64,000 nt of DNA from Parcubacteria group bacterium. GTDB lineage: Bacteria > Patescibacteriota > Minisyncoccia > Moranbacterales > GCA-2747515. The position numbers were made by a program, and so were the translations under genes. Positions within the stretch are counted from its first letter, which is position 1, and every line of letters starts with the position of its first letter. The stretch covers positions 240,768 through 304,767 of the forward strand of contig JBAZXC010000002.1 of assembly GCA_041660065.1 (NCBI GenBank), in the 5' to 3' direction. Under the pieces are notes generated by a model that was not told where the DNA came from, did not search any database, and saw only the letters and a list, made by a program, of their open reading frames with translations. Positions 1 through 64,000 of the stretch are shown one piece after another.

Positions 1-3000
1 AACTTGTTGCACCGATTGGCGCATCGGAGACAATATGATATGCATATGCCGTTCCTTGCGCACCACTACCGGATTCTGTATACACAAAATTTCCCGCTGC
101 ATTCAATGTAATATTGGATGTCGTGCCGCTGCTACGATACAACGTCACATTTGCTGTACTACTCGATGCAAGACTCAATGTACCGCTTGCCACACCATAC
201 AATTCATATCGCCCGGAATCCTGCTCCAAGGCAAGCGCAGTCGGATACATGATAAATGAATTATCCGCAGACGCTTGATGAAATCCCAAGATTGGTTGAT
301 CAGAAATAATGCGAAATGCCCGCCCATTGATAATATCTTGCGTGACGGTAATCACAGAATCCGCACCCACCGATACGGTTTGTAATGTCGTCCATCCGGT
401 TGTACTGCTTTGCTGGATCTGCACGCTCGCACCAGAAAACGGCGCGTAGAAACTAAACACATCCGTGCCCGCATCCACACGATAAACAAATTCCGTACCA
501 GCATACGATATTGGAATTGCAGAATCTGTGGCATTGCCGGTAAATCCTATCGAAAGCGGTCCTGTCACGTCATATGAGTCATATTGATCCACGCCAATAG
601 CATACGGCAATGTCACCATTTCTCCTTCGTCCAAGCGTCGCGTTGTCACACCATCACTGACATCATTACCATCACGAAATGAGATCACCACCATTTGTTG
701 CACAGCACTAAGTGAATCTACGATATAATAATTTGGCTTTACGGCTTCTGTGTGGAAAATCGCATTATAATCGCCTGTCGATTCAAGCGGATCGCCCAAA
801 TATGTGACACGCACGCACTCAAGCTCCGGACTCATCAACACATCATCTGATTCAAAATCCACATGATATTGGACGTATTGATTATCCGTTTGATTACTGA
901 TCGATGAGATCGGATATGTAAGCGTGCTATTTGTTTCTTCTGCATAATACGTACCTGCGGTACCATCCGGACCGACAAATGTCTCTCCGCTACATGCACT
1001 ATCATTACAACTTCGCACCGTGAACTTGAGACGATTCGCACCACGACGATATTGATCATAAACCTCTGTCGGACTCATGATATCACTCCAAAAAGCCACA
1101 TCGTCAAGACGACCCCGATACCATCCGTGTGAACCGGCGGAATCATAAATACGACCGATACTATTGAAATACTGCGTTTTGATCCCTGTTTCCGATATAC
1201 CGGTCCCTTCCAATACACCATCCACATATACCTCCACAGCGCCACTTACATGATTGCGCGTTAAAGCCACATGATGCCATGTGCCATCATTGATCACTGT
1301 CGTGCTCTGTGTGCCTGTCGTGTTTCCCGCTTGAATCGCGATACGACCTGTCGAAGTAATGTATCCCCAAAAAACATCGTTACCCGTACTCGCTTGCTCG
1401 GAACCCGTTATGCCTGGCGCAGTCCATGGCACATCTGCACCGGTTTGCGTTGTATTCATCCAAAAACTCACGCTTCCCGTGCCACCGATCACCGTGCTGA
1501 GATCCTGTCCAAAATCCACAAAATCATCCACGCCGTCAAAGCCAAGGGACGTATTAAATCTCCCAGATTGACTCCATAGCGCCCCATTATATGTCCCATC
1601 ATTCGTTACGCCAGACGTATTGTCGATCGTGCCGCTGCTTTCATTGAGATGCACGAGAAATAGATTTGTACTCATATCCACATCTCCATCGCCATAATCC
1701 ACTTCTTCCCCGAGATTGTTTGGCAATTCCTTAAATGTCGGGTAATTGGAAATCCATGTAAGATCGATCCATGAAGCAAGTAACCCCGCATCAAAAACTT
1801 CTGATTGGTATTCTCCTATACCCGCCGTAAGGCCTGCGCTTGTCAGCTCCGTCCACTCATCAGTGCCGTCCCACTGCGTTTCGTCATATGTACCTTCGTT
1901 AAATTCCGATTCGTTACATGTCTGCAGAGTCAAAACTGGCTGAGAATAAATATAAAATGTTGTTGTCGTACTGGCGGCAACCGTTGGCACCTTTGCCCAG
2001 ATTGTACCCGTAGAGCTGGCCCCATTATATTCTTCCAGTGCATATGGGATACCATCACTCCCATCTCCTGCGCCACCAGCAACACGAATATCGCCACCAT
2101 CAGATTGTGCAATAGCAAAAAGCGCAGATGCATCCGTTGCGACATTAACGCGCACTTGATAATCAGTGAGTGTAGCGGTAGACGTATTTGTGATCGTCAC
2201 AGGAATACGTCGTGACCATTGTTGTGTAATGCCCTCCACATCCCAACTACCGGATTCCACTACACCAACGCTCTGCGACACACCGTATTGAAATTGTCTG
2301 TTTTGTTTTTCATTGAGAATATTGTGCTCATCATTTTGTGTCGCGTATTCATAATATGCCGCAATCGGATGATCAGCGACCACGCATGCACCAGCAGCAA
2401 TATTTGCGCCATCAGTTGTCGACCCAAAATACACCTTGCCTGGATAATTACCCGTTGGCGTAACTGTGGATGTCGCACTTGGCACACCTACACCACACTG
2501 CGTTCCATTGTTGTAGAGATTTACTGTTGTTGAGATACCAGCACGCGTCGAAACAGCAAAATATTGCATCGCCTGTGGCACATAATAACGATATCCCATC
2601 TCGTTAACTGGGAGAAATGTCTGCATTTCCGCACCATCCGTGTCATTGTTGCCGTTTACACCGATCGGATAATTTGATACCGCGCGCATGGCGTTTTCAG
2701 AGCCCTCCGACCCTGCAACGGCAAGATATACATTTTGTCCACGATTCAAATTATATGTGGCTGAAGTATTATTGCTATAATAAACGTTGATTGTCGTACC
2801 ATTTGTGATTGCTGCAAGCTCCATATTACCGGATGGGACACCATACCATTCCGTCGCCGCAGGGATCAGTGGCATACTTGCCTCACTTGCGGTTGAGTGA
2901 TGTGTTCCCATGATTGGACATCCGTTTGTTACTTCCACCATCACTGCACTGTCATTTGCAATACCGGTTGCCGCATTGTTCGTTGTGGTGAGATTATAAA

Positions 3001-4099
3001 AACTCCCCTGCGTCACCGTAAACGATCCGCCTGTGACGATATTATTATTTTCATTGCGCACCTCCACGGTTGCATTGCACCACGGCGAAATAAATGAAAA
3101 TGCATTGGTGTAGAGATCCATACGATAGACAAAACTCGTCCCCGCAAAAGACACCGGCACCAACGTATCCGTACCATTGGCATTGAATTCTCCATTGATC
3201 GGATCTGTTGCACTGATCGCCGTGGTTTGTGAAAATGTCGGTGCAGTCCCGCTACTTGGATAATGCACGCGCGCATATTGCGCAAGCGTACCATCATATG
3301 TACCGACAGATACTTGATTGTTACTCGTATAACTTGCGGCATCCGTCACAGTTCCTTCTGCTGTATTAGCTGTTACATAATAGATCCTTTCTTGAGAACT
3401 GTACGTGAATGCATCTTGACGCGATGATACACTTGTTGCTGTTGCATTCCCATAATACATACATACTTCCTCTGTTACTCCCGCATCAATATTGTCCATT
3501 TTAAGCCAAATGCGCGTTGATGCCGTGTTCATGTCATCAGCAAGATAATATGGCAAAACATTGCCGTCTGCATCCACAAAGCGAATATCATCTCCGTCAG
3601 ACTGCATTTTACCCGCTGAAACAAGCGTTGCCGTATCCATGTCAAGATATACTTGATATTCTTCCTCGTCCTCTGCACCAGAAGTAGTATGATCAATATC
3701 AAAACACTTGCGATATACCCATGATTCCCCATTCCACCAATCATGCTGTGCCGTATCCGGTGAAATTGTACCAAAATGTCCCAATGTCAAATAATCATCC
3801 GCCACATCAAAAGCCTCAAGATCACTCTCGCCGGTTTCAAAATTGCCACTTGTATATGTACCACTATCAAACTCCGCCTTGGAATCAATATCTCCTTCTG
3901 ACCGCGTTTCATATTTTAAAAGTTGAATTCCTGTTTGAACGATGTTCCCGCTCTCCATAAAATTCTGAACGCGAATTTCTGCCTCAATAAATTGTGGTCC
4001 ATAGTACTGTGATGTGATGATCACAAGAACAAGAAAACTTACGGCAAAAACCGCAGCAATACCACGATACGCATGCATCTGCCCGATCTGTGTGATCAT
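1..4099 (-). CDS. Giant membrane-anchored surface protein with two DUF2341 domains and a LamG/concanavalin-like domain. Partial: the 3' end runs off the window start.
   Basis: Hand translation of the minus strand from ATG at 4099 gives MITQIGQMHAYRGIAAVFAVSFLVLVIITSQYYGPQF (N-terminal TM anchor). Downstream motifs include DIRFVDADGNVLPYYLADD...IWLKMDNIDAGVTEEVCMYYGNATATS (DUF2341 signature) and NDGTWHHVALT (LamG-like). No alternative long ORF exists in 1-4100; the gene is open at the window edge so it is absent from the ORF track. I spot-checked frame continuity at several points but not across the whole length. Confidence 0.7.
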   Translation of the reverse strand, partial: MITQIGQMHAYRGIAAVFAVSFLVLVIITSQYYGPQFIEAEIRVQNFMESGNIVQTGIQLLKYETRSEGDIDSKAEFDSGTYTSGNFETGESDLEAFDVADDYLTLGHFGTISPDTAQHDWWNGESWVYRKCFDIDHTTSGAEDEEEYQVYLDMDTATLVSAGKMQSDGDDIRFVDADGNVLPYYLADDMNTASTRIWLKMDNIDAGVTEEVCMYYGNATATSVSSRQDAFTYSSQERIYYVTANTAEGTVTDAASYTSNNQVSVGTYDGTLAQYARVHYPSSGTAPTFSQTTAISATDPINGEFNANGTDTLVPVSFAGTSFVYRMDLYTNAFSFISPWCNATVEVRNENNNIVTGGSFTVTQGSFYNLTTTNNAATGIANDSAVMVEVTNGCPIMGTHHSTASEASMPLIPAATEWYGVPSGNMELAAITNGTTINVYYSNNTSATYNLNRGQNVYLAVAGSEGSENAMRAVSNYPIGVNGNNDTDGAEMQTFLPVNEMGYRYYVPQAMQYFAVSTRAGISTTVNLYNNGTQCGVGVPSATSTVTPTGNYPGKVYFGSTTDGANIAAGACVVADHPIAAYYEYATQNDEHNILNEKQNRQFQYGVSQSVGVVESGSWDVEGITQQWSRRIPVTITNTSTATLTDYQVRVNVATDASALFAIAQSDGGDIRVAGGAGDGSDGIPYALEEYNGASSTGTIWAKVPTVAASTTTTFYIYSQPVLTLQTCNESEFNEGTYDETQWDGTDEWTELTSAGLTAGIGEYQSEVFDAGLLASWIDLTWISNYPTFKELPNNLGEEVDYGDGDVDMSTNLFLVHLNESSGTIDNTSGVTNDGTYNGALWSQSGRFNTSLGFDGVDDFVDFGQDLSTVIGGTGSVSFWMNTTQTGADVPWTAPGITGSEQASTGNDVFWGYITSTGRIAIQAGNTTGTQSTTVINDGTWHHVALTRNHVSGAVEVYVDGVLEGTGISETGIKTQYFNSIGRIYDSAGSHGWYRGRLDDVAFWSDIMSPTEVYDQYRRGANRLKFTVRSCNDSACSGETFVGPDGTAGTYYAEETNSTLTYPISSISNQTDNQYVQYHVDFESDDVLMSPELECVRVTYLGDPLESTGDYNAIFHTEAVKPNYYIVDSLSAVQQMVVISFRDGNDVSDGVTTRRLDEGEMVTLPYAIGVDQYDSYDVTGPLSIGFTGNATDSAIPISYAGTEFVYRVDAGTDVFSFYAPFSGASVQIQQSSTTGWTTLQTVSVGADSVITVTQDIINGRAFRIISDQPILGFHQASADNSFIMYPTALALEQDSGRYELYGVASGTLSLASSSTANVTLYRSSGTTSNITLNAAGNFVYTESGSGAQGTAYAYHIVSDAPIGATS

Positions 4100-4358
4100 T
4101 TTTTGATGATCAATCTTTTTTGACCTCTCTTTTTTTTGTATTACATGGACGTAATTACTCTTCAACATTTTTTGCACACGCCATTGTGCCGTCTTTTTTG
4201 CAATAAATCGACGAGTATTTCGCTTAACCTCTCGCAAAAAACCAAAAAAGCCCCCGAACGTACGTTCGGCAGATCCTATTTTATATATGGTTGATTTTTT
4301 ATCGCGGGGCATCGCTTTTTTTGTTTTTATATGTATTTTTTAAATAGGGGCCTATTTT

Positions 4359-4949
4359 TTAATCGACAGTCACATGATCGGACTGATCAGGGTCATCTCC
4401 TCTGTCTACATAGATTGCGTCTGTTATCACATCACCATCCTCCTCTTCCGTTTCAAGGCATTCCTTTTTATCGATTTCTCCACCTTTTTTGATCACCGTA
4501 TTATTATGTGAAAGATCGATCATCACAAGATATTCTTTTGACGCCTTCCCTGTGATAACCTCCACGGAAAGGATTGATTCGCCATGCTCTCCGGTCATAA
4601 GCGCCTTATTCATTTCATAGCGATCCAGACAGTCCAATGGAGCATCGTCACAATCCTTGCAAGTATCCGGCAATACTTTGTTGAGAATTTTTTTTAATTC
4701 TTTATCAGAAGGCACTAAAGAAAGATCTCCCGTGACATCCACATGTTGACTTTCTGCAGCTACTTTTTCCTTCTCCGGTTCTGGTGAAATAAGTATTTCT
4801 CTTTTTTGTTGACCATATGTCGTATATGCCGCTATGACCATGATTGCAATGGAAACAAGCGATAACATCCGATAAAATCGCGCTTCCTGTCGTTCTTTTT
4901 TATGGGCTTTATCATGCTTTGGGTTATATGGCATACATTTTTTGGTCAT
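4359..4949 (-). CDS. Hypothetical membrane-anchored acidic protein
   Basis: 196-aa ORF with an N-terminal TM segment (LSLVSIAIMVIAAYTTY) and an acidic C-terminal region. Same strand as the neighbouring surface-protein genes. No recognisable catalytic motif. Confidence 0.5.
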   Translation of the reverse strand: MTKKCMPYNPKHDKAHKKERQEARFYRMLSLVSIAIMVIAAYTTYGQQKREILISPEPEKEKVAAESQHVDVTGDLSLVPSDKELKKILNKVLPDTCKDCDDAPLDCLDRYEMNKALMTGEHGESILSVEVITGKASKEYLVMIDLSHNNTVIKKGGEIDKKECLETEEEDGDVITDAIYVDRGDDPDQSDHVTVD

Positions 4950-5071
4950 TTATATAAGCAAAAACGGGTGAAAAGTTTCCTTGCGTCCTACGACGCAATG
5001 GTCTTTTCACCCGTATGTGGCTTTAAGAAGATCTTTGAGCCTAATGGCCAAAGAAGTGTGTAGTGTGAATA

Positions 5072-5773
5072 TTAATTTGGTGAAGCAGCAACAGTCAAAC
5101 GAAATGTTCCTGTTTGTGCATCTACCATATTTGATCCACAATCGACAACAAGCGCCATCTGGCGTTGTTCACCTGCAGGGATCGTAAATTCACCAGAAGA
5201 AGCGTTTGCTACTGACATTGCGCCAGCAACAACTTCCATTTGAATTACATCATTTGGAGCGGCATCATACCAGTTCGTCAATGAACCGTAATTTGCCGGG
5301 TTTGGCAACTCTGCAATCGGTGTTGTACTGTCAGCATTTGACGTAAACAACCAAATATCAGCATCACCTGCTGTAAATGTATCAGCAACTGCAGGATTAC
5401 CATTGATGTCGGCTTCAACTGTCAATGTAACATCCCAATCCTCTGCTACTGTTGTGTTATCAAGTTGGATCACATCCGTATAATATGTACGGTCACCTGC
5501 AAAACAGGTAAATGAGATCTCTTCATGTGACAATAACGTGTCACCTGTACCAGGTGTACCATCGCCATTATCATCGTTGGTGATCGTGTTGCCGAGATTT
5601 ACCGTAAGGTAATCACTGGCAGCATCATCAGCACCGGCCAATTTCGCAATCGGAGGGGTATCGACAACCACATCCCACTGCGTGAAGTTCTGTACCACGA
5701 GGGCACCGAGAACCGGAGCTCCAACAAATAGCATGAGTGCAAGGGCGATATACATCCCTCGTTTTTTGCTCAT
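5072..5773 (-). CDS. Hypothetical secreted/membrane-anchored protein
   Basis: ORF 5072..5872. The likely start is the internal Met (MSKKRGMYIALALMLFVGAPVLG), which begins a signal/anchor sequence. Thr/Asp/Gly-rich extracellular region. Start choice is uncertain. Confidence 0.5.
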   Translation of the reverse strand: MSKKRGMYIALALMLFVGAPVLGALVVQNFTQWDVVVDTPPIAKLAGADDAASDYLTVNLGNTITNDDNGDGTPGTGDTLLSHEEISFTCFAGDRTYYTDVIQLDNTTVAEDWDVTLTVEADINGNPAVADTFTAGDADIWLFTSNADSTTPIAELPNPANYGSLTNWYDAAPNDVIQMEVVAGAMSVANASSGEFTIPAGEQRQMALVVDCGSNMVDAQTGTFRLTVAASPN

Positions 5774-6112
5774 GCCTTTTTGTATTTGTTTTTGCATACG
5801 CTTTTTGAGCATATTATTAATTACGCGAAGAAACAAAAAAACGGATATGCTTTTTTCTTCGTCGAAAATCACCCCATATCACCCCCAAAATAGGTATGTA
5901 TGAATCGATTTTCTCTGAAGAAAAAGCCACCCGCTCTTTGATCTTCTTACATCCATTATACATGAAAAAATACATTACGTCAAATATTAAAAATGAACAA
6001 TAACCATCGACAAAATTATTTGCATATGTTACGATGTATAAAGGAAAAATAGCACTATTTGCTATTTATTTTTACACAATATTATTCATACAGTTTTATT
6101 AATTCACACCTT

Positions 6113-6775
6113 ATGCACATCACATATCACGGACTTTCTTGTTTTAAGATCATTGCAAAAACTGCAGGACGTGGCAGTGAAGACGTCACCATTGTCTTCG
6201 CGCCCTATAACAAAAGCTTCGGACTCCGTCCGCCACAGGGTAATGCGGACATTATACTCATTCCCCACGACAGTCCTATGTTCAATAATGCCGATGCTCT
6301 CCGTGGCGCACCTCTTGTAATCGATCGACCCGGCGAATTTGCAGTCAAAGGCATAAACATCATCGGTAAGGATGCTCCCGCGGATCCGCGCAACGGCGAA
6401 CTGCGAGGAAACACCGTTGTGTTCATGCTCGACATTGAGGACTGCACAATTGCATATCTCGGCGCACTTGGTGCAGATCTTTCTCCAACCGTTCTCAATA
6501 TGATCGCAGGAGCCGACATTCTCTTTCTTCCTATCGGGGACAAGGAAGGTATCGATGGAAAAACAGCAGAAGTGCTCGCACGCAAGATCGAAGCAAAGAT
6601 CATTATCCCTATGCAATACCACATCAAAGGTGTTTCGGCACCATCACTGCGCAACGAGGAAGATTTTTGCTCACAGATCGGCAATTGCCCACGCAAAAAA
6701 GAAGACAAACTCATTATAAAAAAAGCTGATTTGGAAAACAAGGCGATGGAAATCATCCTATTGCAAGCCATATAA
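6113..6775 (+). CDS. MBL-fold metal-dependent hydrolase-like protein (UPF0173-like); metal-binding motif partly degenerate
   Basis: MHITYHGLSCFKI...ADIILIPHDSP pattern typical of the beta-lactamase-fold hydrolase N-terminus. Start moved to the internal Met just before HITYHG. Confidence 0.45.
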   Translation: MHITYHGLSCFKIIAKTAGRGSEDVTIVFAPYNKSFGLRPPQGNADIILIPHDSPMFNNADALRGAPLVIDRPGEFAVKGINIIGKDAPADPRNGELRGNTVVFMLDIEDCTIAYLGALGADLSPTVLNMIAGADILFLPIGDKEGIDGKTAEVLARKIEAKIIIPMQYHIKGVSAPSLRNEEDFCSQIGNCPRKKEDKLIIKKADLENKAMEIILLQAI

Positions 6776-6784
6776 ATACATCGT

Positions 6785-7072
6785 ATGTTTGATAAAATAG
6801 AAAAAAAAATACATGACATTCAAAATGAACCGGAACACATACGCTTGCGTTATCTGTGGGGTGCGGTACTCATCTCGATGATGCTTATTGTTTTTATCTG
6901 GGTCATGAGCCTCAAGACAACCTTCCTACAAGTGCGCAATGACAAAGACATGCAAAAATCGCTTGAAACACTGCAAGAACAACTCGATACGATCAAAGCT
7001 CCCACAGATCAACAGTCCGTTTCCATCGATGATCTCTTACAAAAACCTGCATCACAACAACCGGAAATGTAA
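6785..7072 (+). CDS. Small membrane protein, hypothetical
   Basis: 95-aa ORF with one TM helix (LWGAVLISMMLIVFIWVMSL) and a Gln-rich C-terminus. Confidence 0.4.
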   Translation: MFDKIEKKIHDIQNEPEHIRLRYLWGAVLISMMLIVFIWVMSLKTTFLQVRNDKDMQKSLETLQEQLDTIKAPTDQQSVSIDDLLQKPASQQPEM

Positions 7073-7259
7073 GAATACGCATCACAACGCCATTGAAATT
7101 TGGTGTTTGATATCCCTCTTCATACACGATCATCCCCATTGAAGATGGACACCAAACACAAAAACATACAGAAAACACGCACATTTTACTGTTTTTTGTA
7201 TTTTTCGTGTTTATTATTAATAAAACACCCCATCCTAAACATCTAATTTATAAACTGTT

Positions 7260-9716
7260 ATGACACAAGAAATTCAGAAACAACCACAACATCAGGTCAC
7301 CCCCCAACCGATCGTCGAAGAAATGCAAAAATCCTATCTCGAGTACGCCATGAGCGTGATCATCGCACGCGCGCTTCCCGATGTGCGTGACGGTCTCAAA
7401 CCTGTACATCGCCGCATCCTTTATTCCATGTGGAAAACAGGTCTCAAGCCAAGTGCGAAGTTCCGCAAGAGCGCAACAGTGGTAGGTGAAGTGCTCGGTA
7501 AATATCACCCACATGGTGACAGTGCGGTTTATGACACGATGGTGCGTATGGCACAGGATTTTTCTCTCCGTTACCCGCTCATTTGGGGTCAAGGAAACTT
7601 TGGATCAATGGATGGGGACAGCGCAGCGGCATATCGTTATACAGAAGCGAAACTTATGCCCATCGCTGAGGAAATGCTTTTTGATATTGAAAAAAATACC
7701 GTTGATTTTCGTCCAAACTTCGATGGCGTACACAAAGAACCGACAGTTCTCCCCGCCAAACTTCCACAACTTCTCTTAAACGGCACAATGGGTATCGCCG
7801 TTGGCATGGCAACAAACATCCCACCACACAATCTCCGCGAGCTCACCGGCGCAATTGTCCACCTCATCGACCAGCCAAAAGCAGACGTTGATGATCTATT
7901 GCAGTTTGTCACAGGTCCGGATTTCCCTACCGGAGGTATGATCTATAATCAAAAAGACATCCGCGAAGCCTATGCAACCGGCCATGGCAAAATCACAATG
8001 CGTGCAAAAGCGGATATCATTGAAAGCAAGAATGGCCAATTCTCCATTATTGTCACAGAAATCACCTACCTCACAAACAAGTCCACACTGATTGAAAAAA
8101 TTGCTTCTCTGGTAAAAGATAAAAAACTCATCGGCATCAAGGCGCTTCGTGATGAATCATCAAATAAAGATGGCGTGCGTATTGTCATGGACCTCAAAAA
8201 AGATGCCTATCCGCAAAAAGTGCTCAATCGCCTCTACACACTGACGGATCTCCAAAAGAACTTTAACGTCAATATGCTTGCGCTTGTCGATGGTATCGAA
8301 CCGCGCATTTTGAACCTCAAGGAGATCTTGGAATATTATATCTTACATCGTCGCGAAGTGATCATCAGACGCACACAATATGATCTCGACAAAGCGCGCG
8401 AACGTGCACATATTCTCGAAGGTTTGTCCAAGGCTCTAGATCATATTGATGCCGTCATTGAAACGATCAGAAAATCACAAACACGTGAAACGGCACACGA
8501 AAACCTCCGCAAACGATTTAAATTCTCTGATGTGCAAGCAACGGCAATCCTGGAAATGCGCCTGCAGACACTTGCCGGATTGGAACGCAAAAAAATCGAG
8601 GATGAACTCAAAGAAAAGATCCGCCTTATCAAGCAATTGGAAGCGATCATCAAAAGCGATAAGCTGCAAAAAAATCTCGTCAAAGATGAACTCATTGCAC
8701 TTACAGAAAAATTTGGTGATGCTCGCAAAACCAAAGTGTTCAAATCCGCCGTCGGCGAATTCAAACAAGAAGACCTCGTGCCAAATGAAGAAGCAATCAT
8801 TACGATTACCACAGACGGCTATGTCAAACGCATGAATCCTTCCGTCTATCGCGTCCAAAAACGTGGTGGCAAAGGCGTGATCGGCGCAACGACGAAAGAA
8901 GATACGAGTGTGATCCACATGCTTTCTGTCATGACACATGACAATCTCTTCTTCTTTACCAATACAGGCAAAGTTTTCCAAACAAAAGCATATGAAATTC
9001 CCGAATCCGCTCGCACCGCCAAAGGCAATGCGATCGTCAATTTCCTCCAACTGTCACAAAGTGAAGAGGTGACAGAAATCATTCCATTCAACAGTGACGA
9101 TCAGTACAAATTTCTCTTCATGGCGACAAGCAACGGTGTGGTCAAAAAAGTAAAAATTACAGATTTTGACAATGTGCGTCGATCAGGACTTATTGCGATC
9201 AACCTTGAAGCTGGTGATAAGCTTCACTGGGTCAAGCCAACCACCGGCACAGACAACGTCATCCTTTCCACAGCACACGGCCAAGCAGTACACTTCCGCG
9301 AAAACAACGTGCGTGCGATGGGACGTAACGCTTCCGGCGTACGTGGCATCAAACTCAAAAAGGATGACTACGTGGTCGGCATGGATGTCATGTTTGCCAA
9401 GCAAAAAGGTGACGAACTCTTCATCATCACAGCAAACGGCTTTGGCAAAAAAACCAAGATCTCTCAGTACAAACTCCAGCGTCGTGGCGGATCCGGCATC
9501 AAAACTGCCAAGATCACACCAAAGACCGGACTTATCGTCAGTGCACGCGTTGTGAGCGCAGATGACAATGACAGCGATGTGATCATCACAAGTGCAAACG
9601 GTCAGATCATCCGCACACCGCTCAAACACATCTCTACACTCTCACGCGCGACACAAGGCGTGCGCATCATGAAACCAAAGCCAGGCGACACGATCAGCGC
9701 CGCAACGATCTTGTAA
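7260..9716 (+). CDS. gyrA: DNA gyrase subunit A
   Basis: 818 aa. Canonical N-terminus [28 protein letters not shown], the active-site Tyr region, and a C-terminal beta-pinwheel with repeated GxxGxGxxxA-like blades. A terminator hairpin follows. Confidence 0.97.
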
Positions 9717-9733
9717 GAAGAGTAGACAAGAAA

Positions 9734-9766
9734 TCAAAAACAGCTTTTCATAAAGCTGTTTTTGAT
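9734..9766. terminator. Bidirectional rho-independent terminator between convergent gyrA and the HIT gene
   Basis: AAAAACAGCTTT-tcat-AAAGCTGTTTTT hairpin flanked by A and T runs. Confidence 0.7.
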
Positions 9767-9782
9767 TTATATATGCCTATTT

Positions 9783-10214
9783 TTATATAAACAATTTTTT
9801 CATTTCATCTATAGATGGTTGCAATTCTTCATGTGATAAATTACGCTTGGTTTTGGGATCTCTGTGGAACAAATGATATTCCGGTAACCGCTCTTTATCT
9901 CCCTTCACGCGAGGCATTATATGAAAATGAAAATGCTCAACCGTTTGTCCGGCATATTTACCCTCATTGAATCCATAATTACATCCCTCCGGCTGCAAAT
10001 AGTCATTGTACTTTTGCGAAACCAATTGGACGGCAGAAATTATGTCGATCAGTTCATCTTTTGTCAGTGCGCGAATATTTGTCACATGTCGCTTTGGAAC
10101 AACGACACACTGACCTTTGTTTGCGGGGCGAATATTATAGATCACAAAAATATTTTTATTTTCATATAACAGCTGCTCTTCTATTGTTTTTGGATCACAA
10201 AACGGACACTGCAT
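9783..10214 (-). CDS. HIT-family nucleotide hydrolase/transferase
   Basis: Histidine triad HFHFHIMPR. N-terminal CPFC. VVVPKRHV motif. Confidence 0.8.
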   Translation of the reverse strand: MQCPFCDPKTIEEQLLYENKNIFVIYNIRPANKGQCVVVPKRHVTNIRALTKDELIDIISAVQLVSQKYNDYLQPEGCNYGFNEGKYAGQTVEHFHFHIMPRVKGDKERLPEYHLFHRDPKTKRNLSHEELQPSIDEMKKLFI

Positions 10215-10404
10215 ATTTTTTAAATTAAATCGTTAATATTATTTACATTTTTTTGAAAACTGTCCCGCAATACCATTTCACTATGCCCTAAGCATTTAGG
10301 AAGAGCATCAGAGAGTCTCAATATCATAAAAAGTTTGAAAATATATATCACCTCGTTAATTATAAAATATGGCGTGAGACTTGAACAAGTATCACGCCTT
10401 ACGA

Positions 10405-10617
10405 TCAGAGGAGCTGCTTTATATTCTTATTGAAATATTCCGTGTTAAAGAATATAAATGTTTCCGGAGCGATAAGATCGATATGACGCCGCAACAAATC
10501 CATTTTCTCAGGATCCACAACGGGTTCCAGTGTATTTTTCAAAAACACACGCAGGTCTCCATCGCTTTCAAAATTCAAGAACGTCAGACCAAATCCTTCA
10601 TGCATTTCAATATCCAT
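10405..10617 (-). CDS. Hypothetical small protein
   Basis: 70-aa ORF in an AT-rich block. No motif recognised. Confidence 0.3.
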   Translation of the reverse strand: MDIEMHEGFGLTFLNFESDGDLRVFLKNTLEPVVDPEKMDLLRRHIDLIAPETFIFFNTEYFNKNIKQLL

Positions 10618-10872
10618 CTTGCCTCCTCATTTGATTGATGATCCAAATTCTGATCTTTGGATATTCATTATTTTAAGAACAAAAACGAACCGGCTCTCAC
10701 AGATTTATGTCACTCTACCACCAAATTTTGTTAATGACAAGCCTGCCTTGACTTTTCGTTTTAATCATATATACTGCCATGAAGTTCTTTTACAGGATTG
10801 TTGTATACAAACATATACGATATTCTTAATTATCTTTGATAATTATTTTAACCAATCATCAGGGAGGACCCT

Positions 10873-11202
10873 ATGAAAATGCACTTGCTTATAACAAACA
10901 GTGATGGATCAATTTTCTGGGATTTGCAGGAGGATCTCGATCTTATCAATATACCAGGAGCATGGGCTATATTACGAAAAAACCCAAGAGACGGTGAAAA
11001 AAAAGGCTATGGTGAAGATCGTGGAAAGGTTATTATTGATTGGCTGTATAAAAATCACGGACCAAAACAAATGTGCGTGGAGAGTGTGCCACGTGCCGTT
11101 GTTGAGTCATGTTTAAAATATGCTGACAATCAGGAATTAAGCAAATTGTTTGGGAGAACCCTTCTACAATTACTTCAAGAAAAGTTTGGAAAAGAATATT
11201 GA
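10873..11202 (+). CDS. Hypothetical protein
   Basis: 109-aa ORF preceded by a strong SD (cAGGGAGGaccctATG) and followed by a clean terminator. No recognisable domain. Confidence 0.6.
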   Translation: MKMHLLITNSDGSIFWDLQEDLDLINIPGAWAILRKNPRDGEKKGYGEDRGKVIIDWLYKNHGPKQMCVESVPRAVVESCLKYADNQELSKLFGRTLLQLLQEKFGKEY

Positions 11203-11237
11203 TCTTTTAAAAAATTGAAATTATTATCAGATATCAA

Positions 11238-11278
11238 AGTCCAGCATAAATTTATGCTGGACTTCTTTTATTTTTTAT
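11238..11278 (+). terminator. Rho-independent terminator
   Basis: AGTCCAGCATAAA/TTTATGCTGGACT hairpin followed by TCTTTTATTTTTTATT. Confidence 0.8.
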
Positions 11279-11346
11279 TAAATAAAAACAAAAAACAATT
11301 CGTAAAGAATTGTTTTTTGTGTTTCTCACAACCCATAGTCTAGTGA

Positions 11347-11568
11347 CTATAGGAGACCCATCAAACTGAAAAGTGTCATCGTCATTGCAGGCACAAGTGC
11401 AAGTAATACAGCAAATTCTGTATCATTTGATTTGCGGTGCAAACGGAAACTTTTGATTTCCTCTACAGGTGCTTCCGGAGTTGTCTCAGGAGCAGGAGCG
11501 GCTACTACATCTTCTTCGCTTCCGCCACATGAACAACCACATGTTGCACATTTTTTGATCTCAGCCAT
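11347..11568 (-). CDS. Small Cys-rich tail-anchored protein (possible metal-binding peptide)
   Basis: 73 aa. N-terminal CATCGCSCGG (4 Cys in 8 residues), a Pro/Glu/Ala-rich linker, and a C-terminal hydrophobic helix (AVLLALVPAMTMTLFSLMGLL). A perfect 16-bp palindrome ATGCAATATATTGCAT sits about 40 bp upstream. A bidirectional terminator hairpin lies downstream (11296-11325). Confidence 0.5.
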   Translation of the reverse strand: MAEIKKCATCGCSCGGSEEDVVAAPAPETTPEAPVEEIKSFRLHRKSNDTEFAVLLALVPAMTMTLFSLMGLL

Positions 11569-11886
11569 ATTTTTGTTTTATATATTATTTATTTTTTATG
11601 ATGCAATATATTGCATGTCACCTTTTATGCCGAGGATCGGTCTTTCTCAATCGACCAACAAAAAGAAAAACCGGGTGACATTTGGTCTTGATGACCACCC
11701 GGCTTTAACTCATCATGTATCCATTATAGCAGAAAAAAACATGATTGTCAATTCTGATTTTTCATTAATTTTTATTATATCCTCAAATTTTTTCACCTGA
11801 TCATAAAACACGTTGATTGACAAAGCGTTCAAAGACCTGTACGCTGATAATTCAGAATCATTCTCGCATTTCCCTATCAAAAAAAT

Positions 11887-12855
11887 ATGTCACGCGACAT
11901 TCATGCAACAATAGAAGACAGTGGCAAACGATTGGATAAATTTCTCGTAGAAAAAGATCCGTCTTTGACGCGCGGAGAAATCATTCGCATGATCCGGTCC
12001 GGCGCAGTGGAGATCAATGGCAAAAAAGCAAAACCCAGTTACACGATCCATGGTGATGAATATATTTTCATCGGTGCATATCGCGATAAATCCAAAGATA
12101 TCGTGCCAAATCGCAATCTCGTGATCGATGTCGTGGAAGGTACGGAAAATTTTATCGTGATCAACAAGCAACGCGGTTTGCAAGTGCACCCCAGTCACAG
12201 AGAGCGCTATGAAACACTGGTCAATGCCCTCTTGGCACGATTCCCGGAAATTGTCGGCGTAGGGGAGGATGAAGAACGACCGGGTATCGTACATCGCTTG
12301 GACAAAGACACGACAGGACTCATCATTGTTGCGCGTAATCAAAAATCTTTTGCAGACTTAAAGGAACTTTTCAGCCAGAGAAAATTACAAAAGACATATT
12401 ATGCCCTTGTCTTTGGTCTTTTTGCAGAAAAAAAAGGCGTGATCGATGCACCGATCGCGCGTGCAACATCGTACACCAAACAAAAGATCGCCTTCGGGAA
12501 ATACAAAGGTGACGCACGCGATGCCGTGACAGAATATGAAGTGGTCAAAGAATATACATTGGCAAATGGCATGGAATTATCATTGGTCAAAGTATTGCCA
12601 AAAACCGGACGCACACATCAAATCCGCGTACACATGGCGCACAGCGGACATCCGCTTCTCGGAGATGAGAGATACTACACCAAGAATGAAAAGAGGATAC
12701 AAATTACCATTCCCGAGATCTACGAACCACATACGTTTTACCTCCACGCAAAAGAAATCTCCTTTGACTTATATGACAAATCATACCACTATACTGTAGA
12801 ATATCCGGATCGCTTTAGTGCATTGTTGCAATATTTGCAATCTTTTGAAGTATAA
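11887..12855 (+). CDS. rluD: 23S rRNA pseudouridine synthase, RluA family (RluD-like, with N-terminal S4 domain)
   Basis: HRLDKDTTGLIIVARN catalytic-Asp motif. S4-like N-terminus. 322 aa. Confidence 0.9.
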   Translation: MSRDIHATIEDSGKRLDKFLVEKDPSLTRGEIIRMIRSGAVEINGKKAKPSYTIHGDEYIFIGAYRDKSKDIVPNRNLVIDVVEGTENFIVINKQRGLQVHPSHRERYETLVNALLARFPEIVGVGEDEERPGIVHRLDKDTTGLIIVARNQKSFADLKELFSQRKLQKTYYALVFGLFAEKKGVIDAPIARATSYTKQKIAFGKYKGDARDAVTEYEVVKEYTLANGMELSLVKVLPKTGRTHQIRVHMAHSGHPLLGDERYYTKNEKRIQITIPEIYEPHTFYLHAKEISFDLYDKSYHYTVEYPDRFSALLQYLQSFEV

Positions 12856-12885
12856 ATTGAGCTAATTTAATATGAATTCTTGCAG

Positions 12886-12910
12886 GTGTCATTCCCGTGA
12901 AAACGGGAAT
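12886..12910 (+). repeat. Member of the GTCATTCC...GGAATC short-hairpin repeat family
   Basis: GTCATTCCCG-TGAAAA-CGGGAATCC. Same conserved flanks as the copies at 48430, 51628, 53160 and 53210, with a covarying central stem. Confidence 0.6.
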
Positions 12911-12973
12911 CCACTGAATGCGCTAAAATATGATAACATTCCCATTGCCTAATTTCATTACAAATATATTTAT

Positions 12974-13381
12974 ATGACACAACAAATAAAGAAAAACGAA
13001 AAGAAGAAGTATCGCGTGAAACGTTCTCGTGCAGGCTTGGGGCTTTTTGCCGTTGAAAAAATCACAAAAGGTGAGTTTATCATCGAATACACCGGCGAAA
13101 AAATTTCACACGAAGAAGCAGACCGTCGCGGTGGACGATACCTTTTTATACTTACAGAAGAAATCGTTTTGGACGGAAAAGGACGAGAACACACCGCCCG
13201 CTATATCAATCATGCCTGCACACCAAACGCGGAAGCGGTAATTGAGGATGATGAACACGTAATGATCTATGCGACCAGAGACATTTTGCCACACGAAGAA
13301 ATTACATATGATTACGGAACTCAATATGTGGAAGAATTGATCAAAGAAGAAGGATGCCGATGTGCTGGGTGTTGTATATAG
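12974..13381 (+). CDS. SET-domain protein (putative lysine methyltransferase)
   Basis: GLGLFA...EYTGE...RYINHACTPNAEAV...EEITYDYG SET signature. C-terminal CRCAGCC post-SET Cys cluster. Confidence 0.85.
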   Translation: MTQQIKKNEKKKYRVKRSRAGLGLFAVEKITKGEFIIEYTGEKISHEEADRRGGRYLFILTEEIVLDGKGREHTARYINHACTPNAEAVIEDDEHVMIYATRDILPHEEITYDYGTQYVEELIKEEGCRCAGCCI

Positions 13382-13516
13382 AAAAAACATGGATCTATAA
13401 AATTATTTTGTATAACAAAAATTAAAAACGACCCATCCTATGATAAGTAATGGGTCGTTTTTTTATTGGTAGTTAAATTAGAAATTTAATTTGACAAAAA
13501 AATAGTCATCCTTTGT

Positions 13517-14119
13517 TTATTGGCATCTTCTCAGGTCATCAATGATACGCAACAATACTGGATTTTTTAACTTACTCTCCGCTCCCGATAAAAATACGGA
13601 CAGATCTCTATTGTGTTGTTTTCCGTAAATGAACGATTGTATGCCTCTTTCTGAAAAATCCAACTCCTTTACGAACTGCGCCTCTGCAGTTTTTTGCTCT
13701 TCATACTCCTCCCAGTAAGTGATACAAAATTTCAACCACGGCGAATCTCCAAATATTTTGTAAATGGCTGCTCTTTCCCGTTTTTGCTTTTCTTCTTTTG
13801 ACATTTCCCCCGGCCTCGTATCACCTGCATAAACTTCCACAACATCATGAACCAAGATCATTATAAAAACTTTAAGTAGCTCGAGATTAAGTGAATGCTT
13901 GGATATAATCAAAAGCGCCAACATACACATCCCATAAACATGGTCCGCTACCGATTCACACTTGTCCACTGGGACATCTCGTCCTTTTTGTGGCCAACCT
14001 TGACGCAGTATCTGCTTGAGATGATTGACTTGCAAATAGATAAATAATATTGGATCAATTTGATCTTCCATTCCTAAAACCAAATGGACTGGGTTAGTGT
14101 TTTTATCGTTTATCTTCAT
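13517..14119 (-). CDS. HD-domain phosphohydrolase, YfbR-like 5'-deoxynucleotidase family
   Basis: ESVADHVYGMCMLALLI ... LVHDVVEVYAGDT (H...HD motifs) as in YfbR. Confidence 0.8.
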   Translation of the reverse strand: MKINDKNTNPVHLVLGMEDQIDPILFIYLQVNHLKQILRQGWPQKGRDVPVDKCESVADHVYGMCMLALLIISKHSLNLELLKVFIMILVHDVVEVYAGDTRPGEMSKEEKQKRERAAIYKIFGDSPWLKFCITYWEEYEEQKTAEAQFVKELDFSERGIQSFIYGKQHNRDLSVFLSGAESKLKNPVLLRIIDDLRRCQ

Positions 14120-14280
14120 AATTTTCTCCTATGTTGAAGATATTTGTTAAACAACTATTGAATAATGAGGCTATCACATTATTTAGAAATAATCAAATTT
14201 TGTATCTGCCTGCATTCCTCAATCTCCCCAAATAATTTCTTCTGTTTCACTATTCGATCTTCTCAAAACAAAAAACAGCA

Positions 14281-14305
14281 TTGACAGCTGTTTTTTGATC
14301 TCTTT
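14281..14305 (-). terminator. Terminator hairpin downstream of the minus-strand tRNA cluster
   Basis: On the minus strand: AACAGC-tgtcaat-GCTGTT followed by TTTTTGTTTT. Confidence 0.55.
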
Positions 14306-14306
14306 G

Positions 14307-14378
14307 AGCGAGTGAGCGGAATCGAACCGCCGTTTCTACCTTGGCAAGGTGGTGTAATAACCATTATACGACACTCGC
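14307..14378 (-). tRNA. tRNA-Gly (GCC)
   Basis: Hand-folded cloverleaf. Acceptor GCGAGTG/CACTCGC, U8, anticodon loop TTGCCAA, T-loop TTCGATT, discriminator U. CCA not encoded. Confidence 0.75.
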
Positions 14379-14385
14379 CTGCCAA

Positions 14386-14455
14386 AATTTTTTATTCTTA
14401 TAAAAAACTTAGGCAGGCGCGCCCACATTAATTTTTTATTCTTATAAAAAACTTA
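14386..14455. repeat. Tandem 26-bp direct repeat (AATTTTTTATTCTTATAAAAAACTTA x2) immediately upstream of tRNA-Gly; probable duplicated promoter element
   Basis: Copies at 14386-14411 and 14430-14455. The minus-strand reading contains TATAAG about 20 nt upstream of the tRNA 5' end. Confidence 0.55.
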
Positions 14456-14509
14456 TGCGGACTCACTTGTGTTTTTTGATTTTTAACTTATAATTTTTGA
14501 TTTTATACC

Positions 14510-14581
14510 GTGGGACTAGCAGGGTTCGAACCTGCGACCAAGCGGTTATGAGCCGCGCGCTCTACCGCTGAGCTATAGTCC
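14510..14581 (-). tRNA. tRNA with CAT anticodon; probably tRNA-Ile2 (lysidine) rather than elongator or initiator Met
   Basis: Cloverleaf GGGACTA..CTCATAA..TTCGAAC..TAGTCCC-A. G1-C72 is paired and there is no GGG/CCC anticodon stem, so it is not an initiator. Variable loop TGGTC and T-arm resemble E. coli ileX. tilS is present in the window. Confidence 0.7.
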
Positions 14582-14611
14582 CCCACCAATCATGCTAGTC
14601 ACTCCAATATT

Positions 14612-15337
14612 CTATATGGTTTTTTTCATCTCGTCAATCCATCCAATCAATTCAAAAAACAACCGTACATTTGTGATCCTTACATGAATAGTGCCATGAG
14701 GTATTGTATTTTTAGCTCTTGTATTCTTACTATTATTTTTTACATGACTGACTTTCATAAAATTTTTTAGAGGTATTTTAGTTATTTTATGCCAATAATC
14801 CATAGATTTTTCTGCGTCAACATTCTTATGCGCAATGATTTGTATCTTCATGTTCTCTTTTGTAATATGAAGAAATTTTTCAAAAAAACGGATCATTATA
14901 GTAATCATTGCAGGATCTGAATTGGCAAAATCAATGCTTTTCCATTTACTGCCATAGGCACCTTTTTTATAGCCCTCTGACCAATACATTGCGACACCTG
15001 CAATAAATAAAGGGTCTTTAGTGTATTTATGGTATTGCAAAGCTGCAAAATCTCGTATCTTCTGGTGTTCCTCTTGAGATTTTTGAGTTTGTTGTCGATT
15101 CCTTTTTATGAGAGCTTTAACACTAGTATCATGTACACGCTTATGTATTTTTTCTTGCGCGAGTTGAGATAATGAAACATCTTTTAACCATGTGCTCAAA
15201 GTACTTTTTGGAATAGTCATTTTCTGAGATATTTGATTATAACTATATCCATTTCTGCGCAATTTTATAGCATCATCTTTGTCTTTTCTCATAAAATAAA
15301 TAGAACCTATAATACTATCAATGTACCATAGGTTCAT
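14612..15337 (-). CDS. Hypothetical HTH-domain protein; possible mobile-element/homing-endonuclease-like gene adjacent to the intron-containing tRNA
   Basis: 241-aa, AT-rich. N-terminal HTH (GYSYNQISQKMTIPKSTLSTWL, IS30/resolvase-like). Start lies 14 nt after the tRNA-Phe 3' end. No clear LAGLIDADG, GIY-YIG or HNH motif. Confidence 0.45.
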   Translation of the reverse strand: MNLWYIDSIIGSIYFMRKDKDDAIKLRRNGYSYNQISQKMTIPKSTLSTWLKDVSLSQLAQEKIHKRVHDTSVKALIKRNRQQTQKSQEEHQKIRDFAALQYHKYTKDPLFIAGVAMYWSEGYKKGAYGSKWKSIDFANSDPAMITIMIRFFEKFLHITKENMKIQIIAHKNVDAEKSMDYWHKITKIPLKNFMKVSHVKNNSKNTRAKNTIPHGTIHVRITNVRLFFELIGWIDEMKKTI

Positions 15338-15351
15338 ATTTATAACAATGA

Positions 15352-15662
15352 TGGTGCCGAGGGAGAGAATCGGACTCTCGACACAAGGATTTTCCTTATA
15401 CTGTCTTATGTTTCCATAAGGATTGGACTATATCATTCCCGCTGAGCGGGATTGGGCGCTATTTGCAGGATTATTGTTGGGACTCACCTGCTAGTCTCTA
15501 CTCCTTCCTTAACACTTTATACCCATTAAGGCTTGGATCGGGATTGTCATAATTCTATAAGAACCGTAGATTTCCCCGAATTCACCCAATTTTTCTCACT
15601 CTATATTGCTATAGAGGGGACCGAAAATTCAGTCCTTTGCTCTACCACTGAGCTACCTCGGC
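15352..15662 (-). tRNA. tRNA-Phe (GAA) interrupted by a group I intron (exons 15631..15662 and 15352..15394; CCA encoded)
   Basis: 5' exon GCCGAGGTAGCTCAGTGGTAGAGCAAAGGACT. 3' exon GAAAATCCTTGTGTCGAGAGTCCGATTCTCTCCCTCGGCACCA. Spliced product folds into a canonical cloverleaf with anticodon loop CTGAAAA. Confidence 0.8.
15395..15630 (-). ncRNA. Group I self-splicing intron (236 nt) in the tRNA-Phe anticodon loop, inserted between U33 and G34
   Basis: 5' splice site follows U, with a U.G pair in P1 (exon GGACU pairs with intron IGS GGUCC). The intron ends in omega-G (..UAUAAG|GAAAA). P2 hairpin CUCUAUA-gcaa-UAUAGAG. P3/P4 core AAAUUGGGUGAAUUCGGGGAAAUCUACGGUUC closely resembles the cyanobacterial tRNA-Leu intron core AAAUUGCGGGAAAGGGGUCAACAGCCGUUC. 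P7-like GAGACUA ... UAGUCC. Confidence 0.8.
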
Positions 15663-15683
15663 TCACTCAAATATTCATTGTTG

Positions 15684-15757
15684 TGCACGCTGAGGGATTC
15701 GAACCCCCGACCCTCTCGGTGTAAACGAGATGCTCTAACCAGCTGAGCTAAGCGTGC
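15684..15757 (-). tRNA. tRNA-Val (TAC)
   Basis: Cloverleaf GCACGCT..TTTACAC..TTCGAAT..AGCGTGC-A. Confidence 0.85.
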
Positions 15758-15978
15758 TTTTTATTGAATAGATCCACCAACTTATTTCATATGAATGTTG
15801 TTTTTTCTTTTATATAATGAATTTTTGACAAAAAACTTCTGTCATTCTGAACTTGTTTCAGAATCTCAAAACTATGGCTTATGTAGATGCTGAAACAAGT
15901 TCAGCATGACATAGATATTAAATGAGATCAACAAATATCATTGTACAATATTTTTTTATTTCTTCCAACCTCTTCTCG

Positions 15979-16062
15979 TGCCCAGAGCGGGACTTGAACC
16001 CGCACACTCCAAAGGAGTCTAGGCCCTCAACCTAGTGCGTATACCAATTCCGCCATCTGGGC
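15979..16062 (-). tRNA. tRNA-Leu (GAG), type II with long variable arm
   Basis: GCCCAGA..anticodon loop TTGAGGG..variable arm ACTCCTTTGGAGTGT..TTCAAGT..TCTGGGC-A. Confidence 0.8.
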
Positions 16063-16101
16063 ATGCATATCACTTTTTTGCAAAAATGATATGTTCCAAC
16101 T

Positions 16102-16554
16102 TTAATTTGTCACTTCTTCCGCTACTTCCGCCTTTTCTGCTTCAACTACTTCTTCCACAACCTCTTCTTTTGCTACTGGATTTTCAACTTCTTTTTTCAC
16201 AATGTCTTTTGCATCTGTATATTTAAAACGCAATGCCTTTGCCACTTTGTCTCGTACATAATACAATTTTGCCTTGCGTACTTTTGCACGCTTTATCAAC
16301 TCGATCTTATCGATAAATGGAGAAAACATCGGCACCACGATCTCAACACCCACACCATTGGACACTTTGCGCACAGTAACAGTTGGAGAACTGCTTTGGC
16401 GTCCTTTGATCGCGATGATCATGCCCTCAAAGATCTGGACACGCTCTTTTTCACCCTCTTTGATCCTGCGATACACCTTGACGACATCTCCCGCGTAAAA
16501 ATCAATCGTATCTTTGCGTTGCGTTTTATTGAACGCGATTACTTCACTTCGCAT
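16102..16554 (-). CDS. rplS: 50S ribosomal protein L19 with an acidic C-terminal extension
   Basis: VQIFEGMIIAIKGRQ...TVRKVSNGVGVE...VRKAKLYYVRDK matches the L19 core. About 35 extra C-terminal residues (EEVVEEVVEAEKAEVAEEV). Confidence 0.9.
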   Translation of the reverse strand: MRSEVIAFNKTQRKDTIDFYAGDVVKVYRRIKEGEKERVQIFEGMIIAIKGRQSSSPTVTVRKVSNGVGVEIVVPMFSPFIDKIELIKRAKVRKAKLYYVRDKVAKALRFKYTDAKDIVKKEVENPVAKEEVVEEVVEAEKAEVAEEVTN

Positions 16555-16731
16555 AAAAATATATAGTTAAAAATAAGATGGAAAATCGGTTGATTTTTTG
16601 TTTCAGAACACAAAAAATGCCTGCCATTACAGCCATAGCGCACCCCTTGTAAAACCTTTCACCATCATAGAGGAAAAAGCATTTTTCGTCAATAGTTCCC
16701 TGAATAAAGTAAAAACCGCCGGATCGTGATC

Positions 16732-17037
16732 CTAGCGGTTTAGTTCCTGGAGTGCTTGCAAGACGATTTCTCTTGCAGAGCATTTCGTCAAAAAATCAAT
16801 GTGTAGCCACCATTCTCCTTGTGGAGAAAAGATGTTTTGTGAAAGAGAGATAAAAATACTCTCATCTGAAAATTTTCTTTTTTCGTGAAGAAGCGTACGC
16901 TCCATCACCTCTTCCACATTCGCATTACCCTGCGTGTACACGCGGTAGATCCTTGCGCCAATCCTTGCAAGGATATATTCCGCATTGCGTTCCGTCGTAC
17001 GAATGCACACGCCCTGTGCATTAAATTCGATGATCAT
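16732..17037 (-). CDS. Hypothetical protein upstream of rplS
   Basis: 101-aa ORF. No motif recognised. Confidence 0.35.
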   Translation of the reverse strand: MIIEFNAQGVCIRTTERNAEYILARIGARIYRVYTQGNANVEEVMERTLLHEKRKFSDESIFISLSQNIFSPQGEWWLHIDFLTKCSAREIVLQALQELNR

Positions 17038-17155
17038 ATGATCCTCCTGTCCAAAATTAAAGAACGTAAATTCATAACAGGATATTATAGATCATAATTC
17101 TGATTTTGTCAAGAGCTGGCTTCATGTTTCACGAAACCAGCTCTTATGCCTTTTA

Positions 17156-17434
17156 TCAAACAAAAAGACTGGTCAGAACCGTAGTGATTACGCCTCCAAC
17201 AAATAATCCGATTGTTCCGGAGATTGCAGGACAGGGATCATTGTGATGTCTACTCCATGTGAAAAACCTCCACCCACACGCAAGCGCAACGATCACCACG
17301 ACACCTATCCGTATTACATCTCGATCTGCGATCCATTCCATTCTTTCCTCCTCTGTTTTCTTGACGTATGATTTCTCCTTTATATTGCCCACGGTACCAT
17401 CAAAAAACAAAATAATCAAGGCTTCATCAATCAT
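17156..17434 (-). CDS. Small membrane protein, hypothetical
   Basis: 92 aa with two hydrophobic helices. Overlaps the upstream gene by 8 nt. Confidence 0.4.
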   Translation of the reverse strand: MIDEALIILFFDGTVGNIKEKSYVKKTEEERMEWIADRDVIRIGVVVIVALACGWRFFTWSRHHNDPCPAISGTIGLFVGGVITTVLTSLFV

Positions 17435-18398
17435 TGATGATTTCCTCCATCTTTACATTGATCACGCCCGCGCCAAGCGATGCGATCTTTTCAAATGCCA
17501 CTTTATCCAAGTCGATGATACGGCCGGCAACAAAAGGCCCACGATCATTGATACGCACGATCACAGACTTTCCATTCTCTTGATTGGTCACGCGCGCATA
17601 CGAGCCGATCGGCATCCATGGATTTGCCGCACTGAGCGTCCCTGTGTGAGCATACCATGAGCATGCTCCCGTATGCTTCTTACCCACCACAACCTTTGTA
17701 CCCTGCACCACTATCTCGGTCACAGGCTCTTTGGTCACGGTTTCGCTTTTGACATCGCGCGCCACTTCTTCCCCATTATGATATGCCACTTCATAGATAA
17801 TTTCTTTTGCACCATTTTCTCCTTTTTGCTTTGTAAAACGCTTGAGAAAATTCACCGTGTCATCTTCATTTTCTTCCGTTTTAAATGGGATCTTTTTTGT
17901 CACGGTTTCTTCTTTGATGATCACGCGGATGATCGTCGCCTCCATGTCACCATAGACCACCACATCTTTTGCCGGTTTGACGATATCATCCTTTGCGATC
18001 GTCACACCGCCACGAATTATCGCTTGTAACAAATTATCACGAAATGTGTGGATCTCCTTCTTGTTATCATCAACTTCCACCGTGACTACATGATCACGAT
18101 CGATCGTGATCACATCATCATCAAACACCGCCATGTCCCGCGCAGGAAAAACACGATCACGCTCTCCGATCGACGGATCATAATATGCCAGCACATCCGC
18201 AACAGTCTTGGCGGGCACATCACGCAAATCGGTCTTGCGACCATCATCATTGATCACAATATGATGCATGTCGGACGATTGCACAAATTGATGCGCCGGA
18301 CGCAGAAAAAGTGCCCCTGCAATCACGCCGACAATACCGCACAAAACAACCCCAAAAGCCACTTTTTGAATCAATTTTCTCCGCACCCGTTTATGCAT
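17427..18398 (-). CDS. RlpA-like (DPBB) domain protein with N-terminal membrane anchor
   Basis: C-terminal GACSWYAHTGTLSAANPWMPIGSYARVTNQENGKSVIVRINDRGPFVAGRIIDL is the RlpA double-psi beta-barrel signature. N-terminal TM. Likely start is the internal MHKRV. Confidence 0.8.
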   Translation of the reverse strand: MHKRVRRKLIQKVAFGVVLCGIVGVIAGALFLRPAHQFVQSSDMHHIVINDDGRKTDLRDVPAKTVADVLAYYDPSIGERDRVFPARDMAVFDDDVITIDRDHVVTVEVDDNKKEIHTFRDNLLQAIIRGGVTIAKDDIVKPAKDVVVYGDMEATIIRVIIKEETVTKKIPFKTEENEDDTVNFLKRFTKQKGENGAKEIIYEVAYHNGEEVARDVKSETVTKEPVTEIVVQGTKVVVGKKHTGACSWYAHTGTLSAANPWMPIGSYARVTNQENGKSVIVRINDRGPFVAGRIIDLDKVAFEKIASLGAGVINVKMEEIIND

Positions 18399-18443
18399 AC
18401 TCCCACTATTATATATGAATACAACAAAAAAATATATCCACAT

Positions 18444-18512
18444 GCTTTAAAATTTGCAGAAAACATGGTACATTTGCACTGTATGTTAGTAGGTGTTTTG
18501 CAACACCAAAAG
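18444..18512. repeat. Repeat A copy 1: ~70-bp promoter-like element, about 94% identical to 21558..21626
   Basis: GCTTTAAAATTTGCAGAAAACATGGTACATTTGCACTGTATGTTAGTAGGTGTTTTGCAACACCAAAAG. Three direct ATTTGCA/TTTTGCA motifs plus a GGTGTT-ttgc-AACACC hairpin. Confidence 0.7.
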
Positions 18513-18681
18513 CTCACTTAATACGCGTATTTGAACACATTATCTACCCACAAATTTGCACAATGACCGGTTATGGCAAATGTCGCTTCGTTCATCTTTA
18601 TTTATTTTATAGAGAAAAAATAAGGCGTTTTCCTCACTATGCTACGAAAGCTGTTTATATTTAATTAATACGTGAAGTATT

Positions 18682-19869
18682 ATGAACGAGATGCAGATAA
18701 ATAATACACTAAAAACTTTGGTAAAGTTGATTGTCAAGAATAAACAAAATATTATTGATAGCAACCAACAAGACACCTCTGCTTGTTCAAATATTGATGA
18801 ATCAATGCTTGATAGATTAAGAATTGATGAAAATAAAATTTCAGGGATGATCGAATCTATTAATCAGACAGCAAAACTGGCAAATCCAAAAGGGAGAACT
18901 CTGTATACCTACCAACATGAAAACGGTTTAAAGATAGAGAATAAAACAGTTCCGTTTGGTAAAATTCTGATCATTTATGAGTCAAGGCCTGATGTCACAA
19001 TTGAAGCCACTGCTACCGCTTTTAAAGCCGGAAATAAAGTTTTATTGAAAGGAGGCAAAGAATCCAGGAATACTAATATTTTTTTGGTAAAACTCTGGCA
19101 AGAAGCCCTATTTCTAAATGGATTGGATAAAAATCATATAATCTACCTAGACATCAACAGAAAAAAAATGCAAGATGTGATTAGGGACAACAGCTATCAA
19201 ATTGATTTGATTATCCCAAGAGGAGGGGAGGGGCTTATTAACTTTGTTACCCAAAATACCAATATTCCTGTAATAATAAGTGGCAGGGGAAATAATTTTT
19301 TGTATGTAGACAAAGAATCCGATTTTGATATGGCTATCAAAATTATACTAAATGGGAAACAACGAGTGAGTGTATGCAATGCCTTGGATAAAGTTCTCAT
19401 TAATCAAGATGTGCCTGATATAAAATCAAAAATATTGAGCTTGGTCAACAGCCTAAAAACTAACAATATTGAAATATTAGGATCTAAAAATATATGTGAA
19501 TTGAATAATCAAATACAAGAAATTGAGGATGAATCAATGTTCGGTGAAGAATTTTTGTCTTTCAAAATATTGCTAATCTTAGTAAATAATATCGATGAAG
19601 CCATGGGCATGACAAACAAATACTCTGGTGGGCATTCAGCAAGTATAATCACTACAAACAATAAAACTGCAGAAAAATTTCAAAATGAAGTCGATTGTGC
19701 GGCTGTTTATCACAATGCTTCAACGAGATTTACCGATGGTGGTCAATTCGGATTTGGTGCTGAAATAGCAATAAGCACACAAAAATTACATTTTAGAGGT
19801 CCCATTGGAATAAATCAATTGGTCACGAACAAATGGTTTATTTATGGTAAGGGACAAATACGAAATTAA
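18682..19869 (+). CDS. proA: Gamma-glutamyl phosphate reductase (glutamate-5-semialdehyde dehydrogenase)
   Basis: 395 aa. Aldehyde dehydrogenase-fold ProA pattern (ESRPDVT...FKAGN.VLLKGGKES ... GNNFLYVD ... VCNALDKVLI ... HSASIIT). Very AT-rich codon usage. Confidence 0.85.
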   Translation: MNEMQINNTLKTLVKLIVKNKQNIIDSNQQDTSACSNIDESMLDRLRIDENKISGMIESINQTAKLANPKGRTLYTYQHENGLKIENKTVPFGKILIIYESRPDVTIEATATAFKAGNKVLLKGGKESRNTNIFLVKLWQEALFLNGLDKNHIIYLDINRKKMQDVIRDNSYQIDLIIPRGGEGLINFVTQNTNIPVIISGRGNNFLYVDKESDFDMAIKIILNGKQRVSVCNALDKVLINQDVPDIKSKILSLVNSLKTNNIEILGSKNICELNNQIQEIEDESMFGEEFLSFKILLILVNNIDEAMGMTNKYSGGHSASIITTNNKTAEKFQNEVDCAAVYHNASTRFTDGGQFGFGAEIAISTQKLHFRGPIGINQLVTNKWFIYGKGQIRN

Positions 19870-19894
19870 TCTTTTATCTAACAGATGTTAACTT

Positions 19895-20656
19895 ATGAAA
19901 AAGAAATTAATCCTGAAAATTGGGACATCAACCCTTACAGCTGGCACAAATAGAATTTCATACGCAAAAATTGAAGATGTCGCAAGGCAAATAATTGCGC
20001 TAAAAAATGATTATGATTTTGTTTTGGTTTCTTCCGGAGCCATTGCAACCGCAAAACAATTTGTTGAAATTAACGGATACAATAAACAAGTAGACTCAAA
20101 ACAGGCAATGTCCGCGATAGGACAGCCCAAATTAATGAAAATCTATGATGAAATTTTCAGTAGCTTTGGACTAAATATTGCACAATGCCTTATGACTTAT
20201 AGAGATTTTGAAGATAAAACAGCCAAAATAAACACCAAAAATACGATCAATAAACTTTTAGAGCACAACTATATCCCTATCATAAATGAAAATGATACAG
20301 TGGCGATTGAAGAAATTGTTTTGGGAGATAATGATAAATTATCAGCTCTTGTCGCAACAATTACGGATGCTGATTTATTGATCATCGCATCAGATATTGA
20401 TGGATTATATGACCAAAATCCGCACCTTAACAAAGAAGCAAAGTTCATCAAAGAGGTAAGGGATTTAAAACATGTTGCCTCTTTTGCTAAAGAAAAAAAA
20501 TCTGATCTCGGGACAGGAGGAATGACATCTAAAATTCAAGCTGCAGAAATTTGTAAAGAAAATAAAATCGAGATGTGGATTGTTAATGGAGGGAAAAACA
20601 ATTTTTTGATTGATGCTCTTCATGATAAAATACCTTTTACAAAATTTAGGTTTTAA
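19895..20656 (+). CDS. proB: Glutamate 5-kinase (no PUA domain)
   Basis: LILKIGTSTLT...VLVSSGAIATAKQ amino-acid kinase motifs. 253 aa. Confidence 0.85.
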   Translation: MKKKLILKIGTSTLTAGTNRISYAKIEDVARQIIALKNDYDFVLVSSGAIATAKQFVEINGYNKQVDSKQAMSAIGQPKLMKIYDEIFSSFGLNIAQCLMTYRDFEDKTAKINTKNTINKLLEHNYIPIINENDTVAIEEIVLGDNDKLSALVATITDADLLIIASDIDGLYDQNPHLNKEAKFIKEVRDLKHVASFAKEKKSDLGTGGMTSKIQAAEICKENKIEMWIVNGGKNNFLIDALHDKIPFTKFRF

Positions 20657-20659
20657 AAT

Positions 20660-21433
20660 ATGAAACACGGTTTTATAGGATTTGGAAACTTAGCAAAAGC
20701 AGTTCATCAAGGTTTAAAAAGCAATAAGGAACATTCTTTTGCCTATACATCCAAAAGTAATTCATTCGCGGAAATTCAATCATTTGAAAATCTATCGCAA
20801 TTAACTTCTTTTGCGGATGTAATTTGGTTATGTGTCAAGCCTCAAAATCTTACAGAGGTATTGACGCAACTTAAAAACATTGACCTTAAAAATAAGATTA
20901 TTATATCTCCTGTCGCAGGAAAGAGCATTGGTGTTATTGAAAATTATTTGGGTAAAAATGTAACCATAGTAAGAATTATGCCAAATCTTGCTATTGCATA
21001 CAAAAAATCAGTAATAGCATATTGTGCAAATGCGAAACATCACAGGCTTTTAAAATCACTAAAAAAAGATTTATTGACATTGGGTAAAGTAGTGGAATTA
21101 CAGGAAGGACATTATGATTTATTTACTGCAATTTTTGGAAGTGGTCCAGCATTTTTATTAGCAATACTACAAACACTTAAAAATAAAATAAGCGAATTGG
21201 GAATATCAGATCAAGAAGCCAATGATCTACTAATAGAATTGATAATTGGCACTACGACTTATTTTCAAAAAAATTGTACTAAAAAAAGTATTGATGACTT
21301 AATAAAAAACGTTACAAGCAAAGGAGGTACGACAGAGGCTGGATTGAACTATATCAAGAAAAATAATCTAAATAAGTTGTTTGAAAATGTTATCATTGAG
21401 GCCCAAAAAAAATCTAAAGAGATGAATACGTAA
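20660..21433 (+). CDS. proC: Pyrroline-5-carboxylate reductase
   Basis: N-terminal Rossmann IGFGNLAKAV and a C-terminal P5CR dimerisation region (GSGPAFLL...TSKGGTTEAGL). Confidence 0.85.
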   Translation: MKHGFIGFGNLAKAVHQGLKSNKEHSFAYTSKSNSFAEIQSFENLSQLTSFADVIWLCVKPQNLTEVLTQLKNIDLKNKIIISPVAGKSIGVIENYLGKNVTIVRIMPNLAIAYKKSVIAYCANAKHHRLLKSLKKDLLTLGKVVELQEGHYDLFTAIFGSGPAFLLAILQTLKNKISELGISDQEANDLLIELIIGTTTYFQKNCTKKSIDDLIKNVTSKGGTTEAGLNYIKKNNLNKLFENVIIEAQKKSKEMNT

Positions 21434-21446
21434 GGAATTTTTGACC

Positions 21447-21538
21447 TAGCAGGAGCAGGTTTGTAACCTGCTCCTCTTTTTTTAAAAAAAGAAAAGCTCT
21501 CCTGTAGATGCCAATGGAGAATTTAGATAAAAAAATAC
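21447..21538. repeat. Repeat T copy 1: ~90-bp terminator module (bidirectional terminator hairpin plus second hairpin), duplicated at 24457..24548
   Basis: AGGAGCAGGTTTGTAACCTGCTCCT followed by T and A runs, then AAAAGCTCTCCTG...CAATGGAGAATTTAGATAAAAAAA. Confidence 0.75.
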
Positions 21539-21557
21539 CCATAAAATATGTATACGT

Positions 21558-21626
21558 GCTTTAAAATTTGCAGAAAACATGCTACATTTGCACTGTGTGT
21601 TAATAGGTGTTTTGCAACACCAAAAG
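21558..21626. repeat. Repeat A copy 2 (promoter-like element)
   Basis: GCTTTAAAATTTGCAGAAAACATGCTACATTTGCACTGTGTGTTAATAGGTGTTTTGCAACACCAAAAG. Confidence 0.7.
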
Positions 21627-21693
21627 TTCGCGTAACATACAAATTTTGGCTTTTATACGATTGAAGTTCACTTAATAACCAGTTATGAAAAAT

Positions 21694-21715
21694 AATTTTG
21701 GCCACAATTTTTTAT
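21694..21715. repeat. Left arm of a 22-bp perfect inverted repeat flanking the oxidoreductase gene
   Basis: AATTTTGGCCACAATTTTTTAT is the exact reverse complement of 22961..22982. Confidence 0.8.
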
Positions 21716-21735
21716 TTTTTTAATTCAATACATTT

Positions 21736-22953
21736 ATGTTAAAGATAGCTCTGTTCGGTTGTGGAGGTTTTGCTAAAAATCACATTAAGGAGCTGTCAAA
21801 GCGAGACGATGTAATTGTGCAATATTTTATAGACCCATCAGCTGAAAATAGAAATTCCTTGGGAAATATTTATAATACTGAAAAAGACATCGTTCCATCA
21901 GGATTTGATAGTTTGGATGAATTTCTTTCTTCCAACCCAGAATTTGACGCGGCTATTATCGTTTCTCCGCCAAAAACACATTTTGAAATAGCCTCAGCTA
22001 TAATAAAAATGGGGAAATCAGTTTATGTTGAGAAGCCATTTACAGTCGATACAGAAGAAGCAAAAAAGCTTTGTCGGCAGGCAAAAGAAAAAAATGTTGA
22101 AATTGAGATTGGCGCTAATAGATGCGTGTTTCCAGCTTACAGAGCAGCGGCCAAAGCATTACGAGAAGGAAGAATTGGAGATTATAAGGCAGTATCTATG
22201 TATTATAGACATAACTGGGAAGGAAACACACAAAATAATTGGAGGCAAAACTCTTCTGAGCCAGCTGCCGGACTTCTCGCCGACCATAGCCCCCATTACA
22301 GTCATTTTCTATTTACTGACTTAGGATTTAGGCCTAACGAAATTAGACACATGGGAACTAGATTTAATGAGCATGGAGTCGATGTTGACATTTGTTATGG
22401 AATGATGGATGAAGCTGGAAGAGCTGCTTATGTTGTTATGGATGGATCACCTTCCGATGATCACAGAGAAGAAGTGATTAAAATTTATGGAAGTGAAGGA
22501 ATTATTAAAATAAGATTTGAAGGCAAATCCAGTAGCGCCTATATCGAAAAGGATGGCAAGGAGGAAAAAATTGAGATTGATAGCGCTCTTGAAGAAATAA
22601 AATCATTGGGAATAAAGGATTTTAAAAGCCATCCTGCCTTGATACATAATTTCGTTGCCTTATTAAATGGCGAGGTGCAAAAAAATGCAAATCCAGGCAG
22701 AGAAGGAATTATGCCAATTTATTTAACAGAATTAGTTGAGAAATCAAGAGGAAAAACGAAAGAAGATTCATTATCAAAAGAAGAATTACAAGAACTTTCC
22801 GAACAAGTTAATGATAATGGCGAATTGGATATCGAAAAAATGAAAGAGTTTTTTAATAGAGGCAAAGAGATGAAAGTCGATAGCAGTATTATTGGAAATG
22901 AGTCGCAAGAAAATACAACACGAAATGAAATAAATAGAAGATTTTTAAGATAA
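21736..22953 (+). CDS. Gfo/Idh/MocA-family NAD(P)-dependent oxidoreductase with acidic C-terminal extension
   Basis: N-terminal Rossmann IALFGCGGFAKNH. Family-consensus EKP motif (VYVEKPFTVDTEEAKKL). Confidence 0.8.
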   Translation: MLKIALFGCGGFAKNHIKELSKRDDVIVQYFIDPSAENRNSLGNIYNTEKDIVPSGFDSLDEFLSSNPEFDAAIIVSPPKTHFEIASAIIKMGKSVYVEKPFTVDTEEAKKLCRQAKEKNVEIEIGANRCVFPAYRAAAKALREGRIGDYKAVSMYYRHNWEGNTQNNWRQNSSEPAAGLLADHSPHYSHFLFTDLGFRPNEIRHMGTRFNEHGVDVDICYGMMDEAGRAAYVVMDGSPSDDHREEVIKIYGSEGIIKIRFEGKSSSAYIEKDGKEEKIEIDSALEEIKSLGIKDFKSHPALIHNFVALLNGEVQKNANPGREGIMPIYLTELVEKSRGKTKEDSLSKEELQELSEQVNDNGELDIEKMKEFFNRGKEMKVDSSIIGNESQENTTRNEINRRFLR

Positions 22954-22960
22954 ATAGGTT

Positions 22961-22982
22961 ATAAAAAATTGTGGCCAAAATT
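22961..22982. repeat. Right arm of the 22-bp perfect inverted repeat
   Basis: ATAAAAAATTGTGGCCAAAATT. Confidence 0.8.
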
Positions 22983-23025
22983 ACATCCGATAACACCAAG
23001 TATCTGGCTCCTCTAAAAAACAATT

Positions 23026-23892
23026 ATGAATTTTGAAATCAAAAATACGGCAGAAGTTCCAAAGGATGTTGAGACTGAAAAAAAGAAACTGTTCGCTCAG
23101 ACAACGGTCTACATCAATGCTGGCGGAAGAGGAACGCGGTTAGAATCAATTTTTCCAAAAGGTCCATCAGGTGTGACCAAAGCCCTCATTGATTTTAATG
23201 GCAAGCCAATGGTCAAAAATCACACAGACCTTTTGTCTGAATTGGGTTTTAAAAATATTATTGTCGGCGCCGGTGATCATTTGGATATCAAAGAATACTA
23301 TGCCGGACAAGAAAATGAAAGACTACGGGTTGCAAACACAGAAACGCAAGAAGACACTGGCGGTGATTTGATCAAGGCTATACGCGAAACGGAAAATAAT
23401 GGAAAAAATGTCCTCGTCGAAAATGTTGATACCGTGTTGTATGTAAAAAATTTAGTGGATCTGTTGGCGCAACACGAAAAATCAGATGCCACTGCGACAA
23501 TTGTATTAACCACAAAAAAAGGTGTCCCAAATGAAGAAGCTTTTTTTGTTGATAAAAATGGCAGGGTGATTTTTAGCAGAGAAGCAAGACAAGAGCATGC
23601 TTTGGTGGAACCAGAACAATGGACGGGCTTTAAGGCAAGCAGTACCGGCACCGTCATTTTTAAAACAGATTTTTTGCGATCATACGATTGGCAACCGGGA
23701 CAAGAGCCGTTATCAGCGTACAGAGATCTGATCCCTGAATTGATCAAGCGAGGAGAATTGTTTGCTTATAATAATGAAAATAATCTTTTTACAGACACCG
23801 GCACACCAGAAAAATATCATCAAATCAAAAGACATGAAAAAAAATTATTCGGGGCATTGGAAAAAAAGTACCTAGATCAAGATAAAAAATAA
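23026..23892 (+). CDS. Sugar-phosphate nucleotidyltransferase (NTP_transferase family)
   Basis: YINAGGRGTRLESIFPKGPSGVTKALIDFNGKPMV: G-x-G-T-R-L signature of nucleotidyl-sugar pyrophosphorylases. Confidence 0.8.
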   Translation: MNFEIKNTAEVPKDVETEKKKLFAQTTVYINAGGRGTRLESIFPKGPSGVTKALIDFNGKPMVKNHTDLLSELGFKNIIVGAGDHLDIKEYYAGQENERLRVANTETQEDTGGDLIKAIRETENNGKNVLVENVDTVLYVKNLVDLLAQHEKSDATATIVLTTKKGVPNEEAFFVDKNGRVIFSREARQEHALVEPEQWTGFKASSTGTVIFKTDFLRSYDWQPGQEPLSAYRDLIPELIKRGELFAYNNENNLFTDTGTPEKYHQIKRHEKKLFGALEKKYLDQDKK

Positions 23893-23896
23893 AGTT

Positions 23897-24433
23897 ATGG
23901 CAAACAAAATCAAAAAATGGGAAGAGCTTTCACGTGAAATTGTTTTTCAAAAGTATAGTCGAAAAATTGAAAAGGTTGTTTTTCGCATGCCTGATGGGAA
24001 AGAAAACGAATTTTATATCAAAAAAGAAGGACCCTCTGTAGGAATATTGGCATTAACCAAAAACAACGAGGCTATTTTAGTAAAACAATTTCGCCCAGGG
24101 CCAAATGAGATTTTAAATGAATTGCCTGGCGGTTATGTGGACAAAGACGAAACCCCGGAACAAGCTGCCGAAAGAGAATTGCTTGAAGAAACAGGCTACA
24201 GAGGCAAGGCCACATTAGTTACGGAAGCTTTTGATTGTGCATATTCAACCATGCGACGTTATTGCGTTGTCGTGACTGAATGCGAAAAAGTTACTGAACA
24301 AAAATTAGATCAGACTGAATTTATGGAAGTGATATTATCTTCATTGGAAGATTTTAAGATTATGTTGCGAACTGGAAAAAATACAGATATTGAAATTGGA
24401 TTTTTAGGACTCGACTATTTGAAATTATTATAA
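23897..24433 (+). CDS. NUDIX hydrolase
   Basis: Nudix box GGYVDKDETPEQAAERELLEETGY. Confidence 0.85.
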   Translation: MANKIKKWEELSREIVFQKYSRKIEKVVFRMPDGKENEFYIKKEGPSVGILALTKNNEAILVKQFRPGPNEILNELPGGYVDKDETPEQAAERELLEETGYRGKATLVTEAFDCAYSTMRRYCVVVTECEKVTEQKLDQTEFMEVILSSLEDFKIMLRTGKNTDIEIGFLGLDYLKLL

Positions 24434-24456
24434 AAATCACACTTTGTAAAAGACTT

Positions 24457-24548
24457 CATCAGGAGCAGGTTTGTAACCTGCTCCTTCATTTTTTATAAAA
24501 AAAGAAAAACTCTCCTGCACGTGTCAATGGAGAATTTAAATAAAAAAA
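24457..24548. repeat. Repeat T copy 2 (terminator module)
   Basis: AGGAGCAGGTTTGTAACCTGCTCCT hairpin followed by T and A runs, then AAAAACTCTCCTG...CAATGGAGAATTTAAATAAAAAAA. Confidence 0.75.
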
Positions 24549-24599
24549 GCGTCAAGGAATATTGTTTCCTTGACGCTTGATGCAGGACCGACCTTTGAA

Positions 24600-24806
24600 T
24601 CACCGTTCAAACTCCTCAATGGCTCTTTTGACAGTGTACTGAGCGCTGAGATTATTGATTATCACAATTTTATCCAAATATGCACTTGCAAATTGAAACA
24701 TGTGATGTATATCAGGAATGACCGTGTCCATCGTAACTTCTTTCTCGTCAACCCCCAGTTGTCTTGCTGTAGATTTTATCACATAATCCACCACCGTTGT
24801 ATTACT
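24600..24806 (-). CDS. Hypothetical small protein
   Basis: Strong SD AAAAAGGAGGatgtcaATG selects the MSNTTVV start. About 68 aa. No motif recognised. Confidence 0.5.
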   Translation of the reverse strand, partial: SNTTVVDYVIKSTARQLGVDEKEVTMDTVIPDIHHMFQFASAYLDKIVIINNLSAQYTVKRAIEEFER

Positions 24807-24957
24807 CATTGACATCCTCCTTTTTGATAAAATACATTTCATTTAACAGAAATTCAGAGATCGTACATGATTTCAACACTATCATCCTGTAAAAAGAACT
24901 TCCAGATAGTATACATCGTTTCAGCAAGAGGTCAACAACACATTTCAGCGAATTCTT

Positions 24958-26484
24958 CTATTTCGGGCGATATTGCAATGCTTCGGCGATGTGTTTGACT
25001 GTGATATTTTCCTCTCCTTCCAAGTCCGCGATCGTGCGGGCGAGTTTGATCATGCGGTAGTATGCACGAGCGCTGAGGTCCAGTCTTTCTGCCGCGTCAC
25101 GCAAAAGTTTTTTAGACGGTGCGTCTAGCACACAGTGCTTTTTAAGCATGCGTTGATCCATTTCTGCATTGATAGCACCTGTTGTCGCAAATCGCTTGTG
25201 TTGCATCAATCGTGCACGCTCCACGCGTTTTCTGATATGCGTGCTTTCTTCACTGTAGTCTTCCCCGTCCAACTTATTGACCGCGATACGTGGCACGTCC
25301 ACATGCATATCGATGCGATCCAGGATCGGCCCGGAGATCTTTTGTGTATAACGGATCACTTGTGACGGCGTGCATGTACATTCTTTTTGTGGATCAGTCG
25401 CAAATCCGCACGGGCACGGATTCATCGCCGCCACGAGGATAAAATTTGCCGGAAACGTAACGGATGATTTGGCACGTGCGATCGTCACGATGCCATCTTC
25501 CAATGGCTGACGCAAATTTTCCAGTACGGCACGCGGAAATTCAGCAAACTCATCGAGAAAAAGCACCCCGCGATGCGCCAGCGTGATCTCTCCCGGCTTG
25601 GGATTTGTGCCACCACCGATGAGCGATACTGCTGACGAACTGTGATGCGGCGAACGAAACTGCCTCAATGTGATCAATTGTTGATTGCCGGAAAGCAATC
25701 CTGCTATAGAATAAATCTTTGTAATATCGAGAATTTCTTTTTTTGACAAGCGTGGCAGGATCGTGACAAATGTCTTGGCAAGCAACGTCTTGCCGGAGCC
25801 AGGTGGTCCGTGAAAGATCACATTATGTCCACCGGCGGCGGCAATTTCCAATGCGCGTTTTGCATGTTCGTGTCCTTTGATATATTTGAAATCATATGAA
25901 CCGATCACTGTCTCATCATCACTGACGTCGACATCAACTCTCTGTGCCGGAGCAATGATTTCCCGTCCACTCAAATGCATCACCAACTGACGCAGATCAT
26001 GCACAGGGATCACATCGATCCCGTCCACAGCTGTTGCTTCTTGTACGTTTTTTTCCGGCACATAAATCTCCGCAAAGCCTTGATCTTTGGCAAAAATCGT
26101 GATCGGCAACACACCATTGATCGCACGCACACTACCGTCCAATGCCAATTCACCGATAAACATTTTATTGTCTGTATTGCACACAAGCTGTCCTGTCGCA
26201 GACAAAAACCCGATCGCAATCGGCACATCATAGATTGGACTGGATTTTTGCAGATCGGCCGGTGCCAGATTGACCGTAATGCGACCACACTGGTGGGGTG
26301 GCTTGAAACCGCTATTTTTTACCGCACTGGATACGCGATCACGAGACTCTTTGACTGCTGTGTCTGGCAGTCCCACGAGAGTAAAGTTATGCAATCCACT
26401 GCTAAGCACGTCCACTTCGATCTCCACGATCGCTCCCGCAAGTCCGATCGTTGCTGCAGAAATAATTTTTGATGGCATGAGCAA
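24958..26484 (-). CDS. YifB/ComM-family Mg-chelatase-like AAA+ ATPase
   Basis: 508 aa. Lon-like N-terminal domain. Walker A GPPGSGKT. Sensor/arginine-finger region ...GVLFLDEFAEF... Confidence 0.9.
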   Translation of the reverse strand: MLMPSKIISAATIGLAGAIVEIEVDVLSSGLHNFTLVGLPDTAVKESRDRVSSAVKNSGFKPPHQCGRITVNLAPADLQKSSPIYDVPIAIGFLSATGQLVCNTDNKMFIGELALDGSVRAINGVLPITIFAKDQGFAEIYVPEKNVQEATAVDGIDVIPVHDLRQLVMHLSGREIIAPAQRVDVDVSDDETVIGSYDFKYIKGHEHAKRALEIAAAGGHNVIFHGPPGSGKTLLAKTFVTILPRLSKKEILDITKIYSIAGLLSGNQQLITLRQFRSPHHSSSAVSLIGGGTNPKPGEITLAHRGVLFLDEFAEFPRAVLENLRQPLEDGIVTIARAKSSVTFPANFILVAAMNPCPCGFATDPQKECTCTPSQVIRYTQKISGPILDRIDMHVDVPRIAVNKLDGEDYSEESTHIRKRVERARLMQHKRFATTGAINAEMDQRMLKKHCVLDAPSKKLLRDAAERLDLSARAYYRMIKLARTIADLEGEENITVKHIAEALQYRPK

Positions 26485-26546
26485 AATGTAAACAAATTAC
26501 ACAAACATAGTTTTCTATCATATTGCGGAGCCCGGCAAAAGTCAAT

Positions 26547-26981
26547 TTATGACTTTCGCATCGTCTGCCAAAGCAAGAAACCTGCGCCAACAGTTATAAG
26601 CGCATCCGCAAAGTTAAAAGAAGAAATATTCAAAAACGGCATATAATCGATCACACAACCATATCGTATGCGATCGATCACATTGCCGATTGCCCCCGCA
26701 AAAATAAGGACGAATGCTATTTGTATGATAAATCGTGCCTTCATCATTGTGCGCCAGTACATGCTCAAAGCAACAATGATGACTAGCCACAAAATAATAA
26801 AAAAGATTTGGGGGAGTTGCACACTAAAAGCTACTCCTCGATTGCACAAATACGCCACACGTCCGACAACAAACACTTTGATCACTTGATCCACAATGAC
26901 CAAAAAAAACAAAACACCGATCCCGCAGAAAAAACTGCGAAATCGATGCCATTGCATTTCTCGTATCTTATGCGCGAACAT
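26547..26981 (-). CDS. lspA: Lipoprotein signal peptidase (signal peptidase II)
   Basis: Conserved NRGVAFS and VIDYMPFLNISSFNFADALI boxes in a four-TM topology. Confidence 0.9.
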   Translation of the reverse strand: MFAHKIREMQWHRFRSFFCGIGVLFFLVIVDQVIKVFVVGRVAYLCNRGVAFSVQLPQIFFIILWLVIIVALSMYWRTMMKARFIIQIAFVLIFAGAIGNVIDRIRYGCVIDYMPFLNISSFNFADALITVGAGFLLWQTMRKS

Positions 26982-27321
26982 TTGTGCGTGCTGCAGGATA
27001 AGCTTTCAATCGATCGAGATTGATCTCTTCTCCTGTTTCTTCATCGGTGCCGTACGTGCCTTTTTCCATTTTTTCCAACGCATCAATCACATCCTTCAAT
27101 TGTGTTTCCAGAGATTGTTCCACTGCGAGATTATCTACATACTGCTCTACTTCTGTGGCATTTTCTTCATCATGCTCGCCCAAATTCTCAGAAAAAGTCG
27201 TCTCGTAGTCTCCTTTCTCATTTTGCTTTTTTCCCAGCCGTGCCAATTCACCATCCAATTGCGCTTTTTCTGCAATCAGCATTTCTTTCAATTCTTGCAT
27301 CGTTTTATCATCAATTGCCAT
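26968..27321 (-). CDS. DksA/TraR-like protein lacking the four zinc-finger cysteines
   Basis: Coiled-coil N-terminus with acidic tip. C-terminal YGTDEETGEEINLDRLKAYPAARTNV aligns to the DksA C4 finger (YGxCExCGxEI...RLxAxPxAxxCxxC), with all four Cys replaced by Thr/Asp/Val. Confidence 0.6.
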   Translation of the reverse strand: MAIDDKTMQELKEMLIAEKAQLDGELARLGKKQNEKGDYETTFSENLGEHDEENATEVEQYVDNLAVEQSLETQLKDVIDALEKMEKGTYGTDEETGEEINLDRLKAYPAARTNVRA

Positions 27322-27456
27322 ATTTCTTTAGTTTAAAGTTTAAAGTTTATAAAGTTTCAGCCAACAGCTGATTTGACTTTGACGGAAAAAGTATATCATT
27401 CCTTTCCGTTTTTAACCCCATAACACATGTAGTGTATCAAATCAAAGAAAAACTGT

Positions 27457-27858
27457 CTAGAAATAGATATTTTTTATGTGTGTAACATTATGCACTTTTC
27501 CATCTTTGATGATCACAGAGATCGCATCCATACGCCAATTTTTTTGCCACAGATCAAAAGATTTGACATAACATTCTGCCACACGTTGCATTTTGCGTAA
27601 TTTGCTTTGCGTGATTTGCTCTTCGGGCAAAACGAAATCTTGTACATGATCCACGACACGCGTTTTTACCTCCACAAAAACGATCTCGCCATCTTTTGCC
27701 TGCGCCACAATGTCGATCTCGCCCAATCTTTTCCCTTTGAAGTTATACCAATTTTTATGCAAAATTTTGTATCCCTGTTTTTTGAGATATTTTACAGCAA
27801 GATCCTCACCCAGTGTACCCACAGATTTTTTTTCCTTTCTCCACAAAAACATCACCAT
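27457..27858 (-). CDS. YraN-family (UPF0102) endonuclease
   Basis: LGEDLAVKYLKKQGYKILHKN...GEIDIVAQAKDGEIVFVEVKTR. Confidence 0.85.
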   Translation of the reverse strand: MVMFLWRKEKKSVGTLGEDLAVKYLKKQGYKILHKNWYNFKGKRLGEIDIVAQAKDGEIVFVEVKTRVVDHVQDFVLPEEQITQSKLRKMQRVAECYVKSFDLWQKNWRMDAISVIIKDGKVHNVTHIKNIYF

Positions 27859-27881
27859 TTACCTTTTAGAAAATCACCATC

Positions 27882-28226
27882 TCACAGTAATTCTTGCCAT
27901 TCATCAGGATCTTCTCTGCGACATATATAATATTCTCGTTGCAAATATGCCAGGTCTTCTTTTGCCCCATTCAATATTTTGTCGCTCACATTCTTTTCGT
28001 CTTTTTGTGCCAAATCGATCATGATGGCCAATGTAGTAAAATAATTGTCCAATCTCACACACACATCCACATCCCGCTTTCTCCTTCTGGCAATCTCTTC
28101 GCTATCAGAGAATTCAACAGCACAATCGCGGACAAACATTTCCGCAAAGAATGACGGCACGCCTATTGCATCGCGACTGATTACACTACAATCACATATC
28201 TTATAGGGAAGAACCTGCTTTTTCAT
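27882..28226 (-). CDS. Hypothetical protein
   Basis: 114 aa. No recognised motif. Confidence 0.35.
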   Translation of the reverse strand: MKKQVLPYKICDCSVISRDAIGVPSFFAEMFVRDCAVEFSDSEEIARRRKRDVDVCVRLDNYFTTLAIMIDLAQKDEKNVSDKILNGAKEDLAYLQREYYICRREDPDEWQELL

Positions 28227-28240
28227 ATTATTATTTATTA

Positions 28241-28966
28241 CTATTTAATGATCTTATAAGAATCTTTTGCAATGATGATGTGATCCAATAATTCTATGCC
28301 CAAAATTTTTCCCGCCTCCACCAGCTGTTTTGTAATAGCAATATCGCTTTCTGACGGCGTTGGATCACCGGACGGATGATTGTGCGCAACAATGACTGCC
28401 GCGGCAGAATACTCGATCGCCGGCTTAAAAACCTCCCGCGGATGCACAACATTTGCTGTTAAACTACCGACAGAAATAGTTTCATCATGGATCACTTTGA
28501 AATGGCTATTGAGATAAATGCCCCGAAAGTGTTCTTTGGGCAAACGTCCGATCTCCTTCAGATATTCAAATGCTTCTTTCGCTGTGCGAATTTGCGCCAA
28601 TCCATTTTCATTTTTTTGAAAAAAGCGCCTGCCCAATTCAAACGTAGCAACGATCTGACACGCTTTTGCCAATGGAATGTCTAGACCACCGTTGATCTTT
28701 TTTGGATTTTTGTTGTTGGCAAGTGTCTTTTCTCCATATTCTTTTAAGATTCTTTCCGACATTACAAAAACCTCTTCCTTTTTTGTCCCTGTCCCCAAAA
28801 CAACAGCCAACAACTCCACACATGAAAGCGCCTCGACGCCATCGCTTAATAATTTTTCACGTGGCTTATCCTCCGGCAACATGTCTCTGATCTTGAGAAC
28901 ATATTTTTTTTCCTGAGAATCTTCCATGATCATATCCTGATCTTTTAGTGTGTATTTTTTCATCAA
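28241..28966 (-). CDS. radC: RadC-family JAB/MPN domain protein (UPF0758)
   Basis: HhH N-terminal region. JAMM motif HNHPSGDPTPSESD. Confidence 0.9.
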   Translation of the reverse strand: MMKKYTLKDQDMIMEDSQEKKYVLKIRDMLPEDKPREKLLSDGVEALSCVELLAVVLGTGTKKEEVFVMSERILKEYGEKTLANNKNPKKINGGLDIPLAKACQIVATFELGRRFFQKNENGLAQIRTAKEAFEYLKEIGRLPKEHFRGIYLNSHFKVIHDETISVGSLTANVVHPREVFKPAIEYSAAAVIVAHNHPSGDPTPSESDIAITKQLVEAGKILGIELLDHIIIAKDSYKIIK

Positions 28967-29098
28967 AAAATTTTATTTTAAAATAGGCGCATTCATTTTA
29001 ACAATCAAACTATCCCCAGTCAATTATTCGTTCATATTGCGTTAATGTTTCTCGCCACATTATTTTTCAAACAAAAAAATACGTGAATTATTTCATTA

Positions 29099-29890
29099 TC
29101 AATGGTCATCAGCGACGTGATGTACATCCTCCGCGTTGACCCACAAACCAGAAAACATGGCGGCCATTGTTTCGTGTATTTCACGCGAATGAATAAGCAC
29201 TGCTGAAATATTTTTCATAGATGATATGAACGCAACTTTATCATCAAATATGATAATCACCGATTGAAATTTGCCATGCATGATCTTTGGGAGGTAGCGC
29301 GGATTCCTGTCGTGAACGTCCTCAAGTGTCAATGCCTGTGCATCTGGCGTATGTTCCCAAAGTGATCGTGCTTTGATGCGGTTTTCTTTTCGCGTTTTAA
29401 TATAATAACGGGCATAATTACTATCAAATTCACTGAAAAAATTTTTCTTTGGTGCAATAATGCTCCATTCTCGACTGCGACAATACAGCGCTTCTTCTAC
29501 AACCAGCTTAATACCTTCACTGCCTTCAAAATGGGATACTGTGAAATCCTCTTCCTTTTGTTTGCTACGATCCATCAAAAGCGGAATGATCGTGTCAACT
29601 TCTTTTTTCTTTTCTTGTAACAATTTGATCTCTCGATCAAGAAATTTTTTGATATTCTCAGGAGATGTCATAGTGAACAACAATTTTGCACCTGTACCGC
29701 TCTCACGTTTTGACACCAATCCTTTTTGAGTCAAGGTATCGAGCGCATGATAGATCGTCGTTCGATTGATCCGTGTTGTTTTTTCCAACTCTTTCACACT
29801 GATTGTTTCATAAGAGAGTCCAACAAGATAAATATCAATTTCTGTATCAGTAAGACCCATTTCATGAAGAATATTTTTAATTTGAGACAT
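29099..29890 (-). CDS. TrmB-family transcriptional regulator
   Basis: N-terminal wHTH: LGLTDTEIDIYLVGLSYETISVKELEKTTRINRTTIYHALDTLTQKGLV. Confidence 0.75.
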   Translation of the reverse strand: MSQIKNILHEMGLTDTEIDIYLVGLSYETISVKELEKTTRINRTTIYHALDTLTQKGLVSKRESGTGAKLLFTMTSPENIKKFLDREIKLLQEKKKEVDTIIPLLMDRSKQKEEDFTVSHFEGSEGIKLVVEEALYCRSREWSIIAPKKNFFSEFDSNYARYYIKTRKENRIKARSLWEHTPDAQALTLEDVHDRNPRYLPKIMHGKFQSVIIIFDDKVAFISSMKNISAVLIHSREIHETMAAMFSGLWVNAEDVHHVADDH

Positions 29891-30018
29891 ATTATTAAAA
29901 ATTTCACTTATGCATCAATTATAGCCATATTTACATTAGTGTCAACATATCATTGTATGTCATTATCCTTTATTACTCTAGTATTTTTATATTGTCATTT
30001 TTTTGTTATAAACACTTA

Positions 30019-30046
30019 TTGACGATTTATCCCCATCTTCTATGAT
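30019..30046 (+). promoter_or_regulatory. Candidate sigma-70 promoter for the coaB operon
   Basis: TTGACG, 16-nt spacer, TATGAT; about 75 nt upstream of coaB. Confidence 0.4.
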
Positions 30047-30119
30047 GATATTGTCATTTGGTACATTAACAATTTGTATAAAAACCAACGTGTCATCAAT
30101 CAAAAAAGGAGATTCTGCT

Positions 30120-30776
30120 ATGAAAATACTCATTACTGCCGGCAATACTCTCGTACCTATTGATCGCGTGCGTGCAATAACCAACATCTTCAAAGGAAGA
30201 ACGGGTGCTGCAATTGCAAATTTCTGTTCTCGTTCGGGAGCAAATGTCACACTGGTCACATCAAATCCGGACATTGTTCCTGTTGTCCCTACTGTGACGA
30301 TCATTCCATACAAAACATACGCCGATCTCGCTGAGATCATGCAACAACAGATCATGCATGGGTCATACGATGCTATCATCCACTCGGCTGCGGTAAGTGA
30401 TTATTCTGTAAGTGGCATATGCATAAAAGACGCAAATGGACAGCTGGTAAAAATCGATGCTACACAAAAAGTATCATCAAAACATGCTGAGCTCTATATG
30501 GAACTTTCACCCACGGAAAAACTCATTGATAAAATCAGATCTGACTGGGAATTTTCCAGGATGCTCATTAAATTCAAACTGGAAGTGGGACGATCCTATG
30601 ATGAATTAATTGCTATCGCTTTGGCAAGTGTTCGATCGTCCAATGCTGATCTCATTGTTGCAAATTGTTTGGAATGGTGTGATCGATCAGCAATGATCAT
30701 TTATGCGGATGGCGCATATATAGAAGTCGATCGCCATAAGCTACCGGAAGAATTGTGGAGGAGGATAAAGAGATGA
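30120..30776 (+). CDS. coaB: Phosphopantothenate-cysteine ligase (CoaB, DFP domain)
   Basis: KILITAGNTLVPIDRVRAITNIFKGRTGAAIANFCSRSGANVTLV matches the DFP consensus. SD AAGGAG lies before the internal ATG. Confidence 0.8.
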   Translation: MKILITAGNTLVPIDRVRAITNIFKGRTGAAIANFCSRSGANVTLVTSNPDIVPVVPTVTIIPYKTYADLAEIMQQQIMHGSYDAIIHSAAVSDYSVSGICIKDANGQLVKIDATQKVSSKHAELYMELSPTEKLIDKIRSDWEFSRMLIKFKLEVGRSYDELIAIALASVRSSNADLIVANCLEWCDRSAMIIYADGAYIEVDRHKLPEELWRRIKR

Positions 30777-31339
30777 AAAAAATTCTACTAGGTGTGACGG
30801 GTAGCGTTGCCGCAAAATTAACGCCAAAACTCGTGAATCTTCTTGAAACATCGCGTTATGAGGTGAGAGTTGTTGCTACTGAATGGTCCCTTTACTTTTG
30901 GGATCCAAAAACTGTAACTGTCCCTGTTTTTCGTGAAGCAGATGAATGGTCGGGTTTCAGTTATATAAAAGACCAACCCATTTTACACATTGATTTGTGC
31001 AATTGGGCTGATGTATTTTTGATTGCACCACTAACTGCTAACACGCTCGCTAAAATGGCGTGTGGCATATGTGACAATCTCATCACATCCGTGATAAGAG
31101 CATGGCCACTGGAAAAATCATTGGCGGTAGCGCCGTCCATGAACACACACATGTGGTTAAAACCCTTAACAAATCGCCACGTCGCAAATCTGGTGAATGA
31201 CTACCATGCAGAAATCATCTATCCGATTGAGAAACAGTTGGCGTGTGGTGAATATGGCATAGGTGCTATGGCCGAATTATCAACGATTATGGCAACATTG
31301 GAGCAAATAATCGTCAAAACTCATGGAGGCTTATCATGA
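30773..31339 (+). CDS. coaC: Phosphopantothenoylcysteine decarboxylase (flavoprotein)
   Basis: ILLGVTGSVAAKLTPKL...PLTANTLAKMACGICDNLI flavoprotein motifs. ATGA overlap with coaB. Confidence 0.8.
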   Translation: MKKILLGVTGSVAAKLTPKLVNLLETSRYEVRVVATEWSLYFWDPKTVTVPVFREADEWSGFSYIKDQPILHIDLCNWADVFLIAPLTANTLAKMACGICDNLITSVIRAWPLEKSLAVAPSMNTHMWLKPLTNRHVANLVNDYHAEIIYPIEKQLACGEYGIGAMAELSTIMATLEQIIVKTHGGLS

Positions 31340-32535
31340 AAATAACTATTTTTGGCGGACCAATCCATCAGAGTATTGATCCTGTAATGATGCTTGTTCC
31401 TACAGGAAAAGGTCATCTGGCACAGGAAATTGCAAGAGAGATGAGACAACACGTTGATGAGGTAGAATTGATTGGCAATTTTGATGGTAAGTTCACGCAT
31501 GATTTTCATGCGATCGAACAAGCAATTGAAAGTCTTGACTCACACATAGTGATCTTCATGCCGCATCTGCCAAACTTTTTTGCGCACCAACATCTTGATC
31601 ATAGTACAAGCCCTGGTCAGAAAATCCGGGTGAATGATGACGGTGTGGCAACGCTTGATCTTCATAGAGCGCCAAAGCTTCTGCCTCTGGTAAAGAAGCT
31701 TCATCCGGAAGTGCTTCTCGTACCGTTCAAGATCGCGGATCCTGATATGTCGATGGTTGATATTCTTCGCTGGATGCTCAACGCACACGCCGCATTGGCT
31801 GTGTATTCTCGACTTGGTAATTCGCAACACTTTTGGATCCTTGATGTCTTGGGCAATGAGATTGCTTGCACGAGAGCCAATTTGCCACAAGTATTAGCAA
31901 CAGAAATCCTGCATTTCACACGCGCAATTCGACGGCGATCAAAGCACGTGAGTGATAGCATTCCCTCTGTACCCCATGTGAAAGATTTCCTAGATTTTTC
32001 TCATGCCATGCAACCGGCATTCTCGCAGATCATCCAAAAAAATGTAGGTAGTGGACGCTGGCCGGGTAACTTTTCTTTTCGATGCACATACGGATTTCTG
32101 TCTGCACGTTTCGATCAAGGCTTTGTCATCACAAAGAGAAATGTGGCAAAATCCGGACTGACACAAAAAGATTTCGTCTATGTCGATGGGACACTTCATA
32201 ATGAAGCACTTCATTATGCAGGATCGGCAGACGCAAAACCAAGCGTTGACGCACCTGTGCATCGTGTAATTTATGCGGAGTTGCCATGGGTACAGGCCAT
32301 TGTACATGGACACCTCTTCTGTGAGGGATCGTACGTATATCCTGAGAAATTAACACGATGGCCATGCGGAGCAGAAAACGAAGCATATGAGGTAATCGCA
32401 AAAGCGCCCAAGGAAATGCATGATCTTTGGGTGGCAAATATTGATGGTCACGGATTCATTGCTCTCATTGGATCTGATCAAATCACGACCGGTCTCAAAA
32501 AATTACGCCTGTCGCAATATGCGATAAACCACTAA
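31336..32535 (+). CDS. Fusion protein: N-terminal DFP/CoaB-like domain plus C-terminal class II aldolase/adducin-like domain
   Basis: N-terminal TIFGGPIHQSIDPVMMLVPTGKGHLAQEIAREM (DFP-like). C-terminal KPSVDAPVHRVIYAELPWVQAIVHGH (class II aldolase H-x-H region). ATGA overlap with coaC. Confidence 0.55.
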   Translation: MKITIFGGPIHQSIDPVMMLVPTGKGHLAQEIAREMRQHVDEVELIGNFDGKFTHDFHAIEQAIESLDSHIVIFMPHLPNFFAHQHLDHSTSPGQKIRVNDDGVATLDLHRAPKLLPLVKKLHPEVLLVPFKIADPDMSMVDILRWMLNAHAALAVYSRLGNSQHFWILDVLGNEIACTRANLPQVLATEILHFTRAIRRRSKHVSDSIPSVPHVKDFLDFSHAMQPAFSQIIQKNVGSGRWPGNFSFRCTYGFLSARFDQGFVITKRNVAKSGLTQKDFVYVDGTLHNEALHYAGSADAKPSVDAPVHRVIYAELPWVQAIVHGHLFCEGSYVYPEKLTRWPCGAENEAYEVIAKAPKEMHDLWVANIDGHGFIALIGSDQITTGLKKLRLSQYAINH

Positions 32536-32544
32536 TCAAATATC

Positions 32545-32577
32545 CCGTTACTTTTAAAAAAGTAACGGGGCTTTTTA
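32545..32577 (+). terminator. Rho-independent terminator
   Basis: CCCGTTAC-ttttaaaaaa-GTAACGGG followed by GCTTTTT. Confidence 0.75.
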
Positions 32578-33500
32578 TCCCGATAACGACTTATGCACAT
32601 CATATACATACCCTCATCAACAAAACAAAAAACGCTTTTTACAGCGTTTGTTGTTAAACATTTTCCGGCGAATTTTCTTTGTTTCTCATCGAGAAATGTT
32701 TAGAAAGATTCACCGGGCACCAAGTGGCCCGAATAGTAAATAAAACTTGGGCATGGTGCCCGGTATAGTTCGCATGCACGAACATGTAACCTAATGAAGT
32801 GGTCTCGCACCGGGTGAAGTATGCGATATACTTACGGAGTCTACATGTATTTTCTGTACATGCAATGTGCAACAACATTCCCTATATTCTGTTGTTGATA
32901 CTTCCACCATCCTACGGATAACCCCTATTTTGTTTAAAAGAACAGATCCATTTAATTTTTTTATTTGTTTTCATGGACATTACCTCCAAATTTTTGAAGA
33001 TAACTATTTTTATTTTTGTTTAAAATTATGCGAAGCGTGGGAAATTTGAACTGCTCCGCGTGCATCGATTATTTAATCAATGCAGTAGGACAGGGGAAGG
33101 ATTTCCAACCACAAATAGGGGGAAATTGTGATTGGAAATTCTTCCTCCGTCAATATGCGATTTTTAAAGAAAGCGTTTTCTGTGGATATCTCTTGCCTCA
33201 CACTTACAAAGTAATTATAGCACATTTTTTACCCTCGGTCAAAGCTTGGTGCCCAATTTCCTTGTAAATAAAATGCTTTTTGACATTGCAAAAACTTTTT
33301 ATACAGCAATAGTTTACACATACTCTTTTAAAAAAGAAAATCTTTTTATTTTTAATGTAATTTATACACACGTTATACACATAATCACATGTTATCCACA
33401 ATGAATTTCCTGATCAACCTCTCTTCTGCTGTTGCAAAAAACGCACACAAGCAAAATGGCCTCTTTACCATGTCAAGAGTTCATCATTTATCGTAAATTT

Positions 33501-34610
33501 TTAATATGTAAATTCTCCTGATTTTGAAGGTGCTATCGTATCATTTTTAATATCATCCAACATTGCACGCAATGTATCTTTTGATGTACCAACGATGAGC
33601 CTCTGACCATTGATCGTATAGTCAACAGAGTATGATTCGCTTTGATCAAGATTTGTATATCTGATTGGATGCGTATTGTATGTACTATCATTGAAAATAG
33701 CACTCTGTGGCACAACGATCAGGTTATCAAAAAATAATGCCAGACTTTTTGGCAGCTCAGATTCTTTTGTCTTAAGACTTTCCTGTAAAAGATTAACGTT
33801 CTTCGTATCAATTGCAAGTCCAAAACGCACACCATAGGAAGGATCCTTGTATGCGTAGATCTCAAAGTTTTCTTCAAGGGATGATATGATCTCTTGTGGT
33901 AAATTGATGCCAGAGGAGATCGCAAACACATGAAATGATACTGGGTTATTATGCGCATCCGTCACAATAAATTTTACAGGTTCTTGAATATCCGAATTTT
34001 GCATATTACCTTTGATCGTTTTAAGCCCGCTTGCAATGTCATTTTTTGCTGTTGCACTTTCCACATCAAAAGAAAAATAATTTGGCAGGTCTAAAGCATA
34101 GGCGTGAGATTCTTCCGGAGATACAACTTTATCGTCCACAACAGTTTCCTCCACGGGGAGATCGATCTCAACCGGCGCACGACGATTCATCAATAAATAT
34201 CCACCAAACAACATCGCGCCAATCAAAAACAAAACAACAAAAACGATCATGACACTATGCAGGGAATTTTTTTTCTGAGGCGGTGTGGATGGTTTTTTCA
34301 ATGGCAAAGGAACCCCTTCTTGCACCATATCACTTGGCACCTGGTTAATTCTTTCCTGTTGTTCCTTTTTTGGTGTGTTTGCAAAAGGATCTGTTGATGA
34401 TTGTTCTTGTGCATCCAAAAATGGATTTGCTGCGAGATTTTGTTGCAATTGCTCATTTTTTCCAAAAGTTCCTTTACTTTCCATTTTTCCCTCATTTTTT
34501 TCTTGTGATGTTTTTGGCATAGTGGTAGCATCTTTTTTCATCGTATGCACTTCAAAAACATAAGCGGGATCTATTGTTGTATTATCGGATTTTTTTGTTT
34601 TATTTTCCAT
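33501..34610 (-). CDS. Hypothetical membrane-anchored protein
   Basis: 369 aa. Low-complexity N-terminal region, single TM (VMIVFVVLFLIGAMLFGGYLL), extracytoplasmic C-terminal domain. Confidence 0.5.
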   Translation of the reverse strand: MENKTKKSDNTTIDPAYVFEVHTMKKDATTMPKTSQEKNEGKMESKGTFGKNEQLQQNLAANPFLDAQEQSSTDPFANTPKKEQQERINQVPSDMVQEGVPLPLKKPSTPPQKKNSLHSVMIVFVVLFLIGAMLFGGYLLMNRRAPVEIDLPVEETVVDDKVVSPEESHAYALDLPNYFSFDVESATAKNDIASGLKTIKGNMQNSDIQEPVKFIVTDAHNNPVSFHVFAISSGINLPQEIISSLEENFEIYAYKDPSYGVRFGLAIDTKNVNLLQESLKTKESELPKSLALFFDNLIVVPQSAIFNDSTYNTHPIRYTNLDQSESYSVDYTINGQRLIVGTSKDTLRAMLDDIKNDTIAPSKSGEFTY

Positions 34611-34713
34611 ATATCATCTTTTTTAAACAAAAGACATTACATAAAATGTAATGTCTTCATTATACACCATATTGCACAACTCAGGAAATACTCACGGTCA
34701 ATTGCTTGATGGT

Positions 34714-36834
34714 TTATCTTTGATCAGGTTTCGGGATCAAGACTTTCATCGAAAGATTTACACGACCTTGTGCATCGATCTCTTTCACTTTTACCGCTAC
34801 CTTATCGCCAATTTTTACCACATCTTCTACTTTGTTTACTCGCTGATGTGCGAGCTCGCTGATGTGTACCAAGCCATCTTTACCAGGCAACACTTCTACA
34901 AAAGCGCCAAAATCCATAATGCGCACAACGGTTCCTTCAAATATCTCTCCAGCCACAATCTCTCTCGTGAGATCATGAATGATCGAACGTGCCATTTCTC
35001 CGCCTTTTGCATCTACCGCTGTGATAAATACACTTCCATCATCCTCGATATCGATATCAACACCTGTTCTTGCAATGATGTCATTGATCACTTTACCACC
35101 TGGTCCGATGACATCGCGAATTTTGTCCGGGTTGATCTGCATAGTGATAATACGTGGAGCAAATGGGGAAAGGTCAGCATTTGGCACTGGAATTGTTGCC
35201 AACATTTTACCCAAAATATGCATCCGTCCTTCACGTGCTTGCATAAGCGTTGCACGAAACATCTCCGTGTTGATACCTGCCATCTTCACATCCATCTGTA
35301 CAGCAGTAATTCCCTTTTCCGTTCCTGCAACCTTGAGATCCATATCGCCGTAATGATCTTCTGCACCTTGAATATCCGAAAGCACCTTGTATTCTCCTGT
35401 TGTAAAATCCGTCATCATGCCCATCGCAATACCACTTACTGGCCGCACAATCGGTACGCCGGTATTCATTAATGACAATGTTGATCCACATGTTGCCGCC
35501 ATTGATGACGAACCGTTTGACTCTAAAATTTCTGAGACAAGCAAAATTGTATATGGAAAAACTTCTTTTGTCGGAATAACCGGCATCAGTGCTTTTTCTG
35601 CAAGCGCCCCATGTCCAATCTCCCGTCGTCCCGGTCCGCGCATAAAGCGTACTTCCCCCACAGAAAATGGTGGGAAATTGTAGTGATGGATATAGCGTTT
35701 TTTCTCATCAACTTCCATAGTATCAATGATTTGCTGATCACCAGGCGCACCAAGTGTTGTTACAGTCAATGCCTGTGTCTCACCGCGCGTAAAAAGTCCG
35801 GAACCATGCGTGCGTGGCAGAAGCCCCACCTCACACGTGATCGGTCGAATTTCCGCTGTTGCGCGACCATCCGGTCGGCGATCATTCTTGATGATGTTGC
35901 GATGCACAATTTCATCACACACCTCATCAAACACAAGAGAAAACACATCATTAAAACCTATGAGGTCTTCTTCGGCAAGACTTTGCAATAACTCTTCTTT
36001 TGTCGATTCCTTCACTTTTGCCGTTTGTTCTGCAATTTCTGCCTTTGTGCCATAAAGCGCAGCCTCAATATTATGCTTGACCAACACCTCTTTGATACGA
36101 TTCTCACATACTTGAGTACCCATGAGATATGTTGCTTCTCTCTTTTGCTTACCAGCTTCTGCCGCAATACCTTGGATGAATTGTGCAATCTGTGTAACAA
36201 CAACATGTCCCGCCTCAAAAGCCCGCACAACATCCTCTTCTGGTATTTCATATGCTCCCGCTTCGATCATATTGATCTTTTCTTCTGTGCCGGAGAGTGT
36301 AAGATTCATTGTGCTTGCCACTTCTTGCTCCGTTGTCGGATTGATTACTATTTGTCCATCCACCATACCAACTTCCACAGCAGCCACAGGACCATTCCAT
36401 GGAATATCCGAGATTGATAGTGCCGCTGATGCCGCAATGATCGAAATAATATCCGGATCATTTTGTCCATCAATTGACTGCACAGTGATCACCACCTGCA
36501 CTTCATTGCGCATGCGCATGTCAAAAAGCGGTCGAATTGTACGATCGACTGCACGTCCAGCCAAGACTGCCTCATCACTTGGACGTCCTTCACGCTTGAT
36601 AAAACGTGAGCCCTTGATCTTCCCCGCTGCATAATAACGCTCTTCATAATCCACCATGAGGGGGAAATACCCCATCACATTGCTCTTGTCCTTACTCATC
36701 ACGGCAGTCGCCAATACCTGCGTATCACCATACCGCACTGTCACAGCACCACTTGCTTGTTTTGCCAACTTCCCTGTTTCAATGGTAAGTGTGCGCCCAG
36801 CCACATCCAGCGACCACATTTTCTGTTCACCCAT
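34714..36834 (-). CDS. pnp: Polyribonucleotide nucleotidyltransferase (PNPase)
   Basis: 706 aa. Two RNase PH domains, KH, and C-terminal S1 (...[20 protein letters not shown]...). Confidence 0.97.
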
Positions 36835-37118
36835 ATATATGAACGGAAGAAACTACTTGCATGAACTATAAATATACATACACACACTGCATATACATTC
36901 AATGCAATACATATAAGTATCTTCATAGACCTCAAATAATCCTCCCGTATTTTACAATTTAACTGCATCCAGTGTGTCACATTTTCCCCCAAAAGTCAAA
37001 GAAATATTTGACCTATTGCATAGTTAGTCCTTTTGTAGTATAGTGAACGATGTAATTGATTTATTTTCTCGTGTATGGTGGTGATCTGATTACGACCATA
37101 TCGCAGAAGCAAAACACT

Positions 37119-37394
37119 ATGGCTCTGACAAAACGTCAAAAAGCGAACGCCACAAAAGATGTAAAAAGGCATGATACGGATACAGGCTCTCCAGAATATC
37201 AAGTTGCCCTTTTTACCACACAGATTTCCAAATTAACAGCACATCTCAAGAAGAACAAGCAAGATTTTCACTCACGCAGAGGACTTCTAAAGATGGTAGC
37301 AAAACGCAAAAAACTCCTTGATTATCTCGCACGGACGGATGAAAAAACCTATAAAAAAGTCGTAAAAAAACTTGAACTGAGAGAGCGTAAATAA
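37119..37394 (+). CDS. rpsO: 30S ribosomal protein S15
   Basis: MALTKRQKANATKDVKRHDTDTGSPEYQVALFTTQISKLTAHLKKNKQDFHSRRGLLKMVAKRKKLLDYL. Confidence 0.9.
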   Translation: MALTKRQKANATKDVKRHDTDTGSPEYQVALFTTQISKLTAHLKKNKQDFHSRRGLLKMVAKRKKLLDYLARTDEKTYKKVVKKLELRERK

Positions 37395-37454
37395 TACGCT
37401 CTTTCCTTTTTATAATCTGTGCTAAAATAGCAATATATTATTTATACTACTTTT

Positions 37455-37949
37455 ATGAAACACAAAGATCAGCGCATAGGGCTTCTTATTGACATACAAA
37501 ATCTCTACTACAGCGCTCGCGTACTTTATGGACGCAAGGTAAACTTCAAAAACCTTCTCTCTTCTGCTGTGGAGGGTCGCAAACTCATTCGTGCAATCGG
37601 TTATGGCATCTCCACAGAAGAGGCTCAGGAGGAAAAATTCTTTGACGCATTGGAAAATCTCGGATTTGAGGTCAAAACGAAAGATCTACAAATTTTTGCC
37701 GGCGGGCAAAAAAAGGGAGACTGGGACGTCGGCATCGCGATTGATGCGATCAAATTATCCAAAAGTGTTGACGTTATCATTCTTGCTTCCGGCGATGGCG
37801 ACTATGTCCCTCTTGTGGAATACATCCAAAATACTACCGGTTGCCGCGTAGAAGGCGTTGCCTTTGGCGAATCCACAAGCACACGACTGATTGAAACGCT
37901 TAATGATTTTCTCAATCTTTCTTCCGACAAAAAACGTTTTTTGATCTAA
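37455..37949 (+). CDS. NYN/LabA-like (PIN-fold) domain protein
   Basis: IGLLIDIQNLYYSA...DVGIAIDAIKL...DVIILASGDGDYVPLVEYI. Confidence 0.8.
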   Translation: MKHKDQRIGLLIDIQNLYYSARVLYGRKVNFKNLLSSAVEGRKLIRAIGYGISTEEAQEEKFFDALENLGFEVKTKDLQIFAGGQKKGDWDVGIAIDAIKLSKSVDVIILASGDGDYVPLVEYIQNTTGCRVEGVAFGESTSTRLIETLNDFLNLSSDKKRFLI

Positions 37950-38206
37950 AAAATACCGCTCTCTTGCATTTTTACGTTTTTTGTTCTATACTGGTCAAAC
38001 AATGGTAATTATTAAACAAGTGAATACTTGCCCACATATTTGTGGATAAGCGGAGAAAATGTCTTAATTTTCCCCGATACGCTTTCTTAATAATTTCCCT
38101 TTGTGGAAATTTTTTGCATCTCTCGTAAATTATTAACAATCCACTATGAGATGCGTGGATTATGGATCAACACCAATGTATGTGTTTGACCCACAAATGA
38201 ACCTTT

Positions 38207-39490
38207 ATGGCAAAGACTGATGAACTGTTAGACAAGATCGTAGAAGAAGTCAAGGCAAGTAGCAAAGCAAAAGCAGAAGCTGCTGCCCAAGTAAAAATTG
38301 AGAAATCAAACCCCCAACCAGAGCCAATTGTGGATGATATGGCTACTCTTTTGGACACCGACACAATAAAAGTGCCTCACGTGGGCGATGTAGTCGAGGC
38401 AACTGTTATTGATATTTCTGCAAGCGTGGTGTTATTGGACATTGGCCCGATTGGTACAGGCATGGTAATTGGTCGCGAAGCAAAGAGCGGTCTTTCTGCT
38501 GATGAAAAATTGCGCCCAGGAAGCACGGTACAAGCAACAGTTGTTGACTTGGACAATGATGAGGGCTATATCGAATTATCGATCCGTGAAGCTTCTTACG
38601 AACGTGCATGGGATGATCTTCGAGAAAAAATGGAAAACAAAGAAACGATCATGGTCAAGATGCTCGATGCAAACAAAGGTGGTCTCATGGTAGAGGTCAA
38701 TGGTGTCGTGGGATTCCTTCCTGTATCACAATTGTCAAGCAAAAACTATCCACGCGTAGAAGATGGCGATAAAAATAAAATTCTTGATTTGCTCAAACGA
38801 TTGGTAAGCCAAGAACTGCCTGTGCGCATCATCGATATCAATCAAGAAGAGGAAAAATTGATCGTTTCAGAAAAAGCCGCCCTCAGCGATCGTGAGCGCA
38901 AAGCAATCTCCGGATTACACGTAGGTGACACGATCACTGGTGAAGTGAGTGGTGTTGTCGATTTTGGTGCATTTGTCAAATTTGTTCCGGCTGGCGCTGA
39001 TCTTGCAGACGAAGATGCTCGACTAGAAGGATTGATCCATATCAGCGAGCTTGCATGGCAATTGATCGACAATCCGCGTGAAGTGATCAAGGTGGGTGAT
39101 CGAACAGAAGCAAAGATCATCGGCATTGATGATACACGCATTTCACTTTCAATCAAAGCACTCAAAGAAGACCCCTGGACTAAAATCACTGAAAAATACA
39201 CTGTGGGACAGATCTACAAAGGAAAGGTTGACAAGATCAATCATTTCGGTGCATTTGTTTATCTCGATAACGATATTCACGGTCTTGCACATGTAAGCGA
39301 GTTTCAAGAAATGTACCCGGGCAAAAAACTCGATGAGAAGATTGCCCTAAAAGAGGAATTCATGTGGAAAATCCTATCAATTGAACCGAAAGAGCATCGC
39401 ATGGGACTTGTACTCATCGATGAAAAAAAGATGAAGGAGCTGGAGTCAAAAGCTGATGCGCCAAAAGAAGAGGTTGCACCAAAAAAATAG
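38207..39490 (+). CDS. rpsA: 30S ribosomal protein S1 (four S1 domains)
   Basis: Repeated S1 OB-fold motifs (GDVVEATVIDI..., GDTITGEVSGVVDFGAFVKF..., GQIYKGKVDKINHFGAFVYL...). Confidence 0.9.
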   Translation: MAKTDELLDKIVEEVKASSKAKAEAAAQVKIEKSNPQPEPIVDDMATLLDTDTIKVPHVGDVVEATVIDISASVVLLDIGPIGTGMVIGREAKSGLSADEKLRPGSTVQATVVDLDNDEGYIELSIREASYERAWDDLREKMENKETIMVKMLDANKGGLMVEVNGVVGFLPVSQLSSKNYPRVEDGDKNKILDLLKRLVSQELPVRIIDINQEEEKLIVSEKAALSDRERKAISGLHVGDTITGEVSGVVDFGAFVKFVPAGADLADEDARLEGLIHISELAWQLIDNPREVIKVGDRTEAKIIGIDDTRISLSIKALKEDPWTKITEKYTVGQIYKGKVDKINHFGAFVYLDNDIHGLAHVSEFQEMYPGKKLDEKIALKEEFMWKILSIEPKEHRMGLVLIDEKKMKELESKADAPKEEVAPKK

Positions 39491-39559
39491 TCTCAATGCG
39501 CCCGGAAATGTTTCCGGGCGCTTTTGTTTCATAGATAATACATTTAATTATACGAATAT

Positions 39560-40114
39560 ATGATTATCACGATCACAGGAGATCCCGGCTCCGGCAAAAG
39601 CACGATTGGCAAAAAATTAGAACGGGATCTCGGTTACAAAAGATATTATATGGGCCAAATTCGTCGCGACGCGGCAAAAAAGAAAGGGATGACATTGGAA
39701 GAATATAATGCATATGGCGAAGAGCATCCCGAGACAGACCACGACGTGGACGCCTACCAGAAAAAGCTTGGCGATACAGAAGATAATTTTATCATCGAGG
39801 GTCGCACAAGTTGGTTTTTGATCCCACAATCCGTCAAAATTTATATCAAAGTAGATCCATTGGAGGGGGCTCGACGCATTTTTTCCGATCTATCGATCAA
39901 TCACGGTCGCAACGAAGGATCTAACCTCAAAAGCGTAGAGGATGTTTTGGCAAGTAATAATAAAAGAACACGAAGCGATGACGCCCGTTACAAAAAATAC
40001 TATAACAAGGACTGCTTTGATCTCAAAAATTATGATTTTGTCCTCGATACAACACACTTGACGCCGGATGAAGCCTATGAAAAAATCCGTCAATATATTA
40101 TCTCCCGCACATAA
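39560..40114 (+). CDS. cmk: Cytidylate kinase (archaeal-type/short Cmk family)
   Basis: P-loop MIITITGDPGSGKSTIGKKL. Classic bacterial position immediately next to rpsA. Confidence 0.75.
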   Translation: MIITITGDPGSGKSTIGKKLERDLGYKRYYMGQIRRDAAKKKGMTLEEYNAYGEEHPETDHDVDAYQKKLGDTEDNFIIEGRTSWFLIPQSVKIYIKVDPLEGARRIFSDLSINHGRNEGSNLKSVEDVLASNNKRTRSDDARYKKYYNKDCFDLKNYDFVLDTTHLTPDEAYEKIRQYIISRT

Positions 40115-40124
40115 ATTTTTCTTT

Positions 40125-41096
40125 ATGAAGAATCTCGTCAAACACGTGCAAAACATGAATGCGCTGCATCATATGTGGGTAGATTTTGACACGATCATTT
40201 TGGGTGTATCTGGCGGTCCAGACAGTATGTGTTTATTGGATGTCATGATAAAAATTGCAAAAAAAGAACAATTGACACTAATCGTTGCACATATAAACTA
40301 TGGCCTACGTGACAATGACTCACAACGAGATCAGCAATTGGTAGAATCTGTTGCGCATGAACACGGACTGCCATGTGAAACTCTGATCGTTGATCATATG
40401 ACGCAAAGCAATGAGGAATTATGGCGAAATATCAGATACAACTATTTTGAAAAATTACGTATTAAATATAGCGCGCAATGCATTATGGTAGCGCATAATA
40501 AAAATGATCAGGCAGAGACATTTCTTCTCCATCTATTGCGCGGTAGTGGCTTGGGAGGGTTGGTGGGCATGAGATTTGTCTCACCAAACTATGTGATACG
40601 ACCACTTCTCTCTGTATCGCGCGACATAATCATTACATATTGCAAAAAAAACAATGTGATGTACAACATAGATCATACAAACAGTAATCCCACATTTGCA
40701 CGAAATCGCATTCGTACACGACTGATTCCCTATTTGCAAAAGAACTATAATCCCCAAATCGTTTCCGTGTTGGCACGTACAGCAGAAATGATCGCTGAAG
40801 ATATAAAAGCATTGGATACACTCGTTACTGTTTTTTGGAAGACAAACCAAGAAAAAAACACGATTAGATTTGAAACCAAAGACTTCACCCATATTAACAC
40901 AGCCTTACAAAGACATTGTTTGATGTTAATGATCAGATCATTATGTGGTACTACAAAAAATATCGAAAAAGGTTTGATCGATGAATTGCGTAAATTGATT
41001 TTGAGCACAAAAAACAAAAATCAGACCTTTTCTGGAAAAGACTTGAAAATGCATCGAAAAGGTGATACAGTGATATTTACTTGTTGTAAGTCGTGA
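40125..41096 (+). CDS. tilS: tRNA(Ile)-lysidine synthetase
   Basis: PP-loop ILGVSGGPDSMCLL. Typical position upstream of ftsH. Confidence 0.9.
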   Translation: MKNLVKHVQNMNALHHMWVDFDTIILGVSGGPDSMCLLDVMIKIAKKEQLTLIVAHINYGLRDNDSQRDQQLVESVAHEHGLPCETLIVDHMTQSNEELWRNIRYNYFEKLRIKYSAQCIMVAHNKNDQAETFLLHLLRGSGLGGLVGMRFVSPNYVIRPLLSVSRDIIITYCKKNNVMYNIDHTNSNPTFARNRIRTRLIPYLQKNYNPQIVSVLARTAEMIAEDIKALDTLVTVFWKTNQEKNTIRFETKDFTHINTALQRHCLMLMIRSLCGTTKNIEKGLIDELRKLILSTKNKNQTFSGKDLKMHRKGDTVIFTCCKS

Positions 41097-41144
41097 TTTT
41101 ATATTCGAGACAAACACAGGATATCATCATTTAAACTAAATTCA

Positions 41145-43007
41145 ATGGAAAAAATATTCAAAAATTCTTCTCTGATCATTATTATTTTACTCATAATACT
41201 CATGTTTTTTGCCCTTTCAACCGGCAAAAAAGAGTCCATCGAAAAGATTGCAATTACACAACTGTCTCAACAGATCAACGAAGATAAAGTTAAGACAATT
41301 ACAGTAAAATCCGATGGCAATATACGCATCGAATTACGTGACGGCACAAAACAAGAGACAAACAAAGAGCCGGATGCGAGCCTCACGGAAACCTTGCGCA
41401 ATTTTGGTGTTGATGAAACCAGACTCTCTTCCGTACCAATCACTGTGGAGGTACGGTCCGGTGCGTCTTTTTGGGCAACAATTCTCATTCCATCAGTGTT
41501 GCCAATTCTTATTATCGGCGGATTGATCTTCTTTATGATGCGACAGGCAATGCGTGGCAACAACCAAGCAATGATGTTTGGCACATCTCGTGCCCGCATG
41601 ATCGATCCCAAAGATAAAAAAAATCGCACACAATTCAAAGATGTTGCCGGCAATAAAGAGGCAAAAGATGAATTGATCGAAATCGTTGATTTTTTAAAAG
41701 AACCCAAAAAATTTCGTGCTCTTGGCGCAAAAATTCCCAAAGGCGTTCTCCTTCTCGGTCGTCCCGGCACAGGAAAAACACTCCTCGCCCGCGCTGTAGC
41801 AGGTGAAGCAGGTGTTCCTTTCTTTTCAATCAGTGGATCGGAATTTGTAGAAATGTTTGTTGGTGTTGGCGCATCACGCGTACGTGACTTATTCAAACAA
41901 GCAAAAAAACAATCCCCTTCCATCGTTTTCATTGATGAAATTGATGCTGTAGGGAGACAGCGTGGTACAGGTCTCGGTGGCGGACATGACGAACGCGAAC
42001 AAACACTCAATCAGATCCTTGTAGAGATGGACGGTTTTGATAATCAGACCAATGTGATCGTCGTTGCCGCAACGAACCGACCGGATGTACTGGATCCAGC
42101 ACTGCTCAGACCGGGACGTTTTGACCGTCGTGTAACAGTTGAACTCCCCGACATCATTGATCGTAAAGCGATCCTCGCTATTCATGCGAAGGACAAAAAA
42201 ACAAACCCCGATGTAGACTTGGAGCGCATTGCGCAACGCACTCCAGGGTTTTCCGGTGCAGACTTGATGAATTTGATGAATGAGGGTGCCCTTCTTGCAG
42301 GACGTCGTAATAAGAAAAGTGTTGAGATGATCGACATCGTTGATTCAATTGAAAAAGTCCTCCTCGGTCCCGCACATAAAAATAACCGCATGGATGAGAA
42401 GGAAAAAGAAATCGTTGCCTATCATGAAGCCGGTCATGCTTTGGTCGGCGCAAGTCTAGAAAACACCGACCCTGTACACAAAGTATCAATTATTTCTCGC
42501 GGTAGCGCTGGTGGATATACACTTTCCGTACCGGACAGAGATAAGAGCTTGCATTCACGCGCATATTTCATGGACGAATTATCTGTTTTTCTCGGTGGCT
42601 ATGTTGCGGAGGAATTAGTATTTAAAGATGTAACAACAGGACCATCTAACGATCTCAAGCGCGCAACAAAAATGGCACGCAGCATTGTCACGCAATTTGG
42701 CATGAGCGAATTGGGCGTGCGCACATTTGGAAAGAACGAGGATCTTATCTTCTTGGGGCGTGAGGTAACGGAAGAGCGAGATTACTCCGATAAAACTGCA
42801 GAAACAATTGACATTGTCGTAGCAAAAATTCTCGCAAAAGCAAAAGCGACAGCTGAAAAAATTCTCATCGACAAACGTGATATATTAGACATCATTGCAA
42901 AACGCCTCTTGGAGAGAGAGACGATCGAAAAAGAAGAATTTGAAGCAATTATTGCAGGGAAAAAACCATCAGAAGATCTACCTAAAGAACATATTCAAAC
43001 GGTGTAG
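41145..43007 (+). CDS. ftsH: ATP-dependent zinc metalloprotease FtsH
   Basis: Two N-terminal TMs. AAA+ Walker A GPPGTGKT. SRH. HEXXH (HEAGHA). Confidence 0.97.
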
Positions 43008-43033
43008 CTATTTGATGTGTGCATGAAGACACA

Positions 43034-43107
43034 CATCAATAAAGGACGGCTAGCTCAGCTGGTTAGAGCGTCTGCTCGACATGCAGAAGGTCACAAGTTC
43101 GAATCTT
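43034..43107 (+). tRNA. tRNA-Val (GAC), with unusual C33
   Basis: GGACGGC..GCTCAGCTGGTTAGAGC..TCTGC-TCGACAT-GCAGA..TTCGAAT..GCCGTCC-A. Confidence 0.65.
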
Positions 43108-43111
43108 GTGC

Positions 43112-43141
43112 CGTCCACAAATAAAACTCCGCATCATTGCG
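43112..43141 (+). terminator. Rho-independent terminator after the tRNA
   Basis: CTCCGCA-tcat-TGCGGAG followed by TTTTTTG. Confidence 0.8.
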
Positions 43142-43200
43142 GAGTTTTTTGATTCACATTTATTGCAAATGCTCTACTTGTAAAAAGTTCTTGATAAAGA

Positions 43201-44160
43201 TCAATATTTTTGATTCTTTGCTTTCATGAGATCGTCATAATTGTCATATTCCGGACCTGCACTACTAGAAGCATTTCCATATTCATCATCGTATTGATTT
43301 TGAAATGCATCATTATTCTTGTCCATAGAATCTTGTGCCTCAGACAATCCGTTATTTATCACATTTGTGATAAGCTCTACTGCAAATGACTGGATCAACT
43401 CAGAAAAAACATTGCTATCCCCATTGGCCAACGCGTCAAGAGGAAGTGTGACTTGTTGTTTTTGAATTTCTTCCACAACAGAGTTTGGTAACTCCACATC
43501 ACCATTATCATCATATTGTGGCAATGTTCCCGGGCTTGTTGCCGTAAGCTTTGCTACATCTTGTTCTTGCTGATATTTTGCTACCATTGCCTTATCCATC
43601 TCTTGCTTTAACCCTATAGGCGTGTTGACAGGATTAGCCATAATCGCATCAAAACAGAGGTAATTACCATCTGCAAATAATTCACTGGTACTACTGCAAT
43701 ACTCATCATAATCAGCTTTCATTTCATTTTTTCCATTCCAATCATCCAAAACACTGTCACCAGCATCTTGCAAGGAAGATCCCAGATCACCTCCGTCGCT
43801 GGAAGACGTATAATCACTTGAACCTCCTTTGCCACCTGTTGTCGATGTAAGCCAATCCTCTCCGTATGCCACCGTTTTGTCCTGTGGTCCCTGCACTAAA
43901 AAATCATCAAAATTTTTAATATTGCGCGGAGAAGAGTCTCCTCCATACAGCGAACTTTCGATGCTCGATGTTGCTTGTTCAATTGCGGCCATCTTTGCCG
44001 CTGCAGCAATCGCCTTTTGAATCTCATCATAAATTTCTTCTAGCATTTCTTTCATGCCGGCCGCTCCAAAGTTGGATCCCCACATATCCGCACGCGCATA
44101 TGAAAATGGCATCATGGTCATGAGAAGCATTAGACTTAATACACAAATCTTTTTGTACAT
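43201..44160 (-). CDS. Hypothetical secreted acidic protein
   Basis: Signal peptide MYKKICVLSLMLLMTMMPFSYARA. Gly/Ser/Asp-rich low-complexity regions. Confidence 0.5.
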   Translation of the reverse strand: MYKKICVLSLMLLMTMMPFSYARADMWGSNFGAAGMKEMLEEIYDEIQKAIAAAAKMAAIEQATSSIESSLYGGDSSPRNIKNFDDFLVQGPQDKTVAYGEDWLTSTTGGKGGSSDYTSSSDGGDLGSSLQDAGDSVLDDWNGKNEMKADYDEYCSSTSELFADGNYLCFDAIMANPVNTPIGLKQEMDKAMVAKYQQEQDVAKLTATSPGTLPQYDDNGDVELPNSVVEEIQKQQVTLPLDALANGDSNVFSELIQSFAVELITNVINNGLSEAQDSMDKNNDAFQNQYDDEYGNASSSAGPEYDNYDDLMKAKNQKY

Positions 44161-44167
44161 ATTTGTT

Positions 44168-45142
44168 TTATAGTTTTAAAAATGTGTCTTCGATACCATA
44201 CTTCTGCAACTTTTCCGTAACTTTTGTCTGAAAATCCGACGATTTTTCTATAAGTCCCTGCGCTTGCGCAAGTGTAGCGATCATCGGCGTGATGTCTGTG
44301 GAAGATTTTTTATAACTACCGTCTTGATAAAGAGTTTCCATGTACCGCAAAAGATATATGCCCTGTGTATGAATCTCAAGCATTTCTTCCGGAACCTCTA
44401 CTTCATTCATTTGTTTTTCTGCAGCAATGGCATTTTCTGCCATTGATTCAAAAAATGCATAACTCGTCAGCGATCCGGAAAAATTATTCATATTTTTCAT
44501 CACCTCCGCTTGAAATGTTTCCGGTGATCGATCAAAAAATCCATTTGGAAAATTGGAAATGAAGACATACGACACCGCCGTGAAGTATTCAATCGCATCT
44601 TGCTTCATTTGTTCTTCCTTTTCTCGTTTGGAAAGATCGTCGTAATCCTGATTTTTAACTGTAAACTCACTGATGTCAATCGGTGGCACATCAGTAAAAA
44701 CCACCTCTTCATTAACTGCATTTGCCATGACCTTTGAAAAATCCTCTGACGTTATTTCCTTATCCCCGGACTCCTGCGCATCAGCAAGATATGAAACGAC
44801 ATTTTCTGCAACCTTTTGCGTTACATTGTTTGTTTGAGATTGTGTTGCCACAATTTGTTTGGGTGCATCAGCTTGCACAATACGATCACCCGGCGCGGGC
44901 ACAAGCGGATTATAACCACTCTCAATCTCCACTCCGTCAGAATATCCGTCATGATCCGTATCAGAGTTTGTTGGATCAGTACCATAAGAACTTTCTTCTC
45001 CATTACTCACCCCGTCGCGATCAAAATCATCAAACAGAGTCAGGTTTGTATCATCGGCAAAACTAAAAAACGAAAACGCTCCCAGCAATAGAACAACGAA
45101 TACTACAAGAGTGAGCCCATTATAAGAATATTTACCTTTCAC
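44168..45142 (-). CDS. Hypothetical exported protein with thrombospondin-type-3-like Ca-binding repeat
   Basis: N-terminal TM/signal (LTLVVFVVLLLGAFSFFSFA). DTDHDGYSDGVEIESGYNP DxDxDG motif. Confidence 0.5.
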   Translation of the reverse strand: MKGKYSYNGLTLVVFVVLLLGAFSFFSFADDTNLTLFDDFDRDGVSNGEESSYGTDPTNSDTDHDGYSDGVEIESGYNPLVPAPGDRIVQADAPKQIVATQSQTNNVTQKVAENVVSYLADAQESGDKEITSEDFSKVMANAVNEEVVFTDVPPIDISEFTVKNQDYDDLSKREKEEQMKQDAIEYFTAVSYVFISNFPNGFFDRSPETFQAEVMKNMNNFSGSLTSYAFFESMAENAIAAEKQMNEVEVPEEMLEIHTQGIYLLRYMETLYQDGSYKKSSTDITPMIATLAQAQGLIEKSSDFQTKVTEKLQKYGIEDTFLKL

Positions 45143-45436
45143 AATATTTCTTTTAATTTTATATCACAATTATACCACACTTTTTTTTCTTAGAAAACCA
45201 ACTAAAATTCTTTCTTTTATAAATTTGTATTCATATCACAAGGATTTTTTCAAAATCATTCGTTTTTTTATAAAACCCGCGAAAAAGATTGATTTAATCT
45301 TATTTTTGTGCTATAATTTAGACGTAAGGGTGAGCAATTGATCTCCAACGATCAGATGCTCATTTTTTGTTTTATCGTTTCAATGAAAACACGCTATTTT
45401 ATCATAAAAGATACTTTCAAAAAGCATTTGCACAAA

Positions 45437-46594
45437 ATGACATATTTTAATCGACGTAAAATTGCATTTATTGGACTTCTCTTCATTCCGATTACATCCG
45501 CGAGTACTAGCTTGAATATGTATATTGATAATACAAAACATATCACACAAAAACCAACAGTCATCAACGATACAATTATCAACCTTGATGAGCACATCCA
45601 CGTTTCTTTTGCAGAAACGATCATTGATCCGACTATTTACGAACGATCCGTCTCTGTAACACCATCGGAAAAACTCATATATCTGTGGAAAGATGACCAT
45701 CGCTCTGTTGATATAATTCCACAATCATTATGGGATCCAGACACATCATATTCCCTTGCATTTTCATCTGATAATTATCGTTCCTCAAATGGTTTGTCAT
45801 ATATTTTTTCTTTTAAAACTGCACAATACCCACAAATTATCGCGGAAAAAATACCCTCCTCTGATCGCTATGTTCCACAAGGAGAAGAGATCATTTTAAC
45901 TTTTGATCGTTCACTTCAAAATATTGATTTACAGGCTGTTGTGCGTCCCTTTATACAAACAGAACAGTTTATCGACAAAGAAAATAATGAACTTCATATA
46001 CGCATCACGGGAGAACCTGATGGATCACTCAGTGAACACAATCTCACACTTTTTGCCAAATATTCCACGGATGATTCGATGCGTTTTTTTCCTATTGATT
46101 CTATACAATTCAATGCGATATTACCCACGCCAAATGTCTGGCCAAAAGCTTTTGCTGAGCGACTTGATATTGCCCGTCGGTCAACAATGCCCCTCATAAA
46201 AGAAAGCAAGTACATTGACGTTAATCTCGATGCCCAAGTTACAACATTGTTTGACCATGGTGCTTTTGTCACAAATTTTGTAAATTCCCCCGGCGCAAAA
46301 GACACACCCACACCAAAAGGCACATACAAGATCTATAATAAAGATCCTTACGCTTTATCGAGCATGTTCCAGGTTTACCTTCCTTTTTGGATGGCATTTA
46401 CAGAAGATGGGGAATATGGTTTTCATGACCTCATCGTATGGCCGGAGGGTCATGCAGATATGCCACAGGGCGGCAAAGAAAGCATTGCGAGCATTGGCAA
46501 TGCCGTTTCCCCCGGCTGCGTACGTCACGATGCCAAAAACTCCAAATATATCTACAATTGGGCAGAAATTGGAACGCCTGTAGTTATCCATTAA
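45437..46594 (+). CDS. L,D-transpeptidase (YkuD domain) with N-terminal anchor and Ig-like region
   Basis: C-terminal catalytic motif ...HDLIVWPEGH...SPGCVRH. Start set at MTYFNRRK before the signal/anchor IAFIGLLFIPITSAS. Confidence 0.8.
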   Translation: MTYFNRRKIAFIGLLFIPITSASTSLNMYIDNTKHITQKPTVINDTIINLDEHIHVSFAETIIDPTIYERSVSVTPSEKLIYLWKDDHRSVDIIPQSLWDPDTSYSLAFSSDNYRSSNGLSYIFSFKTAQYPQIIAEKIPSSDRYVPQGEEIILTFDRSLQNIDLQAVVRPFIQTEQFIDKENNELHIRITGEPDGSLSEHNLTLFAKYSTDDSMRFFPIDSIQFNAILPTPNVWPKAFAERLDIARRSTMPLIKESKYIDVNLDAQVTTLFDHGAFVTNFVNSPGAKDTPTPKGTYKIYNKDPYALSSMFQVYLPFWMAFTEDGEYGFHDLIVWPEGHADMPQGGKESIASIGNAVSPGCVRHDAKNSKYIYNWAEIGTPVVIH

Positions 46595-46637
46595 AAACAT
46601 CAAAAAACACTTCTCGGCATGAGAAGTGTTTTTGATT

Positions 46638-47558
46638 TTATGCGATTGATGCAAATGTTTCTTTTAACACTTCCGCCGTATGTTGCAAGTTTTTTTGCTC
46701 CTCTTCATTTAATTCTATACATAAGCGTCCTTCTATGCCATTACAACCCACAACTGCCGGCATACTGAGACACACATCATCAATACCATACGCACCTTCT
46801 ATTGCATGTGATACGGGAAGAACAGACTTTTTATCATGTACGATCGTTTGAACGAGGTGTGCACAACCAGCGCCAATTGCATAATATGTTGATTGTTTCC
46901 CCGCAATGATCGTATATGCCGCATTTTTTGCCTCTTCAAAAATTTTTGTTTTATCATCATCATTGAGACGATTGCAAGTCCCCAGTTTCATGTTGCCAAT
47001 CGATGCCATACTCCAAACAGGAAACTCGCTGTCTCCATGCTCGCCAAGAATATATGCATGAATACTTTTTGGATCGATATCCATCTTTAAGCCGATAAGC
47101 TCGCGAAAACGTGCCGAATCAAGGAGTGTTCCTGTGCCCATGATTCGATCCTTTTTATCGGGAAAGAGTGATATCGCCAGCTTCGTAAGCACATCCACAG
47201 GATTTGTGACCATGACAAGGATTGTGTTGGGATTTTTTTCAAATACTTGTGGCACAATACCTTTGATAATTGCCGCGTTTTTTTGCACGAGATCAAGACG
47301 CGTCTCACCGGGCTTCTGTGCCGCGCCACATGTGATCACCACCACATCACTATCAGCACAATCATCATATGTGCCCACCTTCACATCCGTGCGCCCCACA
47401 AACGGCACAGAATGTTGCAGATCCATCACCTGCGCCTTCACAAGCTCTTCGTTGAGATCCATCAACGCAATTTCTTCCACAATATCCTGTAATACCAAAC
47501 TATACGCCACAGTGGACCCCACCATCCCCGCCCCAATGATCGTCACTTTGTTTTTCAT
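46638..47558 (-). CDS. ldh: L-lactate dehydrogenase
   Basis: VTIIGAGMVGS Rossmann. GAAQKPGETRLDL (Gln, LDH-type specificity). ILGEHGDS. Confidence 0.85.
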   Translation of the reverse strand: MKNKVTIIGAGMVGSTVAYSLVLQDIVEEIALMDLNEELVKAQVMDLQHSVPFVGRTDVKVGTYDDCADSDVVVITCGAAQKPGETRLDLVQKNAAIIKGIVPQVFEKNPNTILVMVTNPVDVLTKLAISLFPDKKDRIMGTGTLLDSARFRELIGLKMDIDPKSIHAYILGEHGDSEFPVWSMASIGNMKLGTCNRLNDDDKTKIFEEAKNAAYTIIAGKQSTYYAIGAGCAHLVQTIVHDKKSVLPVSHAIEGAYGIDDVCLSMPAVVGCNGIEGRLCIELNEEEQKNLQHTAEVLKETFASIA

Positions 47559-47657
47559 ATGTTTTTTATATGTAAATTATTTTTTAATTATACCACATTT
47601 TCCAATTCACTTTATAAAATTAAAAGCAGTAATGTTTCTTACTGCTTTCGATTTTTT

Positions 47658-47819
47658 TCATATTTCCTCCTTTTTCCAGGATTTGTCCTGACGATTATAA
47701 GCTCTTTTACCTTGTGGTGTTCCGTGTGCACCACCACGATGACGCAGGGTTTCCACCGTTTCCGCGTGCAGTTTTACCGGCACACGCTCCAAAACAAACA
47801 CAAGCTTCTTTCTTTTCAT
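47658..47819 (-). CDS. Small basic protein (53 aa), hypothetical
   Basis: MKRKKLVFVLERVPVKLHAETVETLRHRGGAHGTPQGKRAYNRQDKSWKKEEI. Below the ORF-track size cutoff. Followed on the minus strand by a perfect terminator AAGCAGTAA-gaaacat-TACTGCTT then T-rich sequence (47622..47650). Confidence 0.4.
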   Translation of the reverse strand: MKRKKLVFVLERVPVKLHAETVETLRHRGGAHGTPQGKRAYNRQDKSWKKEEI

Positions 47820-47974
47820 TTCCTTTCTCCTTTTTTAGTTAGGATAAACAACATTTTCTTGTAAAATTTTTGTCTCACATTTTGAGTCACCTTTTTCATT
47901 GTCAAATGATATTGTGGATCATCATATGGTCGGGGTATATACATTATTTTCATAATTTTACATTAATATTCCCT

Positions 47975-48050
47975 CTAAGAAACCTCTTGCCAATAAAGTT
48001 TTTTAGAGAGAAGGGATCGCTGTAAATATACAACGATCCCCCTATAGAAC
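47975..48050. repeat. Nested hairpin repeat of the CCCTCTA...TAGAGAG family with inner GGGATCG...CGATCCC stem
   Basis: CCCTCTAAGAAACCTC...TTTTTTAGAGAGAAGG outer arms. Inner stem GGGATCGCTGTAAATATACAACGATCCCC. Confidence 0.5.
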
Positions 48051-48057
48051 ATCCAAC

Positions 48058-48348
48058 CTAACTAGCTGGTAAAAACTCCATATTATTGAACTCATCCATA
48101 TTTTTAAAACGAATAAAATATGGATGAAAGTGCCTCGGCATTCTCCGCGGTCCGGCAGGTTGCTGTGCAAAGATAAAATCCTTGCGCTCAGCGACCCTGC
48201 GAATATCGACAAGATAATAGACATTCTCGCGAATTTCATCTGCAGGTACAGATCCTTCTGTTGCTGCAGGAATCACGTGAACGACTTTTCCGTTCACATA
48301 AACCGTCACAACTTTTAGGATCAAATTTACTATCGTAATTTTTTCCAT
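48058..48348 (-). CDS. Hypothetical protein
   Basis: 96-aa ORF. No motif recognised. Confidence 0.35.
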   Translation of the reverse strand: MEKITIVNLILKVVTVYVNGKVVHVIPAATEGSVPADEIRENVYYLVDIRRVAERKDFIFAQQPAGPRRMPRHFHPYFIRFKNMDEFNNMEFLPAS

Positions 48349-48397
48349 GACGTTCTCCTGTGTTGTATTATTGAACTTAACTGCGTGATATTTTCCC

Positions 48398-48475
48398 TCT
48401 ACAATATTTCTTTTTTTGTCATTCCGGACTTGATCCGGAATCTTAAAAAAATATTGTAGAGAGAGATGAGAAGGT
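48398..48475. repeat. Nested hairpin element: outer CCCTCTACAATATTT/AAATATTGTAGAGAGAG arms enclosing GTCATTCCGGAC-ttga-TCCGGAATC
   Basis: Same architecture as 51605..51685, which has outer CCCTCTAAAATATTT/AAATATTTTAGAGAGAGG arms and an inner stem carrying compensatory changes. Confidence 0.65.
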
Positions 48476-48695
48476 ATAGATTTCTACACCTTCTCATCAG
48501 CCACATTCTTTCCCTGTGGCACGGGGACATTGTTCTTCCGGGCTGCAGCACGAATCGCACTGCCCAGAGAAACAGTTAACGGTTTACTCGGCCGGCACGT
48601 ACGCTGGCGGAGCTCCTTTGCCGGGATAAAGCCAACTATTTTTGCCATTAACCGACCTCCTTTGGTTAAATTTCACACGCACATTATGTAGCGTG

Positions 48696-48783
48696 TGTAC
48701 TACATTCATCAGCTTTTTTTACGTGGGCTTCCTCCACAGTATACGTCCGTTAATTTTCAAAGCCGGACGGAGGATTTCTCTCC
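48696..48783. repeat. ~85-bp structured repeat, copy 1 of 3 (also 51536..51615 and 52768..52850)
   Basis: TCATCAGCTTTTTTTACGTGGGCTTCCTCCAC...[CGTCCG-loop-CGGACG]...GAGGATTTCTC. Copy 2 has GGTCGG/CCGACC in place of the inner stem, a compensatory double change. Confidence 0.7.
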
Positions 48784-48978
48784 TCAGTCGGGGTTGCATC
48801 TGGGACATGAAACATCATCCCAGAGACTAAACAGACGTCCGCATTCCGCGCAGAGCCTGTCCCCCTCATGCACATATGCCAAGTGATCAACCCACATCTG
48901 CGGGTTATCACTTTTCTTGGCACGAGACAATCGCTGTCGGCGACGTCTCTCCTGAGATTCTATTTTTTTATCTCTCAT
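48784..48978 (-). CDS. Small zinc-ribbon protein, hypothetical
   Basis: 64 aa, Arg-rich N-terminus, CAECG...CPRC. Overlaps the upstream ORF by 11 nt. Repeat copy 1 begins immediately after the stop. Confidence 0.4.
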   Translation of the reverse strand: MRDKKIESQERRRRQRLSRAKKSDNPQMWVDHLAYVHEGDRLCAECGRLFSLWDDVSCPRCNPD

Positions 48979-49309
48979 GATCCACCTCCTCAGGTGTTGA
49001 GATAGAACCGGGGTGAAAAGTGCCGCGTTTCCCTTTCACGGAAACATGCCCATCCATCGTTATCGAACCAACGATTGATGGCGTCTTTTCACCTCTCACA
49101 TAACAGATGCTTCCAGGAGCAATTCCTCTCGCCTTAATCTCAGCGAGACGATTATCGATCACCTGCTGATGAATGATTTTCCCGATTTGTCGGTACAACG
49201 AAAATCGTACCGCGATCGGTATGGCATCAGGATTGAGATGGGGATAATGACTTATTACCACCTTCCGATACCACTCATTTTTCATGACAAAAGTTTTTCC
49301 CATGATCAC
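48968..49309 (-). CDS. Hypothetical protein
   Basis: 113-aa ORF forming an overlapping pair with the zinc-ribbon ORF. Confidence 0.4.
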   Translation of the reverse strand: MIMGKTFVMKNEWYRKVVISHYPHLNPDAIPIAVRFSLYRQIGKIIHQQVIDNRLAEIKARGIAPGSICYVRGEKTPSIVGSITMDGHVSVKGKRGTFHPGSISTPEEVDHER

Positions 49310-49852
49310 TCCTCCGTATTTGATTTTTTTGGTTTTTTCCCTCTAACATTCCACAAATCCAAATTTATGAAATTTTAGAGAAAGGAGATGGTTTTCATTA
49401 AAAACCATCTCCACGTCGTGCATTTGCTCGGGGACGATGATGTGTCGTTTTTCCCTCCGCTTGAATATCTTCTTCTTGAAGATTTTTTTCCTACGAGGCG
49501 CACATACCCCGCGATCCTTCCCATTGTTTTGGGATTGCGAGTGGAAGCTCGCTACTTCAGAAGGCCGGATTAGCCATATTGCTTCTTTGGGTTATGAGGA
49601 GAGTGCTCTCATAATTTACCCCAAAGCCTTACACCGGAGGAACATCATCGCCCCCGTTTCCCTTTTTCAACTGCATCCGGCCAAGATGTCAGTGAAGTGA
49701 GCTTCCAACTCACGATACCGGCATCTCAGGGATGTGATGCCACTCTCTCTGTCATTTCACAAAAATTATGCGCAATGACAGAGAGAGATGAATTGATCTT
49801 TAGCTCGAATTTCTTTTCATATGCCACCCATGGTTGTTTTTGCAAGAGAATT

Positions 49853-49898
49853 ATTTCCCTCTAATATATTACGAATTATCATGAGATATTAGAGGGGA
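49853..49898. repeat. Hairpin repeat of the CCCTCTAATAT...ATATTAGAGGG family
   Basis: TTCCCTCTAATATATTACGAATTATCATGAGATATTAGAGGGGAA. Confidence 0.55.
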
Positions 49899-49914
49899 AT
49901 AATTATTTTTTGAA

Positions 49915-50484
49915 TCAAGTGTGACAATCGATAAATAATATGAAACAATCAAGAGGATATGATTTCAATATTTTTTGAAACCTTTTTTTCCATATCTCAA
50001 ATTCTTTTTCGTTACTTTCACCCACGCGTATAAAATATTGGTCACTTGTAATCATTTTACAATCTGGAGTAAAAATAGCATGTTCAACAAATTCTTCATT
50101 CTTGAGCACATCTTCAATCATACAAACATCATAAACATTCCAATAATCAAACATTCCATGAGGATTTTTATCACGCATAACATAATATCTGCCATTTTCA
50201 ATGCCACTGGATAGATCACAATTCCAATTCTTTATTTTTTCCAAAATTGATTTTTTATTGTTTATATCCGTACTCCCATTCTTCAATATTCTGTCAACCT
50301 CATCCTGAGCATAATAAACCTTATATGGCTTCACCTTTTTGTCTATATCATAATGATTAAGAGGTTTAAAAAGCTTTCCTGTAAAATAATTCATAAAATT
50401 ATACTTGTCATTTTCTATTTTATTTTTTACATCCTCTCTGAGACTAAATTCAAATGGTATTACGGCAACAATTGTATAATGCAT
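49915..50484 (-). CDS. Hypothetical AT-rich protein (foreign-looking)
   Basis: 189 aa. Very low GC relative to its neighbours. No recognised motif. Confidence 0.45.
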   Translation of the reverse strand: MHYTIVAVIPFEFSLREDVKNKIENDKYNFMNYFTGKLFKPLNHYDIDKKVKPYKVYYAQDEVDRILKNGSTDINNKKSILEKIKNWNCDLSSGIENGRYYVMRDKNPHGMFDYWNVYDVCMIEDVLKNEEFVEHAIFTPDCKMITSDQYFIRVGESNEKEFEIWKKRFQKILKSYPLDCFILFIDCHT

Positions 50485-51125
50485 ATTTTTGTCAAAATCT
50501 ATAAACGTAATTACACTATTATTCCTCTAATATCTTACAAAAATATTTTATAAAATATGAGAGAAAAGCGAAGTTTTCTCGTTGAAATAATGATCCTATT
50601 TTATCCAATCCATAGAAACAAAGATTGGACAAAAAAAATAGCGCGTTTCGTGTCACACCTGGCAGCAAATGGTCAGACACGATTGGTGTTTGGAAGAATC
50701 AATATTCTTCCGCGAGGAGAAGTGACTGCCAGATCACACTACCTCTTACACTACAACTTGCACGAGAGTCATTAGATACTCTGCGATTGCTTGTTGCTTT
50801 TGCTTGATTTTGGTATTCTTTTACCAAAATGTTCGCAAGGGATCTCCGTATGTGGAGCGCTACCTCCCACCGACCCCCGGTATTAGCATCATTCATATAT
50901 CGAAAGATACTAATATCGAATGTCGACAGAATATAAATTATTAATGTGTGTATATTTTTCCTCAAATAATTTCAAATAATATTTTAGAAATTAGAGAAAA
51001 GCGAAGTTTTCTCGTTGAAATTTTACAGGATGTGTTGATCCCAACCTTGTTTTTTGCCCGGAATTGTGACAAGGATGTTCCCGTTTGTTTTTCATCGGCT
51101 TGGCGGGAGTCCGATTACGCTTGCG

Positions 51126-51440
51126 TTACTCTGCAGGCTTGGGGATGGCTTTCTTCCCCTTGGCAGGCCCGGTACGACCACTCAGGCTTTTGCCAAACTT
51201 CTCCAAAAACGGTTGATATTGCATCCGCTCTTGGTTCCGCTTGGCCGCCTCAGCTTCGGATTGTTCTAGCCCATAAAAAGGCACGAACTTTCCTTCAGCT
51301 TTTGCCTGCCTGGCGAGCTGTGCCCGACACTTCAGGCACACCGGAGTGGTCACCCACACCCCCTTCTCCTTGCGGAGGGCGAGAGAATGATTGACTGCGG
51401 TGCCATTACCAGCGTGTACTGCACAATAATCTTTTCCCAT
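51126..51440 (-). CDS. Hypothetical small Cys-containing basic protein
   Basis: 104 aa. CAVH...CLKC. Lys/Ala-rich C-terminus. Confidence 0.4.
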   Translation of the reverse strand: MGKDYCAVHAGNGTAVNHSLALRKEKGVWVTTPVCLKCRAQLARQAKAEGKFVPFYGLEQSEAEAAKRNQERMQYQPFLEKFGKSLSGRTGPAKGKKAIPKPAE

Positions 51441-51535
51441 AAGTCACCTCCGTGAAAATGGATTGATCTTGGATGGTTTTTTCGACACTATGCCGAATTT
51501 ATGTCGGTCATCCATACATACCCCGACAGAAATAT

Positions 51536-51615
51536 TTCATCAGCTTTTTTTACGTGGGCTTCCTCCACTTTTAGGTCGGTTAAATATTCAAAACCCGACC
51601 GAGGATTTCTCCCTC
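51536..51615. repeat. ~85-bp structured repeat, copy 2
   Basis: CATCAGCTTTTTTTACGTGGGCTTCCTCCACTTTTAGGTCGGTTAAATATTCAAAACCCGACCGAGGATTTCTCC. Confidence 0.7.
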
Positions 51616-51685
51616 TAAAATATTTCTTATGGATTCCCGATCAGGTCGGGAATGACAGGTAAAAAATATTTTAGAGAGAGGAAAT
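51605..51685. repeat. Nested hairpin element: outer CCCTCTAAAATATTT/AAATATTTTAGAGAGAGG arms enclosing GATTCCCGATCAGGTCGGGAATGAC (minus orientation)
   Basis: Direct read. Inner stem TTCCCGA/TCGGGAA, versus TTCCGGA/TCCGGAA in the 48398 copy. Confidence 0.65.
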
Positions 51686-51803
51686 ATGACATTGCATTAT
51701 TTCCTACTTCTTGTGACATGTGACCGCTTTGTCTGAGCGTTCTGGAGCTTCCCCAGAATATTATTTGTCAGTTTTTACACCCTCATGACATGGAGGGTTT
51801 ACC

Positions 51804-52013
51804 TCATGGAAAAAGGTCGAGGATCGCGATGACTACCTCATCCCGATTATGGGTCATACAAAAATGCTCACGACCCAAACCGTTGATGTAGTACGTTCTC
51901 GAACGAATTCCTTTCCGCAGACCCTTACCACAAAAGAGACAGGAATGATCCTTGCGGTTTCTGACGATCTGGGCATTCATAGCGCCCTTGACTACGTTAG
52001 GAACTCTCCTCAT
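51804..52013 (-). CDS. Small zinc-ribbon-like protein, hypothetical
   Basis: 69 aa. CLFCG...H.C..H. Confidence 0.35.
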   Translation of the reverse strand: MRRVPNVVKGAMNAQIVRNRKDHSCLFCGKGLRKGIRSRTYYINGLGREHFCMTHNRDEVVIAILDLFP

Positions 52014-52767
52014 AGACCCTCCTTGTTATTGATCTGTATTTGTTTAAAATCTCTCTAATACTTCACAAAGGTTTATTTTGAGCATATTGAGACACAAAAA
52101 AACTTCGCAAGAAAATTTATGTCCTTTAGGCTAAATATATTTACTATTTAGATAGCCCGATCTCAACCTTTGCGAAGTTTTAGAGAGAGGAAAGCGTGTG
52201 AGATTTTTTAAAAAAATTCTCACTTAAGCGTTGGCTTTCCGGGCAACGGTAATATTAAACTTCTCATCTGTGCAATCAGACAAGAAGCACATTGCAAAAC
52301 GTCGATAACGTTTTGCAATGCCCACAGAGTTTCTTAGTCATCTGTGGGTAGTGTGTGAAAAAATAGTGAACTAGATTGATCATGATAACCGAGTTTGCTA
52401 TAACTTCACTTTAGTTTGATTTTAAGGCACGTTTCTTGTGCCAAGGGAGACCATCTCCCTCATCAAACAGCCCGCCTGCCCCATATCAACGGTTCTTGGT
52501 ATAAACCAACCATCTCTAAGAAAGATGGAGGAGTTTGGCTCTGCACGCCTACACACTGCGCTCCGCACGCCTTTATAAATAGGTTATATACAACCTATCA
52601 CTCGTGTGTATTATCCCAATGCTATAAAGCGACAGGGATTATTAATCGCGTCTTGCTATTACACAAGGAATTCATATTTTTGGGTATTTCCCTCTAATAT
52701 CTCACAAAATATTATATGAGATCTTAGAGAGAAGAGATATTGATATGATAAATAATATCTCTACAAC

Positions 52768-52850
52768 GAGTTTCATCAGCTTTTTTTACGTGGGCTTCCT
52801 CCACAGTATACGTCCGTTAAACATTAAAGCCGGACGGCGGATTTCTCCCC
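52768..52850. repeat. ~85-bp structured repeat, copy 3
   Basis: TCATCAGCTTTTTTTACGTGGGCTTCCTCCACAGTATACGTCCGTTAAACATTAAAGCCGGACGGCGGATTTCTCC. Confidence 0.7.
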
Positions 52851-52867
52851 GCGGGTTGATACTATAA

Positions 52868-53104
52868 CTACGGAACGATCACGCCATATGTTGCTAATCT
52901 GGCGTGGAGATCATGGATCAGATCCTTGGAAGAAGCTTCAATCCGAATCTCGCCATGATGACCAATCTCACAGCTAATCCATTTTTCCTGCACAAAACAG
53001 CGATGTGCAGATGGTGCTTCGAGATCAATATCCTTATGGCATCGCGGACACCTACCCATAAGGCCGATACCCACAAGCCTTCCAATCCGTTTCATTTCAA
53101 TCAT
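52868..53104 (-). CDS. Small zinc-ribbon protein, hypothetical
   Basis: 78 aa. CPRCH...HRC...C..GHH. Repeat copy 3 lies 17 nt after its stop. Confidence 0.4.
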   Translation of the reverse strand: MIEMKRIGRLVGIGLMGRCPRCHKDIDLEAPSAHRCFVQEKWISCEIGHHGEIRIEASSKDLIHDLHARLATYGVIVP

Positions 53105-53129
53105 GGTAATCCCCCTAGTTAATTTATTG

Positions 53130-53258
53130 TAATATTCCCCTCGTTTCTTCCTAAAAATCTGTCATTCTGGACATGATTCGGAATTATGGATCAGTGTTTC
53201 ATGTTATTAAAGATCCTGAATCGCGCTCAGGATGACAAGAGCGCTTTTAAGAATAAAC
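53130..53258. repeat. Composite hairpin element: outer CCCTCGTTTCTTC/AAGAATAAACGAGGG arms enclosing two GTCAT...GGAATC-family hairpins
   Basis: Inner hairpins GTCATTCTGGACATGATTCGGAATT and GATCCTGAATCGCGCTCAGGATGAC. Confidence 0.55.
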
Positions 53259-53712
53259 GAGGGAAATATTAAATTGTTAAAGAAAATGAGAGAAATATCT
53301 TTAGTTCATTTAAATTATTGTACTTTTACCACCAATAGCTCATCATCACTGATAAGTAACGGCTTGGTGTGCCTGTAATACATGTGAACTGGTTTCTTGT
53401 GAAAAATGGTCGATTATATATTACTAAAAACCTATATTTCACTTATATTGTCACATGTATTACAACCATTCTGCCGATTGGATGTACTTACACCCTCCCG
53501 CACAGATCAGTCTTATGTCAAAGTAAAATAACTATCTTTGTTGTGCTACAGCCCTGTGTCATCTCGATCACTTCACTGTAACAACATAGTATATCATGCC
53601 AAAATTATTTTGTCAAGTGTCACTGACAATATATAGACATACACGCATTATTATTCTAATTTAAGGCTTTTTTTAAATTTTTATAAGATAATTCGCGTGG
53701 ACATTTTTAAAA

Positions 53713-53737
53713 ATGATGGCGTGATTTACGCCATCAT
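53713..53737. promoter_or_regulatory. Perfect 10-bp-arm palindrome (ATGATGGCGT-gattt-ACGCCATCAT) about 58 bp upstream of the -35; candidate operator
   Basis: Direct read. Not followed by a T-run, so unlikely to be a terminator. Confidence 0.4.
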
Positions 53738-53794
53738 GCAAAATTTACCGATGGATACGCCGTGCAGAGTTCCACACTGACCTGTTCACGGGTA

Positions 53795-53823
53795 TTGACA
53801 ATTATTTAAAACCATGCTATAGT
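53795..53823 (+). promoter_or_regulatory. Near-consensus sigma-70 promoter
   Basis: TTGACA, 17-nt spacer, TATAGT. Confidence 0.7.
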
Positions 53824-53829
53824 GTATCT

Positions 53830-54258
53830 TGGCTATGGCAGGAACAATATTTCTGTCTATCCGACGAAACATTGTTCTTTAAACATAAACCGCAACCCCT
53901 CACAAGCAAGAGGTTGCACAGAAGGAAGAGGCGTTACACAAGAGAGATTGGCTTTCTTGCGTAGCAAAGCTTTTAACTGGCAACCTTAACGTGGAGGTGT
54001 TGCTATGGGTTGTTGATATAGACCAAATTGGACCGTGAATGCCTCGTCTCGCTTGTTTAGGAGATGAGGTGTCCAAGACTTCCAATTGGTTTCTATTGAC
54101 GATTCATAAAAAAATATGAAGGAGAACATCATGGGTCTGTAGCCTGTATTGTTGAGCAATTTTCACAATCAACAAAATCCGTTGAAGAAAATTCATGAGT
54201 AAAAAATCCATCCAGTATTCTTCTGGATAACTGCAGTAAAATCCTGAGTTGGCTTATA
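53830..54258 (+). ncRNA. Candidate ~430-nt non-coding RNA of unknown class
   Basis: No plus-strand ORF of 60 aa or more between the consensus promoter (53795..53823) and a 12-bp-stem terminator (54221..54260). An early hairpin GAACAAT...ATTGTTC-TTT sits at 53846..53882. No tmRNA, RNase P RNA or SRP RNA hallmarks recognised by eye. Confidence 0.45.
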
Positions 54259-54260
54259 TA
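54221..54260. terminator. Bidirectional rho-independent terminator
   Basis: AATCCTGAGTTG-gcttatatag-CAACTTAGGATT followed by TTTTTTAT. Confidence 0.8.
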
Positions 54261-54265
54261 GCAAC

Positions 54266-55015
54266 TTAGGATTTTTTATTACTAACAGCTTTAATGGCTA
54301 ATTTAAAAATAGATTTTAAGGTTTCAGCAATATCTTTATTTTCTATAATTATTCCAATTTTGTCGCGATAGGATGTTAGACGAATTTTGTCTTTGTAGAC
54401 AGCAATGTCTCCAGGAAATATATAATCTGTCTTGTTTATTTTAATTCGAGTGTTGTTTTTATCACTTTCCAATGTTGATTTTTCAGAATTATAAAGAGCT
54501 CTTACACTCGATTTATTTTTTAATCGTATCCGTTTAAGTTTTTCATTTTCTTCTTTTGATATGAAATTGTCCATTTCATCCTTTGAAAAGGCTAACCACA
54601 TAGGCTCATCCTTTGTAAAATCAAAGCTTGAACTTGCCATTCGCATAATTCCCTCTTTCCCTAAATAATACTTCACAATCGGTTTTTTGATACTGGCGCT
54701 ATTGATGCTGTTTAATTCTTCCACAAGTCCTTTGAGTGTCTGTTTTTTTTGTTCTATAACTTGCTTTTGCTTTTCTAGGATGTTTTCCAGCTGTGCAGGA
54801 TCCTCCGGGACAAACATTTGCTTTTTTTCCTCATTTGATGCACTGACGAGACCGATCTTCATGAGATTTTCCAATGTAAAATACGTCGTTGCTCGATTGA
54901 CACCGGACTTTTTGGCGATCTCTGCCGCACTTCCCTGTCCCAATTCCAATGTAGCAATGTACACTTTTGCCTCTTTGTCATTTAGACCGATTTCTTCAAG
55001 TTTTTTTGCAAGCAT
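54266..55015 (-). CDS. TrmB-family transcriptional regulator (second copy)
   Basis: N-terminal wHTH: IGLNDKEAKVYIATLELGQGSAAEIAKKSGVNRATTYFTLENLMKIGLV. Confidence 0.75.
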   Translation of the reverse strand: MLAKKLEEIGLNDKEAKVYIATLELGQGSAAEIAKKSGVNRATTYFTLENLMKIGLVSASNEEKKQMFVPEDPAQLENILEKQKQVIEQKKQTLKGLVEELNSINSASIKKPIVKYYLGKEGIMRMASSSFDFTKDEPMWLAFSKDEMDNFISKEENEKLKRIRLKNKSSVRALYNSEKSTLESDKNNTRIKINKTDYIFPGDIAVYKDKIRLTSYRDKIGIIIENKDIAETLKSIFKLAIKAVSNKKS

Positions 55016-55134
55016 AATAATATATCAGATATTTATATGTTTGAATTATACAGCAAATCTTACCACTTGACAAAAATGCTAAATGGTGTATAATTCTAGT
55101 TCGTTCATTAAAACATATTAAAAACTCATAAGAG

Positions 55135-55497
55135 GTGCTGATTATGGAAGCGGAAAGAGAAGTGCTTTGCAAAGCATTTATGAAAATTGTTGAAGATTCA
55201 TATTTCACTGCGTTCATATTGCTGAAATTGCGCGGCGAGATCACTCCTCAACTGGAGAAGGATTTCCTCGCGTTTCATCAAACCGTGCTTGAGATGTTCT
55301 CGATTCACGGTATAAAATTTTCGATGAATAGAGTGTTTGAGTATATACCACTTAATACGTGGATTCCTGCATACCTCAAATACCTTTCGACAGAAACCGA
55401 AAATGCGCCAACGTCCGAGGAATCATATTCCTCACTGCCGACAAATCCTGTTTTTCAGGAAATTTGTGCGACTATTCGTGCGCAAAAATCCAATTAA
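55135..55497 (+). CDS. Hypothetical protein
   Basis: 120 aa. SD AAGAGG. Followed by a terminator hairpin AAGACCGCAGAGTG...CACTCTTCGGTCTT plus T-run (55503..55546). Confidence 0.5.
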   Translation: MLIMEAEREVLCKAFMKIVEDSYFTAFILLKLRGEITPQLEKDFLAFHQTVLEMFSIHGIKFSMNRVFEYIPLNTWIPAYLKYLSTETENAPTSEESYSSLPTNPVFQEICATIRAQKSN

Positions 55498-55578
55498 AAA
55501 TCAAGACCGCAGAGTGTCATTTTGCACTCTTCGGTCTTTTCTTATACAATAGATACGTAATTACTATGTGTAAAAAAT

Positions 55579-55857
55579 ATGGTCAAAAATGTTGAAGATA
55601 TTCTTAGTCCAGAATTATTGTCTGAATTAACTACTGAACAGATCTCCGCACTCGAAGAAAAATTTCCTCAAGTCATCCCTGATGATGAGGGCAAGGTTTT
55701 GAGGATTGCAACAGACATAGCCACTGGCACAGATGACATCGAGACGGCTATGAAAAATTTTGATACAGCACGCGAGATTGCTCTACAAAAAGTTGAAATG
55801 ACCAACACAAAACTTGTCGACAAAGGAGATGGCCTCGTAACAAGAATGATGCGCTAA
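55579..55857 (+). CDS. Hypothetical acidic protein
   Basis: 92 aa. Followed by a bidirectional terminator AACAACAGA-tctc-TCTGTTGTT plus T-run (55876..55910). Confidence 0.5.
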   Translation: MVKNVEDILSPELLSELTTEQISALEEKFPQVIPDDEGKVLRIATDIATGTDDIETAMKNFDTAREIALQKVEMTNTKLVDKGDGLVTRMMR

Positions 55858-55905
55858 TAAAATAATTATACACAGTAAAAAACAACAGATCTCTCTGTTG
55901 TTTTT

Positions 55906-56613
55906 TTATTGCCGGATATCCACAATTTTAATATCTGCTTTTTTAAATATGTCGACAAATGTATTCATTTTTTCCTGTGAGAGCGGTTTCTTCTTTTCAA
56001 ATGCAGGATCAAGCGTCACCTCCGGACGAAACGTTTGGAGATAGAGCTTATCACTCCCTTCCAACAATTGCGCCATTTCTTTGACAATCTCCTCTGTGTG
56101 CACGCCATCGATCACTGTTGTGCGAAATTCATATGGCACACTATTTTTTTTGAGTAAATTGATACTTTTTACGATGTTTTTCGGATTTGCCAGATCGCCT
56201 GCCAATTCTTTATAGCGTTGTGGCGTCGTTTTGACATCCATTGCTACATAATCCACCAGATGTTCTTTGATAAGAGAAATGAGGACATCCGGCAAATTGC
56301 CGTTTGTATCCAATTTTACAAGATATCCCAATGCACGAACTTTTTTGATGAATTCCTTGAGATCAGGTTGCACCGTTGGCTCCCCGCCCGAGATCACCAA
56401 TCCATCCAACTTCCCTTTTCGTGATCGCAAAAAATTCAAAATTGTTTTTTCAGAAATAAAGCTCGGACGCAACTTCACAATCTCTTGTGGCAAAACGAAC
56501 TCTTTATTATGACAAAAACGGCAGCGCATATTACACCCGGGGGTGAAAATGATCGCTGCCACTTTGTCTGGATAATCCAGGAGAGTAAACGGTTGTACAC
56601 CGCTAATCAGCAT
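55906..56613 (-). CDS. nrdG: Anaerobic ribonucleoside-triphosphate reductase activating protein (radical SAM)
   Basis: CNMRCRFCHN radical-SAM cluster motif. GGEPT. Confidence 0.85.
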   Translation of the reverse strand: MLISGVQPFTLLDYPDKVAAIIFTPGCNMRCRFCHNKEFVLPQEIVKLRPSFISEKTILNFLRSRKGKLDGLVISGGEPTVQPDLKEFIKKVRALGYLVKLDTNGNLPDVLISLIKEHLVDYVAMDVKTTPQRYKELAGDLANPKNIVKSINLLKKNSVPYEFRTTVIDGVHTEEIVKEMAQLLEGSDKLYLQTFRPEVTLDPAFEKKKPLSQEKMNTFVDIFKKADIKIVDIRQ

Positions 56614-56791
56614 ATTTATCGCTGAAAGACTCGTTTGCTGCGACGCATTCTTGAAAATGCTTGCGTGAATAATGTTCTGATTTCTTTCCCGTGTTAAAAA
56701 AAGATACCGGGCGGAAATACCCCATTACTCGTGTCCACACTTCACAGCGTGTGCGCTCTCCATCTGTGCATTGCAACTTTTGTGATGCCAT
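56603..56791 (-). CDS. Stand-alone glycyl-radical module (NrdD C-terminal-like, 62 aa)
   Basis: MASQKLQCTDGERTRCEVWTRVMGYFRPVSFFNTGKK: the RVxGY glycyl-radical signature and flanking residues align to the E. coli NrdD C-terminus (VYRVTRICGYLGSP...WNKGK). Own ATG, 37 nt after the nrdD stop and in a different frame. Overlaps the nrdG start by 11 nt. Confidence 0.6.
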   Translation of the reverse strand: MASQKLQCTDGERTRCEVWTRVMGYFRPVSFFNTGKKSEHYSRKHFQECVAANESFSDKYAD

Positions 56792-56828
56792 ATTTTTATT
56801 TTATTAATTATTTATAAATTTATTAATC

Positions 56829-58943
56829 TTATTTGTCGGGCATAGCACTTTCATAGCGCCCACGGAACTCACTGTCACAACAACTTTTTTTCACACCCAA
56901 TTCCTGATCACATTTTGGACAAAAATCATATTCCCCATCGAGGTAACCGTGTTTCGGACAGATCGAGAATGTCGGCGTGATCGTGATATACGGCAATCGA
57001 TAGTTTGTCAGGATCTTTTTTACCAACTGAGCACACGCCTTACCGGAACTGATGCGCTCACTCATATAACCATGAAATACCGTGCCTCCCGTATATTTTT
57101 TTTGCAATTCATCCTGGAGATCCAACGCTTCGAAAATATCATCTGTATATCCCACAGGCAACTGCGTGGAGTTTGTGTAGTATGGTGCTTCTTTGGTGCC
57201 TGCTTGAATGATATCCTTAAATTGTTTTTGATCTTCTTTTGCAAAGCGATATGTCGTTCCCTCACCCGGTGTCGCTTCCAGATTATACAGATTTCCTGTT
57301 TCCTCTTGAAACTCCGACATCTTTTCTCGTATCTGATCCAGTACTTCTTTGGCAAACTCTTGTCCATATTTTGTCGTGATATTCTCTTTATCACCTGTAA
57401 AGTTGCGAATTGCCTCATTCATCCCATTCACACCGATCGTAGAGAAATGATTGTTCAACTTTCCGAGATATCGCTTTGTGTATGGAAACAATCCGCGATT
57501 CATCCACTTCTCGATCACTTCCCTTTTGATCTCAAGCGACGTCTTTGCCAATCCCATGAGATACATCACTCTTTCAATGAATTTTTCTTTGTCTCCTGCA
57601 CACGTTTTTCCGATGCGCGCCATATTGATCGTCACCACACCAATCGATCCCGTCATTTCTGCTGATCCGAAGAGACCACCACCTCTCTTGCGCAATTCTT
57701 TCAAATCCAATTGTAAACGACAACACATTGAACGCACATCACTTGGATTGAGGTCTGAATTGATGAAATTCTGGAAATACGGTGTTCCATACTTTGCCGT
57801 CATTTCAAAAAGTGGCAATACTTTTGGATCATTCCAATCAAAGTCCTTTGTAATATTGTATGTCGGAATGGGAAATGTGAATGTACGCCCCTTTGAATCC
57901 CCCGCCATCATCACATCAATAAATGCTCTATTAATGAGATCCATCTCTTTTTGCAGTTCTCCAAATGTATAATCAAATGGCTTGCCTCCGAGAATCAGTG
58001 TTTTTTTCTTGAGATCTTCCGGACATACCCAATCAAGTGTAATGTTGGTAAACGGCGTTTGTGTGCCCCATCGCGACGGAATATTGAGATTAAATACAAA
58101 TGATTGAATATTCTGATAGACAAAATTGTAAAGCACTTCATCATAATATGCCTCTTCTTTTTCTTTTGATGCAAATACCATGCCATACTTCTCGATCATT
58201 TTTCGCAACTCCAACTCTTTTTTCTTTACAAACGGTGCCAAATAGGTATCAAAGCTAGAAAAAGCTTGTGCACCAGCCCACTCATTTTGCAGCGTGCCCA
58301 AAAAATTGATCATTTGCGCCACTGCGCTTGAAAGATGCTTTGGTGGTTTGGACTCTACCTTATTAGACACACCATTAAACCCCTCCTCAAGCAATGTCCG
58401 CAGACTCCATCCCGCACAATATCCGGAAAACATATCGAGATCATGGATGTGAATATCGGCATTTCTATGCGCCTCACCAATAGATTTTGGATAAACATGT
58501 GACAACCAATAATTTGCAGTTACCTTTCCGGCAGTATTGAGGATCATTCCGCCCAACGAATATCCCTGATTGGAATTAGCATTTACCCGCCAATCCAGCT
58601 GATCAAGGTATTCGCTCATGGTCTTTTCCACATCTACCATCACATTTTTATCAGATCGCGCTTCAGTTCTCTTTTGTCTATACAAAATATAGTCCTTTGC
58701 AATACGAGGAAAATTGAAGTTAATAAGCGCTTCCTCTACGGCATCTTGTATTTGCTCCACAGACGGGATCTCTTCACCATAACGCTCAATGATCTTTTTC
58801 TCTGCATGATGTGCAATTTTCTTGGCATCAAAACCTTTTTCCGGCTCAGATGCTTGCGCCGCTTTTGTAATCGCTTTTTCAATCTTTATTATGTCAAAAT
58901 CTACAATTGTGCCATTTCTTTTTTTAATTTTGTGTATCGCCAT
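56829..58943 (-). CDS. nrdD: Anaerobic ribonucleoside-triphosphate reductase (class III) catalytic body; lacks the glycyl-radical motif in-frame
   Basis: N-terminal ATP-cone (IKKRNGTIVDFDIIKIEKAI). Zn-ribbon CPKHG...CPKC near the C-terminus. The protein ends ...KKSCCDSEFRGRYESAMPDK with no RVxGY. Confidence 0.9.
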   Translation of the reverse strand: MAIHKIKKRNGTIVDFDIIKIEKAITKAAQASEPEKGFDAKKIAHHAEKKIIERYGEEIPSVEQIQDAVEEALINFNFPRIAKDYILYRQKRTEARSDKNVMVDVEKTMSEYLDQLDWRVNANSNQGYSLGGMILNTAGKVTANYWLSHVYPKSIGEAHRNADIHIHDLDMFSGYCAGWSLRTLLEEGFNGVSNKVESKPPKHLSSAVAQMINFLGTLQNEWAGAQAFSSFDTYLAPFVKKKELELRKMIEKYGMVFASKEKEEAYYDEVLYNFVYQNIQSFVFNLNIPSRWGTQTPFTNITLDWVCPEDLKKKTLILGGKPFDYTFGELQKEMDLINRAFIDVMMAGDSKGRTFTFPIPTYNITKDFDWNDPKVLPLFEMTAKYGTPYFQNFINSDLNPSDVRSMCCRLQLDLKELRKRGGGLFGSAEMTGSIGVVTINMARIGKTCAGDKEKFIERVMYLMGLAKTSLEIKREVIEKWMNRGLFPYTKRYLGKLNNHFSTIGVNGMNEAIRNFTGDKENITTKYGQEFAKEVLDQIREKMSEFQEETGNLYNLEATPGEGTTYRFAKEDQKQFKDIIQAGTKEAPYYTNSTQLPVGYTDDIFEALDLQDELQKKYTGGTVFHGYMSERISSGKACAQLVKKILTNYRLPYITITPTFSICPKHGYLDGEYDFCPKCDQELGVKKSCCDSEFRGRYESAMPDK

Positions 58944-59346
58944 AATTATTTGTTTCAGATAATAATCCCGTAATATTTGTCATCAACTGTCTTTACCCTC
59001 AAATCCAGTTACAAACATTGTGTTTTGGCGGAAAAAGAAAGAAGTAAGAAAAAAATTCCTCACCCCTCATTGTCCGTAGAATAATTATAGCACATAATTA
59101 TTTTTATGAAAAGGGTAACATATCCACAGAATACATAAACATACTATATGTTGTGCTTTACCATTTATACCTACCACAAGTAGATTTTTCATATTGACAT
59201 GAAACTTTTTATGTTTCGTTTATAAATAAAATAATATTTTTCTCTTATAAAAATTTCCTTCCTGCATATTTTTTATAATTAACAACAAAATATACATTTT
59301 GTCAAGTATTTAAACTTGGCCAAAAAATATTATTCAAACACTCCCC

Positions 59347-59960
59347 ATTGTTCCACGTGGAACAATATATCTGTTTTTTTATAAATCATTACAAATGATT
59401 TATAGTACGATGTCTTTTATACAGATTCTGTAAAATAACAAATTTTTCTATCATAAATACAAAGTTATCTCATTTTTATTTTGTTCCACGTGGAACAAAA
59501 TGTATTGCATACGACTTTTTTGCAAAAAATTCAATAAGGTTGCCAAGTTGCAATTGTTCCACGTGGAACAATTGCAAAAATTTTCACATATATTATAACA
59601 AAATACACTAAAAAATATCATGATCTGCACATTTTGTTCCACGTGGAACAAAATATTTTCATGATAGATCTATATACAAAAATATTTTTCCGGTATCAAA
59701 GAGGGAAATAGCCCGACGTTTGATTATAAAAAATACTGAATGTTCCACGTGGAACAAAAAATTATACAGACTTTATAAATAAATAGGCATATTTACTATA
59801 TAAATCGATTTCAATATCTTACCAAAGAAAAATTATATGAAAATTGGTTCTAAAAATTGTTCCACGTGGAACAATTGCGGTAAATCTGTACAAACATTTT
59901 ATATTACGCCAGCATTATGTTTACAATATATAAAAAATTATATTGTTCCACGTGGAACAA
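59347..59960. repeat. Array of seven 18-20-bp perfect palindromes TTGTTCCACGTGGAACAA (parS-like, TGTTCCAC half-sites), spaced 71-131 bp, in an AT-rich ORF-free region upstream of nrdD
   Basis: Copies centred near 59356, 59489, 59563, 59642, 59749, 59866 and 59952. Several extend to 22-30-bp palindromes (e.g. TTGCAATTGTTCCACGTGGAACAATTGCAA). The B. subtilis parS is TGTTCCACGTGAAACA. Confidence 0.75.
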
Positions 59961-60121
59961 AACGGAATTGAAAAGGGAAGTTTGTGGTCTATACTGAAAT
60001 TAATGTATTGACATTATCCTATTTTATGTTGTTATGCTATTTTATATTGATTATCCTCTATTTATATGGTACATTATGAACACTTTTCTATCTATGCATT
60101 ACCATATCAATGCAAAAAATT

Positions 60122-60193
60122 GCCTCTGTAGTTTAGTGGATAAAACAAGTCACTCCTAAGGACTAGAGAAAGGTTCGACTCCTTTCAGAGGCA
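60122..60193 (+). tRNA. tRNA-Arg (CCT)
   Basis: GCCTCTG..GTTTAGTGGATAAAAC..AGTCA-CTCCTAA-GGACT..TTCGACT..CAGAGGC-A. Confidence 0.7.
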
Positions 60194-60251
60194 CACTCAT
60201 TTCAATTGATTCTAAAAATTTTATTTCTTATTATTAAGAACATCATATCAT

Positions 60252-60581
60252 ATGCGCGCTCGTACAAAAAAAATTAATTCCCTCATACAGCAACAAATGG
60301 CTGAGTTGCTTGTAAAAAATGTTGATTTTAAGCCAAATGCCTTTGTAACGATCTCGAAGGTTGACACCACGGATGATCTGCGCTACACTCGGATATTCGT
60401 GCGTGTATATCCGACCGCGGAAATCAACTATGGTCTAAAAACACTTGAGCACGAAAAGAAAACTTTGCAAAAATTGTTGCATCAAAAGTTGCACATCAAA
60501 ATTCTTCCTCGCATCTCATTTATACATGATAAAACAGGTGAAGATGCTGATGAGATTGAGCGTCTTTTGCAGCAAGCATAG
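60252..60581 (+). CDS. rbfA: Ribosome-binding factor A
   Basis: RTKKINSLIQQQMAELL...DLRYTRIFVRVYP...ILPRISFIHD. Confidence 0.85.
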   Translation: MRARTKKINSLIQQQMAELLVKNVDFKPNAFVTISKVDTTDDLRYTRIFVRVYPTAEINYGLKTLEHEKKTLQKLLHQKLHIKILPRISFIHDKTGEDADEIERLLQQA

Positions 60582-60602
60582 CAAAAATCAATTTCATTTT
60601 AT

Positions 60603-61586
60603 GTGCATATGGAGATTAAACCACTGTTTCACAAAGAATTTAATACTCTGGACTATATTTTGCACAGAGCACACTCTGTTGTTTTGGTAGCGCATAATAA
60701 TCCAGATTTGGATGCAGCGGGAAGCACCGTTGCATTGGCAGACGTCATACGCAAACATTACAAAAAAAATGTTGTTATTGCGTGTTATAATACTTTTCCT
60801 GACTCTCTCAAAGAAGTTATGGAAGGTATTGTTTTTGTGCATCCTGAAAAACTAGATCTTGCCTCCTTTGATGTAGCAATTGGTTGTGACAGCGTAGAAC
60901 GAGGATTTGATCGTCTCATGGAACATCTTTCCCCTGCGTGTGTCAGCGTAACCATCGATCATCATCATGACATTGCCCTCAAGACCGACCTACGCATTAT
61001 CGATGGAAAATATGCGGCAACATGCGAGATATTATATAATTTTTTCGTACATATAAAATGCGATTTCAATAAAAATATCGCCACGGCACTCCTTGCCGGG
61101 ATTATCGGAGACACCGGTGCATTTCAACATGCCAACACAACTGCAGAAATATTACAAATTTCCGCAGATCTTATCAAAAGAGGTGCATCAATAACAAAAA
61201 TTATCTCCACATTGTTCGCAAACCGAAAAATTGAGACATTGAATTTGTGGGGAAAAGCATTGGAAAAAACAAAATTTTACGAAAAAACAGGACTCGCCGT
61301 CACAGCAATTACTGAAGATAACATTGCCGGACACGCCGTAAATGGTGTGGAAATTTCCAATATTGCATCCATGCTCACGACAGTGCCGACAGTAAAGATC
61401 GCACTCATCGTTTATCAGGCAGACAAAAATACCGTCAAGGGAAGTTTGCGCGCAGAGAAACATGCCAATATAGATGTATCAGAGATCGCACATCGCATTG
61501 GCGGTGGCGGACATCCTTTGGCGAGCGGTTTTTCATTGCATGGTCATTTGGAAACCACTTCGGATGGTGGCTGGCACGTTGTATAA
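60603..61586 (+). CDS. nrnA: DHH-family phosphoesterase (NrnA-like bifunctional oligoribonuclease/pAp phosphatase)
   Basis: VVLVAHNNPDLDAAGS. TIDHHHD (DHH motif). DHHA1-like C-terminus GGGGH. Confidence 0.85.
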   Translation: MHMEIKPLFHKEFNTLDYILHRAHSVVLVAHNNPDLDAAGSTVALADVIRKHYKKNVVIACYNTFPDSLKEVMEGIVFVHPEKLDLASFDVAIGCDSVERGFDRLMEHLSPACVSVTIDHHHDIALKTDLRIIDGKYAATCEILYNFFVHIKCDFNKNIATALLAGIIGDTGAFQHANTTAEILQISADLIKRGASITKIISTLFANRKIETLNLWGKALEKTKFYEKTGLAVTAITEDNIAGHAVNGVEISNIASMLTTVPTVKIALIVYQADKNTVKGSLRAEKHANIDVSEIAHRIGGGGHPLASGFSLHGHLETTSDGGWHVV

Positions 61587-61595
61587 TAGTGGTAT

Positions 61596-62186
61596 ATGAA
61601 TATCAAAAATCAAAAATTACAAAAACTTAACGAAACTATGCATGTACTATGTGCTTGCACGCTCAAAGCAACGGCAACACACGTTGTACCGGGCAAGGGA
61701 AGTGCGGATGCAAAAATCATGTTTATCGGTGAGGCTCCTGGCGCAAAAGAGGATGCCCTGGGAGAACCATTTGTCGGTGCGGCAGGGAAATTTTTGAGCG
61801 AATTATTGGCAACAATTGATCTTAAAAGGGAAGATATTTATATTACAAATGTCGTGAAATATCGTCCGCCGGAAAATCGCGACCCTTTGCCAGAAGAGGT
61901 TGCTGATTGCTGGTTGTGGCTACAAGAGCAAGTAAAGCTGATCGACCCGCTGCTCATTGTACCACTTGGTCGCCACGCACTTGAACGCTTCGTGCCCGGA
62001 AGACGTATTTCTCTGGATCATGGCAAAGCATTTCGCCGTACGATTGATGGACTCGGCGAACGAGTATATTATGCGCTTTATCACCCTGCGGCAGCACTCT
62101 ATAATGGGGGATTGCGTCAAACACTTTTTGATGATTTTATAAACATTCCAAAGATCATTAGCAAGATCGAGAAAGGTAAGAGATAA
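61596..62186 (+). CDS. Uracil-DNA glycosylase, family 4
   Basis: [38 protein letters not shown]...HPAAAL. Confidence 0.85.
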
Positions 62187-62261
62187 AATGCTGCACAAAA
62201 ATCAATCTTTTTGCGTTGACGGTAACGATAAATTTTGATATTCTTACATTTGTAAACGGTT

Positions 62262-62282
62262 ATGTGGCCGAGTGGTTATCTA
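62262..62282 (+). pseudogene. Truncated duplicate of the tRNA-Cys 5' portion (ATGTGGCCGAGTGGTTA), about 75 bp upstream of intact tRNA-Cys
   Basis: GTGGCCGAGTGGTTA is identical to 62344..62358. No T-arm or acceptor 3' strand follows. Confidence 0.5.
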
Positions 62283-62337
62283 CCTGCGGTGCATATGGGT
62301 ACTAAAGTTTATTGCATTTTGTGTTTTTGTTTATTTT

Positions 62338-62408
62338 GGTCGTGTGGCCGAGTGGTTAGGCAAGGGTCTGCAAAACCCTGTACCCCGGTTCAAATCCGGG
62401 CGCGACCT
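62338..62408 (+). tRNA. tRNA-Cys (GCA)
   Basis: GGTCGTG..3-bp D-stem..AGGGT-CTGCAAA-ACCCT..TTCAAAT..CGCGACC-U (U73 discriminator). Confidence 0.8.
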
Positions 62409-62431
62409 CATTATTAAAGAAAAATTTTCAT

Positions 62432-62516
62432 GCCCAGGTGGTGGAATTGGTAGACACGAGGGACTTAAAATCCCTTGGATGAATAATTCGTGCGAGTTCA
62501 AGTCTCGCCCTGGGCA
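62432..62516 (+). tRNA. tRNA-Leu (TAA), type II
   Basis: GCCCAGG..AGGGA-CTTAAAA-TCCCT..long variable arm..TTCAAGT..CCTGGGC-A. Confidence 0.8.
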
Positions 62517-62588
62517 CAAAGTGCCAAAAGGTTTTCAAAATCGTAAAAAGAGGTAAAATATGCATAGGTTCTTTTATATTTTTATGTC

Positions 62589-62801
62589 ATGATCCACCTA
62601 TTACATCATGGAGGTGCGTGTATGGTTTTTGACAAAATATTGTTGTGGACAATGCTCGTTTTTTTTGTGATAAGCTTGTTTCCGATGATTTATAAATATA
62701 TCATCAAGCCTTTTGTTGAATTTTTCAGGTGGCGCAATGAACGTGAAAGGTTGCACGCCATGCGAACAAAAATCTCCACCTACCCGCAAGGAGGGGACTG
62801 A
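62589..62801 (+). CDS. Small membrane protein, hypothetical
   Basis: 70 aa. One TM (ILLWTMLVFFVISLFPMIY). Confidence 0.3.
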   Translation: MIHLLHHGGACMVFDKILLWTMLVFFVISLFPMIYKYIIKPFVEFFRWRNERERLHAMRTKISTYPQGGD

Positions 62802-62942
62802 TCATGATAACAAAAACCATGACACATGCACAACATCTTGTACAAATAATCGTTTTTGTAGTTTTGTCTCTTATGGTACTTGCCGTTTGTGTCAGTATCT
62901 ACCCACGGAGAAGAAAAAAGTGAAAGAAGAAATAATAGAAAA

Positions 62943-62982
62943 CGCCTGTTGCAGTAATTGCAACAGGCGCCTTCTTTTTATT
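62943..62982. terminator. Bidirectional rho-independent terminator
   Basis: GCCTGTTGCA-gtaa-TTGCAACAGGC followed by GCCTTCTTTTTATTT. Confidence 0.75.
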
Positions 62983-62993
62983 TATCGTTTTGT

Positions 62994-63521
62994 TTATATT
63001 ACAACATATGCTTCAAATTGTTGTCGTCCGAAAGCAAACGCCTCACTTTTTGTTTCCATATAGATATCAAATCGATTGTTTTTGATCGCACCACCTCGGT
63101 CCTCACAAATATAGGTACCCATACCTTCAATATGAATTTTAGTACCAAATTTATATTCTTTTGGACACGCGAGCGTACGATTTTCTTTTACTTTGTTTCC
63201 AGAAGCGGTGATCCCATCACTTTTTCCACACTCATCTGCTGCAGCCGTATAGGCTGAAGCATTGATCGTGAATTTTTGTGGTTCCGGTTCTTTGTAGGCT
63301 GCTTTTTGGTAGTTACCACCTGCTATGCCACATGCAAGACCACCATTATTTGTATCAAGATATGTTTTTTGTGTTTTTTCGTCTTTTGTTTCATTTATGT
63401 TCTCCTGTGCTTGTGCAACCGGTGTTGCCAGCACCATCAATACTCCTATAAATAAAAGATATCTCATTAAAGAGATCAAATGTTTAGCATGTCTATGATA
63501 CTTCACCGAAGCTTTTCTCAT
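62994..63521 (-). CDS. Secreted 3D-domain protein (MltA-like lytic transglycosylase fold)
   Basis: Signal peptide. ITASGNKVKENRTLACPKEYKFGTKIHIEGMGTYICEDRGGAIKNNRFDIYM (3D-domain pattern). Confidence 0.75.
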   Translation of the reverse strand: MRKASVKYHRHAKHLISLMRYLLFIGVLMVLATPVAQAQENINETKDEKTQKTYLDTNNGGLACGIAGGNYQKAAYKEPEPQKFTINASAYTAAADECGKSDGITASGNKVKENRTLACPKEYKFGTKIHIEGMGTYICEDRGGAIKNNRFDIYMETKSEAFAFGRQQFEAYVVI

Positions 63522-63603
63522 AGGAACATGGTCAACAAAAAATAGCCGGTATTTTATGTCAACCGAATATTATATCACAATAATCAAGTTTTGTCAATAT
63601 CCA

Positions 63604-63912
63604 CTAAGCGGATTTTTGAATTACGGCTTTAAGGTCTTTTTTGCAATTATCGATTTCCTCATCGATGATCTGATCAGCGTTGTCCACAAAATGATCGATA
63701 AAAAGAAGGATTTTATCAGGGTTATCCTTATTGGCATTGATTTTATCGATAAAAACCTGCTTTTTTTCCTCCGGTGTATTGTTAATGAGACGTAACACGA
63801 TCCTATTGGTAAGCAATGCATTGATCTCATCCAATAGAAAGAGCTTCTTGGTTTCTGTGATTTCGCCAAGATTAAGATCCTCAAGAATTGTGGTTGGTGT
63901 TTTTGTTTTCAT
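63604..63912 (-). CDS. Hypothetical protein
   Basis: 102-aa ORF. No motif. Confidence 0.35.
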   Translation of the reverse strand: MKTKTPTTILEDLNLGEITETKKLFLLDEINALLTNRIVLRLINNTPEEKKQVFIDKINANKDNPDKILLFIDHFVDNADQIIDEEIDNCKKDLKAVIQKSA

Positions 63913-64000
63913 ATATTTCCTAATTTTTCTTGTTCTGCTTCAATTTCTTTGGAGGTAAGTATGTTTGATGAGTTGGATAAATCAAATGATCGAGGAGTAG

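Follow-up and report, generated by a model that had tools for sequence, protein, structure and literature searches.

We asked whether a segment of a Patescibacterial genome, running from a promoter to a terminator and apparently devoid of protein-coding sequence, is a stand-alone RNA gene, and what such an RNA might do. Patescibacteria (CPR) account for a large share of bacterial diversity and are largely uncultured, and to our knowledge hardly any regulatory RNAs have been described in them. The segment lies in a 64-kb stretch of DNA (hereafter the window) from a Candidatus Moraniibacteriota bacterium. It had been proposed, from the sequence alone, to be a candidate novel non-coding RNA. We refer to this RNA as RNA1.

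Results

RNA1 has the signals of a transcription unit of its own

The features of the locus are collected in Table 1. Promoter P1 consists of a -35 box TTGACA (53795-53800), a 17-nt spacer and a -10 box TATAGT (53818-53823) with an upstream TG (53815-53816). It had been singled out as the best promoter of the window. The near-consensus quality was confirmed, but the ranking was not: the window contains a 12/12 consensus site (55067-55094, +) and another 11/12 site with TG that is just as good (53616-53588, -), the latter being the divergent promoter P2. Among the homologues described below, the 12 whose sequence includes the promoter region have TTGACA-N17-TGCTAYAST in common. The 5' start of RNA1 was placed according to the -10 box and the 3' end according to the terminator. 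This strong terminator is present as claimed: 13+2 pairs form its stem (54239-54274), and a T-run follows; a simple terminator scan missed it, probably owing to an internal bulge. Convergence with the downstream TrmB gene was likewise borne out, the last 4-5 trmB codons and the stop lying inside the terminator 3' arm and T-run. In homologues, the counterpart hairpin (CUCCUGA...UCAGGAG-U5) abuts or overlaps the trmB stop. Thus, as expected of an sRNA gene, RNA1 has a conserved promoter and an intrinsic terminator of its own, and no co-directional gene immediately downstream.

Table 1. Features of the RNA1 locus (window coordinates).
Feature	Position	Strand	Basis or remark
Array of small orphan genes between imperfect palindromes	47966..53271	-	Integron-like cassettes
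RNA2, conserved structured leader, P2 to first palindrome	53262..53581	-	Alignment, fold
Divergent promoter P2, TTGACA, 17-nt spacer, TGaTATACT	53588..53616	-	Conserved in 11 loci
Perfect palindrome ATGATGGCGT-N5-ACGCCATCAT in P1-P2 spacer	53715..53739	.	Sequence
Promoter P1 of RNA1	53795..53823	+	11/12 consensus score plus extended -10 TG
RNA1, stand-alone structured RNA, ~445 nt	53830..54279	+	Fold, homologues, signals
5' hairpin H1, GAACAAUAUUUC...GAAACAUUGUUC	53841..53878	+	In MFE structure
Hairpin H2, GCAACC(CCUC)...GAGGUUGC	53892..53917	+	Subgroup alignment
Purine-rich box CAGAAGGAAGAGGCG	53919..53933	+	Nearly invariant in window, L002, L009, L105, L110
Hairpin H3, GUUACACAAGAGAG...CUUUCUUGCGUAGC	53933..53965	+	Compensatory changes in 4 pairs
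Hairpin UGGCAAC...GUUGCUA with Shine-Dalgarno 1 in loop	53978..54005	+	Subgroup alignments
Mini-ORF1, AUG GGU UGU UGA (M-G-C-stop)	54005..54016	+	Retained in 14/14 homologues
Long inter-ORF hairpin domain	54005..54107	+	MFE folds, covariation
Shine-Dalgarno 2 (GGAG, 54121-54124) and mini-ORF2	54121..54142	+	Retained in 14/14 homologues
Variable 3' region, mini-ORF2 to terminator	54143..54238	+	Length and sequence not conserved
Intrinsic terminator, shared with convergent trmB-like gene	54239..54279	+	Sequence, fold
TrmBL2-like winged-helix regulator, 249 aa, constant RNA1 neighbour	54266..55015	-	Pfam TrmB

The transcript had been described as ORF-free. No plus-strand ORF of 60 aa or more is present, but RNA1 is not strictly ORF-free, as it contains two conserved 3-codon ORFs with strong Shine-Dalgarno (SD) sequences. 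The longest plus-strand ORF between promoter and terminator encodes 55 aa and starts inside the -10 box, and a 61-aa ORF lies on the minus strand. We consider it hardly credible that RNA1 is a conventional small-protein gene or a decayed pseudogene in which RNA structure is incidental. Although tblastn with these two ORFs returned partial matches in close homologues, the matches fell in several frames and on both strands at once, and covered 25-37 residues only. The position of the 55-aa start also argues against this reading, as does the replacement of the region by unrelated sequence in other subgroups. Variable columns were spread over the codon phases as 13/11/16, and the loop indels measured 7, 4, 5 and 6 nt. 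A conserved protein-coding frame, the observation named in advance as speaking against an RNA gene, is thus not preserved among the homologues, nor was a third-position bias found.

Rfam 15 covariance models, which cover RNase P RNA, tmRNA, SRP RNA, 6S RNA, OLE, GOLLD, ROOL, HEARO, raiA and riboswitches among other families, gave no match over RNA1 or the divergent RNA2 (see below) at the gathering score. At E <= 10 only noise was returned (best 24.5 bits versus a cutoff of 60). No match was obtained in 8 close or 13 distant loci either, in agreement with the earlier failure to recognise RNase P RNA, tmRNA, SRP RNA or 6S RNA by eye. Identity with RNase P RNA, tmRNA or 6S RNA was rejected on this ground and because the domains are too variable for a housekeeping RNA. 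The literature that we searched contains no description of RNA1, or of integrons in Moraniibacteriota.

RNA1 homologues adjoin a TrmB-like gene and share covarying helices

A search with nhmmer recovered 13 further RNA1 homologues (E = 1e-24 to 1e-62), and promoter, RNA and terminator are all kept at these loci. At each of the 13, the RNA directly follows the orthologous trmB-like gene and is convergent with it. The other flanks differ, with NrdDG, FtsQ or Fpg on one side and LDH, Wzy or EngB on the other. The trmB-like gene of the window matches Pfam PF01978 (TrmB; E = 4e-15), and the closest solved relative of its product is TrmBL2 (5bqt, E = 4e-7). We found 115 homologues of this protein, nearly all in Patescibacteria.

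The 447-nt RNA1 has a folding energy of -158 kcal/mol, versus -107 ± 5.8 kcal/mol for dinucleotide shuffles (z = -8.7). Variable inserts throw the helices out of register when all homologues are aligned at full length with MAFFT, and RNAalifold then yielded almost no consensus; the structure was therefore analysed in alignments of subgroups and with a covariance model. Hairpin H1 has a counterpart in the homologues, which, as read by eye, is of other sequence and variable length. The GGUUGC strand of H2 has an alternative partner in a second GCAACC at 53980-53985; the local hairpin is supported because the pair changes to GGCGAUACC/GGUAUUGC in the group of L012, L013 and L011. The purine-rich box is absent from other subgroups. 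The compensatory pairs of H3 were counted at alignment columns 106-119/125-138. In the following hairpin, SD1 (GGAGG, 53993-53997) occupies the loop and the A of the first AUG is used in the last pair; the stem covaries, reading UGGCAAAC/UUUCGCCA in L012 and GGC..CACC/GGUG.GCC in L005.

In the long inter-ORF hairpin, mini-ORF1 pairs with 54096-54107 to form the basal helix. The window carries what we call a type I module above this helix, comprising UUGGAC (54028-54033), a 7-nt loop CGUGAAU, a stem (54041-54050/54062-54070) and GUCCAA (54071-54076). In the type I inner helices 97% of cells were paired, with compensatory (double) changes in 7 of 13 pairs, and slid controls were 35-44% paired. 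Other homologues have a type II module (93% paired; 10 of 25 pairs compensatory), which contains a conserved internal loop, CC-GAA-AG...UG-AGUA-GG, with covarying flanks. For either type, 0 of 500 shuffles were as good; note that each covariation test comprised 8-9 related sequences only, and that shuffle controls overstate significance when sequences share descent, as these do. Both the 5' domain and the hairpin module exist as non-homologous variants, type I and type II, which leaves no ligand or protein site common to the whole family.

Conserved structure with compensatory changes, as expected of an sRNA gene, is thus found in type I, type II and H3, and the fold-and-covariation analysis of homologous loci that had been proposed as a check turned out in favour of the original prediction. 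In conclusion, the RNA1 family is a stand-alone structured RNA gene of Patescibacteria/CPR that was previously undescribed. The 13 homologous loci, the covariation and the absence of both a conserved frame and an Rfam match sustain the core claim of a non-coding structured RNA running from promoter to terminator.

Two Shine-Dalgarno/mini-ORF units flank the long hairpin

Each RNA1 homologue contains two units in which an SD is followed after 5-9 nt by a start codon, then by 2-4 sense codons and a stop, and the two units are ~105-135 nt apart (14/14 loci in each case). The second mini-ORF of the window reads AUG GGU CUG UAG (54131-54142; M-G-L-stop). All 28 mini-ORFs are retained in the 14 homologues, with codon 3 being variable. 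Mini-ORF1 follows the pattern SD, AUG, GGN, NNN, stop in 14/14, ending in TGA (10 cases) or TAA (4 cases), and its third residue is C, G, N, H or A. Mini-ORF2 ends in TAG, TAA or TGA, a sense codon never being seen at this position in the 14 homologues, and its third residue is L, A, N, H, M, V or G. The twin SD/mini-ORF pair has its sole occurrence here when both strands of the window (128 kb) are scanned. Specific use of RF1 or RF2 stops by the two mini-ORFs was considered and rejected, as mini-ORF2 of L103 has TGA.

The twin units were overlooked in the original prediction; we regard them as the most distinctive feature of RNA1.

Mini-ORF1 is paired in every MFE fold of the 14 homologues, 7-12 of its 12 nucleotides being engaged with a 3' strand, and the partner strand changes together with codon 3. 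Conservation of AUGGG...UGA could be due in part to its role as a helix strand and not to translation. Taken further, RNA1 would be a purely structural or protein-binding RNA, in which GGAGG and AUGGG...UGA are helix strands or protein motifs that ribosomes never use, the motifs possibly being GGA for a CsrA-like protein or a loop-E-like module for another protein. The pairing and covariation of mini-ORF1 agree with this, as does SD1 being placed in a hairpin loop, as CsrA sites are; moreover, the type II internal loop with its covarying flanks resembles a protein-recognition module. We nevertheless consider a purely structural role rather unlikely, as SD, spacing, start and in-frame stop are kept for both units in the 14 homologues, stops swap among all three but never to sense, and GGA motifs number 2-4, far below CsrB-type sponges. 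In addition, distant members (described below) maintain the architecture with a GUG second start in some cases and with different mini-ORFs, for example AUG GAC GAC UAA. The reading that we prefer, in which ribosomes engage the mini-ORFs, has to reckon with a 3-codon product that is too short for a functional peptide, and any purpose of translating it is speculative.

Twin-unit RNAs are concentrated beside trmB-like genes

A covariance model built from six close homologues found L033 (E = 4e-6) and L024 (E = 3e-3), the TrmB proteins of which are only about 40% identical; a second round (R2) reached no further members. More distant twin-ORF RNAs were found by a pattern that demanded short ORFs, so the shortness of their ORFs is not independent evidence and only their position adjacent to trmB counts as such. 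Of 90 Patescibacteria loci, 32 carry twin units no more than 800 bp from a TrmB-like gene. The count was 42 in 133 kb within 800 bp of TrmB homologues versus 6 in 742 kb elsewhere, a ~40-fold enrichment, and 4 of the 6 outlying units lie 844-944 nt from trmB. Most of these distant RNAs are tied to the family by architecture and position only, without a significant sequence or structure score. Related loci also show departures from the twin arrangement: L014, L015, L016 and L020 (TrmB about 50% identical) have one ORF of 9-26 codons in place of the twin units, and in L111 (TrmB 57% identical) no RNA was found after trmB. A metagenome scan with the pattern GGCAAHC..GGAG..GCYATGGG....TRA gave 12 matches, one of them a true homologue (L093); the family is rare in the collection scanned.

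In all 32 loci the twin units are transcribed toward trmB, either convergently or from upstream in the co-directional sense, the latter arrangement being confined to 7 distant loci. This constant direction is consistent with cis control of the trmB-like gene. In such a scheme, read-through at the shared terminator would be governed by whether the mini-ORFs are translated, and would result in antisense transcription or interference when the genes converge and in attenuation when they are co-directional. The overlap of the terminator with the last trmB codons fits such control, as do a mini-ORF2 stop 13-18 nt from the terminator stem in L011, L013 and L005, and a terminator ~40 nt upstream of the trmB start in L087. 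However, anywhere between ~13 and ~200 nt separate mini-ORF2 from the terminator in close homologues, a spread that fits poorly with a fixed attenuator geometry, and the two arrangements would make read-through act on trmB in opposite ways. Moreover, no conserved antiterminator pairing was seen, and the covarying 5' and middle domains exceed what an attenuator needs. Cis control is thus distinctly unlikely in our judgement.

RNA1 diverges from a second RNA that leads into a cassette array

On the other side of RNA1, promoter P2 is oriented divergently; in 8 loci, 212-225 nt separate its -35 box from the start of RNA1. The intervening palindrome had been put forward as a possible operator. It is indeed present, but it is not conserved in the aligned homologous spacers, and a family-wide operator at this site was dropped. 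P2 reads into RNA2, which contains a AAAGAUAGUUAUUUUAC box, ends at UUUAACAAUUUAAUAUUUCCCUC and is conserved in a Moraniibacteriota subclade (fold z = -4.6; 9 compensatory pairs over two helices in 11 sequences). RNA2 runs into the array of small orphan genes.

The palindromes of the array have the cores YCTCTAA...TTAGAGR. Cassettes are common to other genomes in different combinations, with homology breakpoints coinciding with these cores, and the cassette proteins belong to no Pfam or PHROG family. No integrase was detected: tblastn of the window with IntI1 and XerD as queries gave nothing better than E = 0.14, Pfam scans of 40 window ORFs (about half of its ORFs) revealed no recombinase, and the gene tables of the loci list no intI tyrosine recombinase within 8-10 kb. 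The cores match attC (RYYYAAC...GTTRRRY) at 5 of 7 positions, the conserved G/C being missing. The palindrome search detected arrays in the Moraniibacteriota subclade and, beyond it, in L021 and L053 only.

A functional link between RNA1 and the repeat-rich region had been suggested. The link exists as synteny conserved within one Moraniibacteriota subclade. However, related RNAs adjoin TrmB-like genes at many Patescibacteria loci for which the repeat search detected no array, and the primary partner is therefore the regulator gene and not the repeats. A stronger version, that RNA1, RNA2 and the TrmB-like protein form the platform of the array with a role in expression or recombination that replaces the integrase gene, is improbable in our view. 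It would account for RNA1 occupying the position of intI, divergent from a promoter that reads into the cassettes, for the constant P1-P2 spacing, for a platform that is conserved while cassette content differs and homology breaks at the cores, and for the lack of a detectable tyrosine recombinase in the window. Yet twin-mini-ORF RNAs adjoin trmB at many loci where the palindrome search found no array, and other parts of the genome could encode a recombinase; about half of the window ORFs were scanned with Pfam. Furthermore, no conserved complementarity of RNA1 to RNA2 or to the repeat cores was established, RNAduplex of whole RNA1 with RNA2 giving meaningless global pairings.

Discussion

Our preferred reading, to which we give even odds, is that RNA1 represents a new class of stand-alone, ribosome-engaging regulatory RNAs and is coupled to the TrmB-like regulator. 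The transcription signals, the conservation, the covarying structure, the twin mini-ORFs, the linkage to trmB and the lack of any long ORF are established; what follows on ribosome binding and translation of the mini-ORFs, on how a switch would operate, on TrmB and on the output in the cell is a model. The core of RNA1 would consist of two translation-initiation modules on either side of the long hairpin. In the first, the SD would be offered in a hairpin loop while mini-ORF1 forms the 5' strand of the basal helix, so that ribosome loading and RNA folding would be mutually exclusive. If a 30S subunit or 70S ribosome were to initiate on mini-ORF1 and terminate soon after, it would open the basal helix and thereby alter exposure of the hairpin module and of the second site. 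RNA1 may thus act as a sensor or switch responding to the state of translation, or as a ribosome decoy. Together with the TrmBL2-like DNA-binding protein it would constitute a regulatory pair, in the simplest case with the protein controlling P1 and P2.

Patescibacteria cells have been reported to contain only tens of ribosomes. A more far-reaching proposal, which we consider unlikely, is that RNA1 stands for a translation-gated class widespread in Patescibacteria, its two decoy starts capturing ribosomes and cycling them on 3-codon frames. If so, strongly expressed RNA1 could brake or sense global translation under the control of TrmB, as a ribosome-directed counterpart of 6S RNA acting on RNA polymerase, and Moraniibacteriota would have wired this node to the expression of an integrase-less, integron-like cassette array.

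The RNA1 signature offers a testable entry point into the regulation of minimal cells, and the twin units make a pattern of sufficient specificity for annotating the family in metagenomes. Should ribosomes load, RNA1 would provide a new coupling of RNA structure to translation outside the leader context. In addition, RNA1 lies at the conserved end of an array of shuffled cassettes resembling an integron without integrase, and the literature searched contains nothing comparable for Patescibacteria.

Comparison with known systems

With respect to genomic context only, the array resembles an integron or CALIN in having a promoter that reads into promoter-less orphan genes between imperfect palindromes. 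Its cores recall the integron R''/R' sites, with shuffled cassettes and breakpoints at the cores. It differs in that no integrase was found in the window and that the conserved G/C next to TT/AA is missing; moreover, RNA1 takes the position of intI, and the 320-nt structured leader RNA2 precedes the first repeat.

The type II loop, with 5'-GAA-3' opposite 5'-AGUA-3' between covarying Watson-Crick flanks, is reminiscent of loop E/sarcin-ricin motifs (bulged-G, S-turn), a motif assignment made from sequence. AGUA opposite GAA occurs by sequence in L002, L005, L008, L009, L110, L101, L021 and L024, but not in the window, where the type I copy has its asymmetric 7-nt loop instead.

Among short-ORF RNAs next to regulator genes, prgQ/prgX of pCF10 is similar in that a terminated RNA of ~400 nt with a short ORF runs toward, and partly overlaps, a helix-turn-helix regulator gene. 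However, prgQ encodes a 22-aa secreted pheromone precursor, and the prgQ and prgX transcripts overlap extensively as antisense RNAs, whereas the 3' overlap of RNA1 is ~10-15 nt and its ORFs are too short for a secreted signal.

RNA sponges of the CsrB/RsmZ type contain 7-22 GGA motifs. RNA1 likewise displays SD-like GGA motifs, of which one is in a hairpin loop, and could sequester a factor that normally binds ribosome-binding sites, but its 2-4 GGAGG/GGAG motifs are coupled to start and stop codons at the proper spacing. No csrA gene was seen in the 64-kb window.

Dual-function sRNAs such as SgrS/SgrT, RNAIII/hld and SR1/SR1P encode conserved peptides of ~26-45 aa. RNA1 shares with them the stand-alone organisation, with its own promoter and terminator and a structured RNA containing an ORF. 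It differs in lacking a conserved functional peptide of tens of residues; the mini-ORFs have 3-4 codons and are variable in the third residue, and thus the act of translation, not the product, would matter.

Leader attenuators and minigenes, represented by trpL, the ermCL/ermDL-type leaders and the 2-3-codon bar minigenes of phage lambda, have in common with RNA1 a strong SD and a very short ORF in alternative structure upstream of an intrinsic terminator, the short SD-bearing ORF of RNA1 being predicted from its sequence. In both cases ribosome occupancy would be expected to remodel the fold. Unlike in leader attenuators, no regulated gene follows directly downstream on the same strand in the window or the 13 close homologues, trmB being convergent there; furthermore, the terminator spacing of RNA1 is variable and its codons contain no regulatory run of one amino acid. 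Finally, RNA1 is set apart from both leaders and minigenes by having two mini-ORFs, split by a conserved hairpin of ~100 nt.

RNA1 is a structured transcription unit convergent with a TrmB-like gene

Promoter scanning confirmed the near-consensus promoter TTGACA-17-TATAGT (P1), which carries an extended -10 element. Contrary to the original prediction, other sites in the window match or outdo P1: one at 55067-55094 scored 12/12, and P2, on the opposite strand, equals P1. The 12/12 site (+) and an 11/12 site at 55073-55045 (-) are near-perfect divergent promoters with overlapping -35 boxes (55045-55094), flanked by the trmB-like gene and a conserved hypothetical gene of 120 aa. The predicted strong terminator and the perfect palindrome upstream of P1 were both found. 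Convergence with the regulator gene was likewise borne out: the gene at 54266-55015 (-) encodes a winged-helix protein of the TrmB family (Pfam E = 4e-15), and its stop and last codons lie inside the 3' arm and T-run of the terminator, indicating a bidirectional terminator common to trmB and the intervening transcript (RNA1). The 447 nt of RNA1 had a fold energy of -158 kcal/mol; dinucleotide shuffles gave -107 +/- 5.8, for a z-score of -8.7.

Features of the RNA1 locus and the adjoining array (window positions)
Feature	Position	Strand	Remarks
Palindrome ATGATGGCGT-N5-ACGCCATCAT	53715-53739		upstream of P1
Promoter P1	TTGACA 53795-53800; TATAGT 53818-53823	+	17-nt spacer ending TG-c; scan 11/12, extended -10
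Hairpin H1	53841-53878		5' half of RNA1
Hairpin H2	53892-53917		GCAACC...GGUUGC; 5' half of RNA1
Hairpin H3	53933-53965		compensatory changes in four pairs
Hairpin UGGCAAC...GUUGCUA	53978-54005		GGAGG in loop; last pair takes A of AUG
Unit 1	SD1 53993-97; mini-ORF1 54005-54016	+	AUG GGU UGU UGA
Long irregular hairpin	54005-54107	+
Unit 2	SD2 54121-24; mini-ORF2 54131-54142	+	AUG GGU CUG UAG
Terminator	54239-54274	+	hairpin of 13+2 pairs, then T-run; ~445 nt downstream of P1
Promoter P2	53616-53588	-	as good as P1 (11/12 with TG)
RNA2	53581 to 53262	-	leader of about 320 nt; conserved in 11 loci
Integron-like array	53271 down to 47966	-	about 10 small orphan genes, imperfect palindromes between them

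Rfam 15 gave no match for the RNA1 region in the window and 21 related loci, whether with gathering thresholds or relaxed to E <= 10, in agreement with the original failure to match it by eye to RNase P RNA, tmRNA, SRP RNA or 6S RNA. The claim that the transcript is ORF-free stood in part. The largest plus-strand ORF between promoter and terminator has 55 aa and starts within the -10 box; two conserved, very short ORFs driven by Shine-Dalgarno (SD) sequences are nevertheless present. When translated, accidental ORFs gave partial matches in close homologues, in several frames and on both strands at once. In the best-aligned subgroup variable columns were spread over the codon phases (13/11/16) and loop indels measured 7, 4, 5 and 6 nt, while other subgroups carry unrelated sequence in place of entire RNA1 segments. 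The non-coding reading thus survives, and a small protein gene or pseudogene is scarcely tenable.

RNA1 is linked to trmB across Patescibacteria

The window is matched without differences by a Logan contig from run SRR18595301, and homologues of the TrmB-like protein are almost all from Patescibacteria. Searching the DNA around TrmB orthologues with nhmmer profiles (the genome and metagenome scans used one query each) recovered 13 further distinct RNA1 homologues, at the TrmB loci L002, L005, L008, L009, L011, L012, L013, L093, L101, L103, L105, L109 and L110, whose TrmB proteins are 63-80% identical to that of the window. RNA1 immediately follows trmB in 13/13, encoded on the other strand, with the terminator abutting the trmB stop and the promoter TTGACA-N17-TGCTAYAST kept wherever the contig extends to it. 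The outer neighbours vary, being NrdD/NrdG, FtsQ-like or Fpg upstream of trmB and LDH, Wzy or EngB past the array, so that the linkage is more than inherited synteny of a larger block.

At one locus with a TrmB of 57% identity, no RNA follows trmB. Loci with ~50% identical TrmB have instead a promoter and a structured RNA with a single 9-26-codon ORF. This different terminated RNA (minus strand; L014 6735-7400, L015 1955-2600, L016 5638-6300, L020 6717-7400) has an RNA1-type promoter, the structure GUCAGUCGUC...GACGAGUCGUC and one SD, its ORF bearing a GPG motif; a companion divergent conserved RNA contains GGCACGGCGGUUCCGGAG...CUUCGGAAUUGCCGUC, and neither matched Rfam at these four loci. Separately, a second TrmB-family paralogue in the window (263 aa; 29099-29890, -) has no twin-mini-ORF RNA adjoining, and a distant Patescibacteria locus, L058, carries a DUF3800-IX RNA (1914-1977; RF02968, 51 bits) unrelated to RNA1.

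Twin mini-ORFs are conserved in RNA1

All 14 homologues contain two units, each with a strong AAGGAGG-like SD, a 5-9 nt spacer and a very short ORF, at a start-to-start distance of 104-133 nt. The first reads AUG GGN NNN stop; the second reads the same or AUG GAC GGN GUN stop. Codon 3 varies freely. Ten first units close with TGA and four with TAA, and second units use all three stops (TAG, TAA, TGA); a sense codon never occupied the stop position of either unit in the 14 homologues.

On both strands of the 64-kb window the twin-unit pattern occurs exactly once, in RNA1. Among 90 non-redundant loci with a TrmB homologue, the 133 kb no farther than 800 bp from trmB held 42 twin pairs, compared to 6 in the remaining 742 kb, 4 of these at 844-944 nt from trmB. 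A twin unit lies near trmB in 32/90 loci, and 19 of the 32 have a TrmB only 35-45% identical; many of the 32 also show a terminator and a promoter of the form TTGACA-N17-TGCTATACT. Since the pattern itself demanded short ORFs, the independent evidence at distant loci is the trmB-adjacent position, together with covariance-model matches at two of them (L033 and L024).

The units are either downstream of and convergent with trmB or upstream and co-directional, always transcribed toward it. RNA1, sharing its terminator with trmB, might be a cis element that tunes read-through into trmB. However, the distance from mini-ORF2 to the terminator varies from 13 to 200 nt and the orientation is opposite in distant loci, and we consider this explanation unlikely.

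The RNA1 fold covaries

For the 5' half, RNAalifold of the closest five sequences favoured a nested arrangement instead, in which the two GCAACC copies pair with GGUUGC and the GGAGG region; this alternative may represent a switch. In the L012/L013/L011 group, covariation was confined to the local hairpins, which were therefore treated as the conserved fold. Further 3', 7-12 of the 12 nt of AUG-GGN-NNN-stop are paired in the MFE folds of 14/14 homologues. The strand opposite mini-ORF1 stops some 10-20 nt short of the second start codon, and this partner varies in step with the third codon.

The inner part of the long hairpin exists in two versions. Type I (UUGGAC / 7-nt loop CGUGAAU / GCCUC...GAGGU / GUCCAA) is found in the window and seven others; type II (CC-GAA-AG-[GUGACGAC...GUCGUCAC]-UG-AGUA-GG), with a loop-E/S-turn-like internal loop, is found in six close homologues. 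The type II covariance model also picked up L033 (E = 4e-6) and L024 (E = 3e-3), where TrmB is only about 40% identical. Across eight type I sequences, 97.1% of cells were paired (35-44% in slid controls) with both-side changes in 7/13 pairs, values reached by 0/500 shuffles, and in type II including L033/L024, 92.8% of cells paired, 10/25 pairs were compensatory and 0/500 shuffles matched; these figures come from small alignments (5-11 sequences across the analysis) of related sequences, one of them model-fitted, and are not formal probabilities. Together with H3, they support conservation of the RNA1 fold. RNA1 might be imagined as a protein-binding or structural RNA whose SD/AUG strings are not used by ribosomes at all, a reading to which we give a minor but appreciable probability.

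RNA2 and the integron-like array

Downstream of P2 comes RNA2, which is read away from RNA1 and into the cassette array. RNA2 has an invariant AAAGAUAGUUAUU box, 9 compensatory pairs across two helices (fold z = -4.6) and no Rfam match; its 3' end, a conserved UUUAACAAUUUAAUAUUUCCCUC, leads into the first palindrome of the array. The RNA1 start lies 212-225 nt from the P2 -35 box in eight loci, with unconserved spacer sequence. The P1-P2 spacer has grown to 520-630 nt in L011 (about 3750-4330), L012 (about 3860-4350) and L013 (about 7020-7164) through several copies of a perfect, REP-like ~30-bp palindrome, TGTAGTGGACnGnCATGnCnGTCCACTACA, with a GTAG start.

The array is integron-like. Its palindrome cores are YCTCTAA...TTAGAGR, with 7/7 window matches inside the array, and its cassettes recur in other Moraniibacteriota contigs in different orders and combinations. 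Across 1.3 kb, the segment 48457-49764 and L002 13046-14354 share 95% identity, whereas the L002 TrmB protein is just 76% identical, and homology breaks exactly after CTCTAA and before TTAGAG. The array proteins belong to no Pfam or PHROG family, and neither tblastn nor Pfam scans of 40 ORFs turned up an integrase in the window. In contrast to integron attC sites, the cores are without the conserved G/C.

Three copies of a 79-84-nt element, TTCATCAGCTTTTTTTACGTGGGCTTCCTCCAC...GGATTTCTC, lie in cassette 5' regions (48705-48783, 51536-51614, 52772-52850); it contains two small hairpins, and versions of it with 80-93% identity are present in the L002, L008, L009, L011, L021, L103, L105 and L110 arrays. 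Between array and LDH gene, a conserved 53-aa basic ORF without Pfam family (MKRKKLVFVLERVPVKLHAETVETLRHRGGAHGTPQGKRAYNRQ...; 47658-47819, -) holds the same place in L002, L008, L103 and L108. Elsewhere in the window, a group I intron (15404-15640, -; RF00028, 79.6 bits) lies within a tRNA gene cluster, adjoining tRNA-Val (15683-15757) and an ORF of 241 aa (14612-15337) whose product has a homeodomain-like HTH; ARAGORN called no interrupted tRNA around it.

A functional link between RNA1 and this repeat-rich region had been suggested. The array does adjoin RNA1 in a Moraniibacteriota subclade, but among the loci examined arrays were found only there and in L021 and L053, whereas RNA1-type RNA is far more widely distributed. 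The array is thus a lineage-specific neighbour rather than the defining partner of RNA1, and a role for RNA1 as its platform RNA is quite improbable.

RNA1 as a candidate ribosome-engaging regulator

The transcription unit of RNA1 and its two initiation-plus-termination modules are conserved, and its fold covaries; mini-ORF1 is occluded by the basal helix, and the RNA is tightly linked to a TrmBL2-like gene (TrmBL2 is the closest solved relative of the protein; E = 4e-7, N-terminal 140 residues). We see an even chance that RNA1 regulates by engaging ribosomes, in partnership with the TrmB-like regulator. Opening of the basal helix would give ribosomes otherwise barred access to SD1/AUG1, and a brief initiation-termination cycle might hold it open, changing how far the hairpin module and the second site are exposed. 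Gated in this way, RNA1 could report on, or consume, translational capacity, with the near-consensus promoters perhaps controlled by the adjoining regulator.

No description of RNA1 was found in the literature searched. Like leader-peptide attenuators and lambda bar minigenes, it has tiny SD-driven ORFs inside a switching structure, but unlike the attenuators it lacks a downstream regulated gene. It resembles dual-function sRNAs as a stand-alone transcript carrying an ORF, but without a peptide-length product. The likeness to Csr-type sponges is loose, the GGA sites being too few, as is that to the convergent prgQ/prgX pair, given the minimal antisense overlap. RNA1 is best placed among the short-ORF-bearing regulatory RNAs, and there is a fair chance that it represents a functionally new class.

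Follow-up and report, generated by a model that had tools for sequence, protein, structure and literature searches.

A dense array of perfect parS-type palindromes as the probable chromosomal centromere of a Moranbacteria-like genome

Seven exact copies of the 16-bp palindrome TGTTCCACGTGGAACA stand within 611 bp of a gene-free, AT-rich gap in the 64-kb stretch of DNA analysed here (hereafter the window). Judged by their sequence and its conservation, these palindromes very probably form a chromosomal parS centromere, in which a dense array of independent sites would load ParB. As a ParB loading site, the array is most likely ordinary in kind but unusually dense.

Layout and identity of the palindromes

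The array spans 59349–59959, at ~11 sites per kb, and its members, to which no strand is assigned, lie at 59349–59364 (site 1), 59482–59497 (site 2), 59555–59570 (site 3), 59635–59650 (site 4), 59741–59756 (site 5), 59858–59873 (site 6) and 59944–59959 (site 7). All seven are exact 16-mers. A search of the 64-kb window with the 18-mer TTGTTCCACGTGGAACAA, allowing up to three mismatches, returned seven matches (starting at 59348, 59481, 59554, 59634, 59740, 59857 and 59943) against a chance expectation of 0.04 ± 0.20, and seven were reached in 0 of 100 shuffles; the motif is confined to this one region, with no further copy elsewhere in the window at that threshold. The 18-mer is exact in six of the seven copies, while the copy at 59740, which contains site 5, carries A in place of T at position 1 and reads ATG...CAA. 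Start-to-start spacings are 133, 73, 80, 106, 117 and 86 bp, slightly different from the 71–131 bp given by an earlier reading of the DNA from its letters (the sequence-only reading). The intervening spacers (57–117 bp, 18–30% GC) are unrelated to one another, and the repeated unit is confined to 16–24 nt around each palindrome, that is, the palindrome plus a few flanking A/T bases. Tandem Repeats Finder detected no tandem-repeat structure over the sites, and an analysis of spacing and phase among the seven detected no helical phasing. Such irregular, unphased spacing is more readily reconciled with independent loading sites than with a cooperative operator.

The surrounding gap (58944–60121, 1178 bp, no strand assigned) has a GC content of 26.7%, compared with 40.0% for the window, and is bounded by the nrdD start codon and tRNA-Arg(cct), with the parS sites in its middle; the original description of seven clustered palindromes in a gene-free, AT-rich gap is thus borne out. 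The gap contains just two ORFs, of 66 and 44 aa; both traverse the palindromes, which lack stop codons, and neither matches a Pfam family or is conserved in relatives. A non-coding RNA in the gap was considered and rejected, the tRNA being the sole Rfam match there. CRISPR repeats are 23–50 bp long, with spacers of uniform length and usually cas genes; a CRISPR array was rejected here on a repeat of 16–18 bp and AT-rich spacers of 57–117 bp, and no Cas family occurred among the Pfam matches of the subset of window ORFs scanned.

The palindrome matches the consensus tGTTNCACGTGAAACa and represents parS in its perfectly symmetric consensus form. Its half-site, TGTTCCAC, is by its specificity positions probably of parS type and not of the Noc-binding type. 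The palindrome also lies one base from the Myxococcus xanthus parS consensus TGTTCCACGTGGAACG, and in gel shifts, M. xanthus ParB binds the DNA fragment that carries that species' sites (PMC3899335). To place the sequence more widely, genomes were scanned, one per species, for two perfect copies 50–80 bp apart, which yielded at least 120 loci, and association with par genes was scored inside an 8-kb block around each. Among the 120 loci listed, which span Acidobacteriota, Bacillota, Actinomycetota, Bacteroidota, Planctomycetota, Verrucomicrobiota, Patescibacteria and others, a Spo0J/ParB homologue fell within the block at 48 and either ParA or ParB at 52; five or more sites per kb were present at 24. 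Close-packed perfect parS sites are therefore common and typically go with parAB. The sequence-only reading had started from the premise that parS sites on chromosomes are normally dispersed; this does not survive these counts (24 of the 120 listed loci at five or more per kb) or the 22 sites per 3 kb of M. xanthus; dense parS arrays such as that of M. xanthus are not exceptional on chromosomes.

Chromosomal setting and close relatives

The window carries gyrA, pnp, ftsH, tilS, rpsA, cmk, ldh, comM and radC, together with eight tRNAs, and because genes such as the first five are present, it is chromosomal. Among named homologues of the window's NrnA protein, the best come from 'Candidatus Moraniibacteriota'/Moranbacteria and reach no more than 69% identity. 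Over 9.6 kb, the window matches a Logan contig from run SRR18595301 at 100% identity. On one side of the gap, on the minus strand, lies nrdD (56829–58943; 704 aa; Pfam NRDD, PF13597, E = 2e-177, plus an ATP-cone), beyond which the same strand carries a 62-aa ORF with the NrdD C-terminal region and then a radical-SAM activase. Across the gap, the plus strand carries tRNA-Arg(cct) (60122–60194), a conserved anchor on one side of the array, followed by rbfA (60252–60581), nrnA (DHH/DHHA1, NrnA-like; 60603–61586) and udg (uracil-DNA glycosylase; 61596–62186). Of the plasmid-style centromere and the ParB nucleation site first proposed for the array, the latter is strongly supported and the former is not. 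A plasmid-borne centromere was rejected on the housekeeping chromosomal genes that fill the window and the lack of adjacent parAB, and an iteron-type centromere of the sopC/parC style on the spacings of 73–133 bp, the unrelated spacers and the lack of a tandem array.

Neither tblastn with Bacillus subtilis Spo0J and Soj nor profile HMMs built from 53 ParB and 52 ParA ORFs found parA or parB in the 64-kb window, in agreement with the initial impression that parAB is missing from it; a weak Soj match proved to be formate–tetrahydrofolate ligase, not ParA. The ParB and ParA HMMs likewise found neither protein in ~300 kb of relatives' loci, including ~20 kb around the arrays. The cognate ParB is therefore assumed and not seen: we infer that the genome encodes one, that this ParB would bind at the array, and that the locus would lie near the origin. 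A cognate ParB would have a helix-turn-helix and the CTP-binding GERRxRA motif. Since no parAB occurs within ~20 kb of the array in the relatives examined, the centromere would be detached from its presumed par genes.

The contexts of closer relatives were found through NrnA homologue look-ups and comprise L123–L125 (NrnA 94% identical to that of the window; longest contig 89 kb), L126 (72%; a 1.18-Mb JGI contig), L127 (72%; a 1.55-Mb ENA contig) and L133 (67%; a 130-kb NCBI contig), with 6, 5, 8 and 7 parS sites in the gap, respectively. Gene order is kept in L123–L127 and L133, running nrdG, nrdD, a gap of 1.1–1.7 kb, tRNA-Arg(cct), rbfA, nrnA and udg. In the pairwise alignment of the window with L123, parS positions are identical at 96 of 96, compared with 517 of 688 (75%) for the other gap positions (Fisher p = 2e-11) and 90–93% for the flanking genes; the spacers can hardly be aligned with those of L126 and L127, yet perfect 16-mers remain there. 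Site by site, 1 and 3 are retained in L123 (site 1 identical), 7 in L123 and L127, and 4 is a block of columns without variation across the four aligned genomes. Site 2 aligns with perfect sites in L123, L126 and L127, and site 6 with sites in the same three genomes, its L127 counterpart showing a CpG-to-TpG change; site 5 and ~117 bp constitute an insertion or deletion relative to L123. The CpG-to-TpG variant TGTTCCATGTGGAACA recurs in L126, L127, L119 and L133, and five of the seven L133 sites carry one mismatch each. Because the 96/96 identity stands against 75% in the spacers, and because 16-mers persist amid spacers that cannot be aligned, the comparison points to site-specific purifying selection on the individual 16-mers, with turnover in site number. 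Taken with the canonical parS sequence and the parAB association in other phyla, this site-specific conservation strongly supports the ParB nucleation array that the sequence-only reading had suggested.

The same comparison bears on whether the palindromes might be non-functional or selfish, whether as REP- or MITE-like elements, as stacked hairpin terminators or as the relic of a centromere whose ParB was lost. Three copies do score as terminator-like hairpins followed by T-runs, most L133 copies carry a mismatch, and no ParB was found in the window or in the relatives' loci searched. However, the repeats are not dispersed, all copies lying in one array; the repeated unit is just 16–18 bp, with neither terminal structure nor target duplication; and 96/96 parS positions against 75% for spacers shows ongoing selection, so that we hold decay or selfishness to be most improbable. 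In the relatives' 20-kb contexts, no copy lies outside the arrays at up to two mismatches. As for terminators, hairpin-plus-T matches exist, but the flanking genes diverge from the gap and terminators are therefore not needed there; that candidate was rejected.

A position upstream of nrdD had also suggested an operator array, in which a non-ParB factor would control nrdD–nrdG and/or the divergent tRNA-Arg–rbfA–nrnA–udg genes. The array does lie between divergent genes, tRNA-Arg–rbfA stays its neighbour across the clade, and CACGTG, the core of the palindrome, is a common factor-binding palindrome. Nevertheless, nrdD flanks the array solely in the window's own sub-clade (L123–L127 and L133), with none nearby in L122, L116, L105 and L132, and the identical 16-mer adjoins parAB in unrelated phyla. 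The number and placement of copies (7–19, unphased, over 0.6–1.5 kb and often inside an ORF) are also unlike an operator. Moreover, nrdD has a conserved upstream block of its own, 165–240 bp nearer the gene. This nrdD-proximal block (59120–59183, minus strand), outside the centromere, is invariant in the window, L123, L126 and L127 and includes ATATCCACAGAAT (59120–59132), an element ending in TTGTG (~59141–59155) and CCACAAGTAG (59174–59183); it falls in the nrdD-adjacent part of the gap in which the four aligned genomes share invariant blocks (~59030–59185). The TTGTG-ending element, which reads GCACAACATATTGTGC in L127, presumably resembles an NrdR box. NrdR boxes are ~16 bp (acaCwAtATaTwGtgt), lie near nrd promoters and are usually paired; the parS 16-mer is unlike this consensus and its first site is 405 bp from the nrdD start codon, and an NrdR operator was accordingly rejected for the array. 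Since the invariant blocks lie on the nrdD side of the array, nrdD has a separate candidate control region. With tRNA-Arg–rbfA as the neighbour in the wider clade, the proposed operator upstream of nrdD thus loses its footing, and we consider operator function hardly credible for the palindromes.

Distant arrays and the question of an origin

Perfect sites, 4–17 in ~0.3–1.5 kb, also occur at ten distant scan loci of candidate-phyla-radiation type (L010, L011, L024/L115, L039, L062, L093, L105, L116, L119 and L122) and in L132, the last added from a protein look-up and not from the genome scan. The tRNA-Arg(cct) gene adjoins the array in eight of them (L122, L116, L105, L062, L119, L093, L039 and L115) and in L132, often accompanied by tRNA-Ala(ggc). 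Adjacent rbfA–nrnA is seen in L122, L116, L062 and L132, with udg as well in L122, L116 and L132; nrdD is absent near the array in all ten loci and in L132. In two other Moranbacteria lineages, L128–131 and L134, no parS site lies within ~20 kb of rbfA, so that this anchor position belongs to a clade and is not shared by the whole phylum.

At several of these loci (L122, L132, L105, L116 and others), the array at the tRNA-Arg–rbfA position lies inside a Wzy_C ORF. The distant Moranbacteria arrays, of up to 19 sites, are in frame within this O-antigen-ligase-family (Wzy_C) gene. In L122, an intact ORF of 583 codons, which encodes a multi-pass membrane protein, contains 13 sites; these are translated in three frames, giving MFHVEH, NVPRGT and CSTWN, and nearly all of the motifs sit between hydrophobic segments. 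This ORF has a full-length homologue in L105 (41% identity, E = 1e-121) and others in L119, L024, L011, L093, L116, L039 and L010. In L132, 17 of 17 perfect sites fall within an intact 629-codon frame that the family HMM matches end to end (E = 1e-207). A database search gave 407 homologues, many annotated as or matching O-antigen ligase (PF04932); parS-encoded peptides, between 1 and 19 per protein, were present in 120/120 of the best of these 407, a proportion biased upward by a search that gives preference to proteins with short words in common with the query. Length in the Wzy_C family rises by ~7.8 aa per parS motif (r = 0.60). A decayed Wzy gene beneath the window array was considered and rejected: tblastn and the family HMM, over both strands and all frames, matched the parS-encoded peptides only. 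The in-frame arrays of the relatives are a more unusual observation than the window array itself.

Across these genomes, selection keeps the 16-mers intact while spacers, site number and even host gene change. The chromosomal centromere of Moranbacteria and allied Parcubacteria may be an array of perfect parS sites that evolves fast, stands apart from parAB, is anchored at tRNA-Arg–rbfA and in many lineages has been duplicated locally, in frame, within O-antigen-ligase-family genes, a proposal that we advance tentatively, as quite possible but short of probable. Were it true, the in-ORF arrays (up to 17–19 sites) would be local duplications in membrane-protein loops, translated with the protein, and the window would represent the same centromere persisting without a host gene. 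Selection would then act on the DNA sites regardless of coding context, and the clade would be a natural series for the growth, shrinkage and movement of a centromere.

The loci also bear on a different role for the AT-rich gap, as a replication origin or part of a bipartite origin, with the palindromes as origin-associated elements. Such a role would suit a 1.18-kb gap of 26.7% GC between divergent genes, and the window's cumulative GC skew, in raw form, reaches its minimum at ~59–61 kb; in addition, a conserved ATATCCACA at 59120 is one mismatch from a DnaA box, and an 18-bp tandem repeat with TTATCC lies at 60013–60067. However, raw skew follows gene strand, and with the coding and replication terms separated by means of genes on both strands, the strand-corrected replication term did not differ in sign between the two sides of the array in the window, L126, L127 and L133 and was approximately zero in L123. 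The gap contains one DnaA-box match outside the tRNA gene, compared with ~0.8 expected from the window-wide density, and tblastn found no dnaA in the window, a weak test insofar as a DnaA domain IV fragment was the only query. The arrays of distant relatives lie inside a coding gene, which therefore leaves no room for an origin there. Overall, an origin in the gap seems very unlikely, and the array as the origin itself was rejected, given that DnaA boxes are unenriched and the strand-corrected GC skew shows no reversal there; an origin in the gap would in itself be compatible with parS function.

Proposed function and comparison with known systems

Following established ParABS biology (review PMC7333895), a ParB dimer would recognise each 16-bp parS site. 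ParB, having bound CTP, would close into a clamp and slide onto flanking DNA, and having seven sites so close together, in 611 bp, would multiply the rate of loading and gather ParB into one compact ParB–DNA complex or focus; for Caulobacter, the rationale offered for clustering is likewise a higher local ParB concentration (PMC5815017). ParA and/or SMC could then use this complex to separate sister chromosomes. It is conceivable that a ParB-family protein acts here without ParA, for example only in SMC loading, or that a ParB paralogue has some other role. No ParA was found near any array of the clade in the loci searched, and ParB–parS–SMC systems lacking ParA exist in Streptococcus pneumoniae and Staphylococcus aureus (review PMC7333895). 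We consider such an arrangement improbable; in any case, it is a sub-variant of ParB loading at parS, not a true alternative to it.

In all likelihood, then, the array marks the centromere of an uncultivated Moranbacteria-like genome of the candidate phyla radiation, and for annotation it would be labelled parS, not nrdD operator or unknown repeat. The literature that we searched yielded no paper documenting ParB or parS in the candidate phyla radiation, Parcubacteria or Moranbacteria. Reviews count the causes of variation in parS number and of parS clustering among the open questions (PMC7333895), and the clade provides a graded series that runs from 5–8 intergenic sites, where close relatives differ by the insertion or deletion of whole sites, through single-base decay in one lineage to 13–19 in-frame sites in a membrane-protein gene elsewhere. 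Because members of the series all use the perfect consensus site, array gain and loss could be studied from sequence alone. The array itself, with 7 sites in 611 bp, would be a compact natural substrate for ParB loading assays.

Among known systems, sopC of the F plasmid repeats a 43-bp unit twelve times in tandem beside sopAB, with a 16-bp inverted repeat in every unit. It resembles the window array in placing many ParB-type palindromes within about half a kilobase; however, sopC is strictly tandem and lies on a plasmid next to its par genes, whereas the window sites have unrelated spacers and lie on a chromosome with no par genes adjacent. The parS consensus of B. subtilis, TGTTNCACGTGAAACA, has the half-site TGTTCCAC, which is common to the window sites, and takes one ParB dimer per 16-bp palindrome (PMC7333895). 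The strongest four B. subtilis sites are 5–39 kb apart (PMC5815017) and thus dispersed, whereas those of the window are 73–133 bp apart. Caulobacter crescentus is nearer in arrangement, with 5–7 parS sites within ~5 kb, ~8 kb from ori (Tran et al. 2018, PMC5815017), the five strongest within 5 kb (PMC5815017). There too a tight cluster serves as one ParB nucleation zone and some sites lie inside genes, although the Caulobacter cluster is about ten times less dense and its sites deviate from the consensus; its origin proximity and ParB occupancy were measured, whereas for the window array both are inferred.

The closest described system is the parS cluster of M. xanthus, where 22–24 sites lie in ~3 kb, ~4 kb upstream of parA (Iniesta 2014, PMC3899335). 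The two differ in density (~7 per kb in M. xanthus compared with ~11 per kb, or 7 sites in 0.61 kb, in the window) and in the uniformity of the window copies, all of which are perfect and fully symmetric. They differ also in context: parAB is missing from the window for 59 kb on one side of the array and 4 kb on the other, and from 10–12 kb flanking the relatives' arrays on each side, and the organism is a small-genome bacterium of the candidate phyla radiation. What the two systems have in common is a dense chromosomal array of near-identical 16-bp palindromes, with consensus sequences that are a single base apart.

parS sites within an O-antigen-ligase-family gene

More distant Moranbacteria and Parcubacteria were seen to carry the parS array in-frame within an intact membrane-protein gene of the O-antigen-ligase family (Wzy_C), as at the plus-strand genes L122:4840-6591 and L132:9389-11275 (L-numbers denote loci from other genomes), with further Wzy-embedded arrays at L105, L116, L119, L011, L010, L093, L039, and L024/L115. 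These in-ORF arrays comprise 13-19 perfect sites, which encode the peptides MFHVEH, NVPRGT, and CSTWN, placed mostly between hydrophobic segments of the protein. Among the best 120 of 407 database homologues, from a search favouring proteins that share short words with the query, all 120 contain such motifs (1-19 each), and protein length in the family increases by ~7.8 aa per parS-encoded motif. Multi-site units are also present in duplicate within the in-ORF arrays of L122 and L011: the site pair atgttccacgtggaacatttggatgacaaaacacaaaatgttccacgtggaacattt is found twice in L122 (5339-5400 and 5861-5920), and a three-site unit with 50/41-bp spacing is present as three repeats in L011 (7008-7798). 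Such repetition at the sequence level points to enlargement of the in-ORF arrays by local duplication.

Three of the parS-bearing loci (L105, L116, and L062) derive from MAGs labelled Bdellovibrionales or Pseudobdellovibrionaceae; at the parS locus they are Moranbacteria-like. The parS sites adjoin tRNA-Arg(cct) in all three, rbfA-nrnA is also present at the locus in L116 and L062, and the array is Wzy-embedded in L105 and L116. The taxonomic labels are probably wrong.

Mismatched parS sites

Sites departing from the perfect palindrome were located at L133:8024-8735, L126:9253, L127:8966, and L119:7325. The first of these is the array of a relative with 67% NrnA identity, in which five of seven sites contain a single mismatch. 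The variant TGTTCCATGTGGAACA, with CpG changed to TpG at the centre, turns up independently in each of four genomes. These changes could represent array decay, or mutation driven by cytosine methylation.

Features elsewhere in the window

A group I intron (full-length match to Rfam RF00028 at 79.6 bits) occupies 15404-15640 on the minus strand, within a tRNA gene cluster and directly downstream of tRNA-Val(tac) (15683-15757). The region at ~47900-54200 (~6.3 kb) contains no ORF >189 aa and no detected tandem repeats, a coding density that is unusually low for a small-genome bacterium; its counterpart in the close relative L123 likewise has short gene calls only.

nrdD and its upstream region

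Just upstream of tRNA-Arg, an 18-bp tandem repeat of ~2.9 copies (ATTATCCTATTTTATATTG, 60013-60067) overlaps a promoter-like TTGACA hexamer. The repeat is conserved in L123, and neither L126 nor L127 keeps it.

The nrdD gene is in two pieces: a 704-aa main ORF (56829-58943, minus strand) and, beginning 37 nt downstream in another frame, a separate 62-aa ORF (56603-56791, minus strand) that supplies the glycyl-radical end of the NRDD model (its last ~40 positions). This two-piece layout is also called in five relatives (L123, L124, L126, L127, and L133), and it is therefore a conserved split or programmed frameshift rather than a sequencing error. Upstream of nrdD, three short blocks (59120-59183) are invariant in four genomes whose spacers otherwise differ. 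These are probably the nrdD control region. The third block is CCACAAGTAG, the middle one is an NrdR-box-like element that ends in TTGTG, and the block ATATCCACAGAAT is a single mismatch from a DnaA box.
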